This document shows positions 1-64,000 of a DNA stretch of 64,000 bases, in pieces. Under the pieces are notes generated by a model, which did not search any database, was not told where the DNA came from, and saw nothing but the letters and a program-made list of their open reading frames with translations. The position numbers and the translations under genes were made by a program. The stretch is from Arenicellales bacterium. Its GTDB lineage: Bacteria; Pseudomonadota; Gammaproteobacteria; Arenicellales; JAJDZL01. The stretch's first letter is position 1; each line of letters opens with the position of its first letter. Where the stretch lies: NCBI GenBank assembly GCA_965243645.1, contig CBDEVD010000005.1:965132-1029131 (forward strand). Reading direction: 5' to 3'.

Positions 1-210
1 CAGCACCACTTCCGGGATCGTTCTGAAAAAGTCGATGAATCCATTGGCTAGGCGGAATGCTAAGCCCCGCTGTTGTAATTTACCGAGGCAAGCGATCATC
101 CCAACCACGATGCCGATCAACAGTGATACTGCAGAGATCCAAATGGTGACACCGAACGCCTGCAGGAGATCTGGCCCATAGCGTATGAGTTGGTCCCATT
201 CAAATCTCAT
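1..210 (-). CDS. amino-acid ABC transporter permease (N-terminal part; gene runs off the window)
   Basis: ATG at 210-208 overlaps the TGA of the upstream permease (TGATG). My translation is MRFEWDQLIRYGPDLLQAFGVTIWISAVSL..., a typical HisM/HisQ-type permease N-terminus. Confidence 0.7.
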   Translation of the reverse strand, partial: MRFEWDQLIRYGPDLLQAFGVTIWISAVSLLIGIVVGMIACLGKLQQRGLAFRLANGFIDFFRTIPEVVL

Positions 211-950
211 CAGCGTTCTCTTTTTTGGAGGAAGTACTCCAGTTTCAAGGTCGTCTTACTCATCGCGATGCCGACTACAAAGTAAATCAACGCGATGGCA
301 CTGAACAATTCCACTGGTTTGAATGTCACGTTACTGATGCGGTTGGTAACCGTCATCAACTCGCTGACTTGTAAAATCGACAGGATGGCCGTACCCTTGA
401 AGAAACTGATGGTCAAATTGACCAATGGCGGAATCATTGTGCGAATCGCCGGTGGCAGTATGACCCGAGTCCAGCGAATCCTGGCCGGTAGCGCCAGGGA
501 ATAAGCAGCCTCCCACTGTCCCTTGGGTACGGATTCGATTCCAGCTCGCACAATTTCGGTGAAATAGGCGCTGGCCTGAAGTGTAATGCCGATTACACCA
601 CTTTCTAGTGCCGTAGTATTAATCCCTGTCACCAAAGGCAGTGCAAAGTGAATCCAGATTAACTGCACCAGAAGTGGTGTGTTGCGCCAAATTTCAACAA
701 AGGCGATAACGATCCAACGCAGTGGTGCAATATTGGATTGACTGGCGATCGCCAGTATAGTTCCAAATGTTAAGCCGGCAACCGCCGCGCATGCTGTTAA
801 GCCTAGAGTTACCAGCAACCCCCTGAGCAGTACCTCGCGATACTCCCAAACCACAGAAAAGTCGAGTGACAATAACAAATTCCAATTCAGAAAATAGGCC
901 AGTGTTCCCAACGCCAGGAGCAGAACTACCGGAAAGGAATACTTAGCCAC
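210..950 (-). CDS. amino-acid ABC transporter permease (His/Glu/Gln/Arg/opine family)
   Basis: 246-aa polytopic membrane ORF with the conserved EAA-like loop (EAAYSLALPARIRWTRVILPPAIR) of polar amino-acid uptake permeases. Confidence 0.85.
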   Translation of the reverse strand: MAKYSFPVVLLLALGTLAYFLNWNLLLSLDFSVVWEYREVLLRGLLVTLGLTACAAVAGLTFGTILAIASQSNIAPLRWIVIAFVEIWRNTPLLVQLIWIHFALPLVTGINTTALESGVIGITLQASAYFTEIVRAGIESVPKGQWEAAYSLALPARIRWTRVILPPAIRTMIPPLVNLTISFFKGTAILSILQVSELMTVTNRISNVTFKPVELFSAIALIYFVVGIAMSKTTLKLEYFLQKRER

Positions 951-986
951 GGAGTCAACTGTGCATCGAAAATTCGTCTTGAACGG

Positions 987-3182
987 TCACTCGGACAGAA
1001 ATCGTTCAAGTACGTTTTGTGTCAGTCTCGAGATGTTGTTATTGAAGCCATTCCAGGGTAAACTACCGCAGTAGGTAATGGAGCCGACCGAGAAGACAAA
1101 GCCATTTTGGGGTGTTTCGAAAATCACCATGTCTGATCGAATCAGTTTGTCAACCGGATCTCCAGTGCGAGTTTTCTGGTGTGACAGTATTTCTTCCGGT
1201 ACCAGGACAAAGTGATCAGGATAAGTTTCTGAACTGGCCAGCACAACAGTGTTGAGCGGTGATCCAAGGCCGTAATCCACCCGATCGAGTTCAAAGCCGG
1301 CAGCACCACCGCCGTTTAACCCAAAGTCTCCAAGTATTTCATCGTCGATGCCGTCAAACACCCATTCAAATTTATCGGGAATATCGGGATTTCTGCGGTA
1401 ATACGTTCCCTGAAAATCGCCTTGCCCGGTAAAGCCCACGCCCGCCAACTGCTGGGGTGGACGACCATTGCGTAACCACATACCACCGTATTCACCATCC
1501 AAGGCGTTGTAATATTCACCCGGTTCTGCTGCCCAAGTACGAATGCCGCCTTCGGCTCTTCGAATTTCCAACATGCCAGGCAGATCATCGCGAATGCCAA
1601 CCTTCCAGTAAAAGCCGTTACCACCCATATACATGAAGCGTCCGCCGGTGCGTGAATACTCCAGGATCGCATCCAATGTATTGCTGGTGTGATACTCGGG
1701 ATGACTCATGGTCAATACAACTTGATAAGGCTTGAGAATTGCACTGCCATCGGCATGGACATCCTCATCCGCGACCACGTCATAGTCGTATCCGAGGTGC
1801 TCCAGCCAGGCTAGCAAATGGGTATCGGCTGGTAGGTGTCGCATCCCGGAGCCAGCATAAGGGCGGAAAATCGTGATGTAATTGGGCCGCATAGTAAGCG
1901 ACGGTCGCAAGCCTGAGGACAAACTGATTCCGCTTCCATCATTGTGTTCGTTGTAGGTCGACAAACCAAAGTTGCGAATCTCGTCCGGTGTCCAGCGCCG
2001 CGTCCCTCTTTCCTTGACTAGTGCGTCGTATGCTGGCCCGGCTATGGAACGGGCTTGGTTGTTGTAAACGGTATAGGTGAAAGTGGGGACAATGACACAA
2101 ATTCTGGATTGCGGTAGTCCCGTTTTTGGGCGAACGTAGAAAGGGATGTCTTCATAGGCATCCTGACACTCAATCCGCATGGAATACATTGCGCTTGCAA
2201 AATGATCGGGGACTTTGAACGAAAAGTCAGTCTGCCACTGACAGTCATAAATATCGTCGTCATGAAAGTGAATGGCACCATATTCGTGCGGCGCGTGTTT
2301 CCACGCCATTTCCCGTCCGCTCCAGTTGGAGCCGCGCATTGCACGGGTCGGACAATTGACTAAGTTGCCATGAAGTTCATTGGGGCCAACATCGGTGACT
2401 GACTGGGTGCTGATACCTTGAGCAAAGTCCCACTCAGCTATCGATGCCGGATGTCTTGTGTTTTCGGACCAACTGAGCTTTGAATTCTCCGGATAAAGCC
2501 CGTTATGAAGGCCTGGCCTTTCAATTTTGCCATTGAAATGCCGTGCCTTGACCCCGGTGTCTGAAGACGCAATCAGCACCTCATCGACGGTGGTCAATGG
2601 TGGTAGCCCTTCGCATCGACTCGTTGTGAAGTCATTGTCAATTCCAACATAGTTCTCAAGGTGCGCGCTCTGACCAATGCTGACCGTCTCGGTGGCAAGG
2701 TCAATCGAACACCAAACGGAGTACCAGTTTCGCTGTTGCAAGCGGGCGTTTAAAGTCAATTCAAACGACTCATTGATACAGACGCTGAGGCGGCCGCGGG
2801 AATCGATTGACAGATCCAATAGTCGTGAGCCGTTTGTATCTCGCATACATATGACGGATTGTTGTCCGCCATCAGGGAGGGTTGGCCAAATATTTGCGGC
2901 AAGTGTGAATTGATCGTGGTGAGCCAATTGTTCTGCGACATTGATGCGTGCGTAGGAACCGAGCTTGGCCTGCTGTCTTCGGGACGGAAACTTGCCGGAA
3001 AAAACTGAACTTAAATCCTCTTCGATAATCCCGGGTCCATCCGGATTAGGATCCGCACAGGTGATTCGAACCAGTTTGACGGAGTAAGGTTCGTCGAATT
3101 CACTACTGATTTTGAACTGAATGATCTGGTTGTGACCGACAGACCACCGGTTTGCGTAACCCGAAATTGGAATCATATTCAT
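987..3182 (-). CDS. N,N-dimethylformamidase large-subunit-like protein (LamG-like plus amidase-like domains)
   Basis: 731-aa ORF. Its size and overall sequence character (N-terminal jelly-roll-like region, C-terminal GGNGFYWKV / GGGAAGFELD segments) match my recollection of the DmfA2-like family. No small-subunit gene is adjacent. Confidence 0.5.
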   Translation of the reverse strand: MNMIPISGYANRWSVGHNQIIQFKISSEFDEPYSVKLVRITCADPNPDGPGIIEEDLSSVFSGKFPSRRQQAKLGSYARINVAEQLAHHDQFTLAANIWPTLPDGGQQSVICMRDTNGSRLLDLSIDSRGRLSVCINESFELTLNARLQQRNWYSVWCSIDLATETVSIGQSAHLENYVGIDNDFTTSRCEGLPPLTTVDEVLIASSDTGVKARHFNGKIERPGLHNGLYPENSKLSWSENTRHPASIAEWDFAQGISTQSVTDVGPNELHGNLVNCPTRAMRGSNWSGREMAWKHAPHEYGAIHFHDDDIYDCQWQTDFSFKVPDHFASAMYSMRIECQDAYEDIPFYVRPKTGLPQSRICVIVPTFTYTVYNNQARSIAGPAYDALVKERGTRRWTPDEIRNFGLSTYNEHNDGSGISLSSGLRPSLTMRPNYITIFRPYAGSGMRHLPADTHLLAWLEHLGYDYDVVADEDVHADGSAILKPYQVVLTMSHPEYHTSNTLDAILEYSRTGGRFMYMGGNGFYWKVGIRDDLPGMLEIRRAEGGIRTWAAEPGEYYNALDGEYGGMWLRNGRPPQQLAGVGFTGQGDFQGTYYRRNPDIPDKFEWVFDGIDDEILGDFGLNGGGAAGFELDRVDYGLGSPLNTVVLASSETYPDHFVLVPEEILSHQKTRTGDPVDKLIRSDMVIFETPQNGFVFSVGSITYCGSLPWNGFNNNISRLTQNVLERFLSE

Positions 3183-3446
3183 TTACCTCATCATAACTGT
3201 CCTAAAAGTTATTGTAGTTACTAAGTTGGCAAGCCATTCGATTCAATGCAAAGCGCTTGTTTAGGCTAATAATTGAATCTCAAACCATTCAGACTTCGTT
3301 GAAATATCGGCGTTCTAGCAGGTAGTAATAGATTTACACTCTTGCTCTTAGTGTGTTTACTCAAGGCTGTCGCTTACAGTAAAATTTTTGGCTGTTTGAA
3401 TCGATAGAGCATTTGATTAACTCCAGATTTCGGTGGAATTTTTCCA

Positions 3447-4523
3447 ATGAGCACACCTGCATCAAAAATTGACTACGATGGACAGTGGATTGAAATTTCC
3501 ATAGAAACAATTCACGTGACACTGGTAGCAATCTATATCGGGCTTGGTTGCGATTCAAAGGAAGCATCCCTGGTGGCTGAGCATTTGATCGATTCCAGCC
3601 TTTGCGGTGTTGAAAGTCACGGTGTCATGCGAACCTTGCAGTATGCCGAGCAATTTCAGTCCGGTACTTTGAACCCACGAGCGCGACCGCACACAGAGTT
3701 CAGTAGTGGCAGTATAGAAATTATCGACGGCGATGGCGGCTTGGGCATTCAGTCAATGATACTGGCTTACGAACAAGGTATGGCGCGAGCGGCTGAGACG
3801 GGGATTTGTGCGACGGCGGTTCGCAATGTCGGTCACACGGGTCGGCTTGGTGCCTACGCCGATGATGCTGCGACGAAAGGCTTTCTTACCATCTGTATGG
3901 GTGGAGGGAATCGCTATAACTGGCGACAAGCTGCGCCTCACGGAGGCGCCAAAGGAATATTACCCACCAACCCCTGGTGTATTGGAATACCAGGTGGTGT
4001 TCAAGGACCGGTGGTTGTCGATTTCGCAACGTCCAAAATCGCCGGCGGGTGGATTTACGCGGCACACTCTGCAGGCGCCCGATTGCCGGCGGGGAGTGTC
4101 ATCGACCGTGATGGTAATCCCACGATTGACCCCGCGGATTATTTCAATGGGGGTGCGATTCTTCCAGCTGGTGGACACAAAGGCTACGGCCTTGCAGTGA
4201 TTGCCGAGTTGGTTGCAGAGGCGCTCGTTGGTCCTGCGAAAGTGGAATGTAACTGGATGGTTATGGTACTTGATACCAAACAGTTGCGATCAAAGTCTCA
4301 CATGGAAACCATTGCAGAGGAAATTTTAGCAGAACTGCGAGAATGCCCGCCAGCGCCAGGGTTTGACAAGGTAGAAATTCCCGGTGAAAGAGAGCGGCTG
4401 CACCGAATGCGTTGTGGAGAGGTGATTATGCTGCCGGCTCCGACTTGGCAGCAAATTCAAATGCTTGAGTCGCAAGTCCAGACTGCTGGTAACGAATTTG
4501 TAAAGATGACAAGTAGGGATTGA
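3447..4523 (+). CDS. Ldh_2 family (malate/L-lactate/ureidoglycolate or delta1-pyrroline/piperideine-2-carboxylate) dehydrogenase
   Basis: 358 aa with Ldh_2 hallmarks: ESHGVMR, NVGHTGRLGAY, PAGGHKGYGLA. Confidence 0.8.
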   Translation: MSTPASKIDYDGQWIEISIETIHVTLVAIYIGLGCDSKEASLVAEHLIDSSLCGVESHGVMRTLQYAEQFQSGTLNPRARPHTEFSSGSIEIIDGDGGLGIQSMILAYEQGMARAAETGICATAVRNVGHTGRLGAYADDAATKGFLTICMGGGNRYNWRQAAPHGGAKGILPTNPWCIGIPGGVQGPVVVDFATSKIAGGWIYAAHSAGARLPAGSVIDRDGNPTIDPADYFNGGAILPAGGHKGYGLAVIAELVAEALVGPAKVECNWMVMVLDTKQLRSKSHMETIAEEILAELRECPPAPGFDKVEIPGERERLHRMRCGEVIMLPAPTWQQIQMLESQVQTAGNEFVKMTSRD

Positions 4524-4573
4524 GTCACTAAGTCTATGTTGTCAGGACACGTATCAAAATGACAAAATTCGGA

Positions 4574-5065
4574 TTATTTAAATACTTCGTGCAGGTTTGT
4601 CACGACCACAACGCGGTTCAACCACTGGTCCAGCTGCAGTTGGTCAGCGTTTTCGACTCTTGCTTCGACATCATCTCCCAAGTCGCCGAACCGTTGCTGC
4701 AATAGTCTGATCAGTATCGAGCGCGAGGTTTGATTGGAACCTTGTTCAATCCCTCGTTCAATTCCTCGTTCAATCCCTTGCTGTACGAATTCCTGTTCCC
4801 AAGTTGGAAACCCTCTGGCTACCATATCTGTGACCTCCTGAATTTCACCTGATTCAAACCAATAGCTTTTTCGAATGTTCTGTAACGCGTAGATAAACGT
4901 GTTGATTGTCTCGATGTATTCGTCTGACTGTCCGGCTGCTCTTGCGATTTTATTCGTCGTTTGAACTTGTTCCTCAAAATCTCTGTAATTTGTGGCATGC
5001 ACGCTTCTCAACAATGGCACAAACACATTGTCAGCCGGCAACGGCCCCGATGATGTCAATGACAT
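4574..5065 (-). CDS. stand-alone Rpn C-terminal domain protein (product of the duplicated 3' gene half)
   Basis: The 163-aa ORF is near-identical to residues ~185-344 of the upstream Rpn protein. Its ATG (5065) is created at the duplication junction, 8 nt after the TAG of the full-length gene. Confidence 0.6.
   Translation of the reverse strand: MSLTSSGPLPADNVFVPLLRSVHATNYRDFEEQVQTTNKIARAAGQSDEYIETINTFIYALQNIRKSYWFESGEIQEVTDMVARGFPTWEQEFVQQGIERGIERGIEQGSNQTSRSILIRLLQQRFGDLGDDVEARVENADQLQLDQWLNRVVVVTNLHEVFK
4742..4777. repeat. 12-bp coding tandem repeat, 3 units (GIER/GIEQ)
   Basis: ttgttcaatccc / tcgttcaattcc / tcgttcaatccc, read directly from the sequence. Confidence 0.9.
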
Positions 5066-5073
5066 AATTCGGA

Positions 5074-6108
5074 CTACTCAAATACTTCGTACAGGTTTGA
5101 CACGACCACAACGCGGTTCAACCACTGTTCCAGCTGCAGTTGGTCAGCGTTTTCGACTCTTGCTTCGACATCATCTCCCAAGTCACCGAACCGTTGCTGC
5201 AATAGTCTAATCAGTATCGAGCGCGAGGTTTGATTGGAACCTTGTTCAATCCCTCGTTCGATCCCTTGTTCAATCCCTTGTTCAATCCCTCGTTCGATCC
5301 CTTTTTTAATCCCTTGTTCAATCCCTTGCTGTACGAATTCCTGTTCCCAAGTTGGAAACCCTCTGGCTACCATATCTGTGACCTCCTGAATTTCGCCTGA
5401 TTCAAACCAATAGCTTTTTCGAATGTTCTGTAACGCGTAGATAAACGTGTTGATTGTCTCGATGTATTCGTCTGACTGTCCGGCTGCTCTTGCGATTTTA
5501 TTCGTCGTTTGAACTTGTTCCTCAAAATCTCTGTAATTTGTGGCATGCACGCTTCTCAACAATGGCACAAACACATTGTCAGCCGGCAACGGCCCCGATG
5601 TCAAATGATGTTTCCCATCGATCAGTACATATTGTGCATCAACAAAGGGTTGCTTGAACTTGAAACCCTTAGGCGTTTCAATTAAATCACCTATACGTGT
5701 TGCCGCATGCCAAGGTTCTTCACCATTATAAAAAACCGTCGGAATGATCATTGGTAGACTTGCATCTGCCGGTTGGGTGGCGTGGAGATGAGCATACCAG
5801 TTGAAAATATACTCTCCAATTCGAACTGCCATGCCACGTTGTACAGTGTTTTGCGCTTCGATCATGAACAGCAGGTACAGTTCATCATCGTTGTGGTAGT
5901 TAACCTTCCACATTATGTCGTTAAGCCGTTGTTTGGATAAGTGTTTGGGGCCGCGACCTCCGATAGATTCTGTAGGGTATTGGGTAAGAGACTCAAGGTT
6001 CAAATGACTAATGATGTCAGGGTCCATGAAGGCGCAGATAAACTCTTCAATCACCCAACGGTTAGCGAACAGTGATTTGTAGTCGAGGTCTGACATTAAC
6101 CTACCCAA
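5074..6108 (-). CDS. Rpn family recombination-promoting nuclease / putative transposase (YhgA-like PD-(D/E)XK)
   Basis: 344 aa. The N-terminus (DYKSLFANRWVIEEFI...LLFMIEAQNTV) is typical of YhgA/Rpn proteins. The C-terminal region carries GIE[RQ] repeats. Confidence 0.8.
   Translation of the reverse strand: MGRLMSDLDYKSLFANRWVIEEFICAFMDPDIISHLNLESLTQYPTESIGGRGPKHLSKQRLNDIMWKVNYHNDDELYLLFMIEAQNTVQRGMAVRIGEYIFNWYAHLHATQPADASLPMIIPTVFYNGEEPWHAATRIGDLIETPKGFKFKQPFVDAQYVLIDGKHHLTSGPLPADNVFVPLLRSVHATNYRDFEEQVQTTNKIARAAGQSDEYIETINTFIYALQNIRKSYWFESGEIQEVTDMVARGFPTWEQEFVQQGIEQGIKKGIERGIEQGIEQGIERGIEQGSNQTSRSILIRLLQQRFGDLGDDVEARVENADQLQLEQWLNRVVVVSNLYEVFE
5242..5325. repeat. 12-bp coding tandem repeat, 7 units (GIEQ/GIER/GIKK)
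   Basis: Seven consecutive units of the ttgttcaatccc / tcgttcgatccc / ttttttaatccc type, against 3 units in the duplicated copy. Confidence 0.9.
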
Positions 6109-6384
6109 TCAAATTGAATCATTCCAATAAAACGAAAGTCGGGGGAGCAACTGCACTGCGATGGATTGCAGATGGCAGGCGACGGAGAATAAGTATAGTG
6201 CTTGGTTAAAGTAGGTAGGAATTAGATTTAGGTAAAAATTGTTCATGCCGTCATATTTTGTCGTATTACGATTGCTCGGTGAGACGGCGGGTAGAAAACG
6301 ATTCAAAGTTTTAAAATGCCATTCTTTTCTCTCGTTGCGGCTTTAACTCATGAAGACTTAATGGAATTGACCCCTTTTTCTTTT

Positions 6385-7554
6385 TCAAGCATTCTGTAGT
6401 TTCCTCATTAGCCCGCTCAAGGGGATCATCGTAACGTTATCTGAGACCTTAATTTCCTCACCGCCTCCGTAAACAACAAACTTTTGGGTTGCGCCAATTT
6501 CATCACAAGTGCGACTGAAAACCCTGCTGATTTTAGGAGCGAGCCCGAATTTGATTTCAACAGCCCAAATCTCGTTGTATGCCAAACGGATGATCAAATC
6601 GATTTCAGCACCAGTGGATGCTTGATAAAAATAGGTTTCGGCACGATCCGGCAAAACAGAATGAATGTTTTCGATGACGAGCCCCTCCCAGCTCTTTCCC
6701 AATACAGGGTGGGACAACAGTGCTTCATAACTCAAAATGCCCAACAGTTGGTGTAGAACACCACTGTCTCTAACGTAGCAGCGCGGCGATTTAATCCATC
6801 GCTTTTTGGTGTTCTCGTACCAAGGCATCAAGCGTCTGACCAGCCGCAGATCAACCAGAATATCAACGTACCGGCTGACTGTTTTCGCGTCGATTTCAAG
6901 ACTGCCGCCAAGTTTTGAAAAATTGACTGTTTCTCCCTGCATATGGGACAGCATCGTCCACAATCGTCGCAATCGTGTTGCCGGAATAGGGTAGGCTAAT
7001 TGTGGAATATCCCGTTCGAGATAGGTGGTTACCAGGTCTGACAGCCATCTATTGCTCGATTCGTCACACCCAGCCAGATAACTGTCAGGAAATCCACCGC
7101 GTAGCCATCTGGAATTTAACGCAGATCTCTGTGGTTCGATTTCCAGAATATTCAGGCCATACAATTCGAGGTAACCAATGCGTCCCGCCAGGGTTTCTGA
7201 GGTTTGTCGCAACAAGTTCATCGACGCCGAACCAAGCAGCAAAAACTGCTTCCCTTTTCGCCCTTCCCATCGATTGTCGTCAATTACGCTACGTAAGACG
7301 GAAAAAATTTCAGGAGCCCGTTGAATTTCGTCGAGAATGATCAGTTTATCTGAACGGTCAGCAAAAAAACTCAATGGGTCGTCCAACAGTTGGGCATCTC
7401 TAGGGTTTTGCAGATCAATGTAAACAGAATCTTCCTGTTGCGCGATTAATTTGGCGAGCGTAGTTTTCCCCACTTGTCGTGCGCCGACGAGGGCAACAGC
7501 TGGACGTTGCTCAATCAGGTTGCACAGTTTTGTTCTTAGCCAACGATCTAACAT
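6385..7554 (-). CDS. AAA-family ATPase with DUF4143-type C-terminal domain (COG1373-like)
   Basis: Walker A VGARQVGKTTLAK, Walker B LIILDEIQ, and a long C-terminal region typical of ATPase/DUF4143 proteins. I prefer the start at the internal ATG 7554 (MLDRWL...). The ORF track extends to 7590. Confidence 0.75.
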   Translation of the reverse strand: MLDRWLRTKLCNLIEQRPAVALVGARQVGKTTLAKLIAQQEDSVYIDLQNPRDAQLLDDPLSFFADRSDKLIILDEIQRAPEIFSVLRSVIDDNRWEGRKGKQFLLLGSASMNLLRQTSETLAGRIGYLELYGLNILEIEPQRSALNSRWLRGGFPDSYLAGCDESSNRWLSDLVTTYLERDIPQLAYPIPATRLRRLWTMLSHMQGETVNFSKLGGSLEIDAKTVSRYVDILVDLRLVRRLMPWYENTKKRWIKSPRCYVRDSGVLHQLLGILSYEALLSHPVLGKSWEGLVIENIHSVLPDRAETYFYQASTGAEIDLIIRLAYNEIWAVEIKFGLAPKISRVFSRTCDEIGATQKFVVYGGGEEIKVSDNVTMIPLSGLMRKLQNA

Positions 7555-7726
7555 TATGTGAATTATAGGAATTACATTTCGGAAATACACGATTATTCCC
7601 CAAATTAGCCGACAAGTTAGATCGAATGGACTGATTACACCGTCGAGAGTGCGTTTATCCCTGTTGGTATTAGATCATCAGGTGGGACTTGTGTCAGGTG
7701 GTGTTTTTATTGGGTTCCATATGGGG

Positions 7727-8716
7727 TTAGACTTCAACAGCCACCACAGTCATGCAGTCTCCAGCTTGGATCAGTCCTGGAAAATGTCGTCCCGCTAAAA
7801 TTCCACTGCGCCTCGAGCGATATACAACTGGCTCAACCCCAGTCCGGTCAAGCGGCCACACTTTTGCCACACAATCGCCCTGCGACACAGCATCTCCCAA
7901 ATCGACCACAGGCTCAAGCAGACCATCGTGTTCACTGATCACAAAGCAGTCGCCATCCGGCATTTCCAGATGAATCGTTGGTTCAATGACCGGCTCAGCT
8001 TGCAGAATTCCAGCATGGGCGAGAACATTGTTCAAACCCTTTTTTGCGAGCCGAACCGTTGAGGCGCGGGTGGTGCCACCCCCACCCAACTCAGTCGAAA
8101 CGAATACTTTCCCCTGATCTTCAACTGCAGTATCGTACATTCCCGTGTTGTCAATCTCGAGCAGGATGGTCGAATAGGGTGCGTTGAATGCCTCCATTGC
8201 TGCCACACAGGCAGCTTGCTGTGCTTTATTCTCTAGAATGTGAGCGGCGGCAAGTGGTACAAATTCAAGTGTTTTGCCGCCTGAGTGTATGTCGACGACA
8301 ACATCTGCTTCCGGTACCAGTGTGCGCATGAAAAAATCAGCAACCTTTTCTGTGACGGTTCCCCGAGGATGTCCAGGGAAGACGCGATTCATGTTACCAT
8401 CATCAATGGGAGAGTTGCGAGTGCCGGCTCGGAAAGCCGGGTAGTTGAATGCCGGAATGATGATGACCCGGCCGGTGATGTCAAGCGGGTCCAGATTCAA
8501 CGCCAGGTGTTGTAACGCGACCGGTCCTTCGTATTCGTCACCGTGATTGGCACCGGTCAGCAGCGCAGTCGGGCCAGACCCATTCTGAATGACGGTCAAG
8601 GGTATCATGATTGAACCCCAGGCAGAGTCATTTCTGCTATGTGGCAGATTCAAAAAACCATGATGGGCACCATCCTGATCCAACGGGATGGTAGGAGTAA
8701 TCGGATTATTCTGCAT
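7727..8716 (-). CDS. doeB: N-alpha-acetyl-L-2,4-diaminobutyrate deacetylase (succinylglutamate desuccinylase/aspartoacylase family), DoeB/EutE
   Basis: 329-aa AstE/AspA-family zinc hydrolase (GANHGDEYEG, DIHSGG) placed as the last gene after doeA in a eutABC-doeAB arrangement. Confidence 0.75.
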   Translation of the reverse strand: MQNNPITPTIPLDQDGAHHGFLNLPHSRNDSAWGSIMIPLTVIQNGSGPTALLTGANHGDEYEGPVALQHLALNLDPLDITGRVIIIPAFNYPAFRAGTRNSPIDDGNMNRVFPGHPRGTVTEKVADFFMRTLVPEADVVVDIHSGGKTLEFVPLAAAHILENKAQQAACVAAMEAFNAPYSTILLEIDNTGMYDTAVEDQGKVFVSTELGGGGTTRASTVRLAKKGLNNVLAHAGILQAEPVIEPTIHLEMPDGDCFVISEHDGLLEPVVDLGDAVSQGDCVAKVWPLDRTGVEPVVYRSRRSGILAGRHFPGLIQAGDCMTVVAVEV

Positions 8717-8748
8717 ATCGATTCTCGTTGACGAGTTGGTTAATTTAT

Positions 8749-9945
8749 TCAGTCGACGACGATTAAATCCCGTTCGACATTACAAAGCCGCTGACCACCG
8801 CTCTCGGTTACTACGAATGATTCCGACACCGCACAGCCGAAATCGTCCAGCCAAACCCCCGATTGAAAGTGAAAACACATCCCGGCTTGCAAAACCGTAT
8901 GATCGCCGGGTCGCAAACTGCAAGTCCGCTCACCCCAGTCCGGTGGATAGCCTACCCCAATTGAATAGCCAACGCGACTTTCCTTGGTAATGCCATTTCG
9001 ATTGAGTACCGCTTGCCAGCCAGCTTCAACTTGTTCACAGGTATTGCCCGGTCGGGCCAATTCCAAACCGACATCCACACCTTCAACTATCACCTGCGCC
9101 AGTGTTTTTATTTTTTCGGGAGGTTTACCGATATGAACTGTTCGCGTCAACGGTGAGTGATAGCGGCGCCGGACACCAGCTAATTCCACCATGACAAGGA
9201 CATCGGATGGAATGGGTAAATCTGACCAGGTTAAGTGCGGGGTACTGGTTCCCTCATCAACCTGGATCAGGGGGCAAAGTGCCGTGTAATCACCACCGCG
9301 ACCATTAGTCCCGGCGATCTGTGCACGATAAACTTCTGCAATGACTTCATTTTGTGGTACACCGGCTCGAATTTTGGAGATTGTAGCATTCATGGTTTCA
9401 GTGCCAATTTCACCAGCCTGTTTCATTAACGCGATTTCCCCATCTGATTTCACCAGGCGTGCCCAATTTACGAGGTCACCATTGTTGGACAATTTTGCAT
9501 TAGGCAATCCCTTGACCAATGTTTCATGACATCGTGCGGTGTAAAAATGCGCGTCAAGTTCAACCCCGACTCGGGCATCAGACCATCCACGATCATCGAT
9601 CAGATCGACCAACTCATCATAGGGATGACCAACCGGGTGTTGCACCAGGCTCTCACTGTACGGGACGATGTTGACTGCAGGTAGGTCGGTTGTGACATGT
9701 GCTGCCTTGGCATCCTGAGCACGGCCAAACCAGATTGGCCATTCCTCTTCCTGGTGTACAAGCACGCATTGGGGAACATAAAACGACCAACCATCGAATC
9801 CAGTCAGCCAGCACATGTTGCTGGGATCCTGGCAGATGATCAGATCGAAACCCGCCTGTGCCATACGTTGCTTGACGTCATTGACGCGCGCACGGTACTC
9901 CGCAGTGGAAAATAGTTTTTCAAACAAAGGGGTGTTTTGATTCAT
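8749..9945 (-). CDS. doeA: ectoine hydrolase (M24/creatinase-fold), DoeA/EutD
   Basis: 398 aa. The N-terminal DPSNMCWLTGFDGWSFYVPQCVLV motif and pita-bread C-terminal domain match ectoine hydrolases. Confidence 0.8.
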   Translation of the reverse strand: MNQNTPLFEKLFSTAEYRARVNDVKQRMAQAGFDLIICQDPSNMCWLTGFDGWSFYVPQCVLVHQEEEWPIWFGRAQDAKAAHVTTDLPAVNIVPYSESLVQHPVGHPYDELVDLIDDRGWSDARVGVELDAHFYTARCHETLVKGLPNAKLSNNGDLVNWARLVKSDGEIALMKQAGEIGTETMNATISKIRAGVPQNEVIAEVYRAQIAGTNGRGGDYTALCPLIQVDEGTSTPHLTWSDLPIPSDVLVMVELAGVRRRYHSPLTRTVHIGKPPEKIKTLAQVIVEGVDVGLELARPGNTCEQVEAGWQAVLNRNGITKESRVGYSIGVGYPPDWGERTCSLRPGDHTVLQAGMCFHFQSGVWLDDFGCAVSESFVVTESGGQRLCNVERDLIVVD

Positions 9946-9948
9946 TGG

Positions 9949-10941
9949 TTAGGCCTCAATCATAATTCCTGAGTCAGTTGCATCGGCACGTTGTTTGGCA
10001 AATGTCGCAATGGCTGTATCTTGTACCCCGGTGCCAGTAAGATCGCAAATCGTAATCTCATCAGCCGATACACGACCTGCAGATTGTCCAGCGACAATAT
10101 CCCCCAACTCAACAACTGCGCAGTCCGATTTGACAATACCTGCTGCAATTGCGTGGTGCAGTTCACCGAGAATGGCGGTTTGTGCGCGTCGGTCTGCGAT
10201 GTATGTTGTCGCCACGCCAAGGCAATTGGGTTCAAGTTCATTCTTGTGAGCCTGATCGGCACCCATCGCGGTAATGTGCTGACCGGGCTGCAGCCAGTCT
10301 GCTTTCACTAGGGGAGTTGCCGAAGGGGTGGTCGTCACGATGACGTCCGCGGATTTAACCGCATGTTCACGATCATGACTGAACTCGACACGAATACCAA
10401 GTTTATCGGCTAACTGCACCGCGGTTGTATGACCCTTGGCGTGATCTCTTGCCCAGATGACCGCAGACTCAATTGGACGCACCAGCGTCAAGGCTTCGAG
10501 CTGCAGTCTGGATTGCTGGCCGGCACCAATCACACAGGCACGCCTGGCATCTTCTCGGGCCAGGTATCGAGCAGCGACTGCACCGGCTGCTGCAGTGCGG
10601 ATATCAGTCAGGAAGCCGTTGTCCAGCAAAATGGCTTCGACCATACCAGTCTTAACCGCAAAAAGTACCATCAGACCGGAGGTACTCGGTAGGCCAAATT
10701 TGGGATTGTCAAAAAACCCGGGCGACATTTTGATCGCGAAACTTTCTACACCTGGCACATAGGCTGTTTTAACATCGACCTCGCCATTGGATGGTTCAAT
10801 GGCCATCGACATGATTGGCGGCATAACCACCTCACCACCTGCCAGTACAGCAAATGCCGATTCAATGCAGTCCACCGCATCGAGATCCAAGTGAACAATA
10901 TTACGCAGTTCCTTTTCAGTCAATAACTTAAGATTTGGCAT
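9949..10941 (-). CDS. eutC: ornithine cyclodeaminase/mu-crystallin family protein, ectoine utilization protein EutC
   Basis: 330-aa OCD family protein with a Rossmann motif (VIGAGQQSRLQLEA), located between eutB and doeA. Confidence 0.75.
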   Translation of the reverse strand: MPNLKLLTEKELRNIVHLDLDAVDCIESAFAVLAGGEVVMPPIMSMAIEPSNGEVDVKTAYVPGVESFAIKMSPGFFDNPKFGLPSTSGLMVLFAVKTGMVEAILLDNGFLTDIRTAAAGAVAARYLAREDARRACVIGAGQQSRLQLEALTLVRPIESAVIWARDHAKGHTTAVQLADKLGIRVEFSHDREHAVKSADVIVTTTPSATPLVKADWLQPGQHITAMGADQAHKNELEPNCLGVATTYIADRRAQTAILGELHHAIAAGIVKSDCAVVELGDIVAGQSAGRVSADEITICDLTGTGVQDTAIATFAKQRADATDSGIMIEA

Positions 10942-10943
10942 GA

Positions 10944-11969
10944 TTAAGCGCTTTGTTGGTTAACATCAACAAACTCACCGGAAATAATTCGATAGTGTAA
11001 ATCCATATCGATATTGCCGCCACTGGCGATTACCGCGAGTGGGCCAGTAGCTTTAACCTTCCCAGCCAGTAGCGCAGCGATACCAACTGAGCCCGAGCCC
11101 TCCAGAATCTGTTTTTCGTTCCAGTAAGCGTAGCGGATGGCTTCATCAATCTCAGTTTCACTGACCAGCACGAACTCATCAATCAGCTCGCCAGCCATCG
11201 CAAAGGTGTATTGATTATCGAGGCCGATTCCACCTCCAAGTGCGTCCGCCAGTGATGGCAGCTCTGCAACCATAACAGGATGCCCGGCTTGCAGACTGGT
11301 ATACATCGCGGCACCGCGTTGCATTGACACACCGATAACTCGAATGCTTGGGTTGAATGCCTTGAGTGCTGTCGCGACGCCTGCGATCAAACCACCACCT
11401 GACACCGGGACGATTACCGCTTCGATATCTGGTAGCTGCTGTTGCAGTTCCAGTCCCAGCGTACCCTGACCCGCGATAATGTCGAAGTGATCGAACGGTG
11501 GTAACATCGTCATGTTCTGTTCTGCGACCAACCGGTCAACTTCAACTTGTGCGTCATCTTGGGATCGACCCACAATGCGCACCTCGGCACCATGTGACCG
11601 GATGCCATCAATCTTGTTTTGCGGAACCAGGTTGGACATGCAGATCACGCAGCGAATTCCTGCTAAAGAGGCTGCATAGGCAAGCCCACGTCCGTGGTTG
11701 CCCGTCGAGACACCGACCACGCCATCGGCTCGCTGCTGTTTGGTGAGATTCAAAATTGCATTGGTCGCACCGCGCAGTTTGAAGCTCCCGGTCAGTTGCT
11801 GGTGTTCGAGTTTCAGGAATACAGCACCGCCGGTTTGCTCACTCAGTGCTGTTGAATGAACGAGTGGCGTTTGATGAACAGATGCGACGATACGTGCGCT
11901 TGCTTGCTCAATATCGGAAAGGGTTATGTGCCTGTTGGCCATAGTCAGAATAGTCCGGATCGCAATCAA
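10944..11969 (-). CDS. eutB: PLP-dependent threonine-dehydratase-like hydroxyectoine utilization dehydratase EutB
   Basis: 341 aa with the PLP lysine motif (TGSFKLRGA) and a glycine loop (SGGGLIAG). Its start overlaps the upstream gene (ATGA). Confidence 0.75.
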   Translation of the reverse strand: MIAIRTILTMANRHITLSDIEQASARIVASVHQTPLVHSTALSEQTGGAVFLKLEHQQLTGSFKLRGATNAILNLTKQQRADGVVGVSTGNHGRGLAYAASLAGIRCVICMSNLVPQNKIDGIRSHGAEVRIVGRSQDDAQVEVDRLVAEQNMTMLPPFDHFDIIAGQGTLGLELQQQLPDIEAVIVPVSGGGLIAGVATALKAFNPSIRVIGVSMQRGAAMYTSLQAGHPVMVAELPSLADALGGGIGLDNQYTFAMAGELIDEFVLVSETEIDEAIRYAYWNEKQILEGSGSVGIAALLAGKVKATGPLAVIASGGNIDMDLHYRIISGEFVDVNQQSA

Positions 11970-12859
11970 TCCGATTGGCTGTTGTTTTGCTGGTGATCAA
12001 AAATAGAAGTGTAGCCATCGGACCAATCCGGCGGTAGTGGCACGATCAATTCTTCATGATGGGCATAACGCGGCAGCGAGCCACGAACCAGGACATTGTA
12101 ATTTACGCTGGGGTAGGCAGGTGCGGTATACGGCATGGCATCTGCCGCACTGTAAGTCAGAACCAGTGCAGGACGATTACTGGAACTGAAATTGCTGGCC
12201 GAGCCGTGTATGGTGCGACTGTGATGCACCGATACTGTTCCTGGTGGGCCGATGAGCGAAATTGCGTTGGCTACCCCCGCGCTCTCAAGGTCACGCTCCG
12301 ATATGGCTCCGGTCCATTGCCCAAGTTCGTCATAGTGGTGGAAAATCTCACCTTTATGACTGCCTGGAATAACCTGCAAGGGACCCTGTTCAGGCGTCGC
12401 ACCATCCAGCAACAACAAAAACTGCAAGGTTCCCGAGTGGGTGTGAGGATAAAAGACCAGGTCTTGGTGCCACTTGACTTGTGCACCGCCATCTGACCAT
12501 TTGAAATTCACCATGAGTTCACGGAACTTCAGGTTTGGACCGAGCAAATCGACAGCAATATCCGGAATGACAGAATCGGTGCATAGCTGCCAGAATATCG
12601 AATCGAATTCATCGAGGTATGCGACCCGACGCAGACGAGGATTGCTGGCGCTGTGATCGGGTTCCAAATCAATGCGGCGAGTCGACTGCTTTAGGTCCCG
12701 CGTTGATTGAATGACTTCATCCAGGGCATCTCTTAAGGCATCCAGGCAGTCTTTGCCAATTAATCCCGGAAACAAGAGATAGCCATGATCGTAATATTCT
12801 TCACGCTGTACCTGTGTGATCACAGTTGGCGAATACGTGTTGATTTCATTGAGTTGCAT
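11966..12859 (-). CDS. phytanoyl-CoA dioxygenase (PhyH) family Fe(II)/2-oxoglutarate dioxygenase
   Basis: 297 aa with an HxD...H facial triad candidate (KWHQDLVFYP ... VHHSRTIHGS). Translationally coupled to eutB. Confidence 0.75.
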   Translation of the reverse strand: MQLNEINTYSPTVITQVQREEYYDHGYLLFPGLIGKDCLDALRDALDEVIQSTRDLKQSTRRIDLEPDHSASNPRLRRVAYLDEFDSIFWQLCTDSVIPDIAVDLLGPNLKFRELMVNFKWSDGGAQVKWHQDLVFYPHTHSGTLQFLLLLDGATPEQGPLQVIPGSHKGEIFHHYDELGQWTGAISERDLESAGVANAISLIGPPGTVSVHHSRTIHGSASNFSSSNRPALVLTYSAADAMPYTAPAYPSVNYNVLVRGSLPRYAHHEELIVPLPPDWSDGYTSIFDHQQNNSQSD

Positions 12860-12883
12860 GACGATTCCACCGGCAAACAGGAC

Positions 12884-13693
12884 TCATTTGAGTGTAAAGT
12901 TTAAAGATTGCGTACGCAGCAGGCGGCCGTACCCGGCAACTGATTGGGTATTTCCAGTAGCGCGCAAGGCTTGCCAGAATAATGCCTGGTTGGCGGAAAT
13001 AACTGGCTTGTCGATAGCTTGTTCGATTGCATCGAGCACCTCTACTGCCCGAATGGCAGTACAGGAGATAAACAAGGCATCGGCATCCGGTCGGTCGGCT
13101 TGAATAGCCGCAGCCAAAATTGCCTGTGGCGAAATTTTGGCCATCGAGTCGTTCGACGCGCAATGAAAGCTGGTGAATGCGACAATTTCAATTCCCCGTT
13201 CGACAACGTATTGGAAAATCTGCTCGTTAACATCGTCTGCATAGGGAGTTAACACGGCGATTTTACGCGCACCGAAACCGTTCAGCGCGGCAAGTGCTGC
13301 CGTGATCGGGGCAGCGACTGGAATACCCGGTCGCGACGCATGGATGCGTTGGACAACTTTGTCGTAACCAAGCACTACCGTACCTGAGGTGCAGCTGTAT
13401 GCAATTGAGTCAAGACGCGAACCCGGGATTAACAAGTCGGTTGCGCGCGTCAGTTCGGGTTCCATTTCGCGCAAGCGTTCCACTGAACAGATGTCATCGT
13501 TCGGAATTCTGGATACAAAGAGTGCAACTTCATCACTGGGCCGCATGTTAATGAAATCGCGCTCAGTCGCCAGGTCATTCGACAAAGCCAGAAGCCCGAT
13601 TCGAAACCGTCCCGGTCCATCATCTGCGTGGTAGTTTCCCTTAACAGGTTGCGATTGAAATTGTTGTGATATGGCAGTTTCAGTGAGATTCAT
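12884..13693 (-). CDS. eutA: Asp/Glu/hydantoin-racemase superfamily protein (arylmalonate decarboxylase/maleate isomerase-like), ectoine utilization protein EutA
   Basis: 269 aa with two catalytic-cysteine contexts (AYSCTSG, FISCTA), placed first among the eut genes after the transporter. Confidence 0.7.
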   Translation of the reverse strand: MNLTETAISQQFQSQPVKGNYHADDGPGRFRIGLLALSNDLATERDFINMRPSDEVALFVSRIPNDDICSVERLREMEPELTRATDLLIPGSRLDSIAYSCTSGTVVLGYDKVVQRIHASRPGIPVAAPITAALAALNGFGARKIAVLTPYADDVNEQIFQYVVERGIEIVAFTSFHCASNDSMAKISPQAILAAAIQADRPDADALFISCTAIRAVEVLDAIEQAIDKPVISANQALFWQALRATGNTQSVAGYGRLLRTQSLNFTLK

Positions 13694-13720
13694 TTTGAGT
13701 TAAGCTCCTCGCGAATAAGG

Positions 13721-14815
13721 TCAAGTCCCTGCGGCCACGACAATACAGTCGGATGGATAGAATGACAATTCAAGTGTTCCTGAATATTGTTCCAGCGATT
13801 GGCCGACAAATTGTTCGCTAACGGTACATAAGTCGCCACTTTCCAGTTCGATGACAATGTGAATATCAGCGCCTAAATGGGCGACGTTGCGCGCGCTGCC
13901 GCGCAATCGGTTCATCGGTGTAGCGGCATCACCGTTTGAATTGGATTGATTGACCTGAATTCGTTCGGGTCGAATACAGACTTCAAATCCGGTCGCGTCA
14001 AATTCTGGCACTGGAACCCAGATTGACAAACCAGTTGGCGTTTCAAACAAACCGAATCCGGCCCGGTCGGACGGACCAAGCTGACCCTGCAGCCAGTTGG
14101 AGCGGCCAATGAATTCGGCAACGAATTTTGTGCGCGGGTTCTTGTAGATTTCTGTCGGCGGCCCTTCCTGTACGATGCGGCCTTCACTCATCACTACCAG
14201 TCGGTCTCCCAGGCTCATGGCTTCTTCCTGATCATGGGTCACAATAATTGTGGTTGCATCAACCGCGGACAGAATTTGCTTCAGTTCGATGCGCAATTCC
14301 TGGCGCAGCTTGGCATCCAGTGCTGACAAAGGTTCGTCAAGCAGCACCACTTCCGGATTTGTTGCCAGCGCACGGGCCAGTGCAACCCGCTGTTGCTGTC
14401 CGCCGGACAATAGTGCCGGGCGCCGGGATTCAAAGCCATTGAGTTTGACAAGGTCCAGCATCTCCCCGACGCGGTGGCTGATTCGGTTGCGATCAAAATT
14501 ACGGCGTTTGAGGCCGTAGGCTACATTTTGTTCGACACTCATGTGTGGAAACAGCGCATAGTCCTGGAACAGTAAACCGACGTTGCGTTCGTAGGGCCGT
14601 TTTGCGCGCATGTTGTTACCCGAGATGAAGATGTCGCCGGCACTTGGCTCTTCAAAACCCGCAATCATTCGCAAAGTGGTGGTCTTGCCGCAGCCAGAGG
14701 GACCGAGCAAGGATAATATTCCGCCTTTTTCGAGGTTGAACGAAGCCTCATGGACTGCGGTGAATTCCCCAAACCGCTTGGTGACATTGACGAGTTCAAC
14801 AACTGACATTGACAT
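13721..14815 (-). CDS. ABC transporter ATP-binding protein (PotA/spermidine-putrescine type)
   Basis: Walker A GPSGCGKTT, signature LSGGQQQRVALARAL, Walker B VVLLDEPLS, and a C-terminal TOBE-like region. Confidence 0.9.
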   Translation of the reverse strand: MSMSVVELVNVTKRFGEFTAVHEASFNLEKGGILSLLGPSGCGKTTTLRMIAGFEEPSAGDIFISGNNMRAKRPYERNVGLLFQDYALFPHMSVEQNVAYGLKRRNFDRNRISHRVGEMLDLVKLNGFESRRPALLSGGQQQRVALARALATNPEVVLLDEPLSALDAKLRQELRIELKQILSAVDATTIIVTHDQEEAMSLGDRLVVMSEGRIVQEGPPTEIYKNPRTKFVAEFIGRSNWLQGQLGPSDRAGFGLFETPTGLSIWVPVPEFDATGFEVCIRPERIQVNQSNSNGDAATPMNRLRGSARNVAHLGADIHIVIELESGDLCTVSEQFVGQSLEQYSGTLELSFYPSDCIVVAAGT

Positions 14816-14820
14816 TCAAC

Positions 14821-15651
14821 CTAAGATCGGTACACGCCGCCGCCAATGACGCGTTCAAGCCCGACAACCGCGTCAAGCAGGATGATCAGTCCAATTGTGA
14901 ACAGCATCAGAATCACCGAAGCTGCGGCGATGGTGAGATCGAAGTTGGTCCGCATCATGCTCACCATTGCGACCGGTAACGTATAGGTATCCGGTGAAGT
15001 CAGAAACAGGCTAACAGCAACGTCATCCATGGAAAACGCGAACGCAAACACCGCGCCGGCTACCATGCCGGTTCGCGCCAGTGGAAAGGTAACGTCCCAA
15101 AAAGCCTGTCGTTCGTTGGCGCCGAGCGTCATTGCTGCTTCGGTCAGATTTTTTCGGATTCCGGTCAAGCCGGCCAACGTGGTCCGCACCGCATAGGGAA
15201 AAGTAATAATGATGTGGCCCGCGAGCAAACGCGGGTATCCCTGAAATACACCAATCAAAGCAAAAAACAGCAGCAGCGAAAAGCCAATCACAACCGCAGG
15301 GATCACCAATGGGGACAGGAAAACGGTTTCCAGTGCCTGTTTGCCAGGGAACTCGTATCGGTCCAGCACGATTGCCGCGCACACTCCGGCGGTGGTTGAT
15401 ACTGTTGCAGCGATCACCGCGATGATCAAGCTGGTGCGCAGTCCGTTCAGGTAGTAGGTGTCGGAAAAGAAGCGGGCATACCACTGCAACGAAAACTCAG
15501 TGGGCGGAAAACGCCCGAGATAGCCGCGCGCATCAAATGACATCAGGATTGATACTGCGATAGGTGCTATCAAGAAAATTATGGTAACCCCAATGACGCC
15601 GATTACAGCCCATGCTCCAAAATTGTCGATATAGCGTTGCAGCATCTTCAA
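14821..15651 (-). CDS. ABC transporter permease (PotC-like)
   Basis: 276-aa six-helix permease with an EAA loop (EAAMTLGANERQAFWDVTFP). Confidence 0.85.
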   Translation of the reverse strand: MKMLQRYIDNFGAWAVIGVIGVTIIFLIAPIAVSILMSFDARGYLGRFPPTEFSLQWYARFFSDTYYLNGLRTSLIIAVIAATVSTTAGVCAAIVLDRYEFPGKQALETVFLSPLVIPAVVIGFSLLLFFALIGVFQGYPRLLAGHIIITFPYAVRTTLAGLTGIRKNLTEAAMTLGANERQAFWDVTFPLARTGMVAGAVFAFAFSMDDVAVSLFLTSPDTYTLPVAMVSMMRTNFDLTIAAASVILMLFTIGLIILLDAVVGLERVIGGGVYRS

Positions 15652-15654
15652 TCG

Positions 15655-16506
15655 CTAGTGTTTGATCCAACGGGTCGTAACAAGGTGAGTGATACCGTAA
15701 ATAATGGCGAGCGACAACACCAGCATGATGATTGAAATTGCTGAACCGCTGGGATAATTCGCGATTTCACTGAAGCGGGAATAGATGAGGTTGGAGACAA
15801 AGAGAATTTTCCCCTTACCAAGAATCATGGGAACCACGAAGGCAGACAAACAAAGCGTGAATGAAATCAAAAATGCGGACAGCAGTCCCGGAACACACAG
15901 GGGTATAGTGATGGTCAGGTGTGCCATCCAGCGTGGTGCACCGAGCGCTTGCCCGGCTTCGGTAAGCCTTGGATTGACGTTTTGAATCGTTCCGAGCAAG
16001 GTGATGGCGGCGATTGGTACCAGGTAGTGAAGCAGTCCCAGAATCACGACCAACTCGGTATATATTCGCCCGTTCATTGAGACACCAAGCAGGCCAGAGA
16101 GTATTTTTGCAATCCCGGTGGGCCCAAACGTCAACTGTAGTGCATAGACCCGTACCAGGGTACTGAGAAACATAATGCCGATCAGGAATCCGACACCAAT
16201 CTTGCGCCACAGCGGTGTACACCGCCTGGCAATGACATAAGCGATCGGGAAGCCAAGAAGTAGTCCAACAACCGATGCGATCAGCCCGATGCGCGCGGTT
16301 TCGACGAAGTAATACAGGTAGGTTGCATCCATCAGTTCCGCATAATTGAACAAGGTATAAGGCGCATCCTTGGCTGCGCCAATACGACCGGGTTCAAACA
16401 GGCGAAAACTCTCCTCGACGACATTGGCTAGCGGCAGCGCGAGAAATACCAGCAAAATTCCTACTCCGGGAACCAAAAGCAGTGCTGCAGCGCGGTTGAG
16501 CTTCAT
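15655..16506 (-). CDS. ABC transporter permease (PotB-like)
   Basis: 283-aa permease with an EAA loop (EAGQALGAPRWMAHLTITIP). Confidence 0.85.
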   Translation of the reverse strand: MKLNRAAALLLVPGVGILLVFLALPLANVVEESFRLFEPGRIGAAKDAPYTLFNYAELMDATYLYYFVETARIGLIASVVGLLLGFPIAYVIARRCTPLWRKIGVGFLIGIMFLSTLVRVYALQLTFGPTGIAKILSGLLGVSMNGRIYTELVVILGLLHYLVPIAAITLLGTIQNVNPRLTEAGQALGAPRWMAHLTITIPLCVPGLLSAFLISFTLCLSAFVVPMILGKGKILFVSNLIYSRFSEIANYPSGSAISIIMLVLSLAIIYGITHLVTTRWIKH

Positions 16507-16722
16507 GCGCGTGTGCTATCCTCGAGTATTTAGCAACCTTTCAAGGTGTCATTGCAAGAACACCAAACTTGCCGCCAGTCATTCGGCCACCTATCGAAAG
16601 CAAAATGGGTTGCCCAAGACTGGCCGGGCGAAGTCAAAAGCGGCTCGCGCGAGCGCCTGTCGATTTATTCTGAATGTGTAACAGCGATCAGGGTTGCCCG
16701 CGAGGCATTTTTTACGGGATGA

Positions 16723-17796
16723 TTAAAGCAGCGGAACGATGTCCTTTTCGAACCGTTTGTTCCAACTGTCCAACTCCACACCCAAGTGGTCCCAATCAGG
16801 GATGACCACAAAGTCTTCTGTTTCAGCAGAGGAGAATCTCAGGTGCTCAATGCCGTGTTCGGCTTTGCCGTTGACCGGTACTTCACCAACCTCCTGATAA
16901 TACAACTCGCTGTTCTCCTTGCTGATCGTAAAGTTGGCAAAGTCAAATGCAAGTTCCTTGTTCTCGGAACTTGACAACACGACCCAGCCACTCACGAACA
17001 AAAAGGTTTTCAGTGAGGGATCTGCCTTGGTCAGGTGACTCAGGCTGGTACCCTTTATTCCGGACAGTGTACCCTGGTCCACGAAGGTAACTGAAGTTTC
17101 ACCGGTTTCCAGGGAGGTGATAACATCGGAAGTATTGGCTGATATGCGACCAATATTACCGCTGGCTGCCAGTTCTTTCAGAAATTCCCAGCCAGGCTCC
17201 ATGTTATACTCGTCGCCACCGCGTGCCTTGGCCAGCGCGACGACTTGCAGGTTGGTGTTCAGCGTTGGATTGGGCCACAGAATATGGCCTTTCAATTTCG
17301 GGTCCAGCAAATCATCGACGGTCTTGATTTCGACGGGACAGTTATCGGGCGCATAGGTGAAAAATACACCACTGGTACCACGCGGAATGTTTTTCCAGTT
17401 GCCATCACCATCTTTGGTAATCAGTCCTTCGGGAACGTCTGCCAGATTCGGGCAGTCATCGATGGTGACCGTTGCTGCCCAGTTTTCCCGCATCATGGAC
17501 AAAAATACCGGGCTCCAGTTGTCGACGATATCGTAGGGTGGATTCGGCCATGCAGCCTTGATTTTGGGCAAAATGGAAGCAGCACCGCCGGAGTGCAGTG
17601 TCCAGGTAATCTCGCTTTTTCCCCAAGCGGCAGCAATTTTCTTCGTATTATCGATCCAAGGTGGCCCCCAATCGACGACTGAAAGCGGATTTGCGCCAAA
17701 AGCCTGGTTCATAAATGGTACCGATGCTGCTGCGGCAACCGTACCACTTGCGGCCACAGTTTTTAAGAGATCGCGACGCGTTAATTTCATAGACAT
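16723..17796 (-). CDS. periplasmic substrate-binding protein (PotD/PotF-type) with twin-arginine signal peptide
   Basis: 357 aa. The N-terminus MKLTRRDLLKTVAASGTVAAAASVPFMNQAFG is a Tat-type signal. First gene of the operon. Confidence 0.8.
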   Translation of the reverse strand: MSMKLTRRDLLKTVAASGTVAAAASVPFMNQAFGANPLSVVDWGPPWIDNTKKIAAAWGKSEITWTLHSGGAASILPKIKAAWPNPPYDIVDNWSPVFLSMMRENWAATVTIDDCPNLADVPEGLITKDGDGNWKNIPRGTSGVFFTYAPDNCPVEIKTVDDLLDPKLKGHILWPNPTLNTNLQVVALAKARGGDEYNMEPGWEFLKELAASGNIGRISANTSDVITSLETGETSVTFVDQGTLSGIKGTSLSHLTKADPSLKTFLFVSGWVVLSSSENKELAFDFANFTISKENSELYYQEVGEVPVNGKAEHGIEHLRFSSAETEDFVVIPDWDHLGVELDSWNKRFEKDIVPLL

Positions 17797-17905
17797 AACT
17801 TAACTCCTACCTTTTTTAATCAACAATAACCAGTGCAATTTGAAGCAAGCAAAAGTTTGGCTCAAATTTCAGTTGGCACCTTAAAGCTCTAATGCTATGA
17901 CGGAG

Positions 17906-17940
17906 CTGTATACAAATGTTATATGATTAGGCCTATACAG
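17906..17940. promoter_or_regulatory. candidate GntR-type operator in the divergent promoter region
   Basis: CTGTATAC (contains the palindrome GTATAC) at 17906-17913 and its inverted partner TATACAG at 17934-17940, between the SBP operon and the GntR gene. Confidence 0.3.
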
Positions 17941-18064
17941 TCAACAGACCGAGCAGAAAAATCTCGGGCCGCAGCGCTTTGATGGGATGTTTGCCGGGTC
18001 ATGCGTGTTGCGCATCACTTACCTTGTTCGGTTAGATTGAGAATCATTGATTAGAACAATTACC

Positions 18065-18832
18065 ATGAAAGAACGAATGTTGTCAGAACCGGTTGCATTG
18101 AATGAGTACAACCGGTTAACGAAGCGAGAGTCGGCAAACGATCGGCACCAGAGAATCTATGAGACAATTCGCGAACGGATATCACTGCTTCACTATCCTC
18201 CTCACACTGTTATTGGTGAAACGGAACTTGCAGCCGAATTCAATATCAGCCGCACGCCGATTCGACGGGTACTCCAACGCTTGCATTTTGAAGGTCTGGT
18301 GGATATCAGAAACGGCATCGGGACGGTGGTTACCGACATCGATATCAAGACGATGAAAGAAGTCTATGACCTGCGAATGTACCTGACTGAGTTGATCTCC
18401 GAACTATCGCCGCGTGCCATCACCAACGAGCACATCGATGCGATGGAAACGTTGCTGACGCGAACAAAGTTGATGTATGACGACCGTAACAGTGAAGCCT
18501 ATGGCAGACTGTGTAACGAATTGCACGAAGTTCTGGTTTCGTTGATCGGCAGCGATCCGCTGCGTGAGATTACTGATAACCTATATTATCGATCCGCGCG
18601 CATCTGGATTACTTTTTTACCGAATCTGATATGGAACGACATCATCAGCGAGCAGGAAATTGAAACGTCCGAGATGATCTCCGCGATGAAGCGTGATGAT
18701 ATTCGTGGAGTTGTCCAGGTACGCCGGTTTTATCTGCACTGTACTGTAACCCGAATCAGCGACTACCTTAAAGGCGCTGGCAGCCTCAAGGTCACCCCGA
18801 TTCGTCCAGTTCTCTGTGACCACAACAATTGA
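18065..18832 (+). CDS. GntR family transcriptional regulator (FadR/FCD subfamily)
   Basis: N-terminal winged helix (ELAAEFNISRTPIRRVLQRLHFEGLVDIRNGIGTVV) plus a helical FCD-like C-terminus. ATG 18065 is preferred over the TTG at 18047. Confidence 0.8.
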   Translation: MKERMLSEPVALNEYNRLTKRESANDRHQRIYETIRERISLLHYPPHTVIGETELAAEFNISRTPIRRVLQRLHFEGLVDIRNGIGTVVTDIDIKTMKEVYDLRMYLTELISELSPRAITNEHIDAMETLLTRTKLMYDDRNSEAYGRLCNELHEVLVSLIGSDPLREITDNLYYRSARIWITFLPNLIWNDIISEQEIETSEMISAMKRDDIRGVVQVRRFYLHCTVTRISDYLKGAGSLKVTPIRPVLCDHNN

Positions 18833-18840
18833 GCCGGTCA

Positions 18841-21294
18841 ATGTCGGCTGCCGAGCTGCCGCGGTATTCGCAAGTCGTAATTTGTGGCGGCGGCATCGCG
18901 GGTGCCAGTACTGCCTACCATTTGGCGAAAATGGGTGTTACCGAGGTCACCCTGCTTGAACGACATCGGCTGACCTCCGGCACCACTTGGCACGCGGCCG
19001 GCTTAATCATGCAGTTGCGCGCCACCCATGCCTTGACTGAGTTTGCAAAATACAACGTCGAGTTGTATGCGAATCTGGAACACGAAACCGGGGTGGCTAC
19101 GGGATTCCGGCAAACCGGCACTTTGGGTGTGTGCAGAAATTCAGCGCGACTCTTTGAAACCCGCAAAGTGGTTTCCATTGCCCGCAGCTTCGGCATCGAA
19201 GCCCAAATGCTCACTCCGTCAGAAGCCACAGAAATCTATCCGGCAATCGATGCATGCCAAATTGAAGGTGCGATTTATATTCCCGCGGACGGTCAGACGA
19301 ATCCGGTTGACACGACTCGTTCGCTGATTGCGGGTGCCCGACAACGTGGTGTGGAGGTGGTTGAAGACTGCGAGGTGGTACAGTTGCAGCAAAGCGCTCG
19401 GCAGGACTACCAACTGCAGACTACTCAAGGCGAGATTACTTGTGAAGTGGTGGTTTTGGCTTGTGGGCTCTGGACTCGTGCACTTGCAGCACAACTTGGA
19501 GTGCACGTGCCACTTTATCCATGCGAGCACTACTACGTGATTACCGAGCCCGTGGCTGCAGCAACGCCAGGGTTGCCGGTACTCAGAGATACCGATGGTC
19601 ACTGCTACGTTAAGGAAGACGCGGGTAAATGGCTGGTCGGCGCGTTTGAACCGCATGGCAAACCGGTGGATTTCGGCGCGATTCCAGCAAATGTCCCGTT
19701 TGTTGAGTTGCCGGAAGACTGGGACCAGTTCGAATTGCCGTTCACCCGGGCGACAGAAATCCTGCCGGAACTTCGAAATCTTGGGATCACAAGATTCCTG
19801 GCTGGACCCGAGAGTTTCACACCGGACCTGCTCTTCTTATTGGGTGAGGTGGCAGGACGACGGAATCTTTTTATATCAGCTGGATATAACTCAGAAGGCA
19901 TTGAACTAAATCCCGCCGCCGGCCGGGTGCTGGCGCAGTGGATTGTAGAGGGTAAGCCAACCATTGACTTGGGATTCGTCGATGTCAATCGATTTCACGC
20001 AAGTCAGAACAATACGAGTTACCTGAAGGTACGCGGCCCGGAGGTGTTGGGGTTACACTACAAAATGAACTGGCCCCATCGCCAAAAGGAATCCGCGCGC
20101 GGTGTACGCAAAAGTGTGTTGCATGATCGTTGGGCTGAGCTTAACGCGAGTTTCGGTGAAGCGGTACTTTGGGAGCGGCCGCTGTGGTTCGCAAATCCGG
20201 GTAGTGCAACTGAGAATGTCTATTCCCACTGTCGGCCGAATTGGTTTGAGAGAACTGCCGAGGAATGCCACGCGGCACGCAACAACGCGATCATTATTGA
20301 TCAGAGTTCATTCGGTAAGTTCCTGGTTCAGGGTCGCCAGGCCTTGGATTTCCTGCAGTGGGCCTGTGCCAGAAACGTCGATGTTCCGTGCGGCAAAATT
20401 GTGTATACGATGATGTTGAACCAACGTGGTGGGATCGAAGTCGATTTAACCGTGAATCGTTTGCGGGAAGACTGTTTCATGTTGATTACCTCTGCCACTT
20501 CGGCGTCGCGGGATTACGCCTGGATGCAACGACAGGCGACTCAATTTAGCGACGTTGTACTCACGGATGTCACGTCCTGTTATACGGTGCTATCCATCCA
20601 GGGGCCCAAGTCGCGCGAGATTCTGTCGGCGGTTTCGACTGCGAATTTCAGTCGTGAAGCCTTTCCATTTGCCACCTCCAAAGCTGTTGAAATCGGCTTG
20701 GGTGAGGCTGTCGTAAACCGGCTGACCTTTATTGGCGAATTGGGCTTTGAGTTGCTGATCGCAACGGAGTTTGCTCAAGACCTATTCGACCGGCTCATGG
20801 GTGCAGGAGAAAATTTTGGCTTGCGGCCGGCAGGGTATCATGCGCTCGAGCACTTACGTCTCGAGGCGGGATTTCGCGAATTCGACTTGGATCTCACACC
20901 GGAAGATACGCCCATTGAAGCGGGTTTGTCGCTGGCAATCACGATGGATAAATACAGTCCATTCGAGGGTCAGGCGGCGCTGATGAGGCAGACTCAGCGC
21001 GAGCATCTGGACAAGCGCCTGGTACTTTTCAAACTACTTGATCCGCAGCCCGTTGTATGGGGTGAAGAGGTTATCTATTGCGATGGCAGAGCGGTCGGTT
21101 ATCTTTCTTCAGGCGCATTCAGTTTCACCCTGGGATGTTCAGTCGGGATGGGTTATGTTCACCACCCCGGTGGGGTTACAGCAAATTGCCTGAATAATGG
21201 CAGTTGGGAGATTGAACTTGCCGATCAGCGATTCCCAGCTGCTGCATCGCTGCGCGCATTTGTTGATTCTCACCGAGATTCGATTGATCAATAA
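18841..21294 (+). CDS. dimethylglycine/sarcosine dehydrogenase-like FAD oxidoreductase fused to a GcvT aminomethyltransferase domain
   Basis: About 817 aa with an FAD fold (VVICGGGIAGASTAYHLAK) and a C-terminal GcvT-like folate-binding region. ATG 18841 is preferred; the track starts at TTG 18829. Confidence 0.8.
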   Translation: MSAAELPRYSQVVICGGGIAGASTAYHLAKMGVTEVTLLERHRLTSGTTWHAAGLIMQLRATHALTEFAKYNVELYANLEHETGVATGFRQTGTLGVCRNSARLFETRKVVSIARSFGIEAQMLTPSEATEIYPAIDACQIEGAIYIPADGQTNPVDTTRSLIAGARQRGVEVVEDCEVVQLQQSARQDYQLQTTQGEITCEVVVLACGLWTRALAAQLGVHVPLYPCEHYYVITEPVAAATPGLPVLRDTDGHCYVKEDAGKWLVGAFEPHGKPVDFGAIPANVPFVELPEDWDQFELPFTRATEILPELRNLGITRFLAGPESFTPDLLFLLGEVAGRRNLFISAGYNSEGIELNPAAGRVLAQWIVEGKPTIDLGFVDVNRFHASQNNTSYLKVRGPEVLGLHYKMNWPHRQKESARGVRKSVLHDRWAELNASFGEAVLWERPLWFANPGSATENVYSHCRPNWFERTAEECHAARNNAIIIDQSSFGKFLVQGRQALDFLQWACARNVDVPCGKIVYTMMLNQRGGIEVDLTVNRLREDCFMLITSATSASRDYAWMQRQATQFSDVVLTDVTSCYTVLSIQGPKSREILSAVSTANFSREAFPFATSKAVEIGLGEAVVNRLTFIGELGFELLIATEFAQDLFDRLMGAGENFGLRPAGYHALEHLRLEAGFREFDLDLTPEDTPIEAGLSLAITMDKYSPFEGQAALMRQTQREHLDKRLVLFKLLDPQPVVWGEEVIYCDGRAVGYLSSGAFSFTLGCSVGMGYVHHPGGVTANCLNNGSWEIELADQRFPAAASLRAFVDSHRDSIDQ

Positions 21295-21397
21295 CGTTTG
21301 CAGTTTGTTGGGTCAACACTCAAAAAACTGAGCTTATGAGCCAAACAAAACCTCACCTTCGGACTCAATTGGAAATTTGAGTGGTACTTAACTAAGA

Positions 21398-22774
21398 TCA
21401 AGCTGAATGTTTGACGCGTTTGCGCGTATTTCTTGGTTTATTGGTGCGCAGCTCCTGAGGCACCAGTTCAGTGATGCCTTTGGCCGTCGCGAAATGTTTA
21501 TCTTTGACGTAGCTTTCGTGATTTTGGACAATTTTTTCCGGATCATAAACATAATTGGCCAGCATGCCGAGTGATTGTTCAAACCCGTTTACCGAAGAAT
21601 CTCCAAGCCAGTTAATGCGTTCCAGACGCGCGCCGTTGCTCAGGTGAAAACGCGCGACTGGGTCCTGTGGTTCATCGCCCCTTCTTATACGGGTCAGGTA
21701 ATAGGCACACAGCATTATCAGTACAGGTTTCAGGGACTCCATCAGCACTTCGTTCTCATACCAATTGTCTGCCTGCGTCTGCTGCAACAATACCTGATCG
21801 TCAGTTGCGACGCCATAGTTGTCAGCTTCGTCAATAATTGACATGAGCCATTTACGAAAGCCTGGAATAGGCGACAATGTCGAGAAGAACTTCAGCTGGG
21901 GGAATTCCAGCGACAGTTGCTGCACCACTTGTTTGATCAGCAGATTTCCGAATGAAACACCTCTCAAGCCCTGCTGGCAATTGTTGATCGAATAGAAAAT
22001 GGCAGTGTCCGCCTGTTGCGGATTGGTAATGCTACGGTCTGCATCAATAACGGGTTGGATTGATTGCGACAGTCCTTTGACCAAGGCGACTTCGACGAAG
22101 ATCAGGGGTTCGTTTCTCAAGTTCGGATGAAAAAAAGCAAAGCAGCGTCGATCATTGGCCAAGCGGCCGCGCAAGTCTCCCCAGCCTTTGATCTCATGCA
22201 CTGACTCGTACTGAATCAATTTTTCCAGCACTGTAGCGGGCGATTCCCAATCGATTTGTTGGAGTTCCAGAAATCCGCGATTGAACCAGGAAGCCAATAG
22301 ATGCTTCAGGTCATAGTCAACAGCCTCAAGGTGGGGGTGCGGTCCCATTAGTCGCAACAGGTCGTGGCGCATTTCAACAATCGTTCCGACACCACCGGGT
22401 GCGATATTGATGCGTCGAAAGAGTTCCTGCCGATTGGATTCGATTTGTTGGGTCAACTGTCGCAAGGTAATTGGATCCTGCGACTTGCAATAGTCTTTGG
22501 CAGCTTGCAGGACCGCGTCGGTGTTGACACCGAATTCGTTATGGACTGTTTGAAAAAATTTCAGACGTGTGGGTTCGTCTGAGTTGCGATACCGATCAAC
22601 GATATCGCGAGCGATGGCCATTCCAGACGCTTCGCCCTTGGTGGACAGCAGTTCGTGACATAAATCAGGAAGTGATTTTGATCGCCCTTTGGTGGTGCGC
22701 ATGCGAGCGCGCAGCAACTCCATACCTGCATCAGCAATCGAGTTAAGCAAGTGATTGAATCGTGGTGTGTCCAT
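21398..22774 (-). CDS. malonyl-CoA decarboxylase
   Basis: 458 aa with MCD family signatures (FFSTLSPIPGFRKWL, VARFHLSNGARLERINW). Confidence 0.8.
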   Translation of the reverse strand: MDTPRFNHLLNSIADAGMELLRARMRTTKGRSKSLPDLCHELLSTKGEASGMAIARDIVDRYRNSDEPTRLKFFQTVHNEFGVNTDAVLQAAKDYCKSQDPITLRQLTQQIESNRQELFRRINIAPGGVGTIVEMRHDLLRLMGPHPHLEAVDYDLKHLLASWFNRGFLELQQIDWESPATVLEKLIQYESVHEIKGWGDLRGRLANDRRCFAFFHPNLRNEPLIFVEVALVKGLSQSIQPVIDADRSITNPQQADTAIFYSINNCQQGLRGVSFGNLLIKQVVQQLSLEFPQLKFFSTLSPIPGFRKWLMSIIDEADNYGVATDDQVLLQQTQADNWYENEVLMESLKPVLIMLCAYYLTRIRRGDEPQDPVARFHLSNGARLERINWLGDSSVNGFEQSLGMLANYVYDPEKIVQNHESYVKDKHFATAKGITELVPQELRTNKPRNTRKRVKHSA

Positions 22775-23293
22775 TGTCTGTTAAATTTGTGCAACAGGTT
22801 TGAATTTTAGAATGTTCCATGCATTACGATGGACCTTTTCGGTTTGCTGGTAAAAAACACTGCAAGGCACTTTCCCGAATTTTCAATTTGCGCGAAGAAC
22901 AAGCTCAATCAAGCGGTCGGAAGTAGTCATTGTCCACAATTTGAGCCGACGAAATCCTGTGGATATGTGGCTTGATGAAGCGGCTAGAGACGCACACAAA
23001 TTTGGTGTTTCGGTGACCAACGATTCAGGATGCCAAGACAAAAACATAAAATTGGACGGTAATGGCACAGGAGTTTATTTGACCTATTAACTGACAAATA
23101 GACGGAAATTGAAAGTAACTAATAATATAAAAAAAAACAGATAAATACACAGTGATTGATATGCAATAAAATGAGATTAACACATTCTATAGTACATATA
23201 GACGCTGATCTGTTATCAATATAGACGGATACTTCTAAAGCAAAACTAGTATCAGTGAGAACTGGAACGAAACCAGATCTTCCATGGCGGACT

Positions 23294-24478
23294 TCATTGA
23301 TCATGCGTACGAACCAGTTGAACTGACAGCACCAGGCTGGCCATCGAAAGCGCGAGCATCATTCCCAGCAGGTATACCGGCTCTGGAGTGTGCGTAACGA
23401 CGAATCCTGTTACCATGGCTAATAAACCACCGCCAGCTGTATAGACCGCACCCGCAACGCCCGATGCGCTACCCGCGAGTTCTTTGCGAATACTCATTAG
23501 ACTGGAATTGGCCGACGGCAATGTCAATCCGTTTCCCAAGCCCACGAATATCGTCGTTGAGAACACTGTCAAGGGTGAAACGATGCCCATCAGTAGCAAC
23601 ACTACGCCGACAGTGAGTCCGGTACAGGCGCTGAGCCCACCGATTAGGATCATCCAGTCAAGCGGTATTGTTTTGGCGAATCGACCCGACAGAAAATTAC
23701 CGATCAGAAAACCCATCGAAATCGAACCGATTGCCATTCCTATTTCAGGTTGGGTCATTCCCAACCGTTGTGAAGCGACTTGTGGTACGCCGCTTATAAA
23801 AACAAAAAAGGCGCCAACTGAAAGCGTAATAATCAATGCATATGCCCAGAACGCAGGTGTCGCAATCAGTGATCGATAAGTACGCCACAAGGCAGCCACT
23901 GAAGCAGGTCGGCTGCGCGCGGTCTCGGGGAGAAAATTCAAAACCATCAGCCACACACCTATACCAGCGGTAGTGAGTACCCAAAAGCAGGCTCGCCAAC
24001 CCCATGTTGAACCAACAATGCCGCCAATGACAGGGCTCAGAATCGGCGACAAACTCATCGCCATGCCAATGTAGCCCAAAATGCTGGCGGCCTGACGACG
24101 TTCAGCAATATCAATGACAATTGCACGAGACAAAATTGCAGCACATATCACTGCCCCCTGAATGATTCGGAACGTGATGAACCAAAGATACTCAGTTGCC
24201 AGTGCACAACCGATTGATGCTGCAATAAACAGCGTTAAACCAACAAGGAGGACAGGTCTTCGACCGTAGCGATCGGCCAGGGGTCCTGCCACAATTTGCA
24301 AGATTGCAGTAAAGACGAGGTACCCCGAAAGGGCAAAATTCATCGTGTTGTAATCGACCTGGAGGTCTATCGCCATTTCCGCCAGTGATGGCAGAAACAG
24401 ATTCAGTGATGCAATGGGAACCGCCGCGAGGACAATTAGGGTTGCTATTCGTTGTCGAACCTCGTCCTGCTGAGTCAT
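23294..24478 (-). CDS. MFS transporter (Bcr/CflA DHA1-type efflux)
   Basis: 394 aa, 12 predicted helices, and an MFS motif A-like GPLADRYGRRPVLL. Confidence 0.8.
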   Translation of the reverse strand: MTQQDEVRQRIATLIVLAAVPIASLNLFLPSLAEMAIDLQVDYNTMNFALSGYLVFTAILQIVAGPLADRYGRRPVLLVGLTLFIAASIGCALATEYLWFITFRIIQGAVICAAILSRAIVIDIAERRQAASILGYIGMAMSLSPILSPVIGGIVGSTWGWRACFWVLTTAGIGVWLMVLNFLPETARSRPASVAALWRTYRSLIATPAFWAYALIITLSVGAFFVFISGVPQVASQRLGMTQPEIGMAIGSISMGFLIGNFLSGRFAKTIPLDWMILIGGLSACTGLTVGVVLLLMGIVSPLTVFSTTIFVGLGNGLTLPSANSSLMSIRKELAGSASGVAGAVYTAGGGLLAMVTGFVVTHTPEPVYLLGMMLALSMASLVLSVQLVRTHDQ

Positions 24479-24752
24479 GTGATTGGTTACCAGCAGGCCC
24501 GATGAGTGGTGACAATAATCGATGGTCCGCGAAGGGTAGAACCCGTACCTCGCAGGCGGAATCGAATTGGACGGTGATTCGCGTTGCGCAAATATCGACT
24601 CAAGCGCGTACCAGCTAGCCAGATTGTTATCGGAACAATACCTGGAAGTCTTGTCGATCTATCACCAAGATTAGAGCGCGCTTGGTCCCTGTGTTTCTTA
24701 AGGATTTCGCCTACGTAATACTGGGTGGGACTATGCTGCTCAGGGTGTGATT

Positions 24753-25091
24753 TCAACGGAAAAACACCACGAGCAACGCACCATCAGGTGAATAGGAATG
24801 GTGTTTGGTTTGTGCCTCCAGCCAAACCAGGTCACCCTTTTGATATCGATATCCATCGTGATCAATAATCTCGCCCTCAAGGATAAAAAACTCCTCATCC
24901 CCTGCATGAACGTGGGGTGTCGTGATGTGCCCGGCTGGCATGCGATAGACATGAAACCCGTAGCCCAACTCGGCCCCTGGATTTACCTGCAGGACCTCGC
25001 CATCTTCACGGCCGTCGTCATCGATTAGCGGTACAAAGACTCCATCGTCTACATTGACCACGCGGCGTTGCTGTGAATTTATTGGTTCCAT
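24753..25091 (-). CDS. cupin domain protein
   Basis: 112 aa with cupin motifs (TTPHVHAGDEEFFILEGE ... HHSYSP). Confidence 0.6.
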   Translation of the reverse strand: MEPINSQQRRVVNVDDGVFVPLIDDDGREDGEVLQVNPGAELGYGFHVYRMPAGHITTPHVHAGDEEFFILEGEIIDHDGYRYQKGDLVWLEAQTKHHSYSPDGALLVVFFR

Positions 25092-25121
25092 TGTGTGCCC
25101 TTTATGATTGATTGGGGTTGT

Positions 25122-25847
25122 TTATAACGATTTCGAAATGACGTCAAGTCCGGTCAGTGTCAGGTCTGGAACGATTTCAAAATTGTATGTTGAATTTTTT
25201 TCGAGCAGCGCGGCGCTGCCTCCCGTTAACACCAGTTTCGGTGAGTTATCCAGTAGCTTGCAATATTCGTCGATCAGTCGGTCAACTCCGCCGGCGATCG
25301 CGTAAACGATGCCGCTCGAAACCGCTTCGGGAGTACTCCTCGACGGTAGCTCTGGTTCCAGGGTGTGAAATTCGGAAATTCCGGAAGCCCGTTGCCAAAG
25401 TGATGCTCGAGCGAGATTGAAGCCGGGTAATATAGATCCCCCGATAAACTCTCCATCCGTCGCGAGTGCATCGACGGTAATGGCCGTACCACTGTCTATC
25501 GTGATGGACGCACAAGGATGAATTGACCACGTTCCAATTAGTGTCACCCACCGGTCTGCACCGAGCTCCTGTATATTTCGATAGGTGTTGCGAATACCGC
25601 ATTGCGCAGCTGTTGAAGCCACTTGTGTAGTCCGAATCTGCCATTGCTGCGTCGCGAAATGCTGGAGATCGTCTGCGAGTTCATTCGCTGCTACATTAAC
25701 AAAGACTATCCCCGAAATACCCTTGAGATCACCGAAATGCTCATGCAGGTTGCCTTTAAACGTTGCCTGCGAGGACGAAAAGACACCGCTTTTGGTGCCG
25801 CATCGCCACTTCGCGTTTTCGTTTCCGATGTCAATTAGCAGATACAC
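25122..25847 (-). CDS. coaX: type III pantothenate kinase
   Basis: A GTG start at 25847 gives VYLLIDIGNENAKW..., the canonical CoaX N-terminus, with ADRW and DSGTAITVD motifs downstream. The 299-aa track ORF over-extends into the upstream AEC gene. Confidence 0.8.
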   Translation of the reverse strand: MYLLIDIGNENAKWRCGTKSGVFSSSQATFKGNLHEHFGDLKGISGIVFVNVAANELADDLQHFATQQWQIRTTQVASTAAQCGIRNTYRNIQELGADRWVTLIGTWSIHPCASITIDSGTAITVDALATDGEFIGGSILPGFNLARASLWQRASGISEFHTLEPELPSRSTPEAVSSGIVYAIAGGVDRLIDEYCKLLDNSPKLVLTGGSAALLEKNSTYNFEIVPDLTLTGLDVISKSL

Positions 25848-25855
25848 AAAAAAAA

Positions 25856-26788
25856 TCAGCCGATTTGATTGAGTACGATGGTCAGAGTCGCAACCGAAAT
25901 TATCGTTGAAATCAAGATTGATGCCGCAGTACGGCCTGTGTATGTATTGTATTGCTGAGCGAGGATATAGACTGTAACTGCGACTGGCATAGCGGCAGCT
26001 ATGGCTGCACTTTGCGCCCATATCGGATCAACTAAAAACAGGTGGAACATCGAAATCCAAATCAACAGGGGGTGAATAATCAACTTGATGACACTGATCA
26101 CCATAATCTGCAGTTGTAGAAACTCAGCGCGATCCTCATCGAGGCTGGCACCCAATGCAAAGAGTGCGCATGGTGCGGCTGCCGACCCCAGTAACACGAA
26201 AAATCGATCTGCAACTTCTGGCATTCGCAAACCTGAAACAGAAAATAGCGCGCCCAGTGCAACAGCGATCAGGATGGGATTTTGCGCAATCGATTGAAGC
26301 GTGTTTCCAAACACTTGTCCGATCGATGTGCGGCTTGAGTTTTTACACCGCTCAAGCAGCACTGAAGCCAGAGGCAGCATGATTGCGAGGTCAATTGTGG
26401 TGCAGATGATTATGGGTACACCGGCCTCATCACCAAACGCGATCGTAACAAATGGCAGGCCCAGATAGCCGGTGTTACCGTAGATACAAGCCGTTGCAAA
26501 AATAACCCGCAGTCTGTATTGCAGGTGAAACACATAATGGGCAATTGCCATGCTGATTGCAAACAAAACGAGTGCAACGCAACCATAGGCTGCAACAAAC
26601 TGCCATTGAAATTCTCCGCGCAAGTCTGCTTTTGCCATCAGCGAAAATACCAGCACGGGCAGGGCAAAATAATAGACGAACAGATTGAGGCCTGAGCGGC
26701 GCTCGGAATTCAGTATTGCTTTCCGTGCGGCAACAAAGCCACAGGCAATGACAGCAAAAAAAGGAAGAGTTATCAGGATTGTAGTCAT
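25856..26788 (-). CDS. AEC (auxin efflux carrier) family transporter, MdcF-like
   Basis: 310-aa polytopic membrane protein with size and N-terminus typical of AEC permeases. Confidence 0.7.
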   Translation of the reverse strand: MTTILITLPFFAVIACGFVAARKAILNSERRSGLNLFVYYFALPVLVFSLMAKADLRGEFQWQFVAAYGCVALVLFAISMAIAHYVFHLQYRLRVIFATACIYGNTGYLGLPFVTIAFGDEAGVPIIICTTIDLAIMLPLASVLLERCKNSSRTSIGQVFGNTLQSIAQNPILIAVALGALFSVSGLRMPEVADRFFVLLGSAAAPCALFALGASLDEDRAEFLQLQIMVISVIKLIIHPLLIWISMFHLFLVDPIWAQSAAIAAAMPVAVTVYILAQQYNTYTGRTAASILISTIISVATLTIVLNQIG

Positions 26789-26881
26789 TTTGCAGTCATA
26801 ATTAACAATTGAGCGAACTCATCTACCAGCATAACAAGCAGTGAAAAGGAAAAGTTTAAATTGTCCGGCCGTGTAATCAGT

Positions 26882-27412
26882 ATGCAATACTGCAGTGTTT
26901 GTGGTGCGCAGGTTTCAAAGCGGGTCCCGCATGGGGACACCCTGCCACGTTATATCTGTAACGAATGTGGCATGGTTCACTATCAGAATCCCAAAGTTGT
27001 AGCGGGTTGCATTGTGACCTGGCAGGACAAAATACTGCTGTGCAGACGTGCGATTGAACCGCGCTACGGACTTTGGACCATTCCCGCAGGATTTATGGAA
27101 CTCGGTGAAACTGTAAACGCAGCGGCCGCTCGAGAAACGCTAGAGGAAGCTTGTGCGGTTGTGGAAATTGACAATCTGTTCGCGGTGTACAACATCCCCC
27201 ACGTCAGCCAAGTGTATGTCATCTTCAAAGCCCATCTGGATGCGCCGGAGTTTGCCCCTGGTGATGAGAGTCTTGAAACCGAACTTTTCCTGGCCGACGA
27301 AATTCCCTGGGATGAACTGGCGTTTCAGGTCGTGCGCGCCGCGCTTGAGCGATTTATTGAAACTCGTCATCAGTTACCTCAAATACCCTATGTGGACGAC
27401 ATCATAAGGTGA
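26882..27412 (+). CDS. NUDIX hydrolase with N-terminal zinc ribbon
   Basis: CSVCG...CNECG zinc ribbon followed by a Nudix box (GFMELGETVNAAAARETLEEA). ATG 26882 is preferred over TTG 26861. Confidence 0.8.
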   Translation: MQYCSVCGAQVSKRVPHGDTLPRYICNECGMVHYQNPKVVAGCIVTWQDKILLCRRAIEPRYGLWTIPAGFMELGETVNAAAARETLEEACAVVEIDNLFAVYNIPHVSQVYVIFKAHLDAPEFAPGDESLETELFLADEIPWDELAFQVVRAALERFIETRHQLPQIPYVDDIIR

Positions 27413-27514
27413 CAGAACGAGGTCTATCAAAGGAGCAGCAATCCAAAGTGATGAGATGCTTGCGAAGCCTTCGTTTACCGTGTCCCACACATAGCAACCC
27501 ATTGCTCACATAGG

Positions 27515-28516
27515 CTATACGCCGATGTATGCCGGATAGGATCGGAACTGAAATGGAATGCGGCCTTCTGTGCGATCTCGACTCGGCGAGATTTGAAAAT
27601 GTTTTGCATAGGCTCTTGAGAACTGGGCTGCTGTTCCGAATCCGCAGGCGGTGGCAATCTGAGCAATAGACATCTCTGTTTGCGTAACCAGGCCGCGCGC
27701 CCGGTCGAGCCTGACGTTGATATAGTACCTGATTGGGGTCGTTCCAGTATTGCGTTGGAATATTCGTTGCAACTGCCGTTGTGAAAGTCCCAGCACATTT
27801 GCAATTTCTTTCGGACTTAACGGTTCTTCCAAGTTTCGCTCCATCAATATCACTGCATCACGTAACTTGGACGGCATAGTGTAACCAACCGGTTCCCTGT
27901 CATGTTTCACCTGGGCCTCGTTACCCAAGCGAAATCGGTCTTTGAACAGGTAAACCGCTGACGCATTGGCCAACTCCAACCCATTGTGATTCTGAATCAA
28001 CTGCAGGGCGAGATCAGTGGCTGCCATCCCTCCACAGCAACTGAGTCGGTCGCGGTCGATTACGTAGAGTACCTCTTCGAGGCTAGTTGCTGGGAAAAGT
28101 TCCTCGAAAGCACCACTGTGTTCATAGTGAACCGTTGCCCGATAGCCATCCATCAGCCCAGCCCTGGCAAGTACAAATGCACCCGTGTCGATACCTGCGA
28201 GCATTGCGCCATGCCGCAGGCACTTAACAAACCAGGTTTTCAGTTCAACGCGTCGGTATCGTTCCGGCGCCCAGCTCGAATTGACTACTACCATATCGAA
28301 TGTTGCCGAATCACTGATCGTTCCCGTTACACCCACGGAATTTCCGTTGCTGGCCAACACCGGTTTACCATCCATCGATAGCCATTGCCACTCATAGATG
28401 TTAATCCCTCGTATGTAGTTGGCGGCCCGAAAAGGGTCTATGAATGAAAATGCTGCATTGCCGTTAAAGTCAGGCAGCAATAACATTGCAATTCGAAATT
28501 GATGTGTGTTGTTCAC
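27515..28516 (-). CDS. GlxA-family (AraC-type HTH plus DJ-1/PfpI-like domain) transcriptional regulator, CdhR/GbdR-like
   Basis: N-terminal FRIAMLLLPDF... amidotransferase-like domain and a C-terminal AraC HTH (SIAQIATACGFGTAAQFSRAYAKHF). The start is ambiguous: GTG 28516 or ATG 28486. The track's 28564 start reads through a non-coding direct repeat. Confidence 0.8.
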   Translation of the reverse strand: MNNTHQFRIAMLLLPDFNGNAAFSFIDPFRAANYIRGINIYEWQWLSMDGKPVLASNGNSVGVTGTISDSATFDMVVVNSSWAPERYRRVELKTWFVKCLRHGAMLAGIDTGAFVLARAGLMDGYRATVHYEHSGAFEELFPATSLEEVLYVIDRDRLSCCGGMAATDLALQLIQNHNGLELANASAVYLFKDRFRLGNEAQVKHDREPVGYTMPSKLRDAVILMERNLEEPLSPKEIANVLGLSQRQLQRIFQRNTGTTPIRYYINVRLDRARGLVTQTEMSIAQIATACGFGTAAQFSRAYAKHFQISPSRDRTEGRIPFQFRSYPAYIGV

Positions 28517-28520
28517 AAAT

Positions 28521-28554
28521 ATATGACGAAATAAAACAAAAATATGACGAATAA
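28521..28554. promoter_or_regulatory. direct repeat ATATGACGAA[A/T]A x2 spaced 21 bp; candidate regulator binding site
   Basis: ATATGACGAAATA at 28521-28533 and ATATGACGAATAA at 28542-28554, in the divergent region between the GlxA-type regulator and the Rieske oxygenase gene. Confidence 0.35.
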
Positions 28555-28634
28555 TATCATGCATTGACCATTATCCGCGGGTATATTGTGATTGTTTGAC
28601 CCTTTACGCAATGATTTCACTCTGGCGAGCACCC

Positions 28635-29777
28635 ATGACTTCAGCACTCAATCAACACCAACTGGATTTCGTTCGTAGCGGATTTGATTCTGTTCCACAA
28701 CGCTCCAGTTCAATCAATAAGGTGTGTTACATCGACCCGCAGTTTCTCCAGGTTGAAAATGAGCAGATATTCCAAAAATCCTGGCAGTTTGTTTGTCATG
28801 AAGAAAAGCTGGCGAGCGTCGGCGATTACGTGACCGTTGATATTCAAGGTCTGAGCATTTTAGTAGTACGCACTGAAACGGATGAACTCAAGGCGTTCTA
28901 CAACGTATGCAAGCATCGGGCGCATGAACTCCTGCAAGGTGAGGGTTCGACGCGGCATATTACCTGCCCCTATCATGCCTGGGTATACAAACTGGACGGT
29001 TCTTTATACAAAGCCAGGCGCAGCGAGCATTTGGAGAACTTTGACATTAACAAAGTTTGTCTAACGTCCGTTCGCCTCGAAACATTCTGTCATTTGATAT
29101 TCGTGAACCTGGACCCTGAAGGGCCTTCAATGGCGGCACAGACCGGTGATCTGGAAAAGGAGATTACGAGTTTTGCTCCGGATATCGCAAACCTGACGTT
29201 TGCCCATCGTTTGACCTATCGGGTGCAGGCGAATTGGAAAGCGGTTGTTGATAACTTTTTGGAGTGTTATCACTGCCCTGTTGCGCATCGCGACTTTTGC
29301 TCACTGATTGACATGAAGACCTATCAGGTCACAACCCATGCGCTCTACTCGAGTCACATGGCGAAAGCTAATAAAGCCGACAACGACGCCTACAATATCG
29401 AAAGCGCCAGCGTGACCGACCATGCGGTGTGGTATCTTTGGCCCAACACAACGCTCATGCGATATCCAGGTCGCGGTAATTTCATGGTATGGCGTTTTTA
29501 TCCAGTTAGCGAAACTGAAACTTATGAAGTATTCGATTTTTTTCTGGAATCTGCTGAGCCCAATGATGATGAAAAGGAGGCCATCAAGTTCATTGACGAA
29601 GTATTGCAGCCTGAAGACATTGCACTTGTTGAAAGCGTCCAACGGGGTATGCGTACACCTGCATTTGAGCAGGGCCGGTACCTGGTCGATCCTGAGGGTA
29701 GTGGATTGAGTGAGCATGCAGTCCACCATTTCCATGGTCTGGTGCTGCAGGCTTATGAGCAGGCAACGCTGCCATGA
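28635..29777 (+). CDS. Rieske [2Fe-2S] oxygenase alpha subunit, CntA/GbcA-like quaternary-amine monooxygenase
   Basis: Rieske motif CKHRAHEL-x16-CPYHAW and a mononuclear iron motif ECYHCPVAH. The start is uncertain (ATG 28635, ATG 28611 or TTG 28596). Confidence 0.8.
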   Translation: MTSALNQHQLDFVRSGFDSVPQRSSSINKVCYIDPQFLQVENEQIFQKSWQFVCHEEKLASVGDYVTVDIQGLSILVVRTETDELKAFYNVCKHRAHELLQGEGSTRHITCPYHAWVYKLDGSLYKARRSEHLENFDINKVCLTSVRLETFCHLIFVNLDPEGPSMAAQTGDLEKEITSFAPDIANLTFAHRLTYRVQANWKAVVDNFLECYHCPVAHRDFCSLIDMKTYQVTTHALYSSHMAKANKADNDAYNIESASVTDHAVWYLWPNTTLMRYPGRGNFMVWRFYPVSETETYEVFDFFLESAEPNDDEKEAIKFIDEVLQPEDIALVESVQRGMRTPAFEQGRYLVDPEGSGLSEHAVHHFHGLVLQAYEQATLP

Positions 29778-30727
29778 GTAATGCAACAACCCAAAACTTC
29801 GACACGGTTGCCGTGTTGGGTGCGGGTGTCATTGGTGCCAGTTGGAGCGCGTTATACCTGGCGGCCGGACTCAAAGTGAAGGTCTTTGATGTTGCCGAAG
29901 ATATTGAAGTGAAGGTCAATGCTTATGTGGATAATGCCTGGCCGACACTGGAACAACTGGGTTTGACCGAAACAGACGACCGTACGCGCATCAGCTTTCA
30001 CGATCGCGCATCTGATGCGGTGCAAGGTGCCGACTTCGTTCAGGAAAATGTACCCGAGCGCATTGAGATCAAGCACGCCCTATATCGAGAAATTGAACCG
30101 GAACTGTCTGCAGGTACAATCGTTGCATCGTCGACTTCAGGATTGCTGGTCAGAGAATTACAACGGGGCTGGCACAATCCCGGCAGTTTTATTTTGGGCC
30201 ATCCATTCAATCCACCGCATTTGATTCCACTTGTGGAACTACTGGGGAATGATCAAACTGATCACGGCGTACTGGAATTGGCAGAAAAATTCTATCAGCG
30301 CGTTGGCAAAGTGACCATTCGGGTAAGAAAAGAGATACCTGCCCATGTCGCGAACCGTTTACAGGCTGCGTTGTGGAAGGAGGCCATTCACTTGGTGAAG
30401 ACCGGAGTTGCATCGGTGGAGGATGTTGATAAAGCCATGTGGGCGGGTCCAGGGTTGCGCTGGGCTGCAATGGGGCCGCATTTGTTGTTTCATTTGGGTG
30501 GTGGTCCCGGCGGATTGCGCGAGTTCTGTTCGCGCTACGCAGATAGTTTTCATCATTGGTGGGACACCTTGGGTGATGTACAAATCGACCCGAACACCAT
30601 TGATGAGCTGGTCGCCGGAATTGACAGTGAAACGGGCGCGCGAAGCACCCAGTCGCTGACCGCTGAGCGAGACGCGTTGATTTTGGAATTTCTCAAAGCA
30701 CGCAAGCTTATGTCCAACAATCAATGA
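29774..30727 (+). CDS. 3-hydroxyacyl-CoA dehydrogenase family protein, L-carnitine dehydrogenase-like
   Basis: 317 aa with a Rossmann motif (VAVLGAGVIGASW). Its start overlaps the Rieske gene stop (ATGA), and its position is next to a BKACE gene. Confidence 0.7.
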   Translation: MSNATTQNFDTVAVLGAGVIGASWSALYLAAGLKVKVFDVAEDIEVKVNAYVDNAWPTLEQLGLTETDDRTRISFHDRASDAVQGADFVQENVPERIEIKHALYREIEPELSAGTIVASSTSGLLVRELQRGWHNPGSFILGHPFNPPHLIPLVELLGNDQTDHGVLELAEKFYQRVGKVTIRVRKEIPAHVANRLQAALWKEAIHLVKTGVASVEDVDKAMWAGPGLRWAAMGPHLLFHLGGGPGGLREFCSRYADSFHHWWDTLGDVQIDPNTIDELVAGIDSETGARSTQSLTAERDALILEFLKARKLMSNNQ

Positions 30728-30781
30728 GTCGGCAATCAAGAAACACACTAATCTGAATTCATCGATCTGGAGAAATTGGCA

Positions 30782-31540
30782 ATGAGTCGAATGCTTGAGG
30801 GCAAATATGCGTTGGTTACCGGTGGTGAAGGGGGCATTGGACGGGCAATCTGCAGCAGATTTGCCCGCGAAGGTGCAACGGTGGTGTCCGCCGATTTAAC
30901 GCGACAGGTTTCGTCACAACAAGACATTCGTTTTGTAGAGTTTGACGTAACCTCAGAGCAAAGTGTTGCGTCAAATTTCAAGACATTGAGCCACCAATGG
31001 GACCGACTTGACATTCTGGTTAACGCCGCGGGAATTGAGATTGAAAAAACCATTGAGGAAACCTCACTCGAGGAGTGGAACCGGATATTTGCTATCAACG
31101 TAACCGGTACATTTTTGACATCCAAGTTTGCGTTACCCATGCTTAGACAATCCAACGGTGCCAGTGTCATCAACTTCGGATCCTATGACGGATTCATAGC
31201 AGACCCCAAATTGGCCGCTTACTGTGCGACCAAGGGAGCTGTTCATGCCTTGACCCGCGCGATGGCCTGTGACCATGGACCCGAAGGCATTCGTGTCAAC
31301 GCCATTTGTCCAGGGTATGTTGATACCCCAATGTTGGCCAGTTTCTTTGGCAGCCGCGCTGACTCGGAGACATTGAAACAAGCCGCTCGAGACGCCCATC
31401 CCATGCGCATGTATGGTCAGCCGGAAGACATTGCCAATCTCGTTAATTGGCTGGCGTGTGATGAAGCTCGCTATGCTTGTGGCCAGTTGTGGGTCATCGA
31501 TGGCGGATTGAGTGCTCAGGTTCAGCAAATGCGCTTGTAG
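30782..31540 (+). CDS. short-chain dehydrogenase/reductase (SDR)
   Basis: TGGEGGIGRAI cofactor motif, NAAG, and catalytic Y-x3-K (YCATKGA). Confidence 0.85.
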   Translation: MSRMLEGKYALVTGGEGGIGRAICSRFAREGATVVSADLTRQVSSQQDIRFVEFDVTSEQSVASNFKTLSHQWDRLDILVNAAGIEIEKTIEETSLEEWNRIFAINVTGTFLTSKFALPMLRQSNGASVINFGSYDGFIADPKLAAYCATKGAVHALTRAMACDHGPEGIRVNAICPGYVDTPMLASFFGSRADSETLKQAARDAHPMRMYGQPEDIANLVNWLACDEARYACGQLWVIDGGLSAQVQQMRL

Positions 31541-31583
31541 CAACACAAAACACAAATATTGATTCAATTTTGGGGTTCTGACT

Positions 31584-32516
31584 GTGACAAGTAAAAGCGT
31601 GATTATTACCTGTGCCGTGACCGGGGGTATTCATACCCCTTCGATGTCACCTTATTTGCCGATTACACCGGCACAGATTGCCGATGCAGCGATTGGTGCG
31701 GCCGAAGCTGGTGCAGCAATTGTCCATCTTCATGCCCGCGACCCGGAGGTGGGTCGACCGGACTATCGACCTGAAACGTTTATGCAGTTCCTGCCCGTAA
31801 TTGGTGAGCGTAGCGATGTGGTTGTGAATGTATCGACCGGTGGGGGTCTTGGCATGACGATTGATGAACGTCTTGCCGCGGCCTTGCAAACCAGCCCAGA
31901 GATGGCGTCGATGAATATGGGTTCGCTGAACTTTGGAATTTTCCCGATGGCTGAGAAATACACGGATTGGAAGTTTGATTGGGAAAAACCATTTCTGGAA
32001 ATGACGCGGGATTTCATCTTTCCGAATACGTTCAAGACGATTGAATATGCGCTGAAGGAACTTGGCGAGGCACATGGAACGCGCTTTGAATTCGAGTGCT
32101 ATGACCTCGGGCATTTGTATAACCTGGCGTACTTTGTTGACCAGGGTTTGATTGAACCGCCATTTTTTATTCAACTGATTTTTGGCATCCTGGGCGGAGC
32201 CGGTCCGGATCCTGACAATTTGACCCATATGCATTCGATCGCACAAAAATTGTTTGGCGATGATTTTGAGTGGTCTGTTTTGGCGGCCGGTCGGTTCCAA
32301 ATGCCGTTTGCGACCCAGGCGGCAACCATGGGTGGCAATTTACGCGTTGGTTTAGAAGACAGTCTGTGGCTTGGTAAGGGCGAGTTGGCCAAGTCCAATG
32401 CCGCACAGATCGTCAAGATTCGGTCGATTATTGAAGCGCTGGGTTACAGTGTTGCAACATCAGATGAAGTGCGATCCAGATTGGCTCTCAAAGGCAAGGG
32501 GAATGTTAAATTTTGA
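31584..32516 (+). CDS. beta-keto acid cleavage enzyme (BKACE/DUF849; 3-keto-5-aminohexanoate cleavage family), dehydrocarnitine cleavage candidate
   Basis: 310 aa. The N-terminus VIITCAVTGGIHTPSMSPYLPITPAQIA and the HLHARDP motif are typical of BKACE TIM barrels. Confidence 0.8.
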   Translation: MTSKSVIITCAVTGGIHTPSMSPYLPITPAQIADAAIGAAEAGAAIVHLHARDPEVGRPDYRPETFMQFLPVIGERSDVVVNVSTGGGLGMTIDERLAAALQTSPEMASMNMGSLNFGIFPMAEKYTDWKFDWEKPFLEMTRDFIFPNTFKTIEYALKELGEAHGTRFEFECYDLGHLYNLAYFVDQGLIEPPFFIQLIFGILGGAGPDPDNLTHMHSIAQKLFGDDFEWSVLAAGRFQMPFATQAATMGGNLRVGLEDSLWLGKGELAKSNAAQIVKIRSIIEALGYSVATSDEVRSRLALKGKGNVKF

Positions 32517-32609
32517 AGTACGTTCATTCCGTTACTTTGGTCCATTCGACACAACCAAATCGATATTACAGTTGAAAGAATATACCCATCGATTTGTTTT
32601 CTCTGAATT

Positions 32610-34049
32610 TCAAGAAATTATCTTCTCGCCCCAAATTTTTTTCCACTCTGAAAATTCCAATGGGGTTATGCGATAACGCGCGAAACTTCCACTGTGAACA
32701 CTTAAAAGATTTCGCTCGGCCGCATGACGGAACTGCTCCTGGTTGTCTTGATCAATGTTCTGCTGTGTCCATAAGTGGATAAATTTAGCCGCGCTCGATT
32801 TACTCAACTTATTTCGAATGACTTCAGCAAAAATTTCATGCAGCTCAGTTCGATATTTCAGTCCAAATGGGTCTGGTTCTCCAACAGTCTGTCGAATTGT
32901 TGCATAACGATCGACTGAGCGCTCATAAGCAAACATAAAAACATCTCGAAGCAGACCTGTCCTGTTCAGCTCATAGACACCAAGCAAAGCCTCAATATAT
33001 GACTTCCCTAGGAACATCTTCAAAGCAAATTGGCACCAGATTCGCCCTGAATAAGCGCAATGTTCGCACTTAAACGCGCACCCTTTTGTTGACAGCATCG
33101 AATGGTTGCAAATAAGGAAGTTGTGCGAAGACAAAAAAGCTCTGTTCGAAAGGGTCATCAATTTGTGCAGCAAACATCAGCACCTGCTCAAAACATTCTT
33201 CTATCTGCTGCGGAATCGCAAGCGGCGTATAGACCGAGCCTTCGATACCTACACCAACTTGTCGCAGCCGGCCTTCGGACGCTGTCTGCATAAGCAGATT
33301 TTCTGCGAGCATCCCATGAAGACTCAAGATGCTATAGCGATTGAATTCAATTTCGTCCACTGCATCGACAAGAATCTCTATAGCACTCTTGTGGTTCAAG
33401 ATCATTTGAGTTTCCTGGTTCGATTTGTTTTCTGCTGCAATTCCCTCTTCAATAAGGCGCTTAGTATCGAGAAGCGAATAGGTATTGCCTTCCAGTGTGT
33501 TTGAGTTCCAAGAAAGATCAATCAGCAACCTGTTAAAAATTACTTTCGTATAAGTGCCAGCTGGCTGTCCTGCTGCAGCTTGGGTTGTTCCGATTCTCAA
33601 GAGGTGGGACCTTTCCTCTGGGGGGACAAATAATGCGTATCATGCGGCCGATAGGATTCGAGAAACTGTCGGTTATAGCCAACCGGTTTGCGCAGATATT
33701 GAGGCTGACTCAAGTATCTTTGTAGCTCTGTCCCGGATTCAGAGATCGAAATTTCTTGAACTCGCACTTGACTAATTTCTTGAACTTCGGCCTCGGGTTT
33801 CTGGATCACCGCAGCGGCAGGAATTTTCACGTACTTCGTCGAACGAGCTTGACCTTCCTTTTTGATTCGATGATTATCAACCAGAAACTTCAGGTGAAAT
33901 TGCAGCGTACGGTTGGGCTGTGGGTCAGTTAACGCAGCTGAATTTTCTTTCGCACTTAATCCATCAGGATGGTGCTGCAACAAACCCTCAATCAGATTGA
34001 GCGATTTTTCTGGTATTTTGTTTGGCAAAGCAGTTTTATTATTGCGCAA
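32610..34049 (-). pseudogene. Fic-family protein gene (wHTH N-domain plus Fic fold with degenerate motif), disrupted by at least 2 frameshifts
   Basis: Three consecutive ORFs in different frames (33597-34049, 33070-33600, 32610-33173) together reconstitute one Fic-type protein. Supporting segments are ...RLLIDLSWNSNTLEGNTYSLLDTKRLIEEG..., LQPFDAVNKRV in place of HPFxDGNGR, then ...ALLGVYELNRTGLLRDVFMFAYERS.... Confidence 0.65.
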
Positions 34050-34399
34050 ACATGAATTTAACGGATTCTTTGTGCAACGCGAAAAACACTCTGAAGTACT
34101 TTATGCCTGATCTGTGCAATCCAGTGATCTGCCTACCTGCTTACAATTTCAACGCATTGAGTTCATCAGTTTAAGACGGTCAATGGGGTTCGCTTAAAGA
34201 GGTGTCTGATTCTTTAGAGAATCGCCGGCTATTGAGGCCGGATGATGTGTCAGACATTCAAAACAAAAGTTAACCTTGTTTGATACACACTTCAGCTGGG
34301 CTGGCACAAAGGGAATTAATTTAGGGAATAATCGTTAAAAAATGATATAATTGATAGCATATCTAGCCTATTAAGAATCACATCGATGGATAGAGCATT

Positions 34400-34639
34400 A
34401 TGACAAAAAGCTTGCTCGTTCGAAATGTTGAAGAAGAACTGGTGTCTCGACTTAAACGTCGTGCTGCACTCAATGGACGATCGGCAGAAGCTGAACATCG
34501 GGAGATCCTTCAGCGAGCACTGTCTGCTGACACTATACCGGACTTTGCCGAACTTGCTGCGCAAATTCGTAAACTGACACAGGGTCAGGAGCAGATTCCC
34601 GCAGAAATACTTCTGCGCGAAGGGCGCAACGCACGTTGA
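34400..34639 (+). CDS. vapB: type II antitoxin, FitA/VapB-like ribbon-helix-helix
   Basis: 79 aa (MTKSLLVRNVEEELVSRLKRRAALNGRSAEAEHREIL...). Overlaps the PIN toxin gene by 4 nt. Confidence 0.8.
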   Translation: MTKSLLVRNVEEELVSRLKRRAALNGRSAEAEHREILQRALSADTIPDFAELAAQIRKLTQGQEQIPAEILLREGRNAR

Positions 34640-35079
34640 GCCTTACGTTTGTCATCGATGCGAGTGTTGCAATCAAGTGGCTCATTGAAGAAGAGCACAC
34701 GGCGGATGCACTTGCTGTGCTCGACAATGCGAATCTGTATGCTCCCGATATTCTTGTTGCGGAATGCGCCAATGTTCTGTACAAGAAACAGCAGCAAAAG
34801 TTAATTTCAAAGAAGAGTGCTTTGTTGGCTGCCGATGCGCTAAGGTTGGCGAAGATAGAACTATTTCCAACCATGCATCTGATTCGATTCGCAACCGACT
34901 TGGCGATTGAGATAAATCATCCTGCCTACGATTGCATTTATCTTGCGCTGGCGGTCTGGAAAAAGGTACGATTTATTACTGCAGATGAGAGATTCCAACG
35001 CAAGGTTGGTACAAGATACCCACAGATGCAGCGGGACAACATTCTGTCACTTAAGCGGGCTGGAATATTATTCAGTTGA
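34636..35079 (+). CDS. vapC: type II toxin, PIN-domain VapC
   Basis: 147 aa. The N-terminal FVIDASVAIKW acidic motif and later ADERF region are typical of VapC. Confidence 0.8.
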   Translation: MSLTFVIDASVAIKWLIEEEHTADALAVLDNANLYAPDILVAECANVLYKKQQQKLISKKSALLAADALRLAKIELFPTMHLIRFATDLAIEINHPAYDCIYLALAVWKKVRFITADERFQRKVGTRYPQMQRDNILSLKRAGILFS

Positions 35080-35447
35080 GGCTCAATGCCTTCCGACGTG
35101 AATGATCCAACTCGGCTGCAATAAAGAACAAGAAGGGTTTTCACGGTTATTCTCGTCAATATTATTCAAATTCAAAGAACTCAACGTTATCACCCACTTT
35201 TTTGTGTGCGTCGTAAGCCGGCGTCCGAATCAAACTCAATTCACACTTTTTATTGGGTATGCGTCAAAGTGCGGTCAGAAACGGCATTAATTGCATAATC
35301 TTGAGATATATGATGTCGATTTTGATGAATATGAACAGTGTACTTGAGCGATTCATCCGAGTACTGATAGAACATAATAAATTTGATAGCAAATCCAATC
35401 ATTTTTCGTGCACACACGTCAATGGGGAGTGGCAGTCGGCGTAAAGT

Positions 35448-35675
35448 TTGTCCATTCGAAAGGTTGAAGAACAACTGGTAACTCGTCTTAAACGTCGCGC
35501 CGCTCTCAATGGTCAGTCGGTAGAAGCCGAGCACCGGGAATTTCTTCGCGAAGTTTTATCTGCCGACACTGCACCAGACTTTAACGAGTTGGCAGCGCAA
35601 GTTCGTAAACTGACCAAGCGGCAGGAACAGATTGCAGCGAACGCTCATTTGCGAGAAGGGTGTGAACCACGTTGA
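35448..35675 (+). pseudogene. second FitA/VapB-like antitoxin paralog, 5'-truncated (orphan remnant)
   Basis: Aligns to 34400-34639 (IRKVEEQLVTRLKRRAALNGQSVEAEHREFL...) but lacks the ATG/MTK start, with an in-frame TAA just upstream. Only a TTG start is available. Confidence 0.55.
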
Positions 35676-35758
35676 GTCCGATGTTTGTAATCGATGCCAG
35701 TGTTGACTCAGGACTCGATATTCCATCCAGCCAAATAGATAGTGTTCTGTTTAAATAA
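35672..35758 (+). pseudogene. VapC (PIN) remnant: first ~11 codons only
   Basis: LSPMFVIDASV matches the start of the intact VapC (LSLTFVIDASV). Similarity is then lost and a stop follows after 28 codons. Confidence 0.6.
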
Positions 35759-36263
35759 TTGGTGGGAGGAGGCGAGTCTGTGGCAATTTTGGTCTAAACT
35801 CCACATCTTGGCCCCAAACCGATCCCTTATTGACAAGGCCAACGAGAGTCAAGACTTCAATGATGCCTCGTACGTTGTGTTGTACCGAAGCGCAATTGGC
35901 AAGGTACTATTTGCTGGTGATGCCCATGATGAAATTTGGGAATTTGTCGAGCAAAATTACAAGCTAGAAGCCTCTAATGTCGACCTGCTTATAGCGCCAC
36001 ACCATGGGCGAAAGTCAGGTCGTAACTACGAGTTTCTGGACTTTGTCAAACCCAAACTTACTCTTTTCGGTTGTGCCCTATCGAAGGATCTGGCCTATGA
36101 CGCATGGAATTATAGGAACCTAGCTCACATCACGAATAATCAGTGCGGATGTGTCGTTGCTGAGGGAACAGATTTAATGGAAATCTACGTAGAGAACGAA
36201 GTTTTCGCTGAAAAATCCGATGGAGATACTACTAGGGTTAATCATCAAGGATTCTTTTTTTAG
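35742..36263 (+). pseudogene. C-terminal fragment of a metallo-beta-lactamase-fold (ComEC/Rec2-type) hydrolase
   Basis: VLFAGDAHDE...DLLIAPHHGRKSG...KPKLTLFG matches the distal half of MBL-fold proteins. The N-terminal HxHxDH region is absent. Confidence 0.5.
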
Positions 36264-36698
36264 GTGAGGTTAGTTAACTGATAACACGAAAGTTGTGTCA
36301 GGCGTTGATAGCTCCTGCGTAGAGTAGCACATTGTTGACGGTGGAGGAGCTAAACGGGTTATTGTCTGCGTTGAGTTGCGCTATCAACCGAAAACAGCCT
36401 CTGATTTCCTTAATCTGACTGACAACACCAAGCCGCGGTTGATACACAAAGGGCGAATGAACATTCGTTGTTGGCAACTATTAACTATTATCCTCTTAAA
36501 ATAGTCAGATTCACTACAATTCCGCGTGAATGCCAGTCAGAAATTTGAGTGAGAAGTCCGTGCTTTACCGGCTAATTTCTGAGCCGGGCAGAAGATATAC
36601 AGCGAAAAAAGGCAGCCGGACTGCTGAACCCTCGGTGTTCCAAGAGGATCGCGTAATTTGGCAAGTCGCCATTTTTTTTGCACAATTCAGGTAGAAGT

Positions 36699-38894
36699 TT
36701 GAGCGTTATCGTCCGAGTCGCAGTTCCCATCCGCCATCGGAGCCTCTTTGATTACACCTGCGAAGCGCAAGTCGAGGTCGGCTGCCGAGTGATTGTGCCT
36801 TTCGGACGAAGCCGCATGCTCGGCATTGTTGCCGAGCAGGTTACCAAATCCAACTATTCGCAGCAAAAATTGCGTGCGGTGGAAACCGTTCTCGATACAT
36901 CACCCGCAATGTCGAAATCACTGCTGGCAACACTTCGATGGGCGGCACAATACTATCAGCAACCGATCGGTGAGGTATTGGCGACCGCGCTGCCAAAGAC
37001 CATTCGTCGCGGACGGCAGTTGCAGCCCAAATTCGGTTATGTTTACCAGTTAACTGAAACCGGCTTCAACACCGATGCGGAAACGCTTAGGCGCGCCCGC
37101 GTACAGAAGCAGGCTTTCGAGTTGCTGCAAAATTCACAAAGTCCCCTCGCTCCGACAGCATTTAAATCCGTCGGGACCAGTTGGCGAACAGCTTTGCAAG
37201 CACTGGAATCAAAGGGGCTGATTTCGAAACTCGAACAGAGCGTCGAATCGGTTCCAGGTAAGCAGCAGTTAATCGGTCAATTGACATCTCAGCAAACCCA
37301 TGCGCGCGATCACATTCTGGCATCAATGGACCAATTTCGATGTTATCTGATTCAGGGAGTAACTGGTAGTGGCAAGACTGAAGTGTATCTGCACGTCATT
37401 GCCAATGTCATCAAGGCTGGTGGGCAGGCATTAATGCTGGTGCCCGAGATTGGATTGTCACCACAGCTCGAACAGCGCGTAAAAGTCGCGTTGGGGGTAC
37501 CAGTTAGCACCTACCATTCCGGACTGACCGAAATCCAGCGACACAAAACATGGTGGTTGGCCTATAGCGGTACTGCAAAGGTTATCATCGGTACGCGGTC
37601 GGCTGCGTTTTTGCCATTCGAGAGCCTTAAATTGATCGTGATTGATGAGGAACACGATACTTCGTTCAAACAGCAGGAGCGGGCTCGTTACCATGCTCGT
37701 TCGGTTTGCCTGCATCGTGCTGCGGAAAACAAGATTCCGATCATACTGGGTACCGCCACACCTTCATTAGAAACGGTGCAGGCGGCGCGTGCGGGTCGGG
37801 CCAAAACACTCTTGCTGCCTGAACGAGCGACGCGAATCACGATGCCGAAAGTCAAGTTGATTGACCTGAGCCGTGAGTATGCCCAAGAAGGGCTATCCAA
37901 TGTCCTGATTGAACAAATTCGCAATCGCATCATGGCCGGTGAGCAGAGCCTGATATTCATCAATCGACGCGGTTTCGCACCAGTCGTTGTCTGCCTGGCT
38001 TGTCAATGGACAGCAACATGTGAAAATTGCGACTCGAGGTTGATTTTTCATCAATCGGACCGCCGCTTGCACTGCCACCTGTGTATGCAACACTACCCGT
38101 TGGTGACCCAATGTCCGAAATGCCTGTCAGGCCAGGTGCAGTTACTCGGGGTTGGCACTCAGCGCGTGGAGCAGGTGCTGCAGCGCGCGATTCCAGGAGC
38201 CAGAGTACTCAGAATAGACCGCGATACTACGCAATCCTATGCCGAGTTTGAACAAAAATTGCAGCGCATTCACAACGGCGAGGTTGACATTTTGGTTGGC
38301 ACCCAAATGTTGTCCAAGGGCCATCACTTTCCCAATGTAACCCTGGTGGGTATCCTGAACGTTGACCAAGGGTTTTACAGCATGGATTTTCGCGCCATGG
38401 AACACCTGGTTCAACAAGTGCTGCAAGTCGCGGGTCGATCAGGACGCGCAGAAAAACCGGGCGAAGTGTACATACAGACGCTGCACCCGGAAAGTGAATA
38501 CTTTGACTGTATCCGCAACCACGACTATCTCAGTTTTGCAAACATCGAACTTGCCGAGAGACAACAAGCCAAACAGCCGCCTTTTTCGCACTATACACTG
38601 CTTAGGGCCAATTCGTTGAAAGTGGGTGAAGAATTGAAGTATTTATACTACGCCAGGCAGACGGCGCTGTCAATCAAGCGAGAACTGAACGCCAGAGAAA
38701 TTCGGGTCTTTGATATAGTACAGTCTCCGATTCAGAAGATATCCAACAGACATCGCGCGCAGTTGCTGATTGGCAGTACCGGTATCCCAGGGTTGCAACG
38801 GTTTCTAAGTGCGTGGACACTGCAGTTGGAAAAAATTCCGAAAAAGGGTCAGCTGCGCTGGAATCTGGATGTGGATCCCGTTGATTTTTCCTAA
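36699..38894 (+). CDS. priA: primosomal protein N' (replication restart helicase PriA)
   Basis: Walker A GVTGSGKTEVY, DEEHD box and Cys-rich zinc-binding region (CLACQWTATCENC...CHLC...CPKC). The TTG 36699 start is preceded by AGGTAGAAG. Confidence 0.95.
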   Translation: MSVIVRVAVPIRHRSLFDYTCEAQVEVGCRVIVPFGRSRMLGIVAEQVTKSNYSQQKLRAVETVLDTSPAMSKSLLATLRWAAQYYQQPIGEVLATALPKTIRRGRQLQPKFGYVYQLTETGFNTDAETLRRARVQKQAFELLQNSQSPLAPTAFKSVGTSWRTALQALESKGLISKLEQSVESVPGKQQLIGQLTSQQTHARDHILASMDQFRCYLIQGVTGSGKTEVYLHVIANVIKAGGQALMLVPEIGLSPQLEQRVKVALGVPVSTYHSGLTEIQRHKTWWLAYSGTAKVIIGTRSAAFLPFESLKLIVIDEEHDTSFKQQERARYHARSVCLHRAAENKIPIILGTATPSLETVQAARAGRAKTLLLPERATRITMPKVKLIDLSREYAQEGLSNVLIEQIRNRIMAGEQSLIFINRRGFAPVVVCLACQWTATCENCDSRLIFHQSDRRLHCHLCMQHYPLVTQCPKCLSGQVQLLGVGTQRVEQVLQRAIPGARVLRIDRDTTQSYAEFEQKLQRIHNGEVDILVGTQMLSKGHHFPNVTLVGILNVDQGFYSMDFRAMEHLVQQVLQVAGRSGRAEKPGEVYIQTLHPESEYFDCIRNHDYLSFANIELAERQQAKQPPFSHYTLLRANSLKVGEELKYLYYARQTALSIKRELNAREIRVFDIVQSPIQKISNRHRAQLLIGSTGIPGLQRFLSAWTLQLEKIPKKGQLRWNLDVDPVDFS

Positions 38895-38905
38895 ACAAGG
38901 TAAAG

Positions 38906-40642
38906 ATGAAGCACAAAATTCGACAATTACTCAAGCTGTCATTGGATGCACTGGTAACAGCCGGTGAAATCGATGCGAATGCGGTACCCGCACAAATCCC
39001 TGTGGAGCGTCCGCGGCGCTCAGGCCAAGGTGATTATGCTTCCGGTATAGCTCTCGCTATGGCGCGCACAACAGCGCGCAAACCTAGGGATCTTGCAACC
39101 TTGATTCAGACCAATCTTCCACTAACCTCCCAAGTGCTCTCAACCGAGATTGCGGGGCCTGGCTTTATTAATTTCTTTCTCTCTGAGAAGGCACTGACTG
39201 ATGTCATTGAGGAGGTTCTTGAGCAGCGCGAAGCCTATGGTTCTGGTGTGATTGAAGCGCCGCAAAAAATTTTGCTGGAGTACGTTTCTGCCAATCCAAC
39301 TGGACCACTGCACGTGGGACATGGTCGCGGTGCAGCCTTTGGCGACGCGTTGGCTCGTTTACTGCGCGCAGCGGGTCACCGGGTTGACACAGAGTACTAT
39401 GTGAACGACGTCGGTCGGCAAATGGATATCTTGAGTATCAGCGTATGGATTCGTTACCTGCAAATTCAAGGCATTGATGAACCCCTGCCCAAATCGGCAT
39501 ACCAGGGTCAGTACATTCTGGATATTGCGGCGCGTTTTGGAGAGCAGCGTGAACTTCAATTCAATAGCCAGGACTTTCCACAGCTTGCGGCAGTCGGTGC
39601 CAATGATGACCAGATATTAGATTCTCTGATTGCACAAATTCGCAGGTGGCTTGGGAAAGATCAATTCGATCGTCTCAGGAAATTCGTCTTGGATGAAATG
39701 GTTCAAGTGATCCGCAGCGACCTTGCAAAAATTGGCGTATTCCAAGACCAATGGTTTTATGAAAGCCAGGTTGCCGAGACTGGTGAGCTTGAGGCAGCGA
39801 TTCGAACCTTAGAAGCGAACGGCAGTGTCTATGAGGCAAATGGTGCGACCTGGTTTCGCTCCAGCGATTATGGCGATGAGAAGGACCGCGTACTGCGTCG
39901 GTCAAACGGTGAGTTGACCTATTTTGCACCCGACATCGCTTATCACTTGAACAAATTGCGACGTGGTTATGATCTCGCGATCAATATCTGGGGAGCTGAT
40001 CATCACGGCTACATCGCAAGAATGAAAGCGGCTGTGAAAGCTGCTGGTGAGTGCCCAGAGCGCTTGCAAATATATATTGTCCAGTTTGCGGCTTTGTGGC
40101 GTGGCAAAGAGAAAATCCCCATGTCAACGCGCGCAGGTGAGTTCGTTTCACTCGAGGAGATGACCGATGAAATCGGCAAAGATGCCACCCGTTTTTTTTA
40201 TGCGATGAGAAAGCCGGACCAGCATCTTGACTTTGACTTGGAACTGGCAAAGTCCCAGTCGAATGAAAATCCTGTATATTATGTTCAGTACGCACACGCT
40301 CGAATCTGTAGCGTTTTTCGGCAGATGGCTGAGCGAGGCATTCAGCGCATCACTGATTGCAACAATGCGTCACTTGTTGAAGAAGTGGAATTAAATCTGA
40401 CCAGGCAAATCTCCAGGTTCCCAGAGGTCGTCGAAAGCGCCGCACAAGGGTTTGAGCCCCATCAGGTTGCCTACTACCTGCGCGATCTGTCAACTGATTT
40501 TCATTCGTTTTACAATCGCGTGCGGGTGCTGGATTGCGAGCCGGCCATTCGAAATGCGCGGTTGAACTTGATAGATGCAGTCAGGCAGACGCTGGTCAAT
40601 GGTCTTCGCATACTCGGCGTCTCCGCCCCTAAGTCAATGTAA
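38906..40642 (+). CDS. argS: arginine--tRNA ligase
   Basis: 578 aa with a HIGH-type motif (ANPTGPLHVGHGR) and a class I C-terminal anticodon-binding domain. Confidence 0.95.
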   Translation: MKHKIRQLLKLSLDALVTAGEIDANAVPAQIPVERPRRSGQGDYASGIALAMARTTARKPRDLATLIQTNLPLTSQVLSTEIAGPGFINFFLSEKALTDVIEEVLEQREAYGSGVIEAPQKILLEYVSANPTGPLHVGHGRGAAFGDALARLLRAAGHRVDTEYYVNDVGRQMDILSISVWIRYLQIQGIDEPLPKSAYQGQYILDIAARFGEQRELQFNSQDFPQLAAVGANDDQILDSLIAQIRRWLGKDQFDRLRKFVLDEMVQVIRSDLAKIGVFQDQWFYESQVAETGELEAAIRTLEANGSVYEANGATWFRSSDYGDEKDRVLRRSNGELTYFAPDIAYHLNKLRRGYDLAINIWGADHHGYIARMKAAVKAAGECPERLQIYIVQFAALWRGKEKIPMSTRAGEFVSLEEMTDEIGKDATRFFYAMRKPDQHLDFDLELAKSQSNENPVYYVQYAHARICSVFRQMAERGIQRITDCNNASLVEEVELNLTRQISRFPEVVESAAQGFEPHQVAYYLRDLSTDFHSFYNRVRVLDCEPAIRNARLNLIDAVRQTLVNGLRILGVSAPKSM

Positions 40643-40651
40643 TCCCCTAGC

Positions 40652-41323
40652 ATGGCTCGTTCTAAACGTAAATCCAAAAGCCGCAAGTCCTCTTCAGGTT
40701 TCGGTATCTTTTGCATGGGACTGATTGTGGGTTCAATCGGCACAGTGCTGGCTATGGGATTTTTCGATGAAACGCCACTGGACGATGTTGGTTCAGGATT
40801 GGGCAGTTTACTCAATAATTCAAACCAATCAATCTCACCTGCGACCGAATCATCGCAAACGGCAGCCGTCGATGGACAACTTCCAGGGCTTAAGTTCGAC
40901 TATCCCGAACTGCTGCTGGAGGAAGAATATGTGCTGCCACCACCGACGAGGGAGCAGTCGACTGCGTCTGGCGAGACCACTGAAGTTGCTGCCGCGCCTG
41001 CTGCCAGCAATACGTCCACCACGAGCAGCGCGCCAACGTCAACCGCCGAACCGGCACAGCAGCCTGCAGCCAGCAAAGGTACGGCTTTTATAATTCAGGT
41101 TGGTTCGTTTCGAAAGTTTGAAGACGCTGACCGGGTCAAGGCTATGCTTGCGATTAATGGACACGAGGCATATATTCAGAAAGTGTCAATCGAAGGACGG
41201 GGCGATTTTTATCGAGTGCGATTGGGACCGTTCAATAAATATGAGGTTGCCGAGCAGACCACCGGCAGTTTGACCGCGCTGCAATTTCAACCGCTGGTCT
41301 TTCGAATCAAGGCAGACAGTTAG
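40652..41323 (+). CDS. SPOR domain-containing cell-division protein
   Basis: N-terminal membrane anchor, a low-complexity linker and a C-terminal SPOR domain (FIIQVGSFRKFEDADRVKAML...YRVRLGPF). Confidence 0.8.
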   Translation: MARSKRKSKSRKSSSGFGIFCMGLIVGSIGTVLAMGFFDETPLDDVGSGLGSLLNNSNQSISPATESSQTAAVDGQLPGLKFDYPELLLEEEYVLPPPTREQSTASGETTEVAAAPAASNTSTTSSAPTSTAEPAQQPAASKGTAFIIQVGSFRKFEDADRVKAMLAINGHEAYIQKVSIEGRGDFYRVRLGPFNKYEVAEQTTGSLTALQFQPLVFRIKADS

Positions 41324-41326
41324 CGA

Positions 41327-42391
41327 CTAATCGGGCTGCCGCTCGTTGAGCCAGCTTGCAATGCGTTTTGGAATGTCTCCCCCAGCCTTGCTGCTGACAT
41401 AAATTCCAATGTGTCCGGTGTCGTAGGTTTTTTCCGTGTAATCTTTCGTACCAACCAGGTATTTCAGTGCTCGGGATGAGGACGGCGGCACAAGATGGTC
41501 GTGTTTGGCGATCAGGTTGAGGATCGGTACATCGAGCGACTTCAGATTGACTTGCTGTCCTTCAATGGTAAGGTCACCTGTGACCAGCCTGTTTGCATGG
41601 AAAAACTGTTTCAGGAAAGTGCGAAACATCGCACCCGCCTGGTCCGGGCTGTCAAATATCCACTTTTCCATCCGCATAAAATTCTCGACTTTGCGTTTAT
41701 CGTCAATGATATTAACGAAGTCGAGGTACTTTTCAACACCCAGTTTGAAAGGCTTAAGTGACAGGAAAATGCTGTTCAGCATGATTCCGGGTACGTTACC
41801 CATAGTATTGACCAACAGGTCGACGTCAATGTCTCGGAACCAGTTCGCAAGGATATTATCCGGCGTGTGAAAATCAACCGGCGTCACCATTGTGACCAGG
41901 TTGGCGACTTTGGCTGGATTGAGTGCGGCGTAGCAAAGGCTCATCGTACCGCCCTGGCAGATACCGAGAATATTGGTTTTTGCGGTTTTGGAGTGCTCGA
42001 TCACCTGGTCAACGCATTGGTCAATCATGCCACATACGTAATGGGAAAGATCCAGGTAGCGGTCGCTAGGATTTGGGTAACCCCAATCAATAAGATAGAC
42101 ATCCCGGCCTTCATTCAGCAAACCACGTACGAGAGAGCGCTGTTCGTGAAGATCTACGATGTAAGGACGATTGACCAGCGCGTAAACAATCAGGATTGGG
42201 GGGCCGGTTTGTTGGGTTTTGACCAGTGGTCGGTAGCGGTAAAGAACCATGTTACCCAACTGAAAGATGGGGTCTTTTGGAGTGTTCCCGACTTCGACAT
42301 CCCCCAGTTTGGATAGTACGTTAGTACCTTCCGTCAGACGCGACTGGAATTCGATCGCATCTTTAAGAAATTCTTCGTTGGACTTCATCAA
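41327..42391 (-). CDS. phaC: class III poly(R)-hydroxyalkanoate synthase subunit PhaC
   Basis: 354 aa (class III size), lipase-box-like GICQGG, and it follows phaE. Confidence 0.85.
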   Translation of the reverse strand: MMKSNEEFLKDAIEFQSRLTEGTNVLSKLGDVEVGNTPKDPIFQLGNMVLYRYRPLVKTQQTGPPILIVYALVNRPYIVDLHEQRSLVRGLLNEGRDVYLIDWGYPNPSDRYLDLSHYVCGMIDQCVDQVIEHSKTAKTNILGICQGGTMSLCYAALNPAKVANLVTMVTPVDFHTPDNILANWFRDIDVDLLVNTMGNVPGIMLNSIFLSLKPFKLGVEKYLDFVNIIDDKRKVENFMRMEKWIFDSPDQAGAMFRTFLKQFFHANRLVTGDLTIEGQQVNLKSLDVPILNLIAKHDHLVPPSSSRALKYLVGTKDYTEKTYDTGHIGIYVSSKAGGDIPKRIASWLNERQPD

Positions 42392-42409
42392 CCGGTTACT
42401 TAAGTGGAT

Positions 42410-43240
42410 TCAGGAGTCAGATTTTTTGCGGGTCCGACGGGCTCTCGGTCTACTCTTTGGCTGGGCCTTTTGTTGTGCCTCGAGCTGCTGTAATCGCTGT
42501 TCAAGTGAATCGATTTTTCCCTGTGCTGCGATATTTTTCTGGTGCAGGCTATCGAGTTCACCGCGGGTGGGGAGCCCTTGCAACTGGGCCGTTTTTTCCT
42601 GCATACGCTGACTTAGTTGCATTACTTTAAGGTTCGAATTGATCACATCTCCCAGCCGAGCCGCAAATTCCGGCGTTTGGGCGATGGTTTGAAATTCATT
42701 TTCACAACAATCGATCCATTGACGACACAGCGCATCGAATTCCAGATCAGAATCCGCCGCAGTGACGAGACTGGCAAATTTGTCGCTGGCTTTGCGGGCA
42801 AAGTCCTGGAACAGTTCACCAAAAGATCTCGTTGCGGCTGCACAGTCTTGGTGCAGAGCGACCAATTGATTCCAGTCTTCCTGATACTCGCGGGTAATGC
42901 CAAGCGCTGGTGCATTTGGCGATTGGACATTCCATGTGGATGCGATCATGTTGTTCCAGTCTGGAGGCGTTGACCATGGGTTATTTTGCGACAAAACTGC
43001 AGCAGGAAAGGCGCCTTGCATGGGAACGGTAGAAAACATACGTATCAATTCTTCCAATTGTTGCATGTTTACCGCACCTGGCACCGATTGTTGCATTGCG
43101 TCTTGCATGGACTGCATAAACGTCCCAAGATTAAAAAGCTGTGCGAAGACCGGCGGGGCAAAATTGGGTTGCGAAGCGGGTGGTTGTCCCCACATCGGGA
43201 ACGGCTGATTTGGATTGAAGTTAGCCCACGGATTGAACAT
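42410..43240 (-). CDS. phaE: class III PHA synthase subunit PhaE
   Basis: 276 aa with a GITREYQEDW segment and a C-terminal LPTRGELDSLHQK...coiled coil typical of PhaE. Located immediately upstream of phaC. Confidence 0.7.
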   Translation of the reverse strand: MFNPWANFNPNQPFPMWGQPPASQPNFAPPVFAQLFNLGTFMQSMQDAMQQSVPGAVNMQQLEELIRMFSTVPMQGAFPAAVLSQNNPWSTPPDWNNMIASTWNVQSPNAPALGITREYQEDWNQLVALHQDCAAATRSFGELFQDFARKASDKFASLVTAADSDLEFDALCRQWIDCCENEFQTIAQTPEFAARLGDVINSNLKVMQLSQRMQEKTAQLQGLPTRGELDSLHQKNIAAQGKIDSLEQRLQQLEAQQKAQPKSRPRARRTRKKSDS

Positions 43241-43415
43241 ATCGAAGAATGAGACGGTGTTTTCCTGAATTCAAAAGTGTCGCGATAAGAGCATGGTATG
43301 GAATCTCGCTAAAACCTTAGCCGACTAATGGTGATTCACATGGGAGCTCAGCATTTTGAAACGACAGCCGTCCGGACGCTGGGTAGCTGTCGTTCCTAAA
43401 TACTGGTGCTGCAGA

Positions 43416-43913
43416 TCAGGGCTTGATGTAAGAGTAGCCCATTGCCTGAAGTTTAGCGACCTCGGCAACGCCACTCGGTACAATGTCAGCTTCTGCAACA
43501 TCATAAAGGTCGTTGGTGTAATCTACTTTTCGGCCCCTTACGGTGTTCGCACAGACGTTAAAGGCAATGCCTTGGTCCTTGAGTGCTGCAATCTTTGCGG
43601 TCATTTCTTCATTTGCATTCGCATGCTTGAATTTATTCAGCTTCTCCAATGAAGTCGGTTCTAGCAACAATGCCAGGCCGTTGCCATGGAGCACAACCTT
43701 GAGATCAAGATTCTCTGCGCCGACTGCGTTTATGTGGTTCTGGATGTTGCGAAGCGCACCTGCTTGTGCTTTGGGGTTGTCATAATTGATGTGATAGACT
43801 ACCTTTTGCTTTTCGTAGCCGGAACTGTCCGCGATGGCTGAACCGGTCCACAGTAGCGATGTCATTGCCGCCCATAGGGCAATTTTTAAAAAAGCACTCA
43901 TCATTTCCTCCAC
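43416..43913 (-). CDS. DsrE/DsrF-like family protein with signal peptide
   Basis: 165 aa with a hydrophobic N-terminus ending AIA-DSS, and a DsrE-like core (KVVYHINYDNP...VVLHGNGL...FNVCANT). Confidence 0.6.
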   Translation of the reverse strand: MEEMMSAFLKIALWAAMTSLLWTGSAIADSSGYEKQKVVYHINYDNPKAQAGALRNIQNHINAVGAENLDLKVVLHGNGLALLLEPTSLEKLNKFKHANANEEMTAKIAALKDQGIAFNVCANTVRGRKVDYTNDLYDVAEADIVPSGVAEVAKLQAMGYSYIKP

Positions 43914-44219
43914 TGTTTGTTAGTCAGTTGCATTTTTATTGGACAAGCGATTATAGCCGGGATATTGAACTGGATTGGTCACTCGAGGTAGCTCTATCAG
44001 AATGATGGTGTAATCTCTTACCAAATGCCATTACCGAGTAATGCTAACGTTAAATAAATGAAACTGTGAACGGAGTCGGTGAAGTCGAAGTAAAAATTCA
44101 GGCTGTTTGGCGATGGATCATCTGACGCGCCTGATTCGATGTCTAAATGTCGGTATTGCGGAAATTGATGTGCGTGTAAAATATTAACCCCTTATCATTA
44201 CTACCAGAAAAGACGAGCT

Positions 44220-44945
44220 ATGAGATCACATGTTGCGATAGTTACCGGCGGGACGCGGGGAATTGGCGAGGCCATTTCTATCGCATTAGCGGAAGCAGGG
44301 TATAAAGTTGCTGCAAATTATGCAGGCAATCATGAACGAGCCCAGGCATTTAGCGAACGAACTGGTATTCCAGTTTATGCTTTTGATGTCAGCGAATTTG
44401 ATCAATGTGCAACTGGCGTGAAACAGATCACAGAAGAACTTGGTGTTGTTGACATTCTCATCAATAACGCTGGAATTACCCGTGACGGTACGCTGCACTC
44501 GATGGACTTTGACAATTGGAATGCCGTATTGCAGACTAATTTGTCGTCCTGTTTCAATATGTCTCGATGTGTGATCGATGGCATGCGCGAGCGTGGATTT
44601 GGACGAATTGTCAATATCGGTTCAGTCAATGGACAAGCAGGTCAATATGGTCAGGTCAACTATTCTGCTGCGAAGTCTGGAATTCATGGCTTTACCAAAG
44701 CACTGGCTAAAGAAGGCGCTCGCAAAGGGATTACAGTGAATGCGATCGCACCCGGTTATGTTGACACTGATATGGTACGTGCGGTACCGGAGAAAGTATT
44801 AGAGAAGATCATCGGAACGATACCCGTTGGGCGTCTAGGCAAGGCTGAAGACATTGCGCGTGGGGTTATGTTTCTGGTCTCTGAGGAGGCTTCGTTCATA
44901 ACCGGCTCGACGATTGATATCAACGGTGGTCAACACATGTATTGA
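44220..44945 (+). CDS. phaB: acetoacetyl-CoA reductase (SDR)
   Basis: 241 aa with TGGTRGIGEAI, NNAGI and YSAAKSG motifs. Sits next to phaR and the phaEC genes. Confidence 0.85.
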   Translation: MRSHVAIVTGGTRGIGEAISIALAEAGYKVAANYAGNHERAQAFSERTGIPVYAFDVSEFDQCATGVKQITEELGVVDILINNAGITRDGTLHSMDFDNWNAVLQTNLSSCFNMSRCVIDGMRERGFGRIVNIGSVNGQAGQYGQVNYSAAKSGIHGFTKALAKEGARKGITVNAIAPGYVDTDMVRAVPEKVLEKIIGTIPVGRLGKAEDIARGVMFLVSEEASFITGSTIDINGGQHMY

Positions 44946-45418
44946 TACCCATGGCAGAATCTCGCACAATCAAGAAATATTCCAATCGGCGTCTGTACGA
45001 CACTGAAGAAAGCTGCTATGTCACCTTGTCGGAGGTCCGAGAACTGGTGATTAGCGGAATCGAGATCGTCGTTGTAGACGTTGTTACTGGGGAGGATATT
45101 ACCCGGCAGATCTTGATTCAGATTATTTCTGAGCAGGAGACAGGCGGACAACCAATGTTTACCAAGGAATTGCTGACACAGATGATCCGATTTTATGGTG
45201 GTGCTTTTCAGAGTGTGTTTACGGATTACCTGGGAAAGACGGTTGAGATGCTGAATCACCAACAGCAGGCTTACTATGAGCAGTGGAACGACATGCTCAA
45301 TACAGATTCCATGACTTCAGTTGGCGAATTGACACATCAGAATCTCGAACGCTGGAAAGAGATGCAACAGGAGATGCTGAAGCTATACGGTTTTCAGCAA
45401 CCAAATAATAAAGACTGA
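44942..45418 (+). CDS. phaR: polyhydroxyalkanoate synthesis repressor PhaR
   Basis: N-terminal [20 protein letters not shown] is the PhaR signature. Confidence 0.9.
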
Positions 45419-45464
45419 GTGCAGCGCCGATCGTAGTTCACGAGTGGTTGTTCGGGGTAGTGGC

Positions 45465-45635
45465 ATGGACTACAAGGTATACATGTGTGTCGTTTGCGGC
45501 TTCATATATGAAGAAGAGTATGGGCTGCCAGAGGAAGGCATTGCGCCCGGTACCCGCTGGGAGGATGTTCCTGAAACTTGGCAATGTCCGGATTGTTCCG
45601 CAATGAAAGAAGACTTCGACATGCTGGAAATCTGA
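45465..45635 (+). CDS. rubredoxin
   Basis: Two CxxC knuckles (CVVCG, CPDC) with rubredoxin spacing. ATG 45465 is preferred over GTG 45444. Confidence 0.85.
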
Positions 45636-45661
45636 CAGAAGGTATAACCCTTACCGTTGTC

Positions 45662-46558
45662 TTAACCTACTGTATTGAAGTGATAGTGATCAATGTCCTG
45701 TTTACTCAGCAGCAGGACTACGGATTCGCCGCTGCGGCTGGTTAACCAAAGGAAAGGGATGGTCGGATATTCCTCTTCCAGTACGTTAGCATAATTACCA
45801 AGTTCGATCAGCAAATAGCCGTCATTCGACAGATAGTTGCCTGCCTGGCTGAGAATCTGCCTGACAAAAACAAGTCCATCACTGCCTGCGTCAAAAGCCT
45901 GGCGAGGTTCATGCAGATATTCGCGCGGCAACGCTTCGAGTTCCGAGGTTGCGATGTAGGGTGGGTTACATAGGATCAAGTCGTATTTACGTCCTGACAG
46001 ACTGTTGAACAAGTCGCTTTGGATGGTTGTAATCTGCGCTCCGACCTCGTGACGGTTGATGTTGATCTTCGCTACGTCGAGAGCCTGGGTGTCGATGTCG
46101 GCAGCATCAATTTTCAATTGTGGATAATTCAACGCCATCGCGATGGCGATGCAGCCGCTGCCGCAACAAAGGTCAAGTGCATGATGCGATTGGTGCGGCT
46201 GTATCCACGGACTCAAACCGTCCTGGATCAAGTCGCCAAAATGAGACCTAGGCACGATTGCACGTGGATCTATGTAGAACGAAAAGCCTGCAAACCAGGC
46301 CTCACCAACGAGATAGGCCAAGGGTTTGAGGGTCTTGATGCGCTGTTCAACCAAATGGCGAAGTGCTTGGGATTGCTGTTCTGTAACGCCGTGATCCGCG
46401 ACTTCGTCGTAATTGCGGTCCATCATCTGCGTTATATGCAAGGTCGCCCAAATTGCCTCGTCACGGGAGTTGTCGCAGCCGTGACCAAAGTGTGCGTCCG
46501 AATGTTCCAGGCGCGCAGTTGCCCAGACTACACAGTCGTTGATTGTATTGAGCGGCAC
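45662..46558 (-). CDS. prmB: 50S ribosomal protein L3 N5-glutamine methyltransferase
   Basis: 298 aa with FGHGCDNSRDEA N-terminal motif, SAM motif LDLCCGSGCIA and NPPY. Confidence 0.85.
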   Translation of the reverse strand: MPLNTINDCVVWATARLEHSDAHFGHGCDNSRDEAIWATLHITQMMDRNYDEVADHGVTEQQSQALRHLVEQRIKTLKPLAYLVGEAWFAGFSFYIDPRAIVPRSHFGDLIQDGLSPWIQPHQSHHALDLCCGSGCIAIAMALNYPQLKIDAADIDTQALDVAKININRHEVGAQITTIQSDLFNSLSGRKYDLILCNPPYIATSELEALPREYLHEPRQAFDAGSDGLVFVRQILSQAGNYLSNDGYLLIELGNYANVLEEEYPTIPFLWLTSRSGESVVLLLSKQDIDHYHFNTVG

Positions 46559-46590
46559 TGCGTTAGCCGGCAGCGACCAATCCTTATGAC

Positions 46591-46624
46591 TTCAAAAGAA
46601 GGCTGCCTGTTGAACGGCACAGGC
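46591..46624 (-). terminator. candidate intrinsic terminator downstream of rpmE
   Basis: On the minus strand: GCCTGT-gccgttca-ACAGGC (46605-46624), followed by a T-rich tract (agccTTCTTTTg). Confidence 0.4.
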
Positions 46625-46637
46625 TTGATGGAGAGGT

Positions 46638-46838
46638 TTAGAAGCCGTATTTTTGCTTGAATTTACCGACTCGTCCTGCGGTGTCAACAATTTTTTGTTT
46701 GCCCGTAAAAAAGGGATGGCAAACTGAGCAGATTTCGATGCTGAGGTCTTGTTTCAGCGTAGAGCGCGTTTTAAAACTGTTGCCACAACCACAAGTGACC
46801 GTAATTGTTGAGTATTGTGGGTGAATGTCTTTTCTCAT
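46638..46838 (-). CDS. rpmE: 50S ribosomal protein L31
   Basis: [27 protein letters not shown]... with the zinc-binding CxC...CxxCHPFFTG pattern. Confidence 0.95.
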
Positions 46839-46975
46839 GTCTCGATGAATCCTGTAGCTCAGGGAGTGGGTTGGATTAACGTCGCTAAGGGCGCAAATGA
46901 TAAGTCAAATCGGGGTTACTTATCAACTCGGTTTGATTGCCTTAAGCAACTTCAATAGTTGGTCGATTACCGCGA

Positions 46976-48244
46976 TCAGGAAATCCGCTTCATTGATTCG
47001 AAGAAGTCGGCATTGGTTTTGGTTTCCTTGAGCCGTTCGGTCAGCAGTTCAATCGCTTCCAGATCGTCGGATGAATGCAGGAGCTTGCGCAGTGCCCAAA
47101 TCATTTTCAACTCGGTCGGTTCGGTCAGCAAGTCTTCGCGACGCGTTCCAGAACGAGAGATGATGATGGACGGATAAACCCGTTTTTCGGCGATTCTGCG
47201 ATCAAGGTGGATTTCCATATTACCGGTGCCCTTGAATTCCTCATAGATGACTTCATCCATCTTGGAGCCAGTTTCAATTAAGGCTGTCGCCAGAATGGTA
47301 ATACTGCCACCTTCCTCAATGTTGCGGGCCGCACCAAAAAAACGTTTCGGCCGTTGCAGTGCATTGGAATCGACACCACCGGTGAGTACCTTACCGGAAG
47401 CGGGTGCCACGGTGTTATACGCACGGGCGAGTCGGGTAATGGAATCAAGCAGAATGACCACGTCGCGTTTGTGTTCGACCAGTCTTTTGGCTTTTTCGAT
47501 AACCATCTCCGCAACTTGAATATGGCGGGAGGCCGGTTCATCAAAGGTAGAGGAGACCACTTCGCCTCGCACTGAGCGCTGCATTTCGGTAACTTCTTCG
47601 GGGCGTTCATCGATTAGCAGTACGATCAACTCACATTCCGGGTTGTTGGCGGCAATCGAGTGGGCAACCTGTTGCAGCATGACGGTCTTCCCGGTTTTGG
47701 GAGATGAGACGATTAAGCCGCGTTGGCCTTTACCAATTGGGGCGACAAGATCGATTATTCGAGCGGTTAAGTCTTCGGAGCTGCCGTTACCGCGCTCAAG
47801 TCGAATGCGTTCATCAGGATGCAGCGGTGTGAGATTTTCAAACAGAACCTTGTCCCGCAGTCGGTCAAGCGGTTCATTGTTGATTTGTTCAACCTTGAGA
47901 AGCGCAAAGTAGCGCTCCGAGTCTTTGGGCGGTCGTACCAGGCCTGAAACTGTATCACCGGTACGCAGATTGAAACGGCGAATTTGACTTGGTGAGACGT
48001 AGATGTCATCGGGTCCAGCTAGATATGATCCCATCGGTGAGCGTAAAAAACCAAAGCCATCCTGCAAGGTTTCCATTACCCCTTCGCCGGTAATGTTACC
48101 GCCGTTTCGTGCTTCAGCTTTGAGAATGGCGAAAATCTGGTCCTGCTTTCTCATTCTCGAGACGCCGTTAATATTCGACCTGCGTGCAAGTTCGACCAGT
48201 TCTGTTGGTGATTTGGCTTTTAACTCGGTTAGGCTAATTCCCAT
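46976..48244 (-). CDS. rho: transcription termination factor Rho
   Basis: 422 aa, unmistakable Rho sequence (N-terminal [18 protein letters not shown], Walker A SPPKTGKT). Confidence 0.97.
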
Positions 48245-48390
48245 AAATATTGCCTCAGTTACGGCTGTAGATAGACCGGTGCCTCTATGGCACCGTTAAA
48301 GAAAAGATAAGATTGATTAAGGTATGGCAGGAAGTGATTAATGCACCCAATGGGTGCTCGGAATAATTCTATTGCCTCCAGGCGAATAAA

Positions 48391-48717
48391 TTAGACGGAT
48401 TCATCAATAAAAGTGGTCAATTGAGATTTCGAAACGGCCCCGACTTTGGTTGCTTCTACAACGCCGCCTTTAAAAATCATCAAAGTTGGAATTCCGCGAA
48501 TACCATAGTTGGTTGGAGTTTGCGGATTTTCGTCAATATTCAGTTTTGCAACTTTCAGCTTGCCTTCATATTCGCCCGCGACTTCTTCCAGTATCGGTGC
48601 GATCATTTTACAGGGGCCGCACCACTCAGCCCAATAGTCAACAATTACAGGAATTGCTGATTGCAGCACTTCGTCCTGAAAATTTGAATCGGTGACGTGT
48701 ATGATCGATTCTGTCAT
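48391..48717 (-). CDS. trxA: thioredoxin
   Basis: 108 aa with the WCGPC active site, upstream of rho as in many gammaproteobacteria. Confidence 0.97.
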
Positions 48718-49163
48718 GTGAATAGTCTACGGGTTAACTCAAGAAAGTCTGCGCTACCAAATTCTGTTGAACTTGTTTTGGCAGGAGTGGTTATTTTATT
48801 TGCATTGACGAAAAAATTTTAGAATTTTCGTTTTTTTGCAATTGACAATTATCCAATTAAATTTGGCAGATTCTCAACTGTATCTCGCACAGTGAGAAAA
48901 ATCGTGTGCCAAGATTGTACCCAATTGAGCAAATAAAAAACAAGGTTTTTCGATCGAGTGCCATGATCATCAGCAATTGGCTTTTGACAAGCGGGTGCTC
49001 CCGAAATGATTTTTTCAGCAAATGGATCTTAGCAATTCCTGCATATTTATTAATTTGTTCACGCAGTGACAGGTATAGTAATGAAGTATCAAGTGATCGG
49101 TTTGGCCAACGAAATTACGCACCATCAGTGGTCTGAGGATTAGCTCGCACCAAGACTTGAATA

Positions 49164-50969
49164 TTGTGCGTCAGTCTCCGGAATAAAACGAAAAATAACA
49201 GCAGACTTGTGACATTGTCATCCCCGCCGTCTTCAAAATCCGCTAAACGTACCACTGCGTCCCAATGGTATGAACAAAATGCAGAGTATGCATCGAATAC
49301 CTACGAAAGTACCTCTTTTCGGGAGGTGCACGAACAAATGTTGGAGCTGTTGCCAAAAAAGGCAGGCACGGTGCTGGATGTAGGCTCGGGTTCGGGGAGA
49401 GATGCTGCCGGCTTAGCAGAATTGGGGCATCAAGTTGTTGCAGTTGAGCCAAACAATAAAATGCGCAACCGCGCCATGCAAATCCATTCGTCAGACAGAA
49501 TTCACTGGCTGAACGACAGTCTCCCTAAACTCAACAAAGTACGAAATTTTGCGCTCACGTATGACTTCATTCTTTTGAGTGGTGTATGGGTGCATGTCGC
49601 GCCCAATGAACGGCGGAGCACCTTTCGACGACTGGCCAGTTTATTGACTCCCGGTGGGATAATGTGCGTTACGCTTCGCCATGGTCCTGCGGATGCTGCG
49701 AGAGGATTTTGGGAAGCAAACTCAGAAGAAATCCTGCAACTTGCCCGTGATTTTGGCTTGTTTGCGACGCATGTCCGTGAAGAAGACGATCTACTGCGTC
49801 GTACCGGAATTTCCTGGACACGCATCGTTTTAAGATCACCGGGTGATGGCACCGGATCGCTCCCACTGTTGCGAGGAATCATACTAAATGACAGCAAGAG
49901 TTCAACGTACAAATTGGCACTGTTACGCGTGCTGGTGCGTATTTCTCAGTCTGCAGGCGGTATGGCACGATTGAAGAGTACAGACTACGTTGAACTTCCG
50001 CTGGGACTATTTGCACTCTACTGGCTGCGGCTATATCGGCCTTTGCTAGCGGAAAATCTACCGCAACTTCCGGACAATGTATCAGGTGGTGTAAGGCTCG
50101 GATTTGCGAAAGAGGCCTTTCAAAAACTACACAGTTTATCGGCACTGGATTTTCGGGTGGGAGCAAGATTCCAGTCAAGTTACGCAAAAACTGTCCATCA
50201 AGCACTTCAAACAATCTGTGCAACGCTGACAAAAATGCCTATGCACCACATTACGTATCCAGGCAGTTCAGAGCAGGTCTTTGTTTCGAAAAAAGCCACT
50301 GCAACATTCAATCCAAGGCAATTGATTTTGAACTCTGACTATCTGTTCAGTTTTGGCTGTGTCAAAATTCCCTATGAACTCTGGCAGAGCGCCCAGAAGT
50401 TTGGCGCATGGATAGAACCCGCAATAATTGCCGAGTGGAAGCTGTTGATGAAGCGTTACGCGTACAAGCAGGATCGGGTTCTCGATCCTGAATCAATGGA
50501 ACGAGCCTTGATCTGGAGCGAACCCAGTCGGACGACAACCTTTTCCCGCAGCAGAGCACTGCGTTTGTACGAAGATGGTGTGATTCGACATTGTGTTTGG
50601 TCTGGCAAGAGACTAAGCTCAAATACGATTGACATCGATCATTGTTTTCCTTACTCAGCCTGGCCTTGTGATGATTTGTGGAATTTATTACCGACTGCAC
50701 GCAGTGTGAATCAAAAACAAAAGCGTGAGAAAATACCGAGTCTACTGAAACTAAATGACTCTAGGGATAGGATTCTGAACTGGTGGAACTGCGCTTATAT
50801 CAATGACGAGGCCATCGTTGAGGATCAGTTTTTTACGGAAGCCGCTGCAAGTTTACGGCTCGATTTGGGCTCGTCTCAACATCTGGATGATGTATTCGAT
50901 TCGGTATCAATACAGCAGACTCAGTTGAAATTCAATCAGCAAATCCCTGAATGGAACGATTCCGGATGA
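49164..50969 (+). CDS. fusion protein: class I SAM-dependent methyltransferase, an unknown central domain and a C-terminal HNH endonuclease
   Basis: MTase motifs VLDVGSGSGRDA, VVAVEPN, LTPGGIMCV. HNH-like core IDIDHCFPYSAWPCDDLWNLLPTARSVNQKQKREK. There is no ATG before MLELL. The likely start is GTG 49209 (VTLSSPPSS...) or TTG 49164. Confidence 0.7.
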   Translation: MCVSLRNKTKNNSRLVTLSSPPSSKSAKRTTASQWYEQNAEYASNTYESTSFREVHEQMLELLPKKAGTVLDVGSGSGRDAAGLAELGHQVVAVEPNNKMRNRAMQIHSSDRIHWLNDSLPKLNKVRNFALTYDFILLSGVWVHVAPNERRSTFRRLASLLTPGGIMCVTLRHGPADAARGFWEANSEEILQLARDFGLFATHVREEDDLLRRTGISWTRIVLRSPGDGTGSLPLLRGIILNDSKSSTYKLALLRVLVRISQSAGGMARLKSTDYVELPLGLFALYWLRLYRPLLAENLPQLPDNVSGGVRLGFAKEAFQKLHSLSALDFRVGARFQSSYAKTVHQALQTICATLTKMPMHHITYPGSSEQVFVSKKATATFNPRQLILNSDYLFSFGCVKIPYELWQSAQKFGAWIEPAIIAEWKLLMKRYAYKQDRVLDPESMERALIWSEPSRTTTFSRSRALRLYEDGVIRHCVWSGKRLSSNTIDIDHCFPYSAWPCDDLWNLLPTARSVNQKQKREKIPSLLKLNDSRDRILNWWNCAYINDEAIVEDQFFTEAAASLRLDLGSSQHLDDVFDSVSIQQTQLKFNQQIPEWNDSG

Positions 50970-51245
50970 CGCTTTCACTGGTGCTGAGATGTAAAGATGA
51001 ATTGTCGTGGCTTCTCCAGTTCCGATTATTTCGCTAGGTTTGCGTTTTTTGAGTTCTACGTTGCTATTGCAATCGTCTGTGCTGAATGTGCCTGATGATG
51101 GCAGTGCTTCACTCTCGTTAAGCGGATGTGATCTTATTAGTGATATTCACGACTCACCTTATCAAAGATAATAGGCTTCGACGTTTACCGGACTGATTCC
51201 TGTTGTAAGCGCCCAGCATTGACGAAACCCTAATTTCTAAAAAGT

Positions 51246-51839
51246 ATGAAGATCTCCGAACGAATACAACATGTAATTGAGACTGAAGCGCAAGCAATCC
51301 GATCAATTCAAGTTACCCCTGCATTTGCAGAGGCTGTTGAATTGCTGCTGTCCTGTCGCAACAAGATTTTGACGACTGGAATGGGTAAAGCGGGATTGAT
51401 TGCCAAGAAGTTTGCCGTCACGCTTTGTTCAACCGGCACTCCTGCAGTTTATATCCATCCCGGTGAAGCAGCACATGGAGACTTGGGTGTTATTTCCAAG
51501 TCCGATTGTCTGGTGGCATTTTCAACCAGTGGTAAAACGCGAGAAGTGATCGAGATGCTCAGCCTGGCGCAGCACCTGGGGCTCGGTAAAGTGGTCGGTG
51601 TGACTTCCCACCCAGAGTCAGAATTACGCGGATATTGCGACATCATCCTCGAAATGGGCGAGATCAAGGAGCCTTGTCCGCTGGGTTTGACGCCGTCAGC
51701 CAGTATCGCGGCAATGAATGCGATTGCTGACGCGGTGACCTTGGCACTGATGGAACAAAAAGGCATTACCAAACAACAGTATGGACTACGTCATCACGGC
51801 GGTTATCTCGGTCGGGTTGCCCGACTCGATAACGAGTAA
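51246..51839 (+). CDS. SIS domain protein (KpsF/GutQ-like isomerase core without CBS pair)
   Basis: 197 aa with TGMGKAGLIAKKFAVTLCSTGTPA, HGDLGV and FSTSGKTRE motifs. Confidence 0.75.
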   Translation: MKISERIQHVIETEAQAIRSIQVTPAFAEAVELLLSCRNKILTTGMGKAGLIAKKFAVTLCSTGTPAVYIHPGEAAHGDLGVISKSDCLVAFSTSGKTREVIEMLSLAQHLGLGKVVGVTSHPESELRGYCDIILEMGEIKEPCPLGLTPSASIAAMNAIADAVTLALMEQKGITKQQYGLRHHGGYLGRVARLDNE

Positions 51840-51856
51840 TCTCGCCCAGCGGGTTG

Positions 51857-54166
51857 TTACTCGAGGGGATTTTGGAGTAACGACCAGACCGCAAACGGCG
51901 TTGCTGGTGGTTTGATCACGACAAACCGACCCGCGCGGCTCAAAAGGTCGGAGAGTGCATTACCGATTGCACCAGGTGCACCGAGATTGGCAACCTCGCC
52001 AACTCCCTTGACGCCGAGTGGGTTTGTTTTGCACGGTGTTGGCACCTTGTCAAGCTTGATGAACGGTAAGTCTTGCGCTCGCGGCAGTTGGTAGTCCATC
52101 AGTGAGCCGCTCAGCACCTGACCGCTTTGTTCGTCGTCGAATCGTATGGCCTCCATCAAGGAAGTGCCGACAGCTTGTGCCCAAGACCCGTGTAGTTGGC
52201 CGTCGACTATTTGTGGAAATAGTACGCGCCCAATATCATCCACGCCGACCAGTTGAATAATTCGAATGACGCCGGTATCGGGGTCACACTCCAGTTCCGC
52301 CACGTATGCACCACAGGGATGTGTTGTATTGATCCCCGCAAAATTCGCTTCCCCGACGCAGCTCGACTCATCATTTGATTGCATTTCTATCTGGGTATCC
52401 AGCCCGGCTAGTTTCAGACGCCGATCAGTTCCAGGAACGTAAAATTCACCGGCTGCGTACGCGAGGTCATCAGGACGAACTTCAAGTGTGTCTGATGCGA
52501 TTCGCCGCGCATTATCAAGCAAATTTTCTACAGCCCGGACCACAGTTGTTCCTGCAATTGCAACCAATGAAGAACCACCAGTACCGCCTCCGATCGGATA
52601 CTCGGCTGTGTCACCCTGAATCACTTTGATTCTTGACGGGTCGATTTCCATGACATCGGCAACCAGTGCGGCGAGTGTTGTCGCATGTCCTTGTCCACCC
52701 GCCTGCGTTCCCGTCAAAACCTGAACACCGCCGCCCGCTATTAGCTTCACTTGGCATGCTTCACTAACCGAACCCCCAGTGGAGTGCATGTACATGCCAA
52801 GTCCAATACCTCGTAGCAAACCTGATTGTTCAGCCAATCTCCGTCGTCGGGGGAAATCGTTCCAATCTGATTGTTCGACGACACGATTAAGCAGCATTGT
52901 AAAGTTCCCACTGTCAATGGTTTGCCCGTTCAGCATCGAATATGGGAGGTTTTCAGGCTGTACAAAATTCCTTTTTCGCAGCTCCAACCGATCGATGTTG
53001 AGTTCAAATGCCGCCTTATCGATCAATTGCTCAAGGGTACAGACCGTTTCTGGTTTGCCGGCGCCTCGATAGGCATCGGTTGGCGGCGCATTGGTAAAAA
53101 CACCACGGTTTCGAAAATAAAGACAAGGAATCTTATAAGTGTGTCCTACGACCGTGTATGCATATACTGAGGCAATTGAGGCGCCGACATAGCTTAGGTA
53201 GGCGCCTAAATCTGAAATCGTATCGCACTGATAGGCTGTAATGTGTCCCTCTTGATCGAATCCCAGCTGGGCATAATCCACTCTGGCCCGTCCCTGGCAA
53301 TCTGCGAGGAATGATTCTGATCGGGTGGCTGTCCACCCCACCGGCTGCCCGGTTTTTTGTGTGCTTATCAAGACCAGGGCGTATTCGGGATAGGGAAAAA
53401 TTTTCATCCCAAAACTGCCACCCACATCCTTGGTGATGACGCGTAAGCCATTCGGCGGAAGGTGCAGTATGTCTTCGGTCAGCACGCGGTGAATCATGTG
53501 AACACCTTGTGTTTGTACATTGAGGACCAGTTGTTCAGCCTCGAAATCGTAATGCGCCACTGCAGATCTGGGTTCTATGGGTGTGATTGCCATTCTTGGG
53601 TGGTCGACTTTAATTGAAACGACATGCGCGGCTTCGGATAGTGCTCGCGCTACCTCGTGGGCATCACCGCGGCTAAAGTCATAGCTTAGATTGTGTTGTG
53701 TGTCGCACCAGATATCGGCTGAATCAGTCATCGCGTTTTCAACGTTGCTGTTCGATGGCAGCTGTTCGTAGTCGACATCGATACATTCGGCGGCCTGGAT
53801 TGCATTGGCGAGTGTGTCCGCAACAACAAACGCAACAGGCTCACCAACATGACGAACCCGATTGGTTGCCAGCACATCACGGCGTGGTTTAAAGATCGAC
53901 CCGTCTTGCGGATCTGGAAAGGCTGAAACGCAAGGTAGTGGTCCGATACCATCGGCAAGCAAGTCTGCACCAGTGAGAACCAGCTTTACTCCGGGTGACA
54001 GTAATGCTACGTTTGTATCAATATGATGGATAACTGCGTGTGGATAAGGAGACCGAAGAACATGTCCGACCAGATGTTGAGTGCCAGTCAGATCGTCTAC
54101 GAAGCGACCGCGGCCGGTCACCAGGCGGTGATCTTCCTGTCTTGGTTTCGTGCTGAGCGAATTCAT
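51857..54166 (-). CDS. xanthine dehydrogenase/aldehyde oxidase family molybdopterin-binding large subunit
   Basis: About 769 aa. The N-terminal PRQEDHRLVTGRGRFVDDL a/b-hammerhead start and GGSFG motif are typical. ATG 54166 is preferred over 54211. Confidence 0.85.
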   Translation of the reverse strand: MNSLSTKPRQEDHRLVTGRGRFVDDLTGTQHLVGHVLRSPYPHAVIHHIDTNVALLSPGVKLVLTGADLLADGIGPLPCVSAFPDPQDGSIFKPRRDVLATNRVRHVGEPVAFVVADTLANAIQAAECIDVDYEQLPSNSNVENAMTDSADIWCDTQHNLSYDFSRGDAHEVARALSEAAHVVSIKVDHPRMAITPIEPRSAVAHYDFEAEQLVLNVQTQGVHMIHRVLTEDILHLPPNGLRVITKDVGGSFGMKIFPYPEYALVLISTQKTGQPVGWTATRSESFLADCQGRARVDYAQLGFDQEGHITAYQCDTISDLGAYLSYVGASIASVYAYTVVGHTYKIPCLYFRNRGVFTNAPPTDAYRGAGKPETVCTLEQLIDKAAFELNIDRLELRKRNFVQPENLPYSMLNGQTIDSGNFTMLLNRVVEQSDWNDFPRRRRLAEQSGLLRGIGLGMYMHSTGGSVSEACQVKLIAGGGVQVLTGTQAGGQGHATTLAALVADVMEIDPSRIKVIQGDTAEYPIGGGTGGSSLVAIAGTTVVRAVENLLDNARRIASDTLEVRPDDLAYAAGEFYVPGTDRRLKLAGLDTQIEMQSNDESSCVGEANFAGINTTHPCGAYVAELECDPDTGVIRIIQLVGVDDIGRVLFPQIVDGQLHGSWAQAVGTSLMEAIRFDDEQSGQVLSGSLMDYQLPRAQDLPFIKLDKVPTPCKTNPLGVKGVGEVANLGAPGAIGNALSDLLSRAGRFVVIKPPATPFAVWSLLQNPLE

Positions 54167-54275
54167 GCAGATAATATTGAATTGACAGTCGGGAGTAAGG
54201 AATCCAGACAAATATACAAGAAGGCCTAGCGCGACGCTTCATGATGAATGTCATTGGCCTGAATTTATTCTTGAC

Positions 54276-55184
54276 TCAACCACCCAACAACAGGAGCACA
54301 ATTCCGCCACAAATCAAGATGATGCCCAATAGTTCTGGTGTGCTGACCCGTTCTCGAAAGAATACTGTCGTGGCGACAAAGGTAAATAGCAATTCAATCT
54401 GTCCAAGCGCTCGTACATAGCCAGCGTTCTGCAGGGTAAAGGCAGAGAACCAGCAGATAGAAGCCAAAGCTCCCGCGGTACCGGCAGCACCCGCCCACCG
54501 CCATTCGCGTAGTACTCGCATAAATTCACCGGGCTGGCGTACGATCAGGTAACCGCCCATCAGTACGGTTTGGATGATCAGCGCGACAAACAGAGTCCAA
54601 GCTGCACTGATCATGAAGTTGTCGTATTGCAAAGCTAACGACGCACCTCGATAGAATACCGACGAGCCACCCAGCCATACAGCCGTGATCAGCCCAATCA
54701 GAGTAGGACGACGAAACAGACCGATACGTAAGCTGCTTAACGTCAGTTTATTTTGACCGACTGATAACAATATTACGCCGAATGACGAGATGACAATGGC
54801 TCCGATTGCTAAGTGACTCAGCCAGTCGCCGAGCAACACTGCACCGAGTAATACGACAACAATCACCTCCAGCTTGGAGAAAGTTGTACCGACCGCGAAA
54901 CTCTTAAACGAAAACATCCACAGCAAACACGCAGTAAATAGAATCTGGCAGATTCCACCCAACAGGCAAAACCAAAGAAATTTGGAGTTGCTGACTGGCA
55001 GTGGGTGGTCACCACTGCCGAGAAGCAGCCACAAATACACGCCCGCGATGGGCAGTGCGTAGAGAAACCGAGCATAACTGGCACCGCCGACCGACAACCG
55101 TTGCTTGAGATGTTTTTGCAGCGCGGAGCGAATGTTTTGAAAAAACGCTGCCGCGATCGTTATGAAGATCCAGGTTTCAGGCAT
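54276..55184 (-). CDS. DMT superfamily (EamA-like) transporter
   Basis: 302 aa, ten predicted helices and a two-repeat EamA architecture. Confidence 0.75.
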   Translation of the reverse strand: MPETWIFITIAAAFFQNIRSALQKHLKQRLSVGGASYARFLYALPIAGVYLWLLLGSGDHPLPVSNSKFLWFCLLGGICQILFTACLLWMFSFKSFAVGTTFSKLEVIVVVLLGAVLLGDWLSHLAIGAIVISSFGVILLSVGQNKLTLSSLRIGLFRRPTLIGLITAVWLGGSSVFYRGASLALQYDNFMISAAWTLFVALIIQTVLMGGYLIVRQPGEFMRVLREWRWAGAAGTAGALASICWFSAFTLQNAGYVRALGQIELLFTFVATTVFFRERVSTPELLGIILICGGIVLLLLGG

Positions 55185-55332
55185 AGGTCATGGAAGTGCA
55201 GTCCAATCACATAATTTGAACTCACTTATCAATTTTTGGCATTCCTGTCGATTGACTGAGTGTTGTATATTAAATTGCGTCGATTAACCAAAAACTAATC
55301 GGATTTCAATTACTCGGAGAATAATTTGTCCT

Positions 55333-56343
55333 ATGGTCCAGGCAATCCTTAAGCAAACTTGGTCAGAATCGGAAGTGCAGGCATTATTTGAGTTGCCTTT
55401 CAGTGATTTGCTGTACCAGGCGCAAACTGTCCATCGACAAAGTTTTGAGCCCAATCAGGTACAAAAAAGTCGGTTGGTCAATATCAAGACAGGCGGCTGT
55501 CCTGAAGATTGCAAGTACTGCAGCCAGTCAATTCGATACTCGACCGAGGTAGAGCCAAGCAAATTGATGTCAATCGAAGCAGTTATAGCCGATGCCAAGT
55601 CGGCCAAGGCTGATGGGGCGAGCCGCTATTGTATGGGTGCCGCCTGGCGCGGACCGAAGCCCAGTCACATGGATAAGCTCTGTACCATGATCAGTGAAGT
55701 TAAGGCACTGGGACTTGAAACCTGTATGACCTTGGGCTTATTGAATCAAGACCAGGCGATGCAGTTAAAGGCTGCAGGACTTGATTATTACAACCACAAC
55801 GTTGACACCTCCCCCGAATACTATCAGGAAATCATCACTACGCGTACCTTTGAAGATCGTCTGCAGACGATTGACTACGTTCGCGAAGCCGGTATGAAAG
55901 TGTGTTGTGGGGGTATTCTTGGTATGGGTGAATCACAACAGGATCGCGGCAGTATGCTGCGGGTACTTGCCAACATGGAAGAGCCACCGGAAAGCGTGCC
56001 GATCAACGTATTGGTACCAATTCCGGGCACACCGCTAGAAAATGCCAAACCCGTCGAACCGATTGAATTTGTTCGTACCATTGCGGTTGCTAGAATCATG
56101 CTGCCAAAATCAGTGCTCCGGCTGTCAGCCGGACGCCGTACGATGTCTGAAGAGCTGCAGGCACTGTGCTTTTTTGCGGGTGCCAATTCCATTTTTGTGG
56201 GGGATCGACTGTTGACGACCGACAATATCGAATACGATCATGACTCGGCATTATTTAGCAAATTGGGTATTGAAGAAATGCCACCTGCGAAATTCGACGA
56301 GCCCGCGATGGCGCCTCCAATCAGGGTCGCGGTAGCGCAATGA
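55333..56343 (+). CDS. bioB: biotin synthase
   Basis: Radical [14 protein letters not shown] motif and YNHNVDTS. Confidence 0.95.
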
Positions 56344-57044
56344 CTGAAATCCCAAAACTTGTTGCGGAGTTTACGAGCAACAATAAAGATCTTACCGAGT
56401 GGAGTGACCAGGTCTTTATGGCACTTTGCATGGATGACCGGTTACGCTGGATGTTCTTCAATACACTGTCCTATATGGAGCACATTGGCAGCTACAAAAT
56501 CATGGCTACCCAGCAAGGCGATGTCATCGATTATCCAACCTTGAAGCACCTTAACGAGGAAACCGGGCATGCAGTGCTGTTCAAACGGCATGCTGAAAGG
56601 TTTAAAGGGACCGGGCTGGATTATTCCGAATCAGCGCTGATCGCGCCGGCATCCGCGCGTGCTTACTTTGGTCGATTGGAAGCGACGATGGTGCGCTATT
56701 TTGGGCGCAATGCCAACTATCGCACGATCTATCTTTATATGTCGCTGATTGTCGAATTCCGGGCGGTTTGGGGTTATGATATTCTTCAAAGCTGTATTGA
56801 GCGCAGTAGCCTGGATTTCTCCCTAACCAAGCTTCTCGCCGAGGAGCAGGGACATCTCAATAGTATGGTTCGAAGGCTTGATGAAGATGCGCTCTTGTCC
56901 AAATCACATATTGAATATTTCTGGACACGGGAAAGAATGCTTTACGTACGGCTGATGAAAGCCATTGAGCGTGAATTCGACCAGAAAACTGTTTACCACA
57001 CTGTTATCGAGTCAACAACTCCAGCCGTATTTCCTCCAGCATAA
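56340..57044 (+). CDS. ferritin-like diiron-carboxylate family protein of unknown function
   Basis: 234 aa. Two E...ExxH pairs (YMEHIG / NEETGHA and IVEFRA / AEEQGHL) have spacing suggestive of a four-helix-bundle diiron site. The start overlaps the bioB stop (ATGA). Confidence 0.55.
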
Positions 57045-57458
57045 AGACACCCACTGTCTTTGCACTAGCCTTAAATAAGTCGCGTAGTGATACGCGTGTT
57101 CACAATTAACAATTGATCTGTGTAGTAGGGATAACCGCATCGCACTGTAGGGACTGGAGCTAATGAATTATTTTATAAGGACTATAGTCCATCAAATAAC
57201 CATCAAATAATAGATCGCGTTTCGATTAAATTCTTATTTAGATCTAATTATTAATATAAATAACAATATAAACAGTATTTTATATATTCCGCTGTTGGAA
57301 CTGACTACTACCAGATTCCGATTGATTTCAGTTTTCAGAAGACATGGACGGAATGATTGATTGATCCAAAACCCACGAAACTCAAGTATTCCTGTCAAAA
57401 GAAACGCAGGCGATGACCAAGAAATATCAATCGGCATCGCATTACTATCAAATAACAA

Positions 57459-58523
57459 TCAAATAAAAGATTGACGTGCTGCGTCTGCCCACCATGGTAC
57501 ATATCGCATGTGCTTTCGACCGATATTTGCCTCGCAAGGTATGATCGCATTTGCTGCAACGGCCTCTTTGATTAAACGAGATGCAATTGCGCTGTTTTTA
57601 TCTTCAATGTTGAATCTCATACGCAGCGATGCATTGGTGAGAAAACTACCGTTCGCAAACTGCAGACAGGCGTGTTGGTAGACGGATCCGATGCGGTCCT
57701 CTCGATTCATATCGGTCAGCGACCTTGGTGAGAGAAGTATGACACGGGTCCAATCGTCTTCGACTTTCGCAAGCGGTGCGGGCATTCCATGTTGTTCTGC
57801 CGAAGCAACCACTGTGTCCCAGCCGCTGCCACTGCCGTTGACCAGCCCCATCAGGCGCATTATTGAAGTCATGGATTCGTTCCTTGAGTTGGGTGGCGCA
57901 TTGATCATGCGTTGCGGTTCAACAAGCGAAGCACCTGAATTGGCGATCTCAATGCGATCCTGAAATATTTCAATCAGAGGCCCCATCCTGGTTTTTGAAA
58001 AATTCTGGTGGACCAGCGCATTAATAATTAATTCGCGCAGCGCACTCTCGGGCCACGCTGTGATTGAAGAGTCCGGCTTTTCTGTTTTGTTATTTGTAGT
58101 GGGCAGCAGGCTCCAAACGGTACTCAGTAATTCCTCAAATCCGTTGGCATAGCCTTTGGCCGCAGTCCAGGTTTGATTAATTTCGATTCGACTGATTCCC
58201 TCATATTGAATGACGCGCGCGGCTTTATCTTTGAGGACAGGAAAGTTTTCGAGGTCTGTGGCGAGTAAGACAGCACCCAGTTGGGTGATATCCCAGTGTC
58301 GAGCGCGACCGGGAACAACCAGTGCATTTGCTTGCAGCACTTCCAAGGTTCTGTCAGCGTCGGGTGGTTGCGGTGAGCCGGTGAGATTGAAGAATTGTGG
58401 GACATCGAGCAGATTGAATAGACTGTCTGGCGTCTGGTCACGCATAACCGCGCTCGATGGAATACTGACTGAGTCGGAACTATGCCAGATACTTCGTTCA
58501 ATCGGTGGGAAATCTTTTAACAC
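57459..58523 (-). CDS. COG2865-type putative transcriptional regulator/ATPase-like protein (HATPase_c_4-like core), apparently lacking the usual N-terminal AlbA_2 domain
   Basis: LRELIINALVHQNF...IEIFQDRIEIANSG is the family hallmark. GTG start with an in-frame stop 3 codons upstream. Flanked by AT-rich non-coding DNA. Confidence 0.6.
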   Translation of the reverse strand: MLKDFPPIERSIWHSSDSVSIPSSAVMRDQTPDSLFNLLDVPQFFNLTGSPQPPDADRTLEVLQANALVVPGRARHWDITQLGAVLLATDLENFPVLKDKAARVIQYEGISRIEINQTWTAAKGYANGFEELLSTVWSLLPTTNNKTEKPDSSITAWPESALRELIINALVHQNFSKTRMGPLIEIFQDRIEIANSGASLVEPQRMINAPPNSRNESMTSIMRLMGLVNGSGSGWDTVVASAEQHGMPAPLAKVEDDWTRVILLSPRSLTDMNREDRIGSVYQHACLQFANGSFLTNASLRMRFNIEDKNSAIASRLIKEAVAANAIIPCEANIGRKHMRYVPWWADAARQSFI

Positions 58524-58766
58524 ATTACCTTAGTGAATTCGCGAATCCAGTGATGACTGCATTATGGATTTGTTTTGACCATAGCACAAGATGGTTTCAT
58601 GAAGTGAATGATCGCTCTACTGAGATATACCTGCAAAGCGCTGTTATTTTCTGTGAATTGACAGCTTGGTTCGCGCCGCTCACCGAGTGTGTATAGCACC
58701 ATTTTCCGCTACCCGGCTGTCCCTATGAACAAATTGTGAGCAGCGTACTGACCTTTTCGAAAGCAA

Positions 58767-59357
58767 TCAAGGCCAGAATTTACGATCCAACAGTCGCCCC
58801 CAATCATCATCATAAGGGTGAACTTTAGAAACCTCCGAATCGCCACGGTAAATCGGACGGTTTTCATTGGCCCATTTAAATAGTGAACCTTCAACATTGA
58901 CGACGTTAGTAAAGCCGCGCCGTCGGAGCTTGTTTGCGATGTGTGATGATCGGTAACCGACTGAACAGTAAAGCACCACGAGGTCATCTCGGGTTTGATT
59001 TTCGAGTGCGTCAAGTGCCTCCCCAACATCTTCGGCTAAAACTGCACCTTTGATGTGGCTGATTTGGTATTCTTCCGGTTCACGCGTATCGAGAAGGGTG
59101 ATATCGGGCTGCTCCTCTAGTATCTTTGCCAGTTCTTCGGTTGAGACGTGCTGAACGTGTGGAAAGTCTTTCCTGACCATAGTGAGCGTTTCGTGCCAGA
59201 GTTCTTGCGCCGAGGGGTCAGCAAAGGCGATTGGCAACTGTAATGCTGTACCACTTGCGAGGGCCGCGAATAGCCAGGTAACAACCAGTTTTTCCAAAGC
59301 AAACCTGCGCGCAATGATCAGCACTTGCGAGTAGTGAGTTTGGATCGTCAAGTACAT
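58767..59357 (-). CDS. rhodanese-domain sulfurtransferase with signal peptide
   Basis: Active-site loop YCSVGYRSS. The signal-like segment is LVVTWLFAALASGTALQLPIAFA-DP. The true start may be the in-frame TTG at 59297. Confidence 0.75.
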   Translation of the reverse strand: MYLTIQTHYSQVLIIARRFALEKLVVTWLFAALASGTALQLPIAFADPSAQELWHETLTMVRKDFPHVQHVSTEELAKILEEQPDITLLDTREPEEYQISHIKGAVLAEDVGEALDALENQTRDDLVVLYCSVGYRSSHIANKLRRRGFTNVVNVEGSLFKWANENRPIYRGDSEVSKVHPYDDDWGRLLDRKFWP

Positions 59358-59387
59358 AGTCCACTGCCTTAGAGATCTAATATTGGA

Positions 59388-60659
59388 TCAGTTTTTCATC
59401 AGCGCATAGACCGTATTCGCAATGATCTCATACACCCGATCAAAGTCTCCTTGAGACATGCAATAAGGTGGCAGCACATAGACGGTGTTTCCGAGTGGCC
59501 GCAGCAGGACTCCACTGCTTTGGAAATTCAGGTAAAGTTGCGTGCCTATCTCAGACAGATAACCTCCATCAGGAACCCGAATGTCCATGGCGACAATCGT
59601 ACCGGCTTGCCGTACATTGGTCAGACAATCAAGATTCGACATCTCAGCGAATTTCTGACTCTGCATGGCTGTCGTTGCCTGTACCTGTTCTATCACTTGG
59701 CCTTCCTGCCACATTTCGAGATTCGTCGCAGCTACCGCGCATGCAATCGGATTTGCCGTGTAAGAACTCGAATGAAAGAAAGTCTTACTTCGGTCGGTTG
59801 AGTAATGTGCATCGAAAATACGCGTGTTGCACATGGTGACGGCAAGGGGTAAGAATCCACCCGTAATTCCCTTTGAGTAACAGGCAATATCCGGCACAAT
59901 TTCAGCTTGTTCACATGCGAAAATGGTGCCGGTCCGACCCCAAGCGGTCATCACTTCATCAGCAATAAACAGCACCTCATACTTTTCACAGATCCGTTTC
60001 ATTTCCCGAAGTATCTGGGGGGAATACATCAACATGCCACCCGCACCCAAGACAAGGGGTTCGACAATCAGTGCAGCAACGTCCGGTCTTTCTCGACATT
60101 TTGATTCGAGTGCATCAAGCGTTACTTGTTCCTCGGACGGGGATGGAAAGGGGATCGAGTCAACAGAGAAAAGCAACGGATTGTAGGGTTTGTTAAAAAC
60201 CCCGCGCTCACCGACGGACATGGTGCCGATGGTATCGCCATGGTAGCTGTGCTCCAAGACGATCACTCGATCGCGCGATACGCCTTGATGATGCCAGTAG
60301 CCAAGTGCCATTTTTAAGCCCACTTCGACCGCGGTAGAGCCGCTGTCCGAAAAAAATACGTAATCAAGTCCGTCAGGGGTGAGGTCAACCAGCGCATTTG
60401 CTACGCGTTGTGCTGGTTCGTGGGTATAGCCTGCAAAAATGACCTGGTCGAGACGCTCAATTTGATCACGGGCAGATTGCTGCAATCGCGGGTGACAGTG
60501 TCCGTGTGTGATGACCCACCAGGACGAGATCGCATCAATGATTTGCTGACCGCTATCGGTATATAGATAAGCACCTTCAGCGCGGGCGATTTCCAGAAAA
60601 TCAGGGAATATGGCATGCTGGGTGAATGGATGCCAAATGGGTGAGACGTGTTTATTCAT
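59388..60659 (-). CDS. bioA: adenosylmethionine-8-amino-7-oxononanoate aminotransferase
   Basis: 423 aa class III aminotransferase with N-terminal IWHPFTQH, FADEVMT and YSKGITGG (PLP lysine) motifs. Confidence 0.9.
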   Translation of the reverse strand: MNKHVSPIWHPFTQHAIFPDFLEIARAEGAYLYTDSGQQIIDAISSWWVITHGHCHPRLQQSARDQIERLDQVIFAGYTHEPAQRVANALVDLTPDGLDYVFFSDSGSTAVEVGLKMALGYWHHQGVSRDRVIVLEHSYHGDTIGTMSVGERGVFNKPYNPLLFSVDSIPFPSPSEEQVTLDALESKCRERPDVAALIVEPLVLGAGGMLMYSPQILREMKRICEKYEVLFIADEVMTAWGRTGTIFACEQAEIVPDIACYSKGITGGFLPLAVTMCNTRIFDAHYSTDRSKTFFHSSSYTANPIACAVAATNLEMWQEGQVIEQVQATTAMQSQKFAEMSNLDCLTNVRQAGTIVAMDIRVPDGGYLSEIGTQLYLNFQSSGVLLRPLGNTVYVLPPYCMSQGDFDRVYEIIANTVYALMKN

Positions 60660-60902
60660 AAGAAACTCAATTTGCCATTTTCCAGACGCGTATTCTCAAG
60701 CTTGTTAATTTTAGGGACAGGCTAACTGAAATCTTAGAGCACAAAGAGTGTATTCCATGGTGAACGATAATACTTAGACTAATGATATTTCAAACGCTGC
60801 GGTATCACTTGAAACCAATCAATTGAGCATGTGCGGCGGTTACTGTCCTCTCCATTAGCATGGAAATAGTGTTGATTCTTTCTTACAGCGCATGCAGGCG
60901 AT

Positions 60903-61235
60903 TCAGCGTCCGGGACTATCACTACTGATATCCTCATAGAAGGTTAATGCCGGCAATTTTCTTCGTTGATGTACGATTCGAATGTCGACCGGCTCATTAT
61001 CGGCAGCAGCCAATCACGAATAGAAAATTACGTGCTGAGCGCAATTCACCGCACGAAGTCCTGACGCAAACAGACTTCAATCACGTCCGCGATCAGGTTC
61101 TGCTGAAATTCTATCGAAAACCTGTACTAAGCCCTCGCAGTATTTCAACCATCGTTCAAGTCGCCACGTTTCAATTGTGTATCTCCGAATTTCATTCAAG
61201 TTCAGCTTCGCGTGCCTGGACAGCCGAATCGTCAT
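60903..61235 (-). pseudogene. parE: ParE-family toxin gene, multiply frameshifted
   Basis: The ATG at 61235 overlaps the parD stop (ATGA). MTIRLSRHAKLNLNEIRRYTIETW... stops after 52 codons. The rest of the ParE sequence (AQHVIFYS, then NEPVDIRIVHQR) lies in other frames. Confidence 0.6.
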
Positions 61236-61490
61236 GAAGTTTTTAGTAGTCCAGTTTTGGCATTCGGTTCGTAAGCCTGAAGATCAAAAATCTCGTACCC
61301 GCCTGCCTCGGCTTCCTGCAAAGCTTCTTCGAGATCCGCATTCAATGCATAGAATGGGCGTGTATTGTCTTTTTCCATAAGCAATCTCATACCGGGCGCG
61401 GACGACTTCGCTAAGATTGGCATAAGACCCGGACTTGATCTGAATCCGAATATCACTTTCCATTCGCTTGGTAAGGTGTACGTTTGGCAT
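61232..61490 (-). pseudogene. parD: ParD-family antitoxin gene with a single +1 frameshift
   Basis: MPNVHLTKRMESDIRIQIKSGSYANLSEVVRA then shifts frame. Deleting one C of the minus-strand CCC run (plus-strand GGG, 61394-61396) restores ...SEVVRAGMRLLMEKD..., which matches the ParD consensus. Confidence 0.65.
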
Positions 61491-61945
61491 TAAATTACCC
61501 AATAATGGCAGATATTGACATTTTATTTCGAATGATCAATCCCTGAATTCTACGAACCCCTATACCGCAGACAGAAGTTACTCGCCGCATAATCACATGA
61601 AACATGAACATGCAGTCGCAAATGAAATGAACGCCGATTCCAGCAAACTGAACATGGATTTCGGTAAAAAATGATCATGACCCATATCGTTGATGACATG
61701 TGCGGGATAGTTGCAGAACATTACCTGTCAGGGCTTCAGCAACTAAGAGTTGTAATTTGGAATTCTCTCGTAAAGGCACGGCTATTCGAGTGCATCAGAC
61801 ATTCAGGCCGTTGTTTGATCAACCAAAATAGCAATCATTCCATTGCAGTGAGCTGGCATCGAAGATTGGCCAGGTTCGACTAGTGACCGGTGCATATTCC
61901 AGACGTACCGACCGATCGGATTCATCAGATTAGTGCAATGATCTC

Positions 61946-63205
61946 CTATTGCTCAGTCGAATAAGCGTTCAGAAACTGCCTTCCCCATAGAAGCCTTTTA
62001 TCCACATCGCTTAGTTCAGCTTCTTCGCAAACTGTATCCCAATTCTGAGTGATGGCAGTAATGAGTTTCTCAAAAATTTTGCGGGCTTCCGTTTCAGAAA
62101 GCAGAAAATTATGGGCTGTGTCAACACAGGATCTCAACCGACTGAGGTTGTTGTTGCCACAGATCAGCATGGCTTGTGAGGCTTCATTGCCCGCGCGGTT
62201 TTGTGGACAGATGTCATAAGCAGGCGTGAGTGTTATATTTTTTCCATCCCAAAATGCAGAATGATTGCGCGCGTGATCGTCAGTATTGCCGCAAAGAATA
62301 TTGAAAACCAATCGAGCAAACACTTCGTCAAGAGTCTTGCGGGGTTCTGTAAAACGATGCCTAATAATTTCAGCAAAGGTTTCGTAACTGGCATACCGCG
62401 CCATCATTTCATCAAGGCCAAGCAATGTCAATACCGAGACCATGGGCTTACGAAGCCAAGAATCGTGTCTGGGAATACGATCGAACCGTTCGATCAGAAG
62501 CACATTTTTACCCGCTACCCTGGTCAGTCGAACCGGCGCAACATTCAGTGCTGCTAACGCTGCCAGCCGCATTGCGATGTATTCAGCTTTGATGACATTG
62601 TAAGTATCAGTGCTAGAGGAAAATTTCGCGATGTACTTCCTGTTTCCATCTTGAATCAGGGCCTTTGGACGTGCACCGCCAATCGCACTACCATGAAACA
62701 ATGCCTGATCCAACTCAGGGGTGAGTAGGACTCCCTTTTCAACCCGTTCAGCCGATTCAATCAGCTCTTCAATGGTTGGATTAATCGTGGTACGCGGCAC
62801 ATACTCGGTCGGCGAACGTTGAAAATCCAGTGCTCCAATCCGGTCTGAACCAGATTCCAGCAAATACGTCAATTCACCCAGTTCATTGGTATCGGTGTTC
62901 GTACCCTTGAGTCCCAATAATTTGTTGATAATCACCCGCCGTCCCCATGCATCAGGTGCGGCATCTCGAATACATCCAGGCATAGTCAAGCCGTCTGTCA
63001 AGGGATGTATTCCAGTTTGGAGGGGCAATTCCGACTCATAAATCGAAATGGCCGGTTTGCTGCTGGCCGTTCGTTCAAGATAGCTTTTACCATAGTTAAA
63101 CCAGATACTGCCATTGTCAGCCTCCAACCGACCGGCTACAACAGGCTCCGTTTCTTCTGGCAACCATATCCAGACAAATGCTTCTTTGTCATGACTAGAA
63201 GTCAT
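61946..63205 (-). CDS. hipA: type II toxin HipA-family serine/threonine kinase
   Basis: About 419 aa from ATG 63205 with HipA N-terminal and kinase regions (GGARPK, NTDDHARNHS). Overlaps hipB by 11 nt. Confidence 0.85.
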   Translation of the reverse strand: MTSSHDKEAFVWIWLPEETEPVVAGRLEADNGSIWFNYGKSYLERTASSKPAISIYESELPLQTGIHPLTDGLTMPGCIRDAAPDAWGRRVIINKLLGLKGTNTDTNELGELTYLLESGSDRIGALDFQRSPTEYVPRTTINPTIEELIESAERVEKGVLLTPELDQALFHGSAIGGARPKALIQDGNRKYIAKFSSSTDTYNVIKAEYIAMRLAALAALNVAPVRLTRVAGKNVLLIERFDRIPRHDSWLRKPMVSVLTLLGLDEMMARYASYETFAEIIRHRFTEPRKTLDEVFARLVFNILCGNTDDHARNHSAFWDGKNITLTPAYDICPQNRAGNEASQAMLICGNNNLSRLRSCVDTAHNFLLSETEARKIFEKLITAITQNWDTVCEEAELSDVDKRLLWGRQFLNAYSTEQ

Positions 63206-63533
63206 CGCGCACCGTCTTGTTCTTGTGGCGAACAGATTTTGGCAACAGTTCCAACTCAGCTTCCGCACGGTGCAGATGTTTTGTCAATGTGTTCTGATCG
63301 GCATCATAAAGCTTTACACCAACGATGGTCGCAACTTCAAACACGACGCCGATTTCACATTTGAGATTGCCATTTTCGATGCGCTGTAGCAGACCTCTGG
63401 AAATTCCGGCGCGCTGCGCTAAATCCTGCGCAGTAAGTCTACGTTTTTTGCGCGCCGTACGAATCAATTCACCAAGAAGGGTGCATGCAGTTTGGCTGTA
63501 TCTTGAATAGCTGCGTGTAATGGATTTAGGCAT
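63195..63533 (-). CDS. hipB: HipB-like XRE-family HTH antitoxin
   Basis: 112 aa with an HTH (LTAQDLAQRAGISRGLLQRIENG), directly upstream of hipA. Confidence 0.8.
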   Translation of the reverse strand: MPKSITRSYSRYSQTACTLLGELIRTARKKRRLTAQDLAQRAGISRGLLQRIENGNLKCEIGVVFEVATIVGVKLYDADQNTLTKHLHRAEAELELLPKSVRHKNKTVRDDF

Positions 63534-63545
63534 CTTCTAAAAATG

Positions 63546-63590
63546 ATTTATATATAGAACATATTGTGCCATTATGATCTATATATAAAT
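63546..63590. promoter_or_regulatory. perfect 13-bp inverted repeat upstream of hipB; candidate HipB operator
   Basis: ATTTATATATAGA (63546-63558) and TCTATATATAAAT (63578-63590) are exact reverse complements, 13 bp upstream of the hipB start codon. Confidence 0.5.
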
Positions 63591-63795
63591 ATTATTACGA
63601 TTTGTTACCGCGGTATGGAGATATCGGAGCGCGTTGGGATATTACCTGATGTTTGATATTGTTGGCAAAGATCTCCGGCAATCGCTCCGACCTGGGGAGA
63701 ATCTAATTTTGTACCAACACTACCGGCAATTTAGGCAGCCTCAGTTCGCCGTCTCAGGGTGAGGTCAGGGATAGACCCCAATCGTTATGTAATGA

Positions 63796-64000
63796 CTAAT
63801 GAAAATCCTCAACTCGAAAGTTCTGTCGAAAGACTTTTGCTAGCTCTTCTTTGCTAAGTGAGCCAAGCATGGGCACGCGCCCCAGATTGACTGCCTCTCC
63901 CCGTTCAGGAATGATGGACTCGTTTTCTTCGTGAGGTTCCCCAACAAAGATCACACCGTGAATCGGTACCGACCAATGTCGCAGCGCATCCAGGGTCAAG
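63796..64000 (-). CDS. bioD: dethiobiotin synthase, C-terminal part (gene runs off the window)
   Basis: LTLDALRHWSVPIHGVIFVGEPHEENESII...LGRVPML resembles BioD C-termini, and bioA/bioB are nearby. Only 67 aa are visible. Confidence 0.5.
   Translation of the reverse strand, partial: LTLDALRHWSVPIHGVIFVGEPHEENESIIPERGEAVNLGRVPMLGSLSKEELAKVFRQNFRVEDFH

Follow-up and report, generated by a model that had tools for sequence, protein, structure and literature searches.

A probable Rpn toxin gene with a built-in antitoxin, followed by a recent tandem copy of its own 3' half, in an uncultured gammaproteobacterium

Within a 64-kb stretch of DNA of an Arenicellales bacterium (the window, i.e., the whole 64,000 nucleotides analysed), we distinguished a full-length rpn gene (rpnL) followed directly by a second, incomplete copy of its own 3' half. 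The reading that we favor, and consider likely, is that of an Rpn toxin gene with a built-in antitoxin, in which a recent partial tandem duplication created a downstream gene of the rpnSs type. This layout has been on record for Escherichia coli since 2023 and is found repeatedly in other bacteria, so the locus is a further example of it and does not constitute a new type of system. In E. coli, RpnS antitoxins are made from internal starts within rpn genes, the number of 4-aa repeats, which begin 8–20 residues after the internal Met, varies among Rpn proteins, and separate downstream “rpnSs” copies occur, e.g., ypaA after rpnE and rpnCSs with rpnC (Zhong et al., 2023, PNAS, PMC10400941). The same authors treated RpnS proteins that have a gene of their own as equivalent to DUF4351 proteins and reported that rpnSs genes can be lost by fusion with the N-terminal domain (PMC10400941). 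The original prediction for this DNA had rendered the Rpn literature accurately; the separate antitoxin gene and the self-rearranging locus that it put forward are both already contained in that publication.

The rpnL gene (5074–6096, minus strand) encodes a predicted Rpn/YhgA-like PD-(D/E)XK nuclease of 340 aa, counted from ATG 6096. The open reading frame (ORF) reaches further, to TTG 6108 (5074–6108, minus strand; ORF list), and the length of 344 aa given originally holds if translation is read from that codon; ATG 6096 is equivalent to the start of the orthologue, and it is the 340-aa form that is present in the protein database (P0001). The long protein matches Pfam PF04754 (Transposase_31) with 61.8 bits (cut-off 21; E 9e-17; residues 11–167), and the majority of the 1936 homologues found carry the same domain. 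When aligned with E. coli RpnA and RpnE, residues D3, D60, E80, Q82 and R92 fall in invariant columns and correspond to D11, D63, E82, Q84 and R94 of RpnA, all of which are required for its activity, as documented by mutant phenotypes (Kingston, 2017, PMC5350276). The codons of the catalytic motif D60...E80-x-Q82 (RpnA D63, E82 and Q84) are located at 5851–5919 (minus strand), and D3, D60, E80 and Q82, but not R92, are also invariant or nearly so across 24 homologues. The Pfam match and the five conserved activity residues bear out the proposed Rpn/YhgA-like identity, and RpnL is a predicted toxic DNA endonuclease. Its score against NCBIfam TIGR01784 (Rpn family) is 27.5 bits, below the curated cut-off of 52.1; judged by these comparisons, the protein represents a divergent Rpn clade; at about 30% identity, its closest relatives that have a name carry an Rpn family annotation.

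In its AlphaFold2 model, the long protein has a confident alpha/beta core (block pLDDT 84–93). The top Foldseek matches of this full-length model were the PD-(D/E)XK nucleases EcoO109I, EndoMS, LmuA and XisH, all at E >= 0.15; a phmmer search of the PDB gave no match even at E 10. At the C-terminus, PF14261 (DUF4351) is matched with 21.7 bits by the long protein and 22.2 bits by the copy, both short of the 25 bits required (E about 2e-4), and many homologues carry this domain. NCBIfam FliH matches were discarded as low-complexity matches to the GIEQ repeat helix; PADLOC, which contains no Rpn model, gave for the Rpn protein only a spurious 17-bit match in the repeat tract.

Inside rpnL, an AGGAGG sequence (5387–5382) is separated by an 8-nt spacer from an in-frame ATG (5373–5371), and this element (5371–5387, minus strand) is the only in-frame rpnL start equipped with a Shine-Dalgarno sequence. 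The AGGAGG-N8-ATG pattern occurs twice in the window, at this site and at its duplicate, and the AGGAGG of rpnL stands out, since even a 5-mer Shine-Dalgarno core was found for only 2 of the 42 long ORFs. The internal Met is kept in the orthologue and across the family. Translation from it would yield an RpnS product of 99 aa (5074–5373), in which, as in the downstream copy, the first repeat follows the Met by 16 residues, within the published 8–20. The repeat tract (5240–5328, minus strand) is composed of seven 12-bp units (Tandem Repeats Finder: period 12, 7.4 copies), translated as GIEQ GIKK GIER GIEQ GIEQ GIER GIEQ. In the models of the RpnS region, three short helices come after a long one (pLDDT 84–93); neither the sequence search, which matched no PDB chain, nor Foldseek, which with the model of the shorter, 83-aa downstream product (see below) returned nothing below E 0.15, connected the C-terminal domain with the solved RpnA-S structure. 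A promoter-like site within rpnL (5604–5575) did not exceed the shuffle expectation. If the system behaves as in E. coli, RpnS would bind RpnL through their common C-terminal helical domain and block it, this pairing would need equal repeat numbers, and the 7-repeat RpnS made within rpnL would be the cognate antitoxin. The locus had been proposed as a “two-gene version” of an intragenic toxin-antitoxin; this view is contradicted by the perfect Shine-Dalgarno sequence of the internal start, and because rpnL keeps that start, the downstream gene is better placed as an additional copy, of the rpnSs type known from the literature.

The near-identical, head-to-tail duplication of the rpn 3' half noted originally was recovered by a repeat search as two direct-repeat blocks, 4558–4780/5058–5280 (95% identity, offset 500) and 4740–5039/5288–5587 (97% identity, offset 548), and a 500-bp repeat at 95–97% identity is far outside chance. 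At the protein level, the long and short forms share 87% identity over 175 columns (BLASTP), the copy matching residues 170–344 of the 344-aa form, and the sole gap of this alignment (16 aa) equals four repeat units. The copied segment extends from residue 166 (340-aa numbering; 170 in the 344-aa form) to 11–19 nt beyond the stop codon. The junction (5055–5073, minus strand) consists of the copied 3' flank (5063–5073, corresponding to 4563–4573) and the 8-nt microhomology GTCAATGA (5055–5062, plus strand). Comparison of the sequence, the alignment and the list of differences traced this microhomology of 8–9 nt, TCAA(A)TGA on the plus strand, to the flank TCAAAATGA at 4554–4562 and the gene sequence GTCAAATGA at about 5600–5608. 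The duplicated flank, originally given as 13 bp, instead amounts to 11 unambiguous nt plus the 8–9 nt of microhomology. The junction also contains a 3-nt in-frame insertion (LTSSG vs. LTSG) and an ATG (5065) placed 8 nt past the rpnL TAG (5074–5076), whose counterpart in the distal flank is TTG (4565 A vs. 5065 T, plus strand). The segment was duplicated head to tail, with the 8–9 nt microhomology at the point of joining.

The contig is metagenome-derived, and the two copies resemble allelic variants, differing in repeat number and a few SNPs, as might be expected if the tandem arrangement were an assembly artefact, e.g., two strain variants joined in series. Moreover, no second assembly containing the junction was found: exact look-ups of the long and short proteins retrieved no other record, and metagenome scans with a junction 37-mer and a conserved 35-mer at the internal start gave no match. 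An artefact is nevertheless very improbable in our estimation, as the junction is not a break where variants diverge but a specific novel sequence at a microhomology, with a duplicated flank and the in-frame insertion, and the same architecture occurs both in E. coli K-12, whose genome is finished, and in a number of unrelated assemblies.

The downstream copy forms a 163-aa ORF starting at the junction ATG (4574–5065, minus strand), as previously read and as confirmed in the ORF list; it was also predicted by a gene caller (P0121). Encoded in it are the helical portion of the Transposase_31 region, a linker, the repeats and the DUF4351-like domain, and a homology search with it retrieved only itself and two weak short proteins. 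The duplicated 0.5-kb segment brings the internal ribosome-binding site and ATG along (AGGAGG 4839–4834, 8 nt, ATG 4825–4823; 4823–4839, minus strand), so placed that an rpnSs-type product of 83 aa (4574–4825) is predicted, whose AlphaFold2 model is helical (pLDDT 84–90 for residues 30–83). Since ATG 4825 has the duplicated Shine-Dalgarno sequence and ATG 5065 has none, the most likely downstream product would be the 83-aa protein, instead of or besides the 163-aa one, whose synthesis might be possible by re-initiation 8 nt past the TAG. The repeat tract of the copy (4740–4778, minus strand) has three 12-bp units, GIER GIER GIEQ (Tandem Repeats Finder: period 12, 3.2 copies), and the C-terminal tails read ...VVVSNLYEVFE in the long protein and ...VVVTNLHEVFK in the copy; Tandem Repeats Finder and the protein alignment thereby corroborated both the three vs. 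seven GIE[QRK] units and the differing last residues that had been described. No intrinsic terminator was predicted between the copies or after them, which makes co-transcription of rpnL and the copy likely, and a search of the 64-kb window against Rfam gave no RNA family.

Sequence comparisons indicate that the copy originates from its own upstream gene and not from another rpn: it is closest to the upstream RpnS (94% identity over 83 aligned residues vs. 76% to the orthologue), and the 64-kb window contains no further rpn gene. The syntenic orthologue (locus L001; 74% identity), likewise flanked by Ldh_2 and DMFA2_C, contains only one rpn, with 5 repeats, and is devoid of a downstream copy, so the duplication is recent; among these close relatives the number of repeat units is 7 (rpnL), 3 (copy) and 5 (orthologue). 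Two loci of the same clade at 48–49% identity, found with a 4-sequence alignment searched against reference genomes, likewise have no downstream copy, and a search of reference-genome contigs with a single protein as the query found no close relative. The rpn gene, for its part, keeps its position between metabolic genes. A neighboring gene outside the duplication (6385–7590, minus strand) encodes an AAA_14 + DUF4143 ATPase (Pfam, PADLOC) and matches the PADLOC candidate defence family PDC-S01 (PDLC04790, E 7.6e-87); it is missing from L001, where the slot holds EamA and an IS1595 zinc-ribbon ORF.

After the duplication, the copies came to differ in four 12-bp units and in substitutions located mostly at the extreme 3' end. 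Two nucleotide differences were found in the 275 nt before the repeats vs. nine in the 182 nt after them (Fisher p = 0.009), and the first 126 codons contain 0 nonsynonymous and 3 synonymous changes, while the last 20 codons contain 4 nonsynonymous ones. Gene conversion that keeps the 5' part uniform could account equally well for this bias of the divergence towards the 3' end, and the substitutions are too few to demonstrate selection on the downstream copy.

The recent origin allows the possibility, which we regard as real but doubtful, that the copy is a functionless by-product of a microhomology-mediated duplication, bound for decay or deletion. The syntenic orthologue and the other clade members lack it, the junction resembles illegitimate recombination, and the copy is so young (about 0.7% divergence before the repeats) that an intact ORF is expected without selection; furthermore, ypaA is a RefSeq pseudogene, and truncated or degenerate copies occur elsewhere (L061 copy 2 and L014). 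This explanation does not readily accommodate the independent recurrence of the layout across many lineages, where the copy invariably contains the ribosome-binding site and ATG, nor the clustering of nonsynonymous changes in the tail instead of an even spread, nor the detectable expression of the YpaA (RpnESs) protein in E. coli (PMC10400941).

The expression of YpaA would also fit a working second antitoxin gene that raises the antitoxin dose from ATG 5065 and/or ATG 4825. The ORF is intact, the ribosome-binding site and ATG were duplicated with it, co-transcription is likely given that no terminator is predicted between the genes, and the first 126 aligned codons show 0 nonsynonymous vs. 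3 synonymous differences; on the other side, purifying selection on the copy is not demonstrable from so small a number of substitutions, and rpnL has its own internal start and hence no need of a second gene. A further argument against such a role is the mismatch of 7 vs. 3 repeats, since a difference of one repeat abolished RpnC neutralisation in E. coli (PMC10400941), and we consider a second antitoxin unlikely. The claim that a copy of the C-terminal part has become an ORF of its own stands, whereas a role as antitoxin of the adjacent toxin is unlikely. With the locus read as a toxin gene with a built-in antitoxin and a recent partial duplicate, the downstream product, with its 3 repeats and altered tail, probably pairs poorly with the adjacent RpnL, and on the published RpnC data the copy is predicted not to be its antitoxin; the repeat-match rule applied here is based only on the addition of one repeat to E. 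coli RpnC, and RpnL has a C-terminal domain of another, DUF4351-like type.

The closest known counterparts are the E. coli pairs rpnE/ypaA and rpnC/rpnCSs. In the rpnE/ypaA locus of K-12, the two genes are 12 nt apart and 84% identical, differ by one 12-bp unit and have diverged in the tail. This and the present locus both have a same-strand copy of the RpnS region right after the stop codon (8 nt here, 12 nt in E. coli) that includes the internal ribosome-binding site and ATG and differs from its parent by whole 12-bp (4-aa) units, with the strongest divergence at the extreme C-terminus; in both, the copy is nearest to its own upstream gene, which argues for a local origin. In RefSeq, ypaA is annotated as a pseudogene. 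The segment copied here is larger, beginning 80 codons before the internal Met, which gives rise to the additional 163-aa ORF with its junction-derived ATG. Further differences are the repeat number (four units here, one in E. coli), the C-terminal domain (DUF4351-like here, a short tail of the E. coli RpnA/RpnE type there) and the host, an uncultured marine-type gammaproteobacterium. A cyanobacterial origin, to which the DUF4351 domain had seemed to point, was rejected: Rho shows identities of at most 78%, to uncultured Gammaproteobacteria, among them an uncultured Arenicella sp. (77%).

With the RpnL/RpnS systems more generally (E. coli RpnA-E, plasmid RpnP2 and Clostridioides difficile Rpn), the locus shares the PF04754 N-terminal domain including its D, D, E-x-Q and R residues, the in-frame internal start just before 4-aa repeats in a predicted long helix, and a repeat number variable between close relatives (7, 3 and 5 here). 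It differs from them in being known from its sequence alone and in its low identity to RpnA (19%). The 83/163-aa product also resembles stand-alone DUF4351 (PF14261) proteins in having the C-terminal motif of homologues annotated with this domain, ..LL..RFG.L......R........L..W..R...., with a Pfam score under the gathering threshold. An analogy cited by Zhong et al. (PMC10400941) is that of the TAEL repeats of EcoR124I/EcoR124II HsdS, where specificity is likewise retuned as entire 4-aa helical units are gained or lost; HsdS belongs to another family and its repeats set DNA-target spacing, not toxin-antitoxin pairing, so the likeness is one of analogy only.

In our view, the downstream copy is best understood as a spare C-terminal module in the course of divergence. 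If the direct repeats recombined, the locus would collapse into a new rpn allele that combines 3 repeats with the TNLHEVFK tail, so that toxin and antitoxin would change at the same time, and duplication, divergence and collapse would provide one route to the known hypervariability of the Rpn C-terminus. The recombination and collapse step is a conjecture; exact protein look-ups and metagenome scans found neither a collapsed allele nor a second assembly of the species. Two more far-reaching readings, to which we assign a small chance, are that the copy is a functional spare cassette instead of a relic, going through cycles in which the rpn 3' half is duplicated at a microhomology, repeat number and tail change independently in the silent or weakly used copy, and the locus collapses by homologous recombination, or that the 163-aa form is a longer regulator made by termination-reinitiation 8 nt after the rpnL stop. 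If the former were true, the cycle would switch the pairing specificity of toxin and antitoxin in one step and constitute a programmed-looking route of diversification for a defence gene; if the latter, the 163-aa form with its helical Transposase_31 half would be a new regulator, the synthesis of which is coupled one-to-one to translation of the toxin.

The survey of relatives for the same duplication and for repeat-number variation, suggested with the original prediction, revealed both. A C-terminal-only copy lies within 60 nt downstream in 5 of 74 rpn loci of a related subfamily, and three more of these loci have partial copies farther away; some downstream copies elsewhere are degenerate or truncated, L061 copy 2 and L014 being examples. 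The modest point added by this survey is that a downstream copy and its parent usually have unequal numbers of repeats (6 of 8 pairs), which, set beside the published rule of exact matching, raises the question of what purpose the copies serve. With this locus, the published rpnL/rpnS/rpnSs architecture is extended to an uncultured clade of Gammaproteobacteria that branches deeply and has a DUF4351-type tail. The locus is also a clean and young case, in which the origin of a downstream copy can be followed base by base, from the microhomology junction and the carried flank to the start codon created at the junction.

The full-length rpn gene lies on the minus strand (5074-6108) as a 344-aa ORF from TTG in the ORF list; its likely start is ATG 6096 (340 aa), which agrees with the start of its orthologue and with the 340-aa database form P0001. 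A second ORF (4574-5065, minus strand; 163 aa), a tandem copy of the 3' half of the gene, begins 8 nt past the TAG of the long gene. The repeat search distinguished two direct-repeat blocks, 4558-4780 matching 5058-5280 (95% identity) and 4740-5039 matching 5288-5587 (97% identity), whose offsets are 48 nt apart because a 12-bp unit is present in 7.4 copies in the long gene (5240-5328) and 3.2 copies in the downstream copy (4740-4778; Tandem Repeats Finder). The encoded proteins share 87% identity over 175 columns, with one 16-aa gap making up most of the difference, and end in VVVSNLYEVFE (long) and VVVTNLHEVFK (downstream). All elements of the duplication as described in the original prediction are present in the sequence, as judged by the repeat search, Tandem Repeats Finder, ORFs and protein alignment.

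Residues 11-167 of the long protein match Pfam model PF04754 (Transposase_31, YhgA-like; 61.8 bits, cut-off 21); the match to the NCBIfam Rpn model TIGR01784 (27.5 bits) is below the cut-off of 52.1. Just three of the 1936 homologues found in the database search exceed 40% identity (74, 47, and 48%), the others lying at about 30%. Five residues whose mutation abolishes the phenotypes of RpnA (D11, D63, E82, Q84 and R94; PMC5350276) are all conserved in the alignment with E. coli RpnA and RpnE, as D3, D60, E80, Q82 and R92, and all except R92 are invariant or nearly so in 24 homologues. In the AlphaFold2 model (mean pLDDT 77), the N-terminal alpha/beta domain and the helical C-terminal domain are predicted with confidence and the repeat region with low confidence; Foldseek searches of the PDB with this model gave weak matches only (E >= 0.15), with restriction-type nucleases at the top. 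We conclude that the long protein is a divergent, catalytically intact-looking member of the Rpn family, its membership and conserved catalytic residues being established at the sequence level. Sub-threshold NCBIfam matches of both proteins (5074-6108 and 4574-5065) to FliH (flagellar assembly) stem from the charged GIEQ-type helical repeat and do not point to a flagellar role.

In E. coli, RpnS, the short C-terminal product of an internal start, blocks toxicity, SOS induction and DNA cleavage by the full-length RpnL; both contain a helix with 4-aa repeats, the repeat count differing greatly within species, and in RpnC the addition of one repeat to just one of the two partners abolishes neutralization (PMC10400941). 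The same study reported phage protection by a plasmid Rpn, as well as second copies (ypaA after rpnE and a similar gene after rpnC), each of which arose independently from its own upstream gene (PMC10400941). It also identifies RpnS proteins that have a gene of their own with DUF4351 proteins. YpaA is expressed, genes of this type can disappear through deletion or through fusion to the N-terminal domain (PMC10400941), and RpnL itself may start the recombination that yields downstream copies and repeat changes (PMC10400941, Discussion). Both proposed readings of the window locus, a separate antitoxin gene and a nuclease rearranging its own locus, have therefore been published before (Zhong et al., 2023; PMC10400941); the interpretation holds in part, without its novelty and with the correction that the long gene retains its own internal start. 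The rpnE/ypaA locus of E. coli K-12 has the same anatomy as the window locus: ypaA begins 12 nt past rpnE and is an 84%-identical copy including AAAAGGAGAGATTAATG (ribosome-binding site and start), the two genes differ by exactly one 12-bp unit (KLEG), and the proteins share 97% identity in the first part and 55% in the last 20 columns.

When all in-frame ATG, GTG and TTG codons of the long gene were scanned for a Shine-Dalgarno sequence, a single start was found, ATG 5373, with AGGAGG at 8 nt. The predicted product (99 aa) begins with MVARGFPTWEQEFVQQ and continues into the repeats, the first of which lies 16 residues past the internal Met; RpnS proteins have 8-20 residues between Met and repeats (PMC10400941). 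The Met is kept in the 74% orthologue (GAGGGG 9 nt upstream), and most of the 24 homologues have a Met at the same place. The pattern AGGAGG-N6-9-ATG has only two matches in the 64-kb window, the internal start and its duplicate (4839-4823), and a 5-mer Shine-Dalgarno core is found at the nominal start of only 2/42 long ORFs; therefore the signal stands out locally. With this sole AGGAGG-N8-ATG start and its duplicate, the putative intragenic antitoxin signal is thus retained in the long gene and present a second time in the copy (predicted product of 83 aa), and we consider both signals likewise established. At the junction ATG 5065 no Shine-Dalgarno sequence was found, which is weak evidence against its use, because (i) most genes in the window are devoid of one, (ii) the ATG is 8 nt past a stop codon, so re-initiation is possible, and (iii) the gene caller predicted the 163-aa ORF (protein record P0121).

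On the plus strand, the 3' flank of the distal copy reads ...ATCAAAATGACAAAATTCGGA-TTA(stop), the long-gene interior at the duplication edge ...GTCAAATGATGTTTCC, and the duplication junction ...GTCAATGACATAATTCGGA-CTA(stop). The 3' flank is therefore joined to the gene interior within a microhomology of 8-9 nt, TCAA(A)TGA, and 11 unambiguous flank bases were carried with the duplication; an in-frame 3-nt insertion is also present at the junction (LTSSG vs. LTSG). The junction ATG (5065-5063) is TTG in the distal flank, a one-base difference (4565 vs. 5065), and therefore a start-capable codon existed in either state. Such a junction bears the signature of an illegitimate, microhomology-mediated tandem duplication and would not be expected from a simple assembler error; exact protein look-ups and metagenome scans found it in no second assembly. 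A sigma-70-like site (TTGACA-18-GACAAT, 10/12 matches; 5575-5604, minus strand) lies inside rpnL exactly where the duplicated segment begins, and in the distal copy its spacer is widened to 21 nt by the 3-nt insertion; the count of such sites in the region is not above shuffle expectation.

The closest relative, P0002 (74% identity), is encoded at a syntenic locus (L001), flanked on one side by Ldh_2 and a DMFA2_C-family gene; the opposite flank carries AstE/AspA, M24 peptidase, OCD and PALP genes. This locus contains one rpn with five repeat units, 70 nt from the convergent Ldh_2 gene. The downstream copy is absent there and in two further clade members (47-49% identity), which indicates a recent duplication specific to the window lineage. 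Differences between the two aligned copies are strongly skewed to the 3' end, with 2 in the 275 aligned nt before the repeats and 9 in the 182 after them (Fisher p = 0.009). The first 126 aligned codons contain 3 synonymous and 0 nonsynonymous differences; in the last 20, 4 codons have changed nonsynonymously and the stop codon is altered. Taking the orthologue as the outgroup places S to T and E to K in the downstream copy and D to E in the long gene, Y/H being ambiguous. The skew could stem from a fast-diverging tail or from gene conversion that homogenizes the 5' part, and the data fit both. Sequence comparison establishes the duplication, its junction and recency, and this divergence pattern.

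The host belongs to the uncultured Gammaproteobacteria: within the species-representative genome set, the top matches of its Rho (at most 78% identity) are uncultured Gammaproteobacteria, among them an uncultured Arenicella sp. (77%). Directly upstream of rpn (6385-7590, minus strand) is a gene for an AAA_14 and DUF4143 ATPase matching the PADLOC candidate defense family PDC-S01 (E 7.6e-87). An EamA transporter gene and an IS1595 zinc-ribbon ORF take its position at L001, so this slot is variable beside a conserved rpn. This neighbor, a single gene, agrees with published work in which rpn is enriched near defense genes. Around rpn lies a metabolic cluster, conserved and syntenic with L001, comprising PhyH, PALP, OCD/mu-crystallin, M24 creatinase-like and AstE/AspA genes (7727-12859, minus strand) and, on the other side, Ldh_2, DMFA2_C and ABC permease genes (210-4523); it resembles clusters for catabolism of ectoine or amino-acid derivatives. 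Elsewhere in the window, a 440-aa ORF (61946-63268, minus strand) with a HipA_C kinase domain (E 7e-50) suggests a HipA-like toxin.

For the survey of downstream copies, 80 loci of the related beta/gammaproteobacterial Rpn subfamily were retrieved, plus three close-clade loci, and the 74 with a complete rpn gene and at least 300 nt downstream were searched there with the N- and C-terminal parts of their own gene. Of the 74 loci, 5 (L017, L023, L032, L061 and L085) have a copy of the C-terminal part alone no more than 60 nt past the stop, three more (L007, L014 and L034) have partial copies further off, and four have full tandem rpn genes. The duplicated piece of L007 and L014, like that of the window, begins well upstream of the internal Met. 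Expressed as units in the downstream minus units in the upstream gene, the repeat difference is -4 in the window pair and L007, -3 in L023, -1 in L032, 0 in L017 and L061 (the latter with an additional degenerate copy containing more units), +1 in E. coli rpnE/ypaA and about +2 in L085. By these pairs and their repeat differences, the pattern is a recurrent one and the window is typical of it; the events are not all independent, given that L023 and L032 may be orthologous.

In L061 (Sulfuricellaceae MAG; 3951-4474), rpn is followed by two C-terminal copies, the first 97% identical with equal repeat number, the second with some eight MQQG units and a tail that is truncated or frameshifted. L014 (Candidatus Accumulibacter; 4077-5255) carries after rpn a 100%-identical partial copy, whose start lies within the nuclease domain (about residue 119) and which ends short of the extreme C-terminus; this reflects either a very recent partial duplication or a fault in the assembly. 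The protein P0004 (L002/L005, 6001-6948; Arenicellales MAG) has an N-terminal domain 47-48% identical to that of the window protein and a short tail similar to E. coli RpnA (...AERMLERGWPAKEIADCTGLSLSQVRNL...), not DUF4351-like, which suggests C-terminal domain swapping within the clade.

By analogy with E. coli, RpnL of the window would be a toxic endonuclease, with which the 99-aa RpnS would pair via the common C-terminal helical domain, provided that repeat lengths are equal. Under this rule, the 3-repeat downstream product would be poorly matched to the 7-repeat toxin, and if mismatched it would be a relic or else a spare module that is diverging. Homologous deletion could readily act on the two 0.5-kb direct repeats (~97% identity) and would create a new allele with toxin and antitoxin altered together; fusions of such genes with the N-terminal domain were noted by Zhong et al. 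(PMC10400941), and collapse of the window locus by this route is a conjecture.

Follow-up and report, generated by a model that had tools for sequence, protein, structure and literature searches.

A gene in the 64-kb window (the whole 64,000-nucleotide stretch of DNA analysed) encodes, as judged from domain matches and motifs, a three-part fusion of a TehB/TPMT-like S-adenosylmethionine (SAM)-dependent methyltransferase, a family-specific central domain (domain X) and a Cas9-type HNH nuclease (Table 1). The protein is probably an undescribed anti-invader nuclease, and we tentatively favor the fuller reading of the gene as a single-protein conflict system that is accessory, has spread horizontally and represents an undescribed family, with a role in defense. 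The anti-invader reading is supported by the conservation of both centers, accessory status, variable insertion sites, carriage on plasmids and defense genes among the neighbors. Against a defense role stand the location of the window gene among housekeeping genes and its long retention there (79% nucleotide colinearity with its closest relative, locus L008).

Table 1. Coordinates of the gene, its predicted domains and the flanking DNA in the 64-kb window
Feature	Coordinates	Strand	Details and basis
MTase-X-HNH gene	49209..50969	+	586 aa with GTG 49209 as the most likely start; ORF and homologue N termini
Class I SAM-dependent methyltransferase domain, TehB/TPMT-like	49251..49838	+	Residues 30-225 (601-aa numbering); Pfam, PDB sequence matches, Foldseek
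Family-specific domain X	49839..50573	+	Residues 226-470; mixed alpha/beta; AF2 pLDDT about 90
Cas9-type HNH (HNH_4) core and conserved C-terminal helical extension	50574..50966	+	Core residues about 471-535; Pfam, Foldseek, conservation
Upstream spacer, common with divergent trxA	48718..49208	.	38% GC; no Rfam match
Downstream spacer before SIS gene	50970..51245	.	43% GC; no Rfam match
Segment (gene and flanking noncoding DNA) without counterpart in relatives with adjacent trxA and SIS genes	48808..51245	.	blastn, tblastn, gene maps

The gene lies in a single unbroken forward-strand reading frame (49164..50969; 601 aa counted from TTG). A previous sequence-only reading of this DNA had proposed a methyltransferase, central domain and HNH fusion in one 601-aa frame; Pfam and motif checks agree with this arrangement, and all of the listed motifs were recovered, namely VLDVGSGSGRDA at residues 69-80 (601-aa numbering), VVAVEPN at 90-96, FILLSGVWVHV at 135-145, LTPGGIMCV at 161-169, STYKLALLRVLVRI at 247-260, DIDHCFPYS at 490-498, DDLWNLLP at 503-510 and VNQKQKREK at 515-523. 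The start, however, was corrected: GTG 49209, with which homologue N termini (MKSHS..., 586 aa) line up, is most likely the true start, over TTG 49164 or ATG 49338. The last of these, the gene caller's choice (543 aa), has a GGAGG 11 nt upstream and is disfavored because helices bearing the conserved residues Y36, Y47 and H56 would be lost. The composition of the gene (47.9% GC versus 49.1% for the window) is not anomalous. Relative to L008, dN/dS was 0.12 for the whole gene and 0.15, 0.13 and 0.04 for the methyltransferase, X and HNH parts, respectively, indicating purifying selection on all three.

The methyltransferase domain is modeled as a three-helix N-terminal lid followed by a seven-stranded Rossmann fold (AF2 secondary structure), and displays the remaining hallmarks of a class I SAM-dependent enzyme: a GxGxG motif I, an acidic residue ending beta-2 and a motif III Asp. 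Across the 232 full-length relatives from which all conservation figures derive, G74/G76/G78, E95 and D118 are 97-100% conserved (E95 98%, D118 99%). Pfam class I models (Methyltransf_23/25/11/12 and TehB) matched residues 37-171 with E values of 7e-13 to 4e-10, PDB sequence matches were cg3271, CmoM and TehB, and Foldseek matches were small-molecule methyltransferases (E 3e-9 to 1e-7). Taken together, the sequence and fold matches were all to small-molecule or RNA methyltransferases (TehB, TPMT, CmoM, NodS, thiol or halide methyltransferases), and the domain scored under the curated cut-offs of every named equivalog in NCBIfam. Likeness to TehB and TPMT extends to fold, size, a GxGxGR(D/N) motif I and an N-terminal Y-E…H lid, the difference being the fusion to X and HNH. 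The absence of DPPY/NPPY or PCQ/ENV motifs, remarked upon in the sequence-only reading, was borne out: a sequence check detected no (D/N/S)PP(Y/F/W) and no PCQ/ENV motif, the motif IV position after beta-4 reads S-A/G-V-W-M/V-H, Pfam gave no N6_Mtase or DNA_methylase match, and a PADLOC MTase_II match was weak (E 0.004) and confined to motif I. A DNA amino-methyltransferase (N6A/N4C) or C5-methyltransferase would be marked by catalytic motif IV, or by PCQ and ENV, together with a target-recognition domain; the domain lacks these motifs and is predicted to be of the small-molecule rather than the DNA-methyltransferase type.

These features bear on a single-chain restriction-modification enzyme resembling type IIG, in which X would recognize a sequence motif, the methyltransferase would mark that motif in host DNA, and the HNH would cut unmethylated DNA. 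Like type IIG/IIC enzymes such as MmeI and BpuSI, the protein carries methyltransferase and nuclease on one chain, with both centers conserved; X could serve as the target-recognition domain, and restriction genes are often among the neighbors. However, MmeI- and BpuSI-type enzymes possess gamma-class N6A DNA methyltransferase motifs, a target-recognition domain and a PD-(D/E)XK nuclease, whereas the window protein combines a TehB-like methyltransferase of ∼190 aa, free of DNA-type motif IV (S-A-V-W-M-H at that position), with an HNH, and PADLOC REase_MTase_IIG models gave no match. With every sequence and fold match of the small-molecule or RNA kind, and the same methyltransferase subfamily elsewhere paired with a membrane protein, where protection of DNA would make no sense, we regard this explanation as unlikely.

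The C-terminal HNH-like core noted in the sequence-only reading is intact. Pfam HNH_4 matched residues 477-525 (E 1.8e-7; 31.5 bits versus a cut-off of 22), Foldseek matched Cas9 HNH domains with probabilities of 0.96-1.0, and Cas9 models in NCBIfam and PADLOC matched the HNH part, those in PADLOC weakly. The key residues D492-H493, N507, N516 and K520 are 98-99% conserved among the 232 full-length members, and the D-H general base, two downstream Asn and beta-beta-alpha fold are those of the HNH_4 (Cas9) subtype. The H-to-N and N-to-N spacings (14 and 9) equal those of SpCas9 (H840, N854, N863). The helical extension that follows is conserved and terminates in QQxPEW. A zinc site formed by C477/C494/C502 was rejected as a family feature because C494 and C502 are only 88% and 75% conserved. 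The pattern C-x-[WY]-[ST]-G-K…D-H…N…N-Q-x-K is held in common with the HNH of Cas9 and IscB, but RuvC, REC and PAM-interacting domains are absent from the window protein. An RNA-guided mode of action was rejected, given no RuvC match in Pfam, no conserved flanking noncoding element across 72-73 loci and no Rfam match.

Domain X (245 aa) carries a KSSTYKLALL helix and a WIEPAxxAEW helix, and R237, Y249, K250, Q301, P359, G398, W407, W416, P419 and W425 are ∼100% conserved. The sequence-only reading had tentatively likened this region to a winged-helix DNA-sensing head of the kind that precedes HNH modules. This comparison found no support: Pfam gave no match to X in the 16 members scanned, a PDB profile search was likewise blank, and Foldseek with a pLDDT 91.5 model returned no relative of X from PDB or BFVD among the matches listed, which were dominated by Cas9, the model also containing the HNH. 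A winged-helix or sulfur-binding head was accordingly set aside as an assignment for X, and the same three methods detected no recognized modification-reading head (SRA, EVE/PUA, wH, SBD, DUF3427, McrB-N, GmrSD) in the protein, although X may conceivably be a reader of a new kind. Type IV modification-dependent HNH endonucleases, e.g., ScoMcrA, TagI and VcaM4I, consist of a sensor head and an HNH (PMC6765204, PMC7897488). The window protein is reminiscent of these enzymes in placing N-terminal accessory modules ahead of a C-terminal HNH on one polypeptide, and the family occurs on the same islands, often directly beside HNH_2-type enzymes. In contrast, its head is a SAM methyltransferase, predicted to be active, plus X in place of SRA, EVE/PUA, wH, SBD or DUF3427, and its HNH is of the HNH_4 rather than the HNH_2 or classic subtype.

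The first homologue search returned >2,400 protein clusters from alphaproteobacteria, gammaproteobacteria and cyanobacteria. A contig search, queried with a single protein rather than an alignment, returned 3 loci. Comparative data indicate a large, uncharacterized and horizontally spread family: plasmid-borne members come from five genera, and the sites of family genes differ between genomes and adjoin IS elements and transposases. Hits of 380-430 aa were considered as natural X-HNH proteins devoid of the methyltransferase, a status rejected for at least one (P0156), a gene-call artifact in a region (L004:7539-9278) that forms an unbroken 580-codon reading frame including the methyltransferase; homologues that truly lack the methyltransferase were limited to cyanobacterial and Deinococcus plasmids and to identities of 24-27%. 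Neighbor clustering across 88 full-length loci, the basis of all neighbor counts, identified no universal partner gene, so that the solitary character noted earlier for the window gene extends to the family. In raw counts, HNH_2 genes with variable heads directly adjoin the family gene in 10/88 loci, a PLD-helicase-DUF3427 gene (PADLOC mREase_IV, 4.5e-213) in 4-5 of 88 and HipA in 4/88; a PDB profile search found no match for the head (YDDLIAERYHFP…) of these neighboring HNH_2 proteins. Individual neighborhoods contain an HNH_2 gene in a two-gene operon with the family member, GmrSD, type I restriction-modification and a serine recombinase (L004), McrBC, VapBC and an HNH gene (a Roseomonas plasmid), AbiE-like genes (L002) or HigB (L006). 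Most loci have no defense neighbor within readable flanks.

In agreement with the sequence-only reading, no described defense family in PADLOC, NCBIfam or Pfam claims the gene; PADLOC yielded only a generic methyltransferase-fold match (mad2) in addition to the weak Cas9 HNH matches. MADS is an operon of mad1-8, with mad6-8 indispensable and mad2 encoding an N6-adenine DNA methyltransferase, and its authors' HMMs derive from HHpred alignments (bioRxiv 10.1101/2023.03.30.534895), an origin that may make the models generic. Membership in MADS was rejected, as the mad2 match (E 1.3e-17) spans the Rossmann fold only and no mad genes lie nearby in the window or the 88 loci. In the literature searched, neither methyltransferase-HNH or TehB-HNH fusions nor the S-methylation of phosphorothioates turned out to be described.

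As the sequence-only reading had stated, the window gene is wedged between the trxA-rho pair and a SIS-domain gene, with AT-rich spacers (48718-49163, 37.9% GC; 50970-51245, 43.1% GC); no terminator-like site was found in the downstream spacer. In relatives L120 and L122, trxA directly adjoins the SIS gene. Homology to L120 ends at 48807 and restarts at 51246 (blastn), and tblastn searches of L120 and L122 detected no trace of the gene, which argues for an accessory insertion. L008, by comparison, carries the gene colinearly at the same site (∼79% nucleotide identity), so the locus is polymorphic among relatives. The earlier suggestion of a horizontal insertion therefore stands as regards accessory status and is qualified as regards age and composition, the latter being unremarkable; comparison with L008 indicates that the insertion is not recent and that the gene has long been retained. 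A 12-nt direct repeat without mismatches flanks the insertion (48802-48813 and 51216-51227); it was rejected as a target-site duplication because it is not conserved in L008. This repeat and the one-gene, intergenic character of the insertion would fit a selfish element that inserts between conserved genes, either an addiction module or the gene of a free-standing, homing-type HNH endonuclease. Such an element is highly improbable: ∼0.2 repeats of this kind are expected by chance (an estimate), full-length copies were absent from viral contigs, multicopy spread was not seen, and three domains in 586 aa, one of them a conserved methyltransferase, are atypical of homing endonucleases. Long retention amid core genes under purifying selection could instead reflect a housekeeping-type nucleic acid processing enzyme that is incidentally mobile, e.g., in RNA/tRNA methylation and cleavage or in repair, and the tRNA enzymes CmoM and METTL6 are among the nearest solved methyltransferases. 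Variable presence among close relatives, differing and sometimes plasmid-borne sites, and recurrently adjacent restriction and toxin genes make this explanation improbable as well.

The closest paralogs of the methyltransferase (35-45% identity, N-terminal lid included) are paired or fused with a three-transmembrane (3-TM) protein, in prophage cassettes beside an integrase, such as Orf2-Orf3 of phi458, and in dnd loci; in two Rhizobium dnd loci, fused TM-methyltransferase paralogs immediately follow DGQHR_dnd_1. No description of either arrangement was found in the literature. These genes belong to the same methyltransferase subfamily as the window gene, but their partner is a membrane protein in place of X-HNH and they reside on prophages or in dnd loci. 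A type IV-like nuclease acting on DNA with a soft nucleophile, such as phosphorothioate sulfur, might be envisaged, in which a thiol/chalcogen-type methyltransferase recognizes or S-methylates the group and the HNH then cuts. Resemblance to TehB, TPMT and bacillithiol, thiol and halide methyltransferases, the Rhizobium paralogs, co-localization of the family with type IV enzymes, and a member joined in frame to a DndB-like domain (L083, a possibly chimeric contig) are consistent with this proposal. However, DndC, DndD and DGQHR are missing from the window and from the 8 kb around all 88 full-length loci, the L083 junction excepted; the dnd linkage thus holds for the TM-methyltransferase paralogs of one genus and that single contig, not for the full-length family, and a known sulfur-binding domain was not detectable in the protein. 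We consider the proposal to have a small probability.

Because the same methyltransferase subfamily goes with either an HNH or a membrane protein, as in sensor-effector immune systems, the pattern suggests by analogy a conserved enzyme that senses or licenses and whose effectors can be exchanged, and not one that protects self DNA by methylation, on the presumption that the 3-TM protein is an effector. Under the favored anti-invader reading, the Cas9-type HNH would be the effector, cutting nucleic acid, most likely DNA. The TehB/TPMT-like domain is predicted to bind SAM and is probably catalytically active; it would not protect host DNA and may instead read SAM status or methylate a noncanonical nucleophile tied to invasion. 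Domain X would link the methyltransferase event to the nuclease, probably supplying nucleic acid contact, with control presumably running from methyltransferase to HNH. Such control appears to fit the comparative data better than self-protection and restriction in one chain, which is less likely. A broader and rather doubtful proposal makes the TehB-like subfamily a new type of enzyme for immune sensing that can be combined with different effectors (X-HNH or the 3-TM protein). It would set off the effector on reading SAM status, e.g., when phage enzymes that degrade SAM deplete it, or on methylating a soft nucleophile specific to invasion, e.g., phosphorothioate sulfur.

If the protein is a defense nuclease, a widespread and compact (1.8 kb) one-gene system would be added to the known set, with a combination of non-DNA-type SAM methyltransferase, X and Cas9-type HNH that current defense finders miss. 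In that case, a function would also follow for the prophage cassettes of membrane protein and methyltransferase and for the TM-methyltransferase genes of dnd loci, and a testable case would be at hand of SAM/methylation chemistry controlling an immune effector instead of marking self DNA. Interchangeable effectors, if real, would represent a methylation-gated mode of immunity distinct from restriction-modification.

The MTase-X-HNH gene, which joins a methyltransferase, a family-specific central domain (X) and an HNH nuclease domain, was found to carry all of the motifs quoted for it in the sequence-only reading, with residues numbered here from the TTG at 49164. Its start probably needs correction to the GTG at 49209 (586 aa), with which the N terminus (MKSHS…) of the closest homologues (586–587 aa) aligns. 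The gene call for the window (P0001) instead begins at ATG 49338 and yields 543 aa, because a strong GGAGG (window 49322–49340) lies 11 nt before this in-frame ATG; that start would drop the methyltransferase lid helices with Y36, Y47 and H56 (87–94% conserved). Many family members are likewise 5'-truncated in public gene calls (e.g., L004:7539–9278 and matches of 380–430 aa), because they start at non-ATG codons or overlap the gene upstream, and apparent "MTase-less" family proteins of 380–430 aa were rejected as artefacts of such calls.

Features of the MTase-X-HNH locus and of related loci (window positions unless residues or a locus are named)
Feature	Position	Strand	Remarks
MTase-X-HNH ORF	49164–50969	+	uninterrupted, 601 aa from TTG
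Upstream spacer			446 nt, GC 37.9%
Downstream spacer			276 nt, GC 43.1%
MTase domain	residues about 30–225		minimal class I fold, three-helix lid and seven strands (AlphaFold2)
Domain X	residues 226–470		confidently folded (AlphaFold2), no relatives detected
HNH domain	residues about 471–535		followed by conserved helical tail
Direct repeat GCATTGACGAAA	48802–48813 and 51216–51227		perfect, 12 nt
Core flanks	44220–48717 and 51246–56343		acetoacetyl-CoA reductase-like SDR, phaR, rubredoxin, PrmB-like MTase, rpmE, rho, trxA; SIS protein, molybdopterin dehydrogenase, EamA transporter, bioB
HNH_2 neighbor genes	L004:6628–7542; L010:5816–6766; L011:6139–7005		also L021, L032, L036, L045, L062, L020, L087, L063, L048
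phi458 Orf2-Orf3 pair	L012:2336–3519		
Rhizobium TM-MTase fusions	L117:5540–8309; L118:6619–9585		333–339 aa
MTase-X-half-HNH-DGQHR ORF	L083:488–3115		875 aa

Pfam assigned residues 37–171 to Methyltransf_23, 25, 12 and 11 (E 7e-13 to 4e-10) and to TehB (1.9e-8), while NCBIfam gave sub-threshold matches only, to small-molecule methyltransferases (CpaM, TehB, UbiG and CmoM) and Cas9. The fold was modeled with AlphaFold2 on the whole protein from a 45-sequence alignment (pLDDT 81, pTM 0.80). Foldseek matched the methyltransferase domain to small-molecule or RNA methyltransferases only (E 3e-9 to 2.5e-7), including cg3271, toxoflavin N-methyltransferase, CmoM, the bacillithiol methyltransferase NmbA, TehB, NodS and a halide methyltransferase; that the protein is a housekeeping RNA or repair enzyme is an improbable reading of these data. 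The motif IV position reads S-A/G-V-W-M/V-H, and (D/N/S)PP(Y/F/W) and PCQ/ENV are absent from the domain, which therefore is not a recognizable DNA methyltransferase, in agreement with the sequence-only reading. A type IIG-like restriction-modification enzyme is thus unlikely, being opposed by motif, by fold and by the partners of the methyltransferase described below.

The HNH-like core noted earlier proved to be a Cas9-type HNH (Pfam HNH_4, residues 477–525, E 1.8e-7, 31.5 bits versus a cut-off of 22). Its sequence, C-V-W-S-G-K…D-I-D-H…N…N-Q-x-Q-K, has H-to-N and N-to-N spacings of 14 and 9, which equal those of the SpCas9 HNH (H840, N854 and N863). Foldseek likewise returned Cas9 HNH domains with probabilities of 0.96–1.0, yet with E-values of only 0.01–0.1. 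An RNA-guided nuclease was considered and rejected, as neither RuvC, nor an Rfam match, nor a conserved flanking non-coding element (72–73 loci) was found. Domain X was modeled together with the HNH domain (AlphaFold2, residues 224–601, 60 sequences; pLDDT 91.5, pTM 0.91). A Pfam scan of X in 16 members gave nothing, a PDB-sequence profile search reached a best E of 0.29, and X was matched by nothing listed by Foldseek against PDB and BFVD, leaving the earlier suggestion of a winged-helix head unsupported. A profile of X alone retrieved 967 representatives at 50% clustering, essentially the MTase-X-HNH family and its fragments.

The family comprised at least 2,419 protein clusters in the first search, in which 8,000 candidates were scored. 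Of these clusters, the top 120 are nearly all full-length (about 570–600 aa; 46–78% identity) and are named in their sources only as "class I SAM-dependent methyltransferase" or "methyltransferase domain-containing protein". Sources or plasmid hosts include Arenicellales, Acidiferrobacterales, Boseongicola, Roseomonas, Azospirillum, Sphingobium, Sinorhizobium, Pseudoalteromonas, Leptolyngbya and Trichocoleus. Conserved across 232 distinct full-length members are the SAM-binding residues G74 (100%), G76 (97%), G78 (99%), E95 (98%) and D118 (99%), the HNH residues D492, H493, N507, N516 and K520 (98–99%) and ten residues of X (about 100%). Against the closest relative carrying the gene (L008; 78% amino acid identity), dN/dS was 0.12 overall and 0.15, 0.13 and 0.04 for MTase, X and HNH, figures that are approximate because dS is near saturation. 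Conservation and low dN/dS together indicate that selection maintains both enzymatic centers.

Comparison of the locus between trxA, the divergent upstream neighbor, and the downstream SIS-domain gene showed the gene to be present in L008 and absent from two other relatives (L120 and L122). L008 has the same order at the same site and is colinear over 10 kb (79.5% nucleotide identity), the MTase-X-HNH gene being the most diverged of 12 neighboring genes (others 80–99% amino acid identity). In L120 and L122, whose SIS proteins are 86% and 83% identical to that of the window, trxA and SIS are direct neighbors, separated by about 565 nt in which no remnant of the gene remains. Homology between the window and L120 ends at 48807 and restarts at 51246; the gene with its flanking non-coding DNA is therefore an indel, set between ordinary core genes fully syntenic with all three relatives. 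The empty sites support the proposed horizontal insertion, which predates the split from L008. The spacers are AT-rich as described, and the gene itself has no compositional signature of insertion (GC 47.9% versus 49.1% for the window). Elsewhere in Arenicellales, family members occupy unrelated sites beside IS elements, a DUF4143 ATPase or AbiE-like genes. A selfish homing-type element would fit the 12-nt direct repeat that nearly exactly brackets the segment missing from L120 and L122; however, this repeat is not conserved in L008 and its chance occurrence within 2.6 kb is not improbable, and we consider such an element highly unlikely.

All ORFs of 88 family loci (8 from genomes, 80 from metagenomes) were clustered, and no universal partner gene emerged, so that MTase-X-HNH is a one-gene unit, in keeping with the earlier description of a solitary gene. 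By raw counts, the recurrent real neighbors are defense-type genes only, and many loci have nothing obviously defensive nearby. In 10 of the 88 loci a family member directly adjoins an HNH_2 (PF13391) gene encoding about 305 aa; in most of these, the HNH_2 gene comes just before it on the same strand, separated by no more than about 60 nt or overlapping by 4 nt. The HNH_2 proteins have different N-terminal heads, and the accompanied family members are not each other's nearest relatives, suggesting several independent associations. HNH_2 genes of ∼290–315 aa with at least four heads were seen beside family members or distant MTase-less homologues; the head YDDLIAERYHFP…GDWIxYRE had no match in a PDB profile search, another has an NKPILLLSI motif, and in one subclade the HNH_2 gene and family member form an operon-like pair (4-nt overlap in L004). 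The distant MTase-less X-HNH_4 homologues (24–27% identity; Tolypothrix and Deinococcus plasmids) also adjoin HNH_2 genes. Other neighbors are a PLD-helicase-DUF3427 protein (4–5 of 88 loci; PADLOC mREase_IV, E 4.5e-213), HipA (4 of 88), GmrSD, type I RM and a serine recombinase (L004, with its HNH_2 gene), McrBC, VapBC and a second HNH gene (Roseomonas plasmid), dGTPase and a NERD protein (Pseudoalteromonas plasmid), and HigB and TnpB or IS elements.

Plasmids of five genera carry full-length members, and none was found among 50,697 phage records and IMG/VR viral contigs, where the searches returned stand-alone methyltransferases only (about 200 aa; 35–44% identity to the MTase domain). In 17 of 19 viral loci (L093–L111), the gene immediately before the methyltransferase encodes a conserved protein of about 190 aa with three predicted transmembrane (TM) segments. 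The Orf2-Orf3 pair of Escherichia phage phi458 adjoins the integrase. For this prophage TM-MTase cassette, which 29 of 5,426 complete E. coli genomes carry, PADLOC and Pfam give no assignment beyond the methyltransferase fold. Two Rhizobium plasmids have the TM part and MTase as a fusion; these fusions lie within dndBCDE or dndCD loci, are preceded by a small TM-rich ORF, directly follow "DNA phosphorothioation-associated DGQHR protein 1" (TIGR04172, E 4e-139) and may represent an undescribed dnd-associated module. On one metagenomic contig (L083), MTase-X-half-HNH, with the HNH running through DIDH..PWTAWP, is in frame with a DndB-like DGQHR domain lacking its first ∼45 positions; truncation of both partners at the junction points to a deletion fusion of neighboring genes or an assembly chimera. 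A type IV-like enzyme directed at a soft nucleophile or at phosphorothioate would accord with these dnd-linked paralogs and with the likeness of the MTase to thiol/chalcogen methyltransferases, but dnd genes are absent from the neighborhood of every full-length member, and this reading is unlikely.

With one Streptomyces combination with GNAT, the X-HNH, membrane-protein and GNAT partners indicate that a single methyltransferase subfamily is combined with different partners. Self-protective DNA methylation is difficult to square with a membrane partner, and an enzyme that is conserved while its toxic outputs are swapped would resemble sensor-effector immune systems. We tentatively favor a one-protein anti-invader nuclease, a realistic possibility. 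In such a protein, HNH would act as the effector and the TehB-like domain as a SAM-dependent enzyme for sensing or licensing, with X serving as the coupling and nucleic-acid-contact module. PADLOC gave a mad2 match (E 1.3e-17) and otherwise weak Cas9 HNH matches only. In MADS, mad2 is an N6-adenine methyltransferase of an eight-gene operon, and the MADS HMMs derive from HHpred alignments (bioRxiv 10.1101/2023.03.30.534895) and may be generic; the match covers the Rossmann fold only, and membership was rejected. Neither the full protein nor X is spanned by an NCBIfam or Pfam model; as first supposed, the protein belongs to no defense family described in these resources or PADLOC, and a fusion of this type was not found described in the full-text literature. 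We regard MTase-X-HNH as a candidate for nuclease-based single-gene defense whose non-DNA methyltransferase module is unusual and whose X domain has no known relatives. This large, unannotated family is well conserved, and its effector-swap pattern provides a concrete hypothesis.
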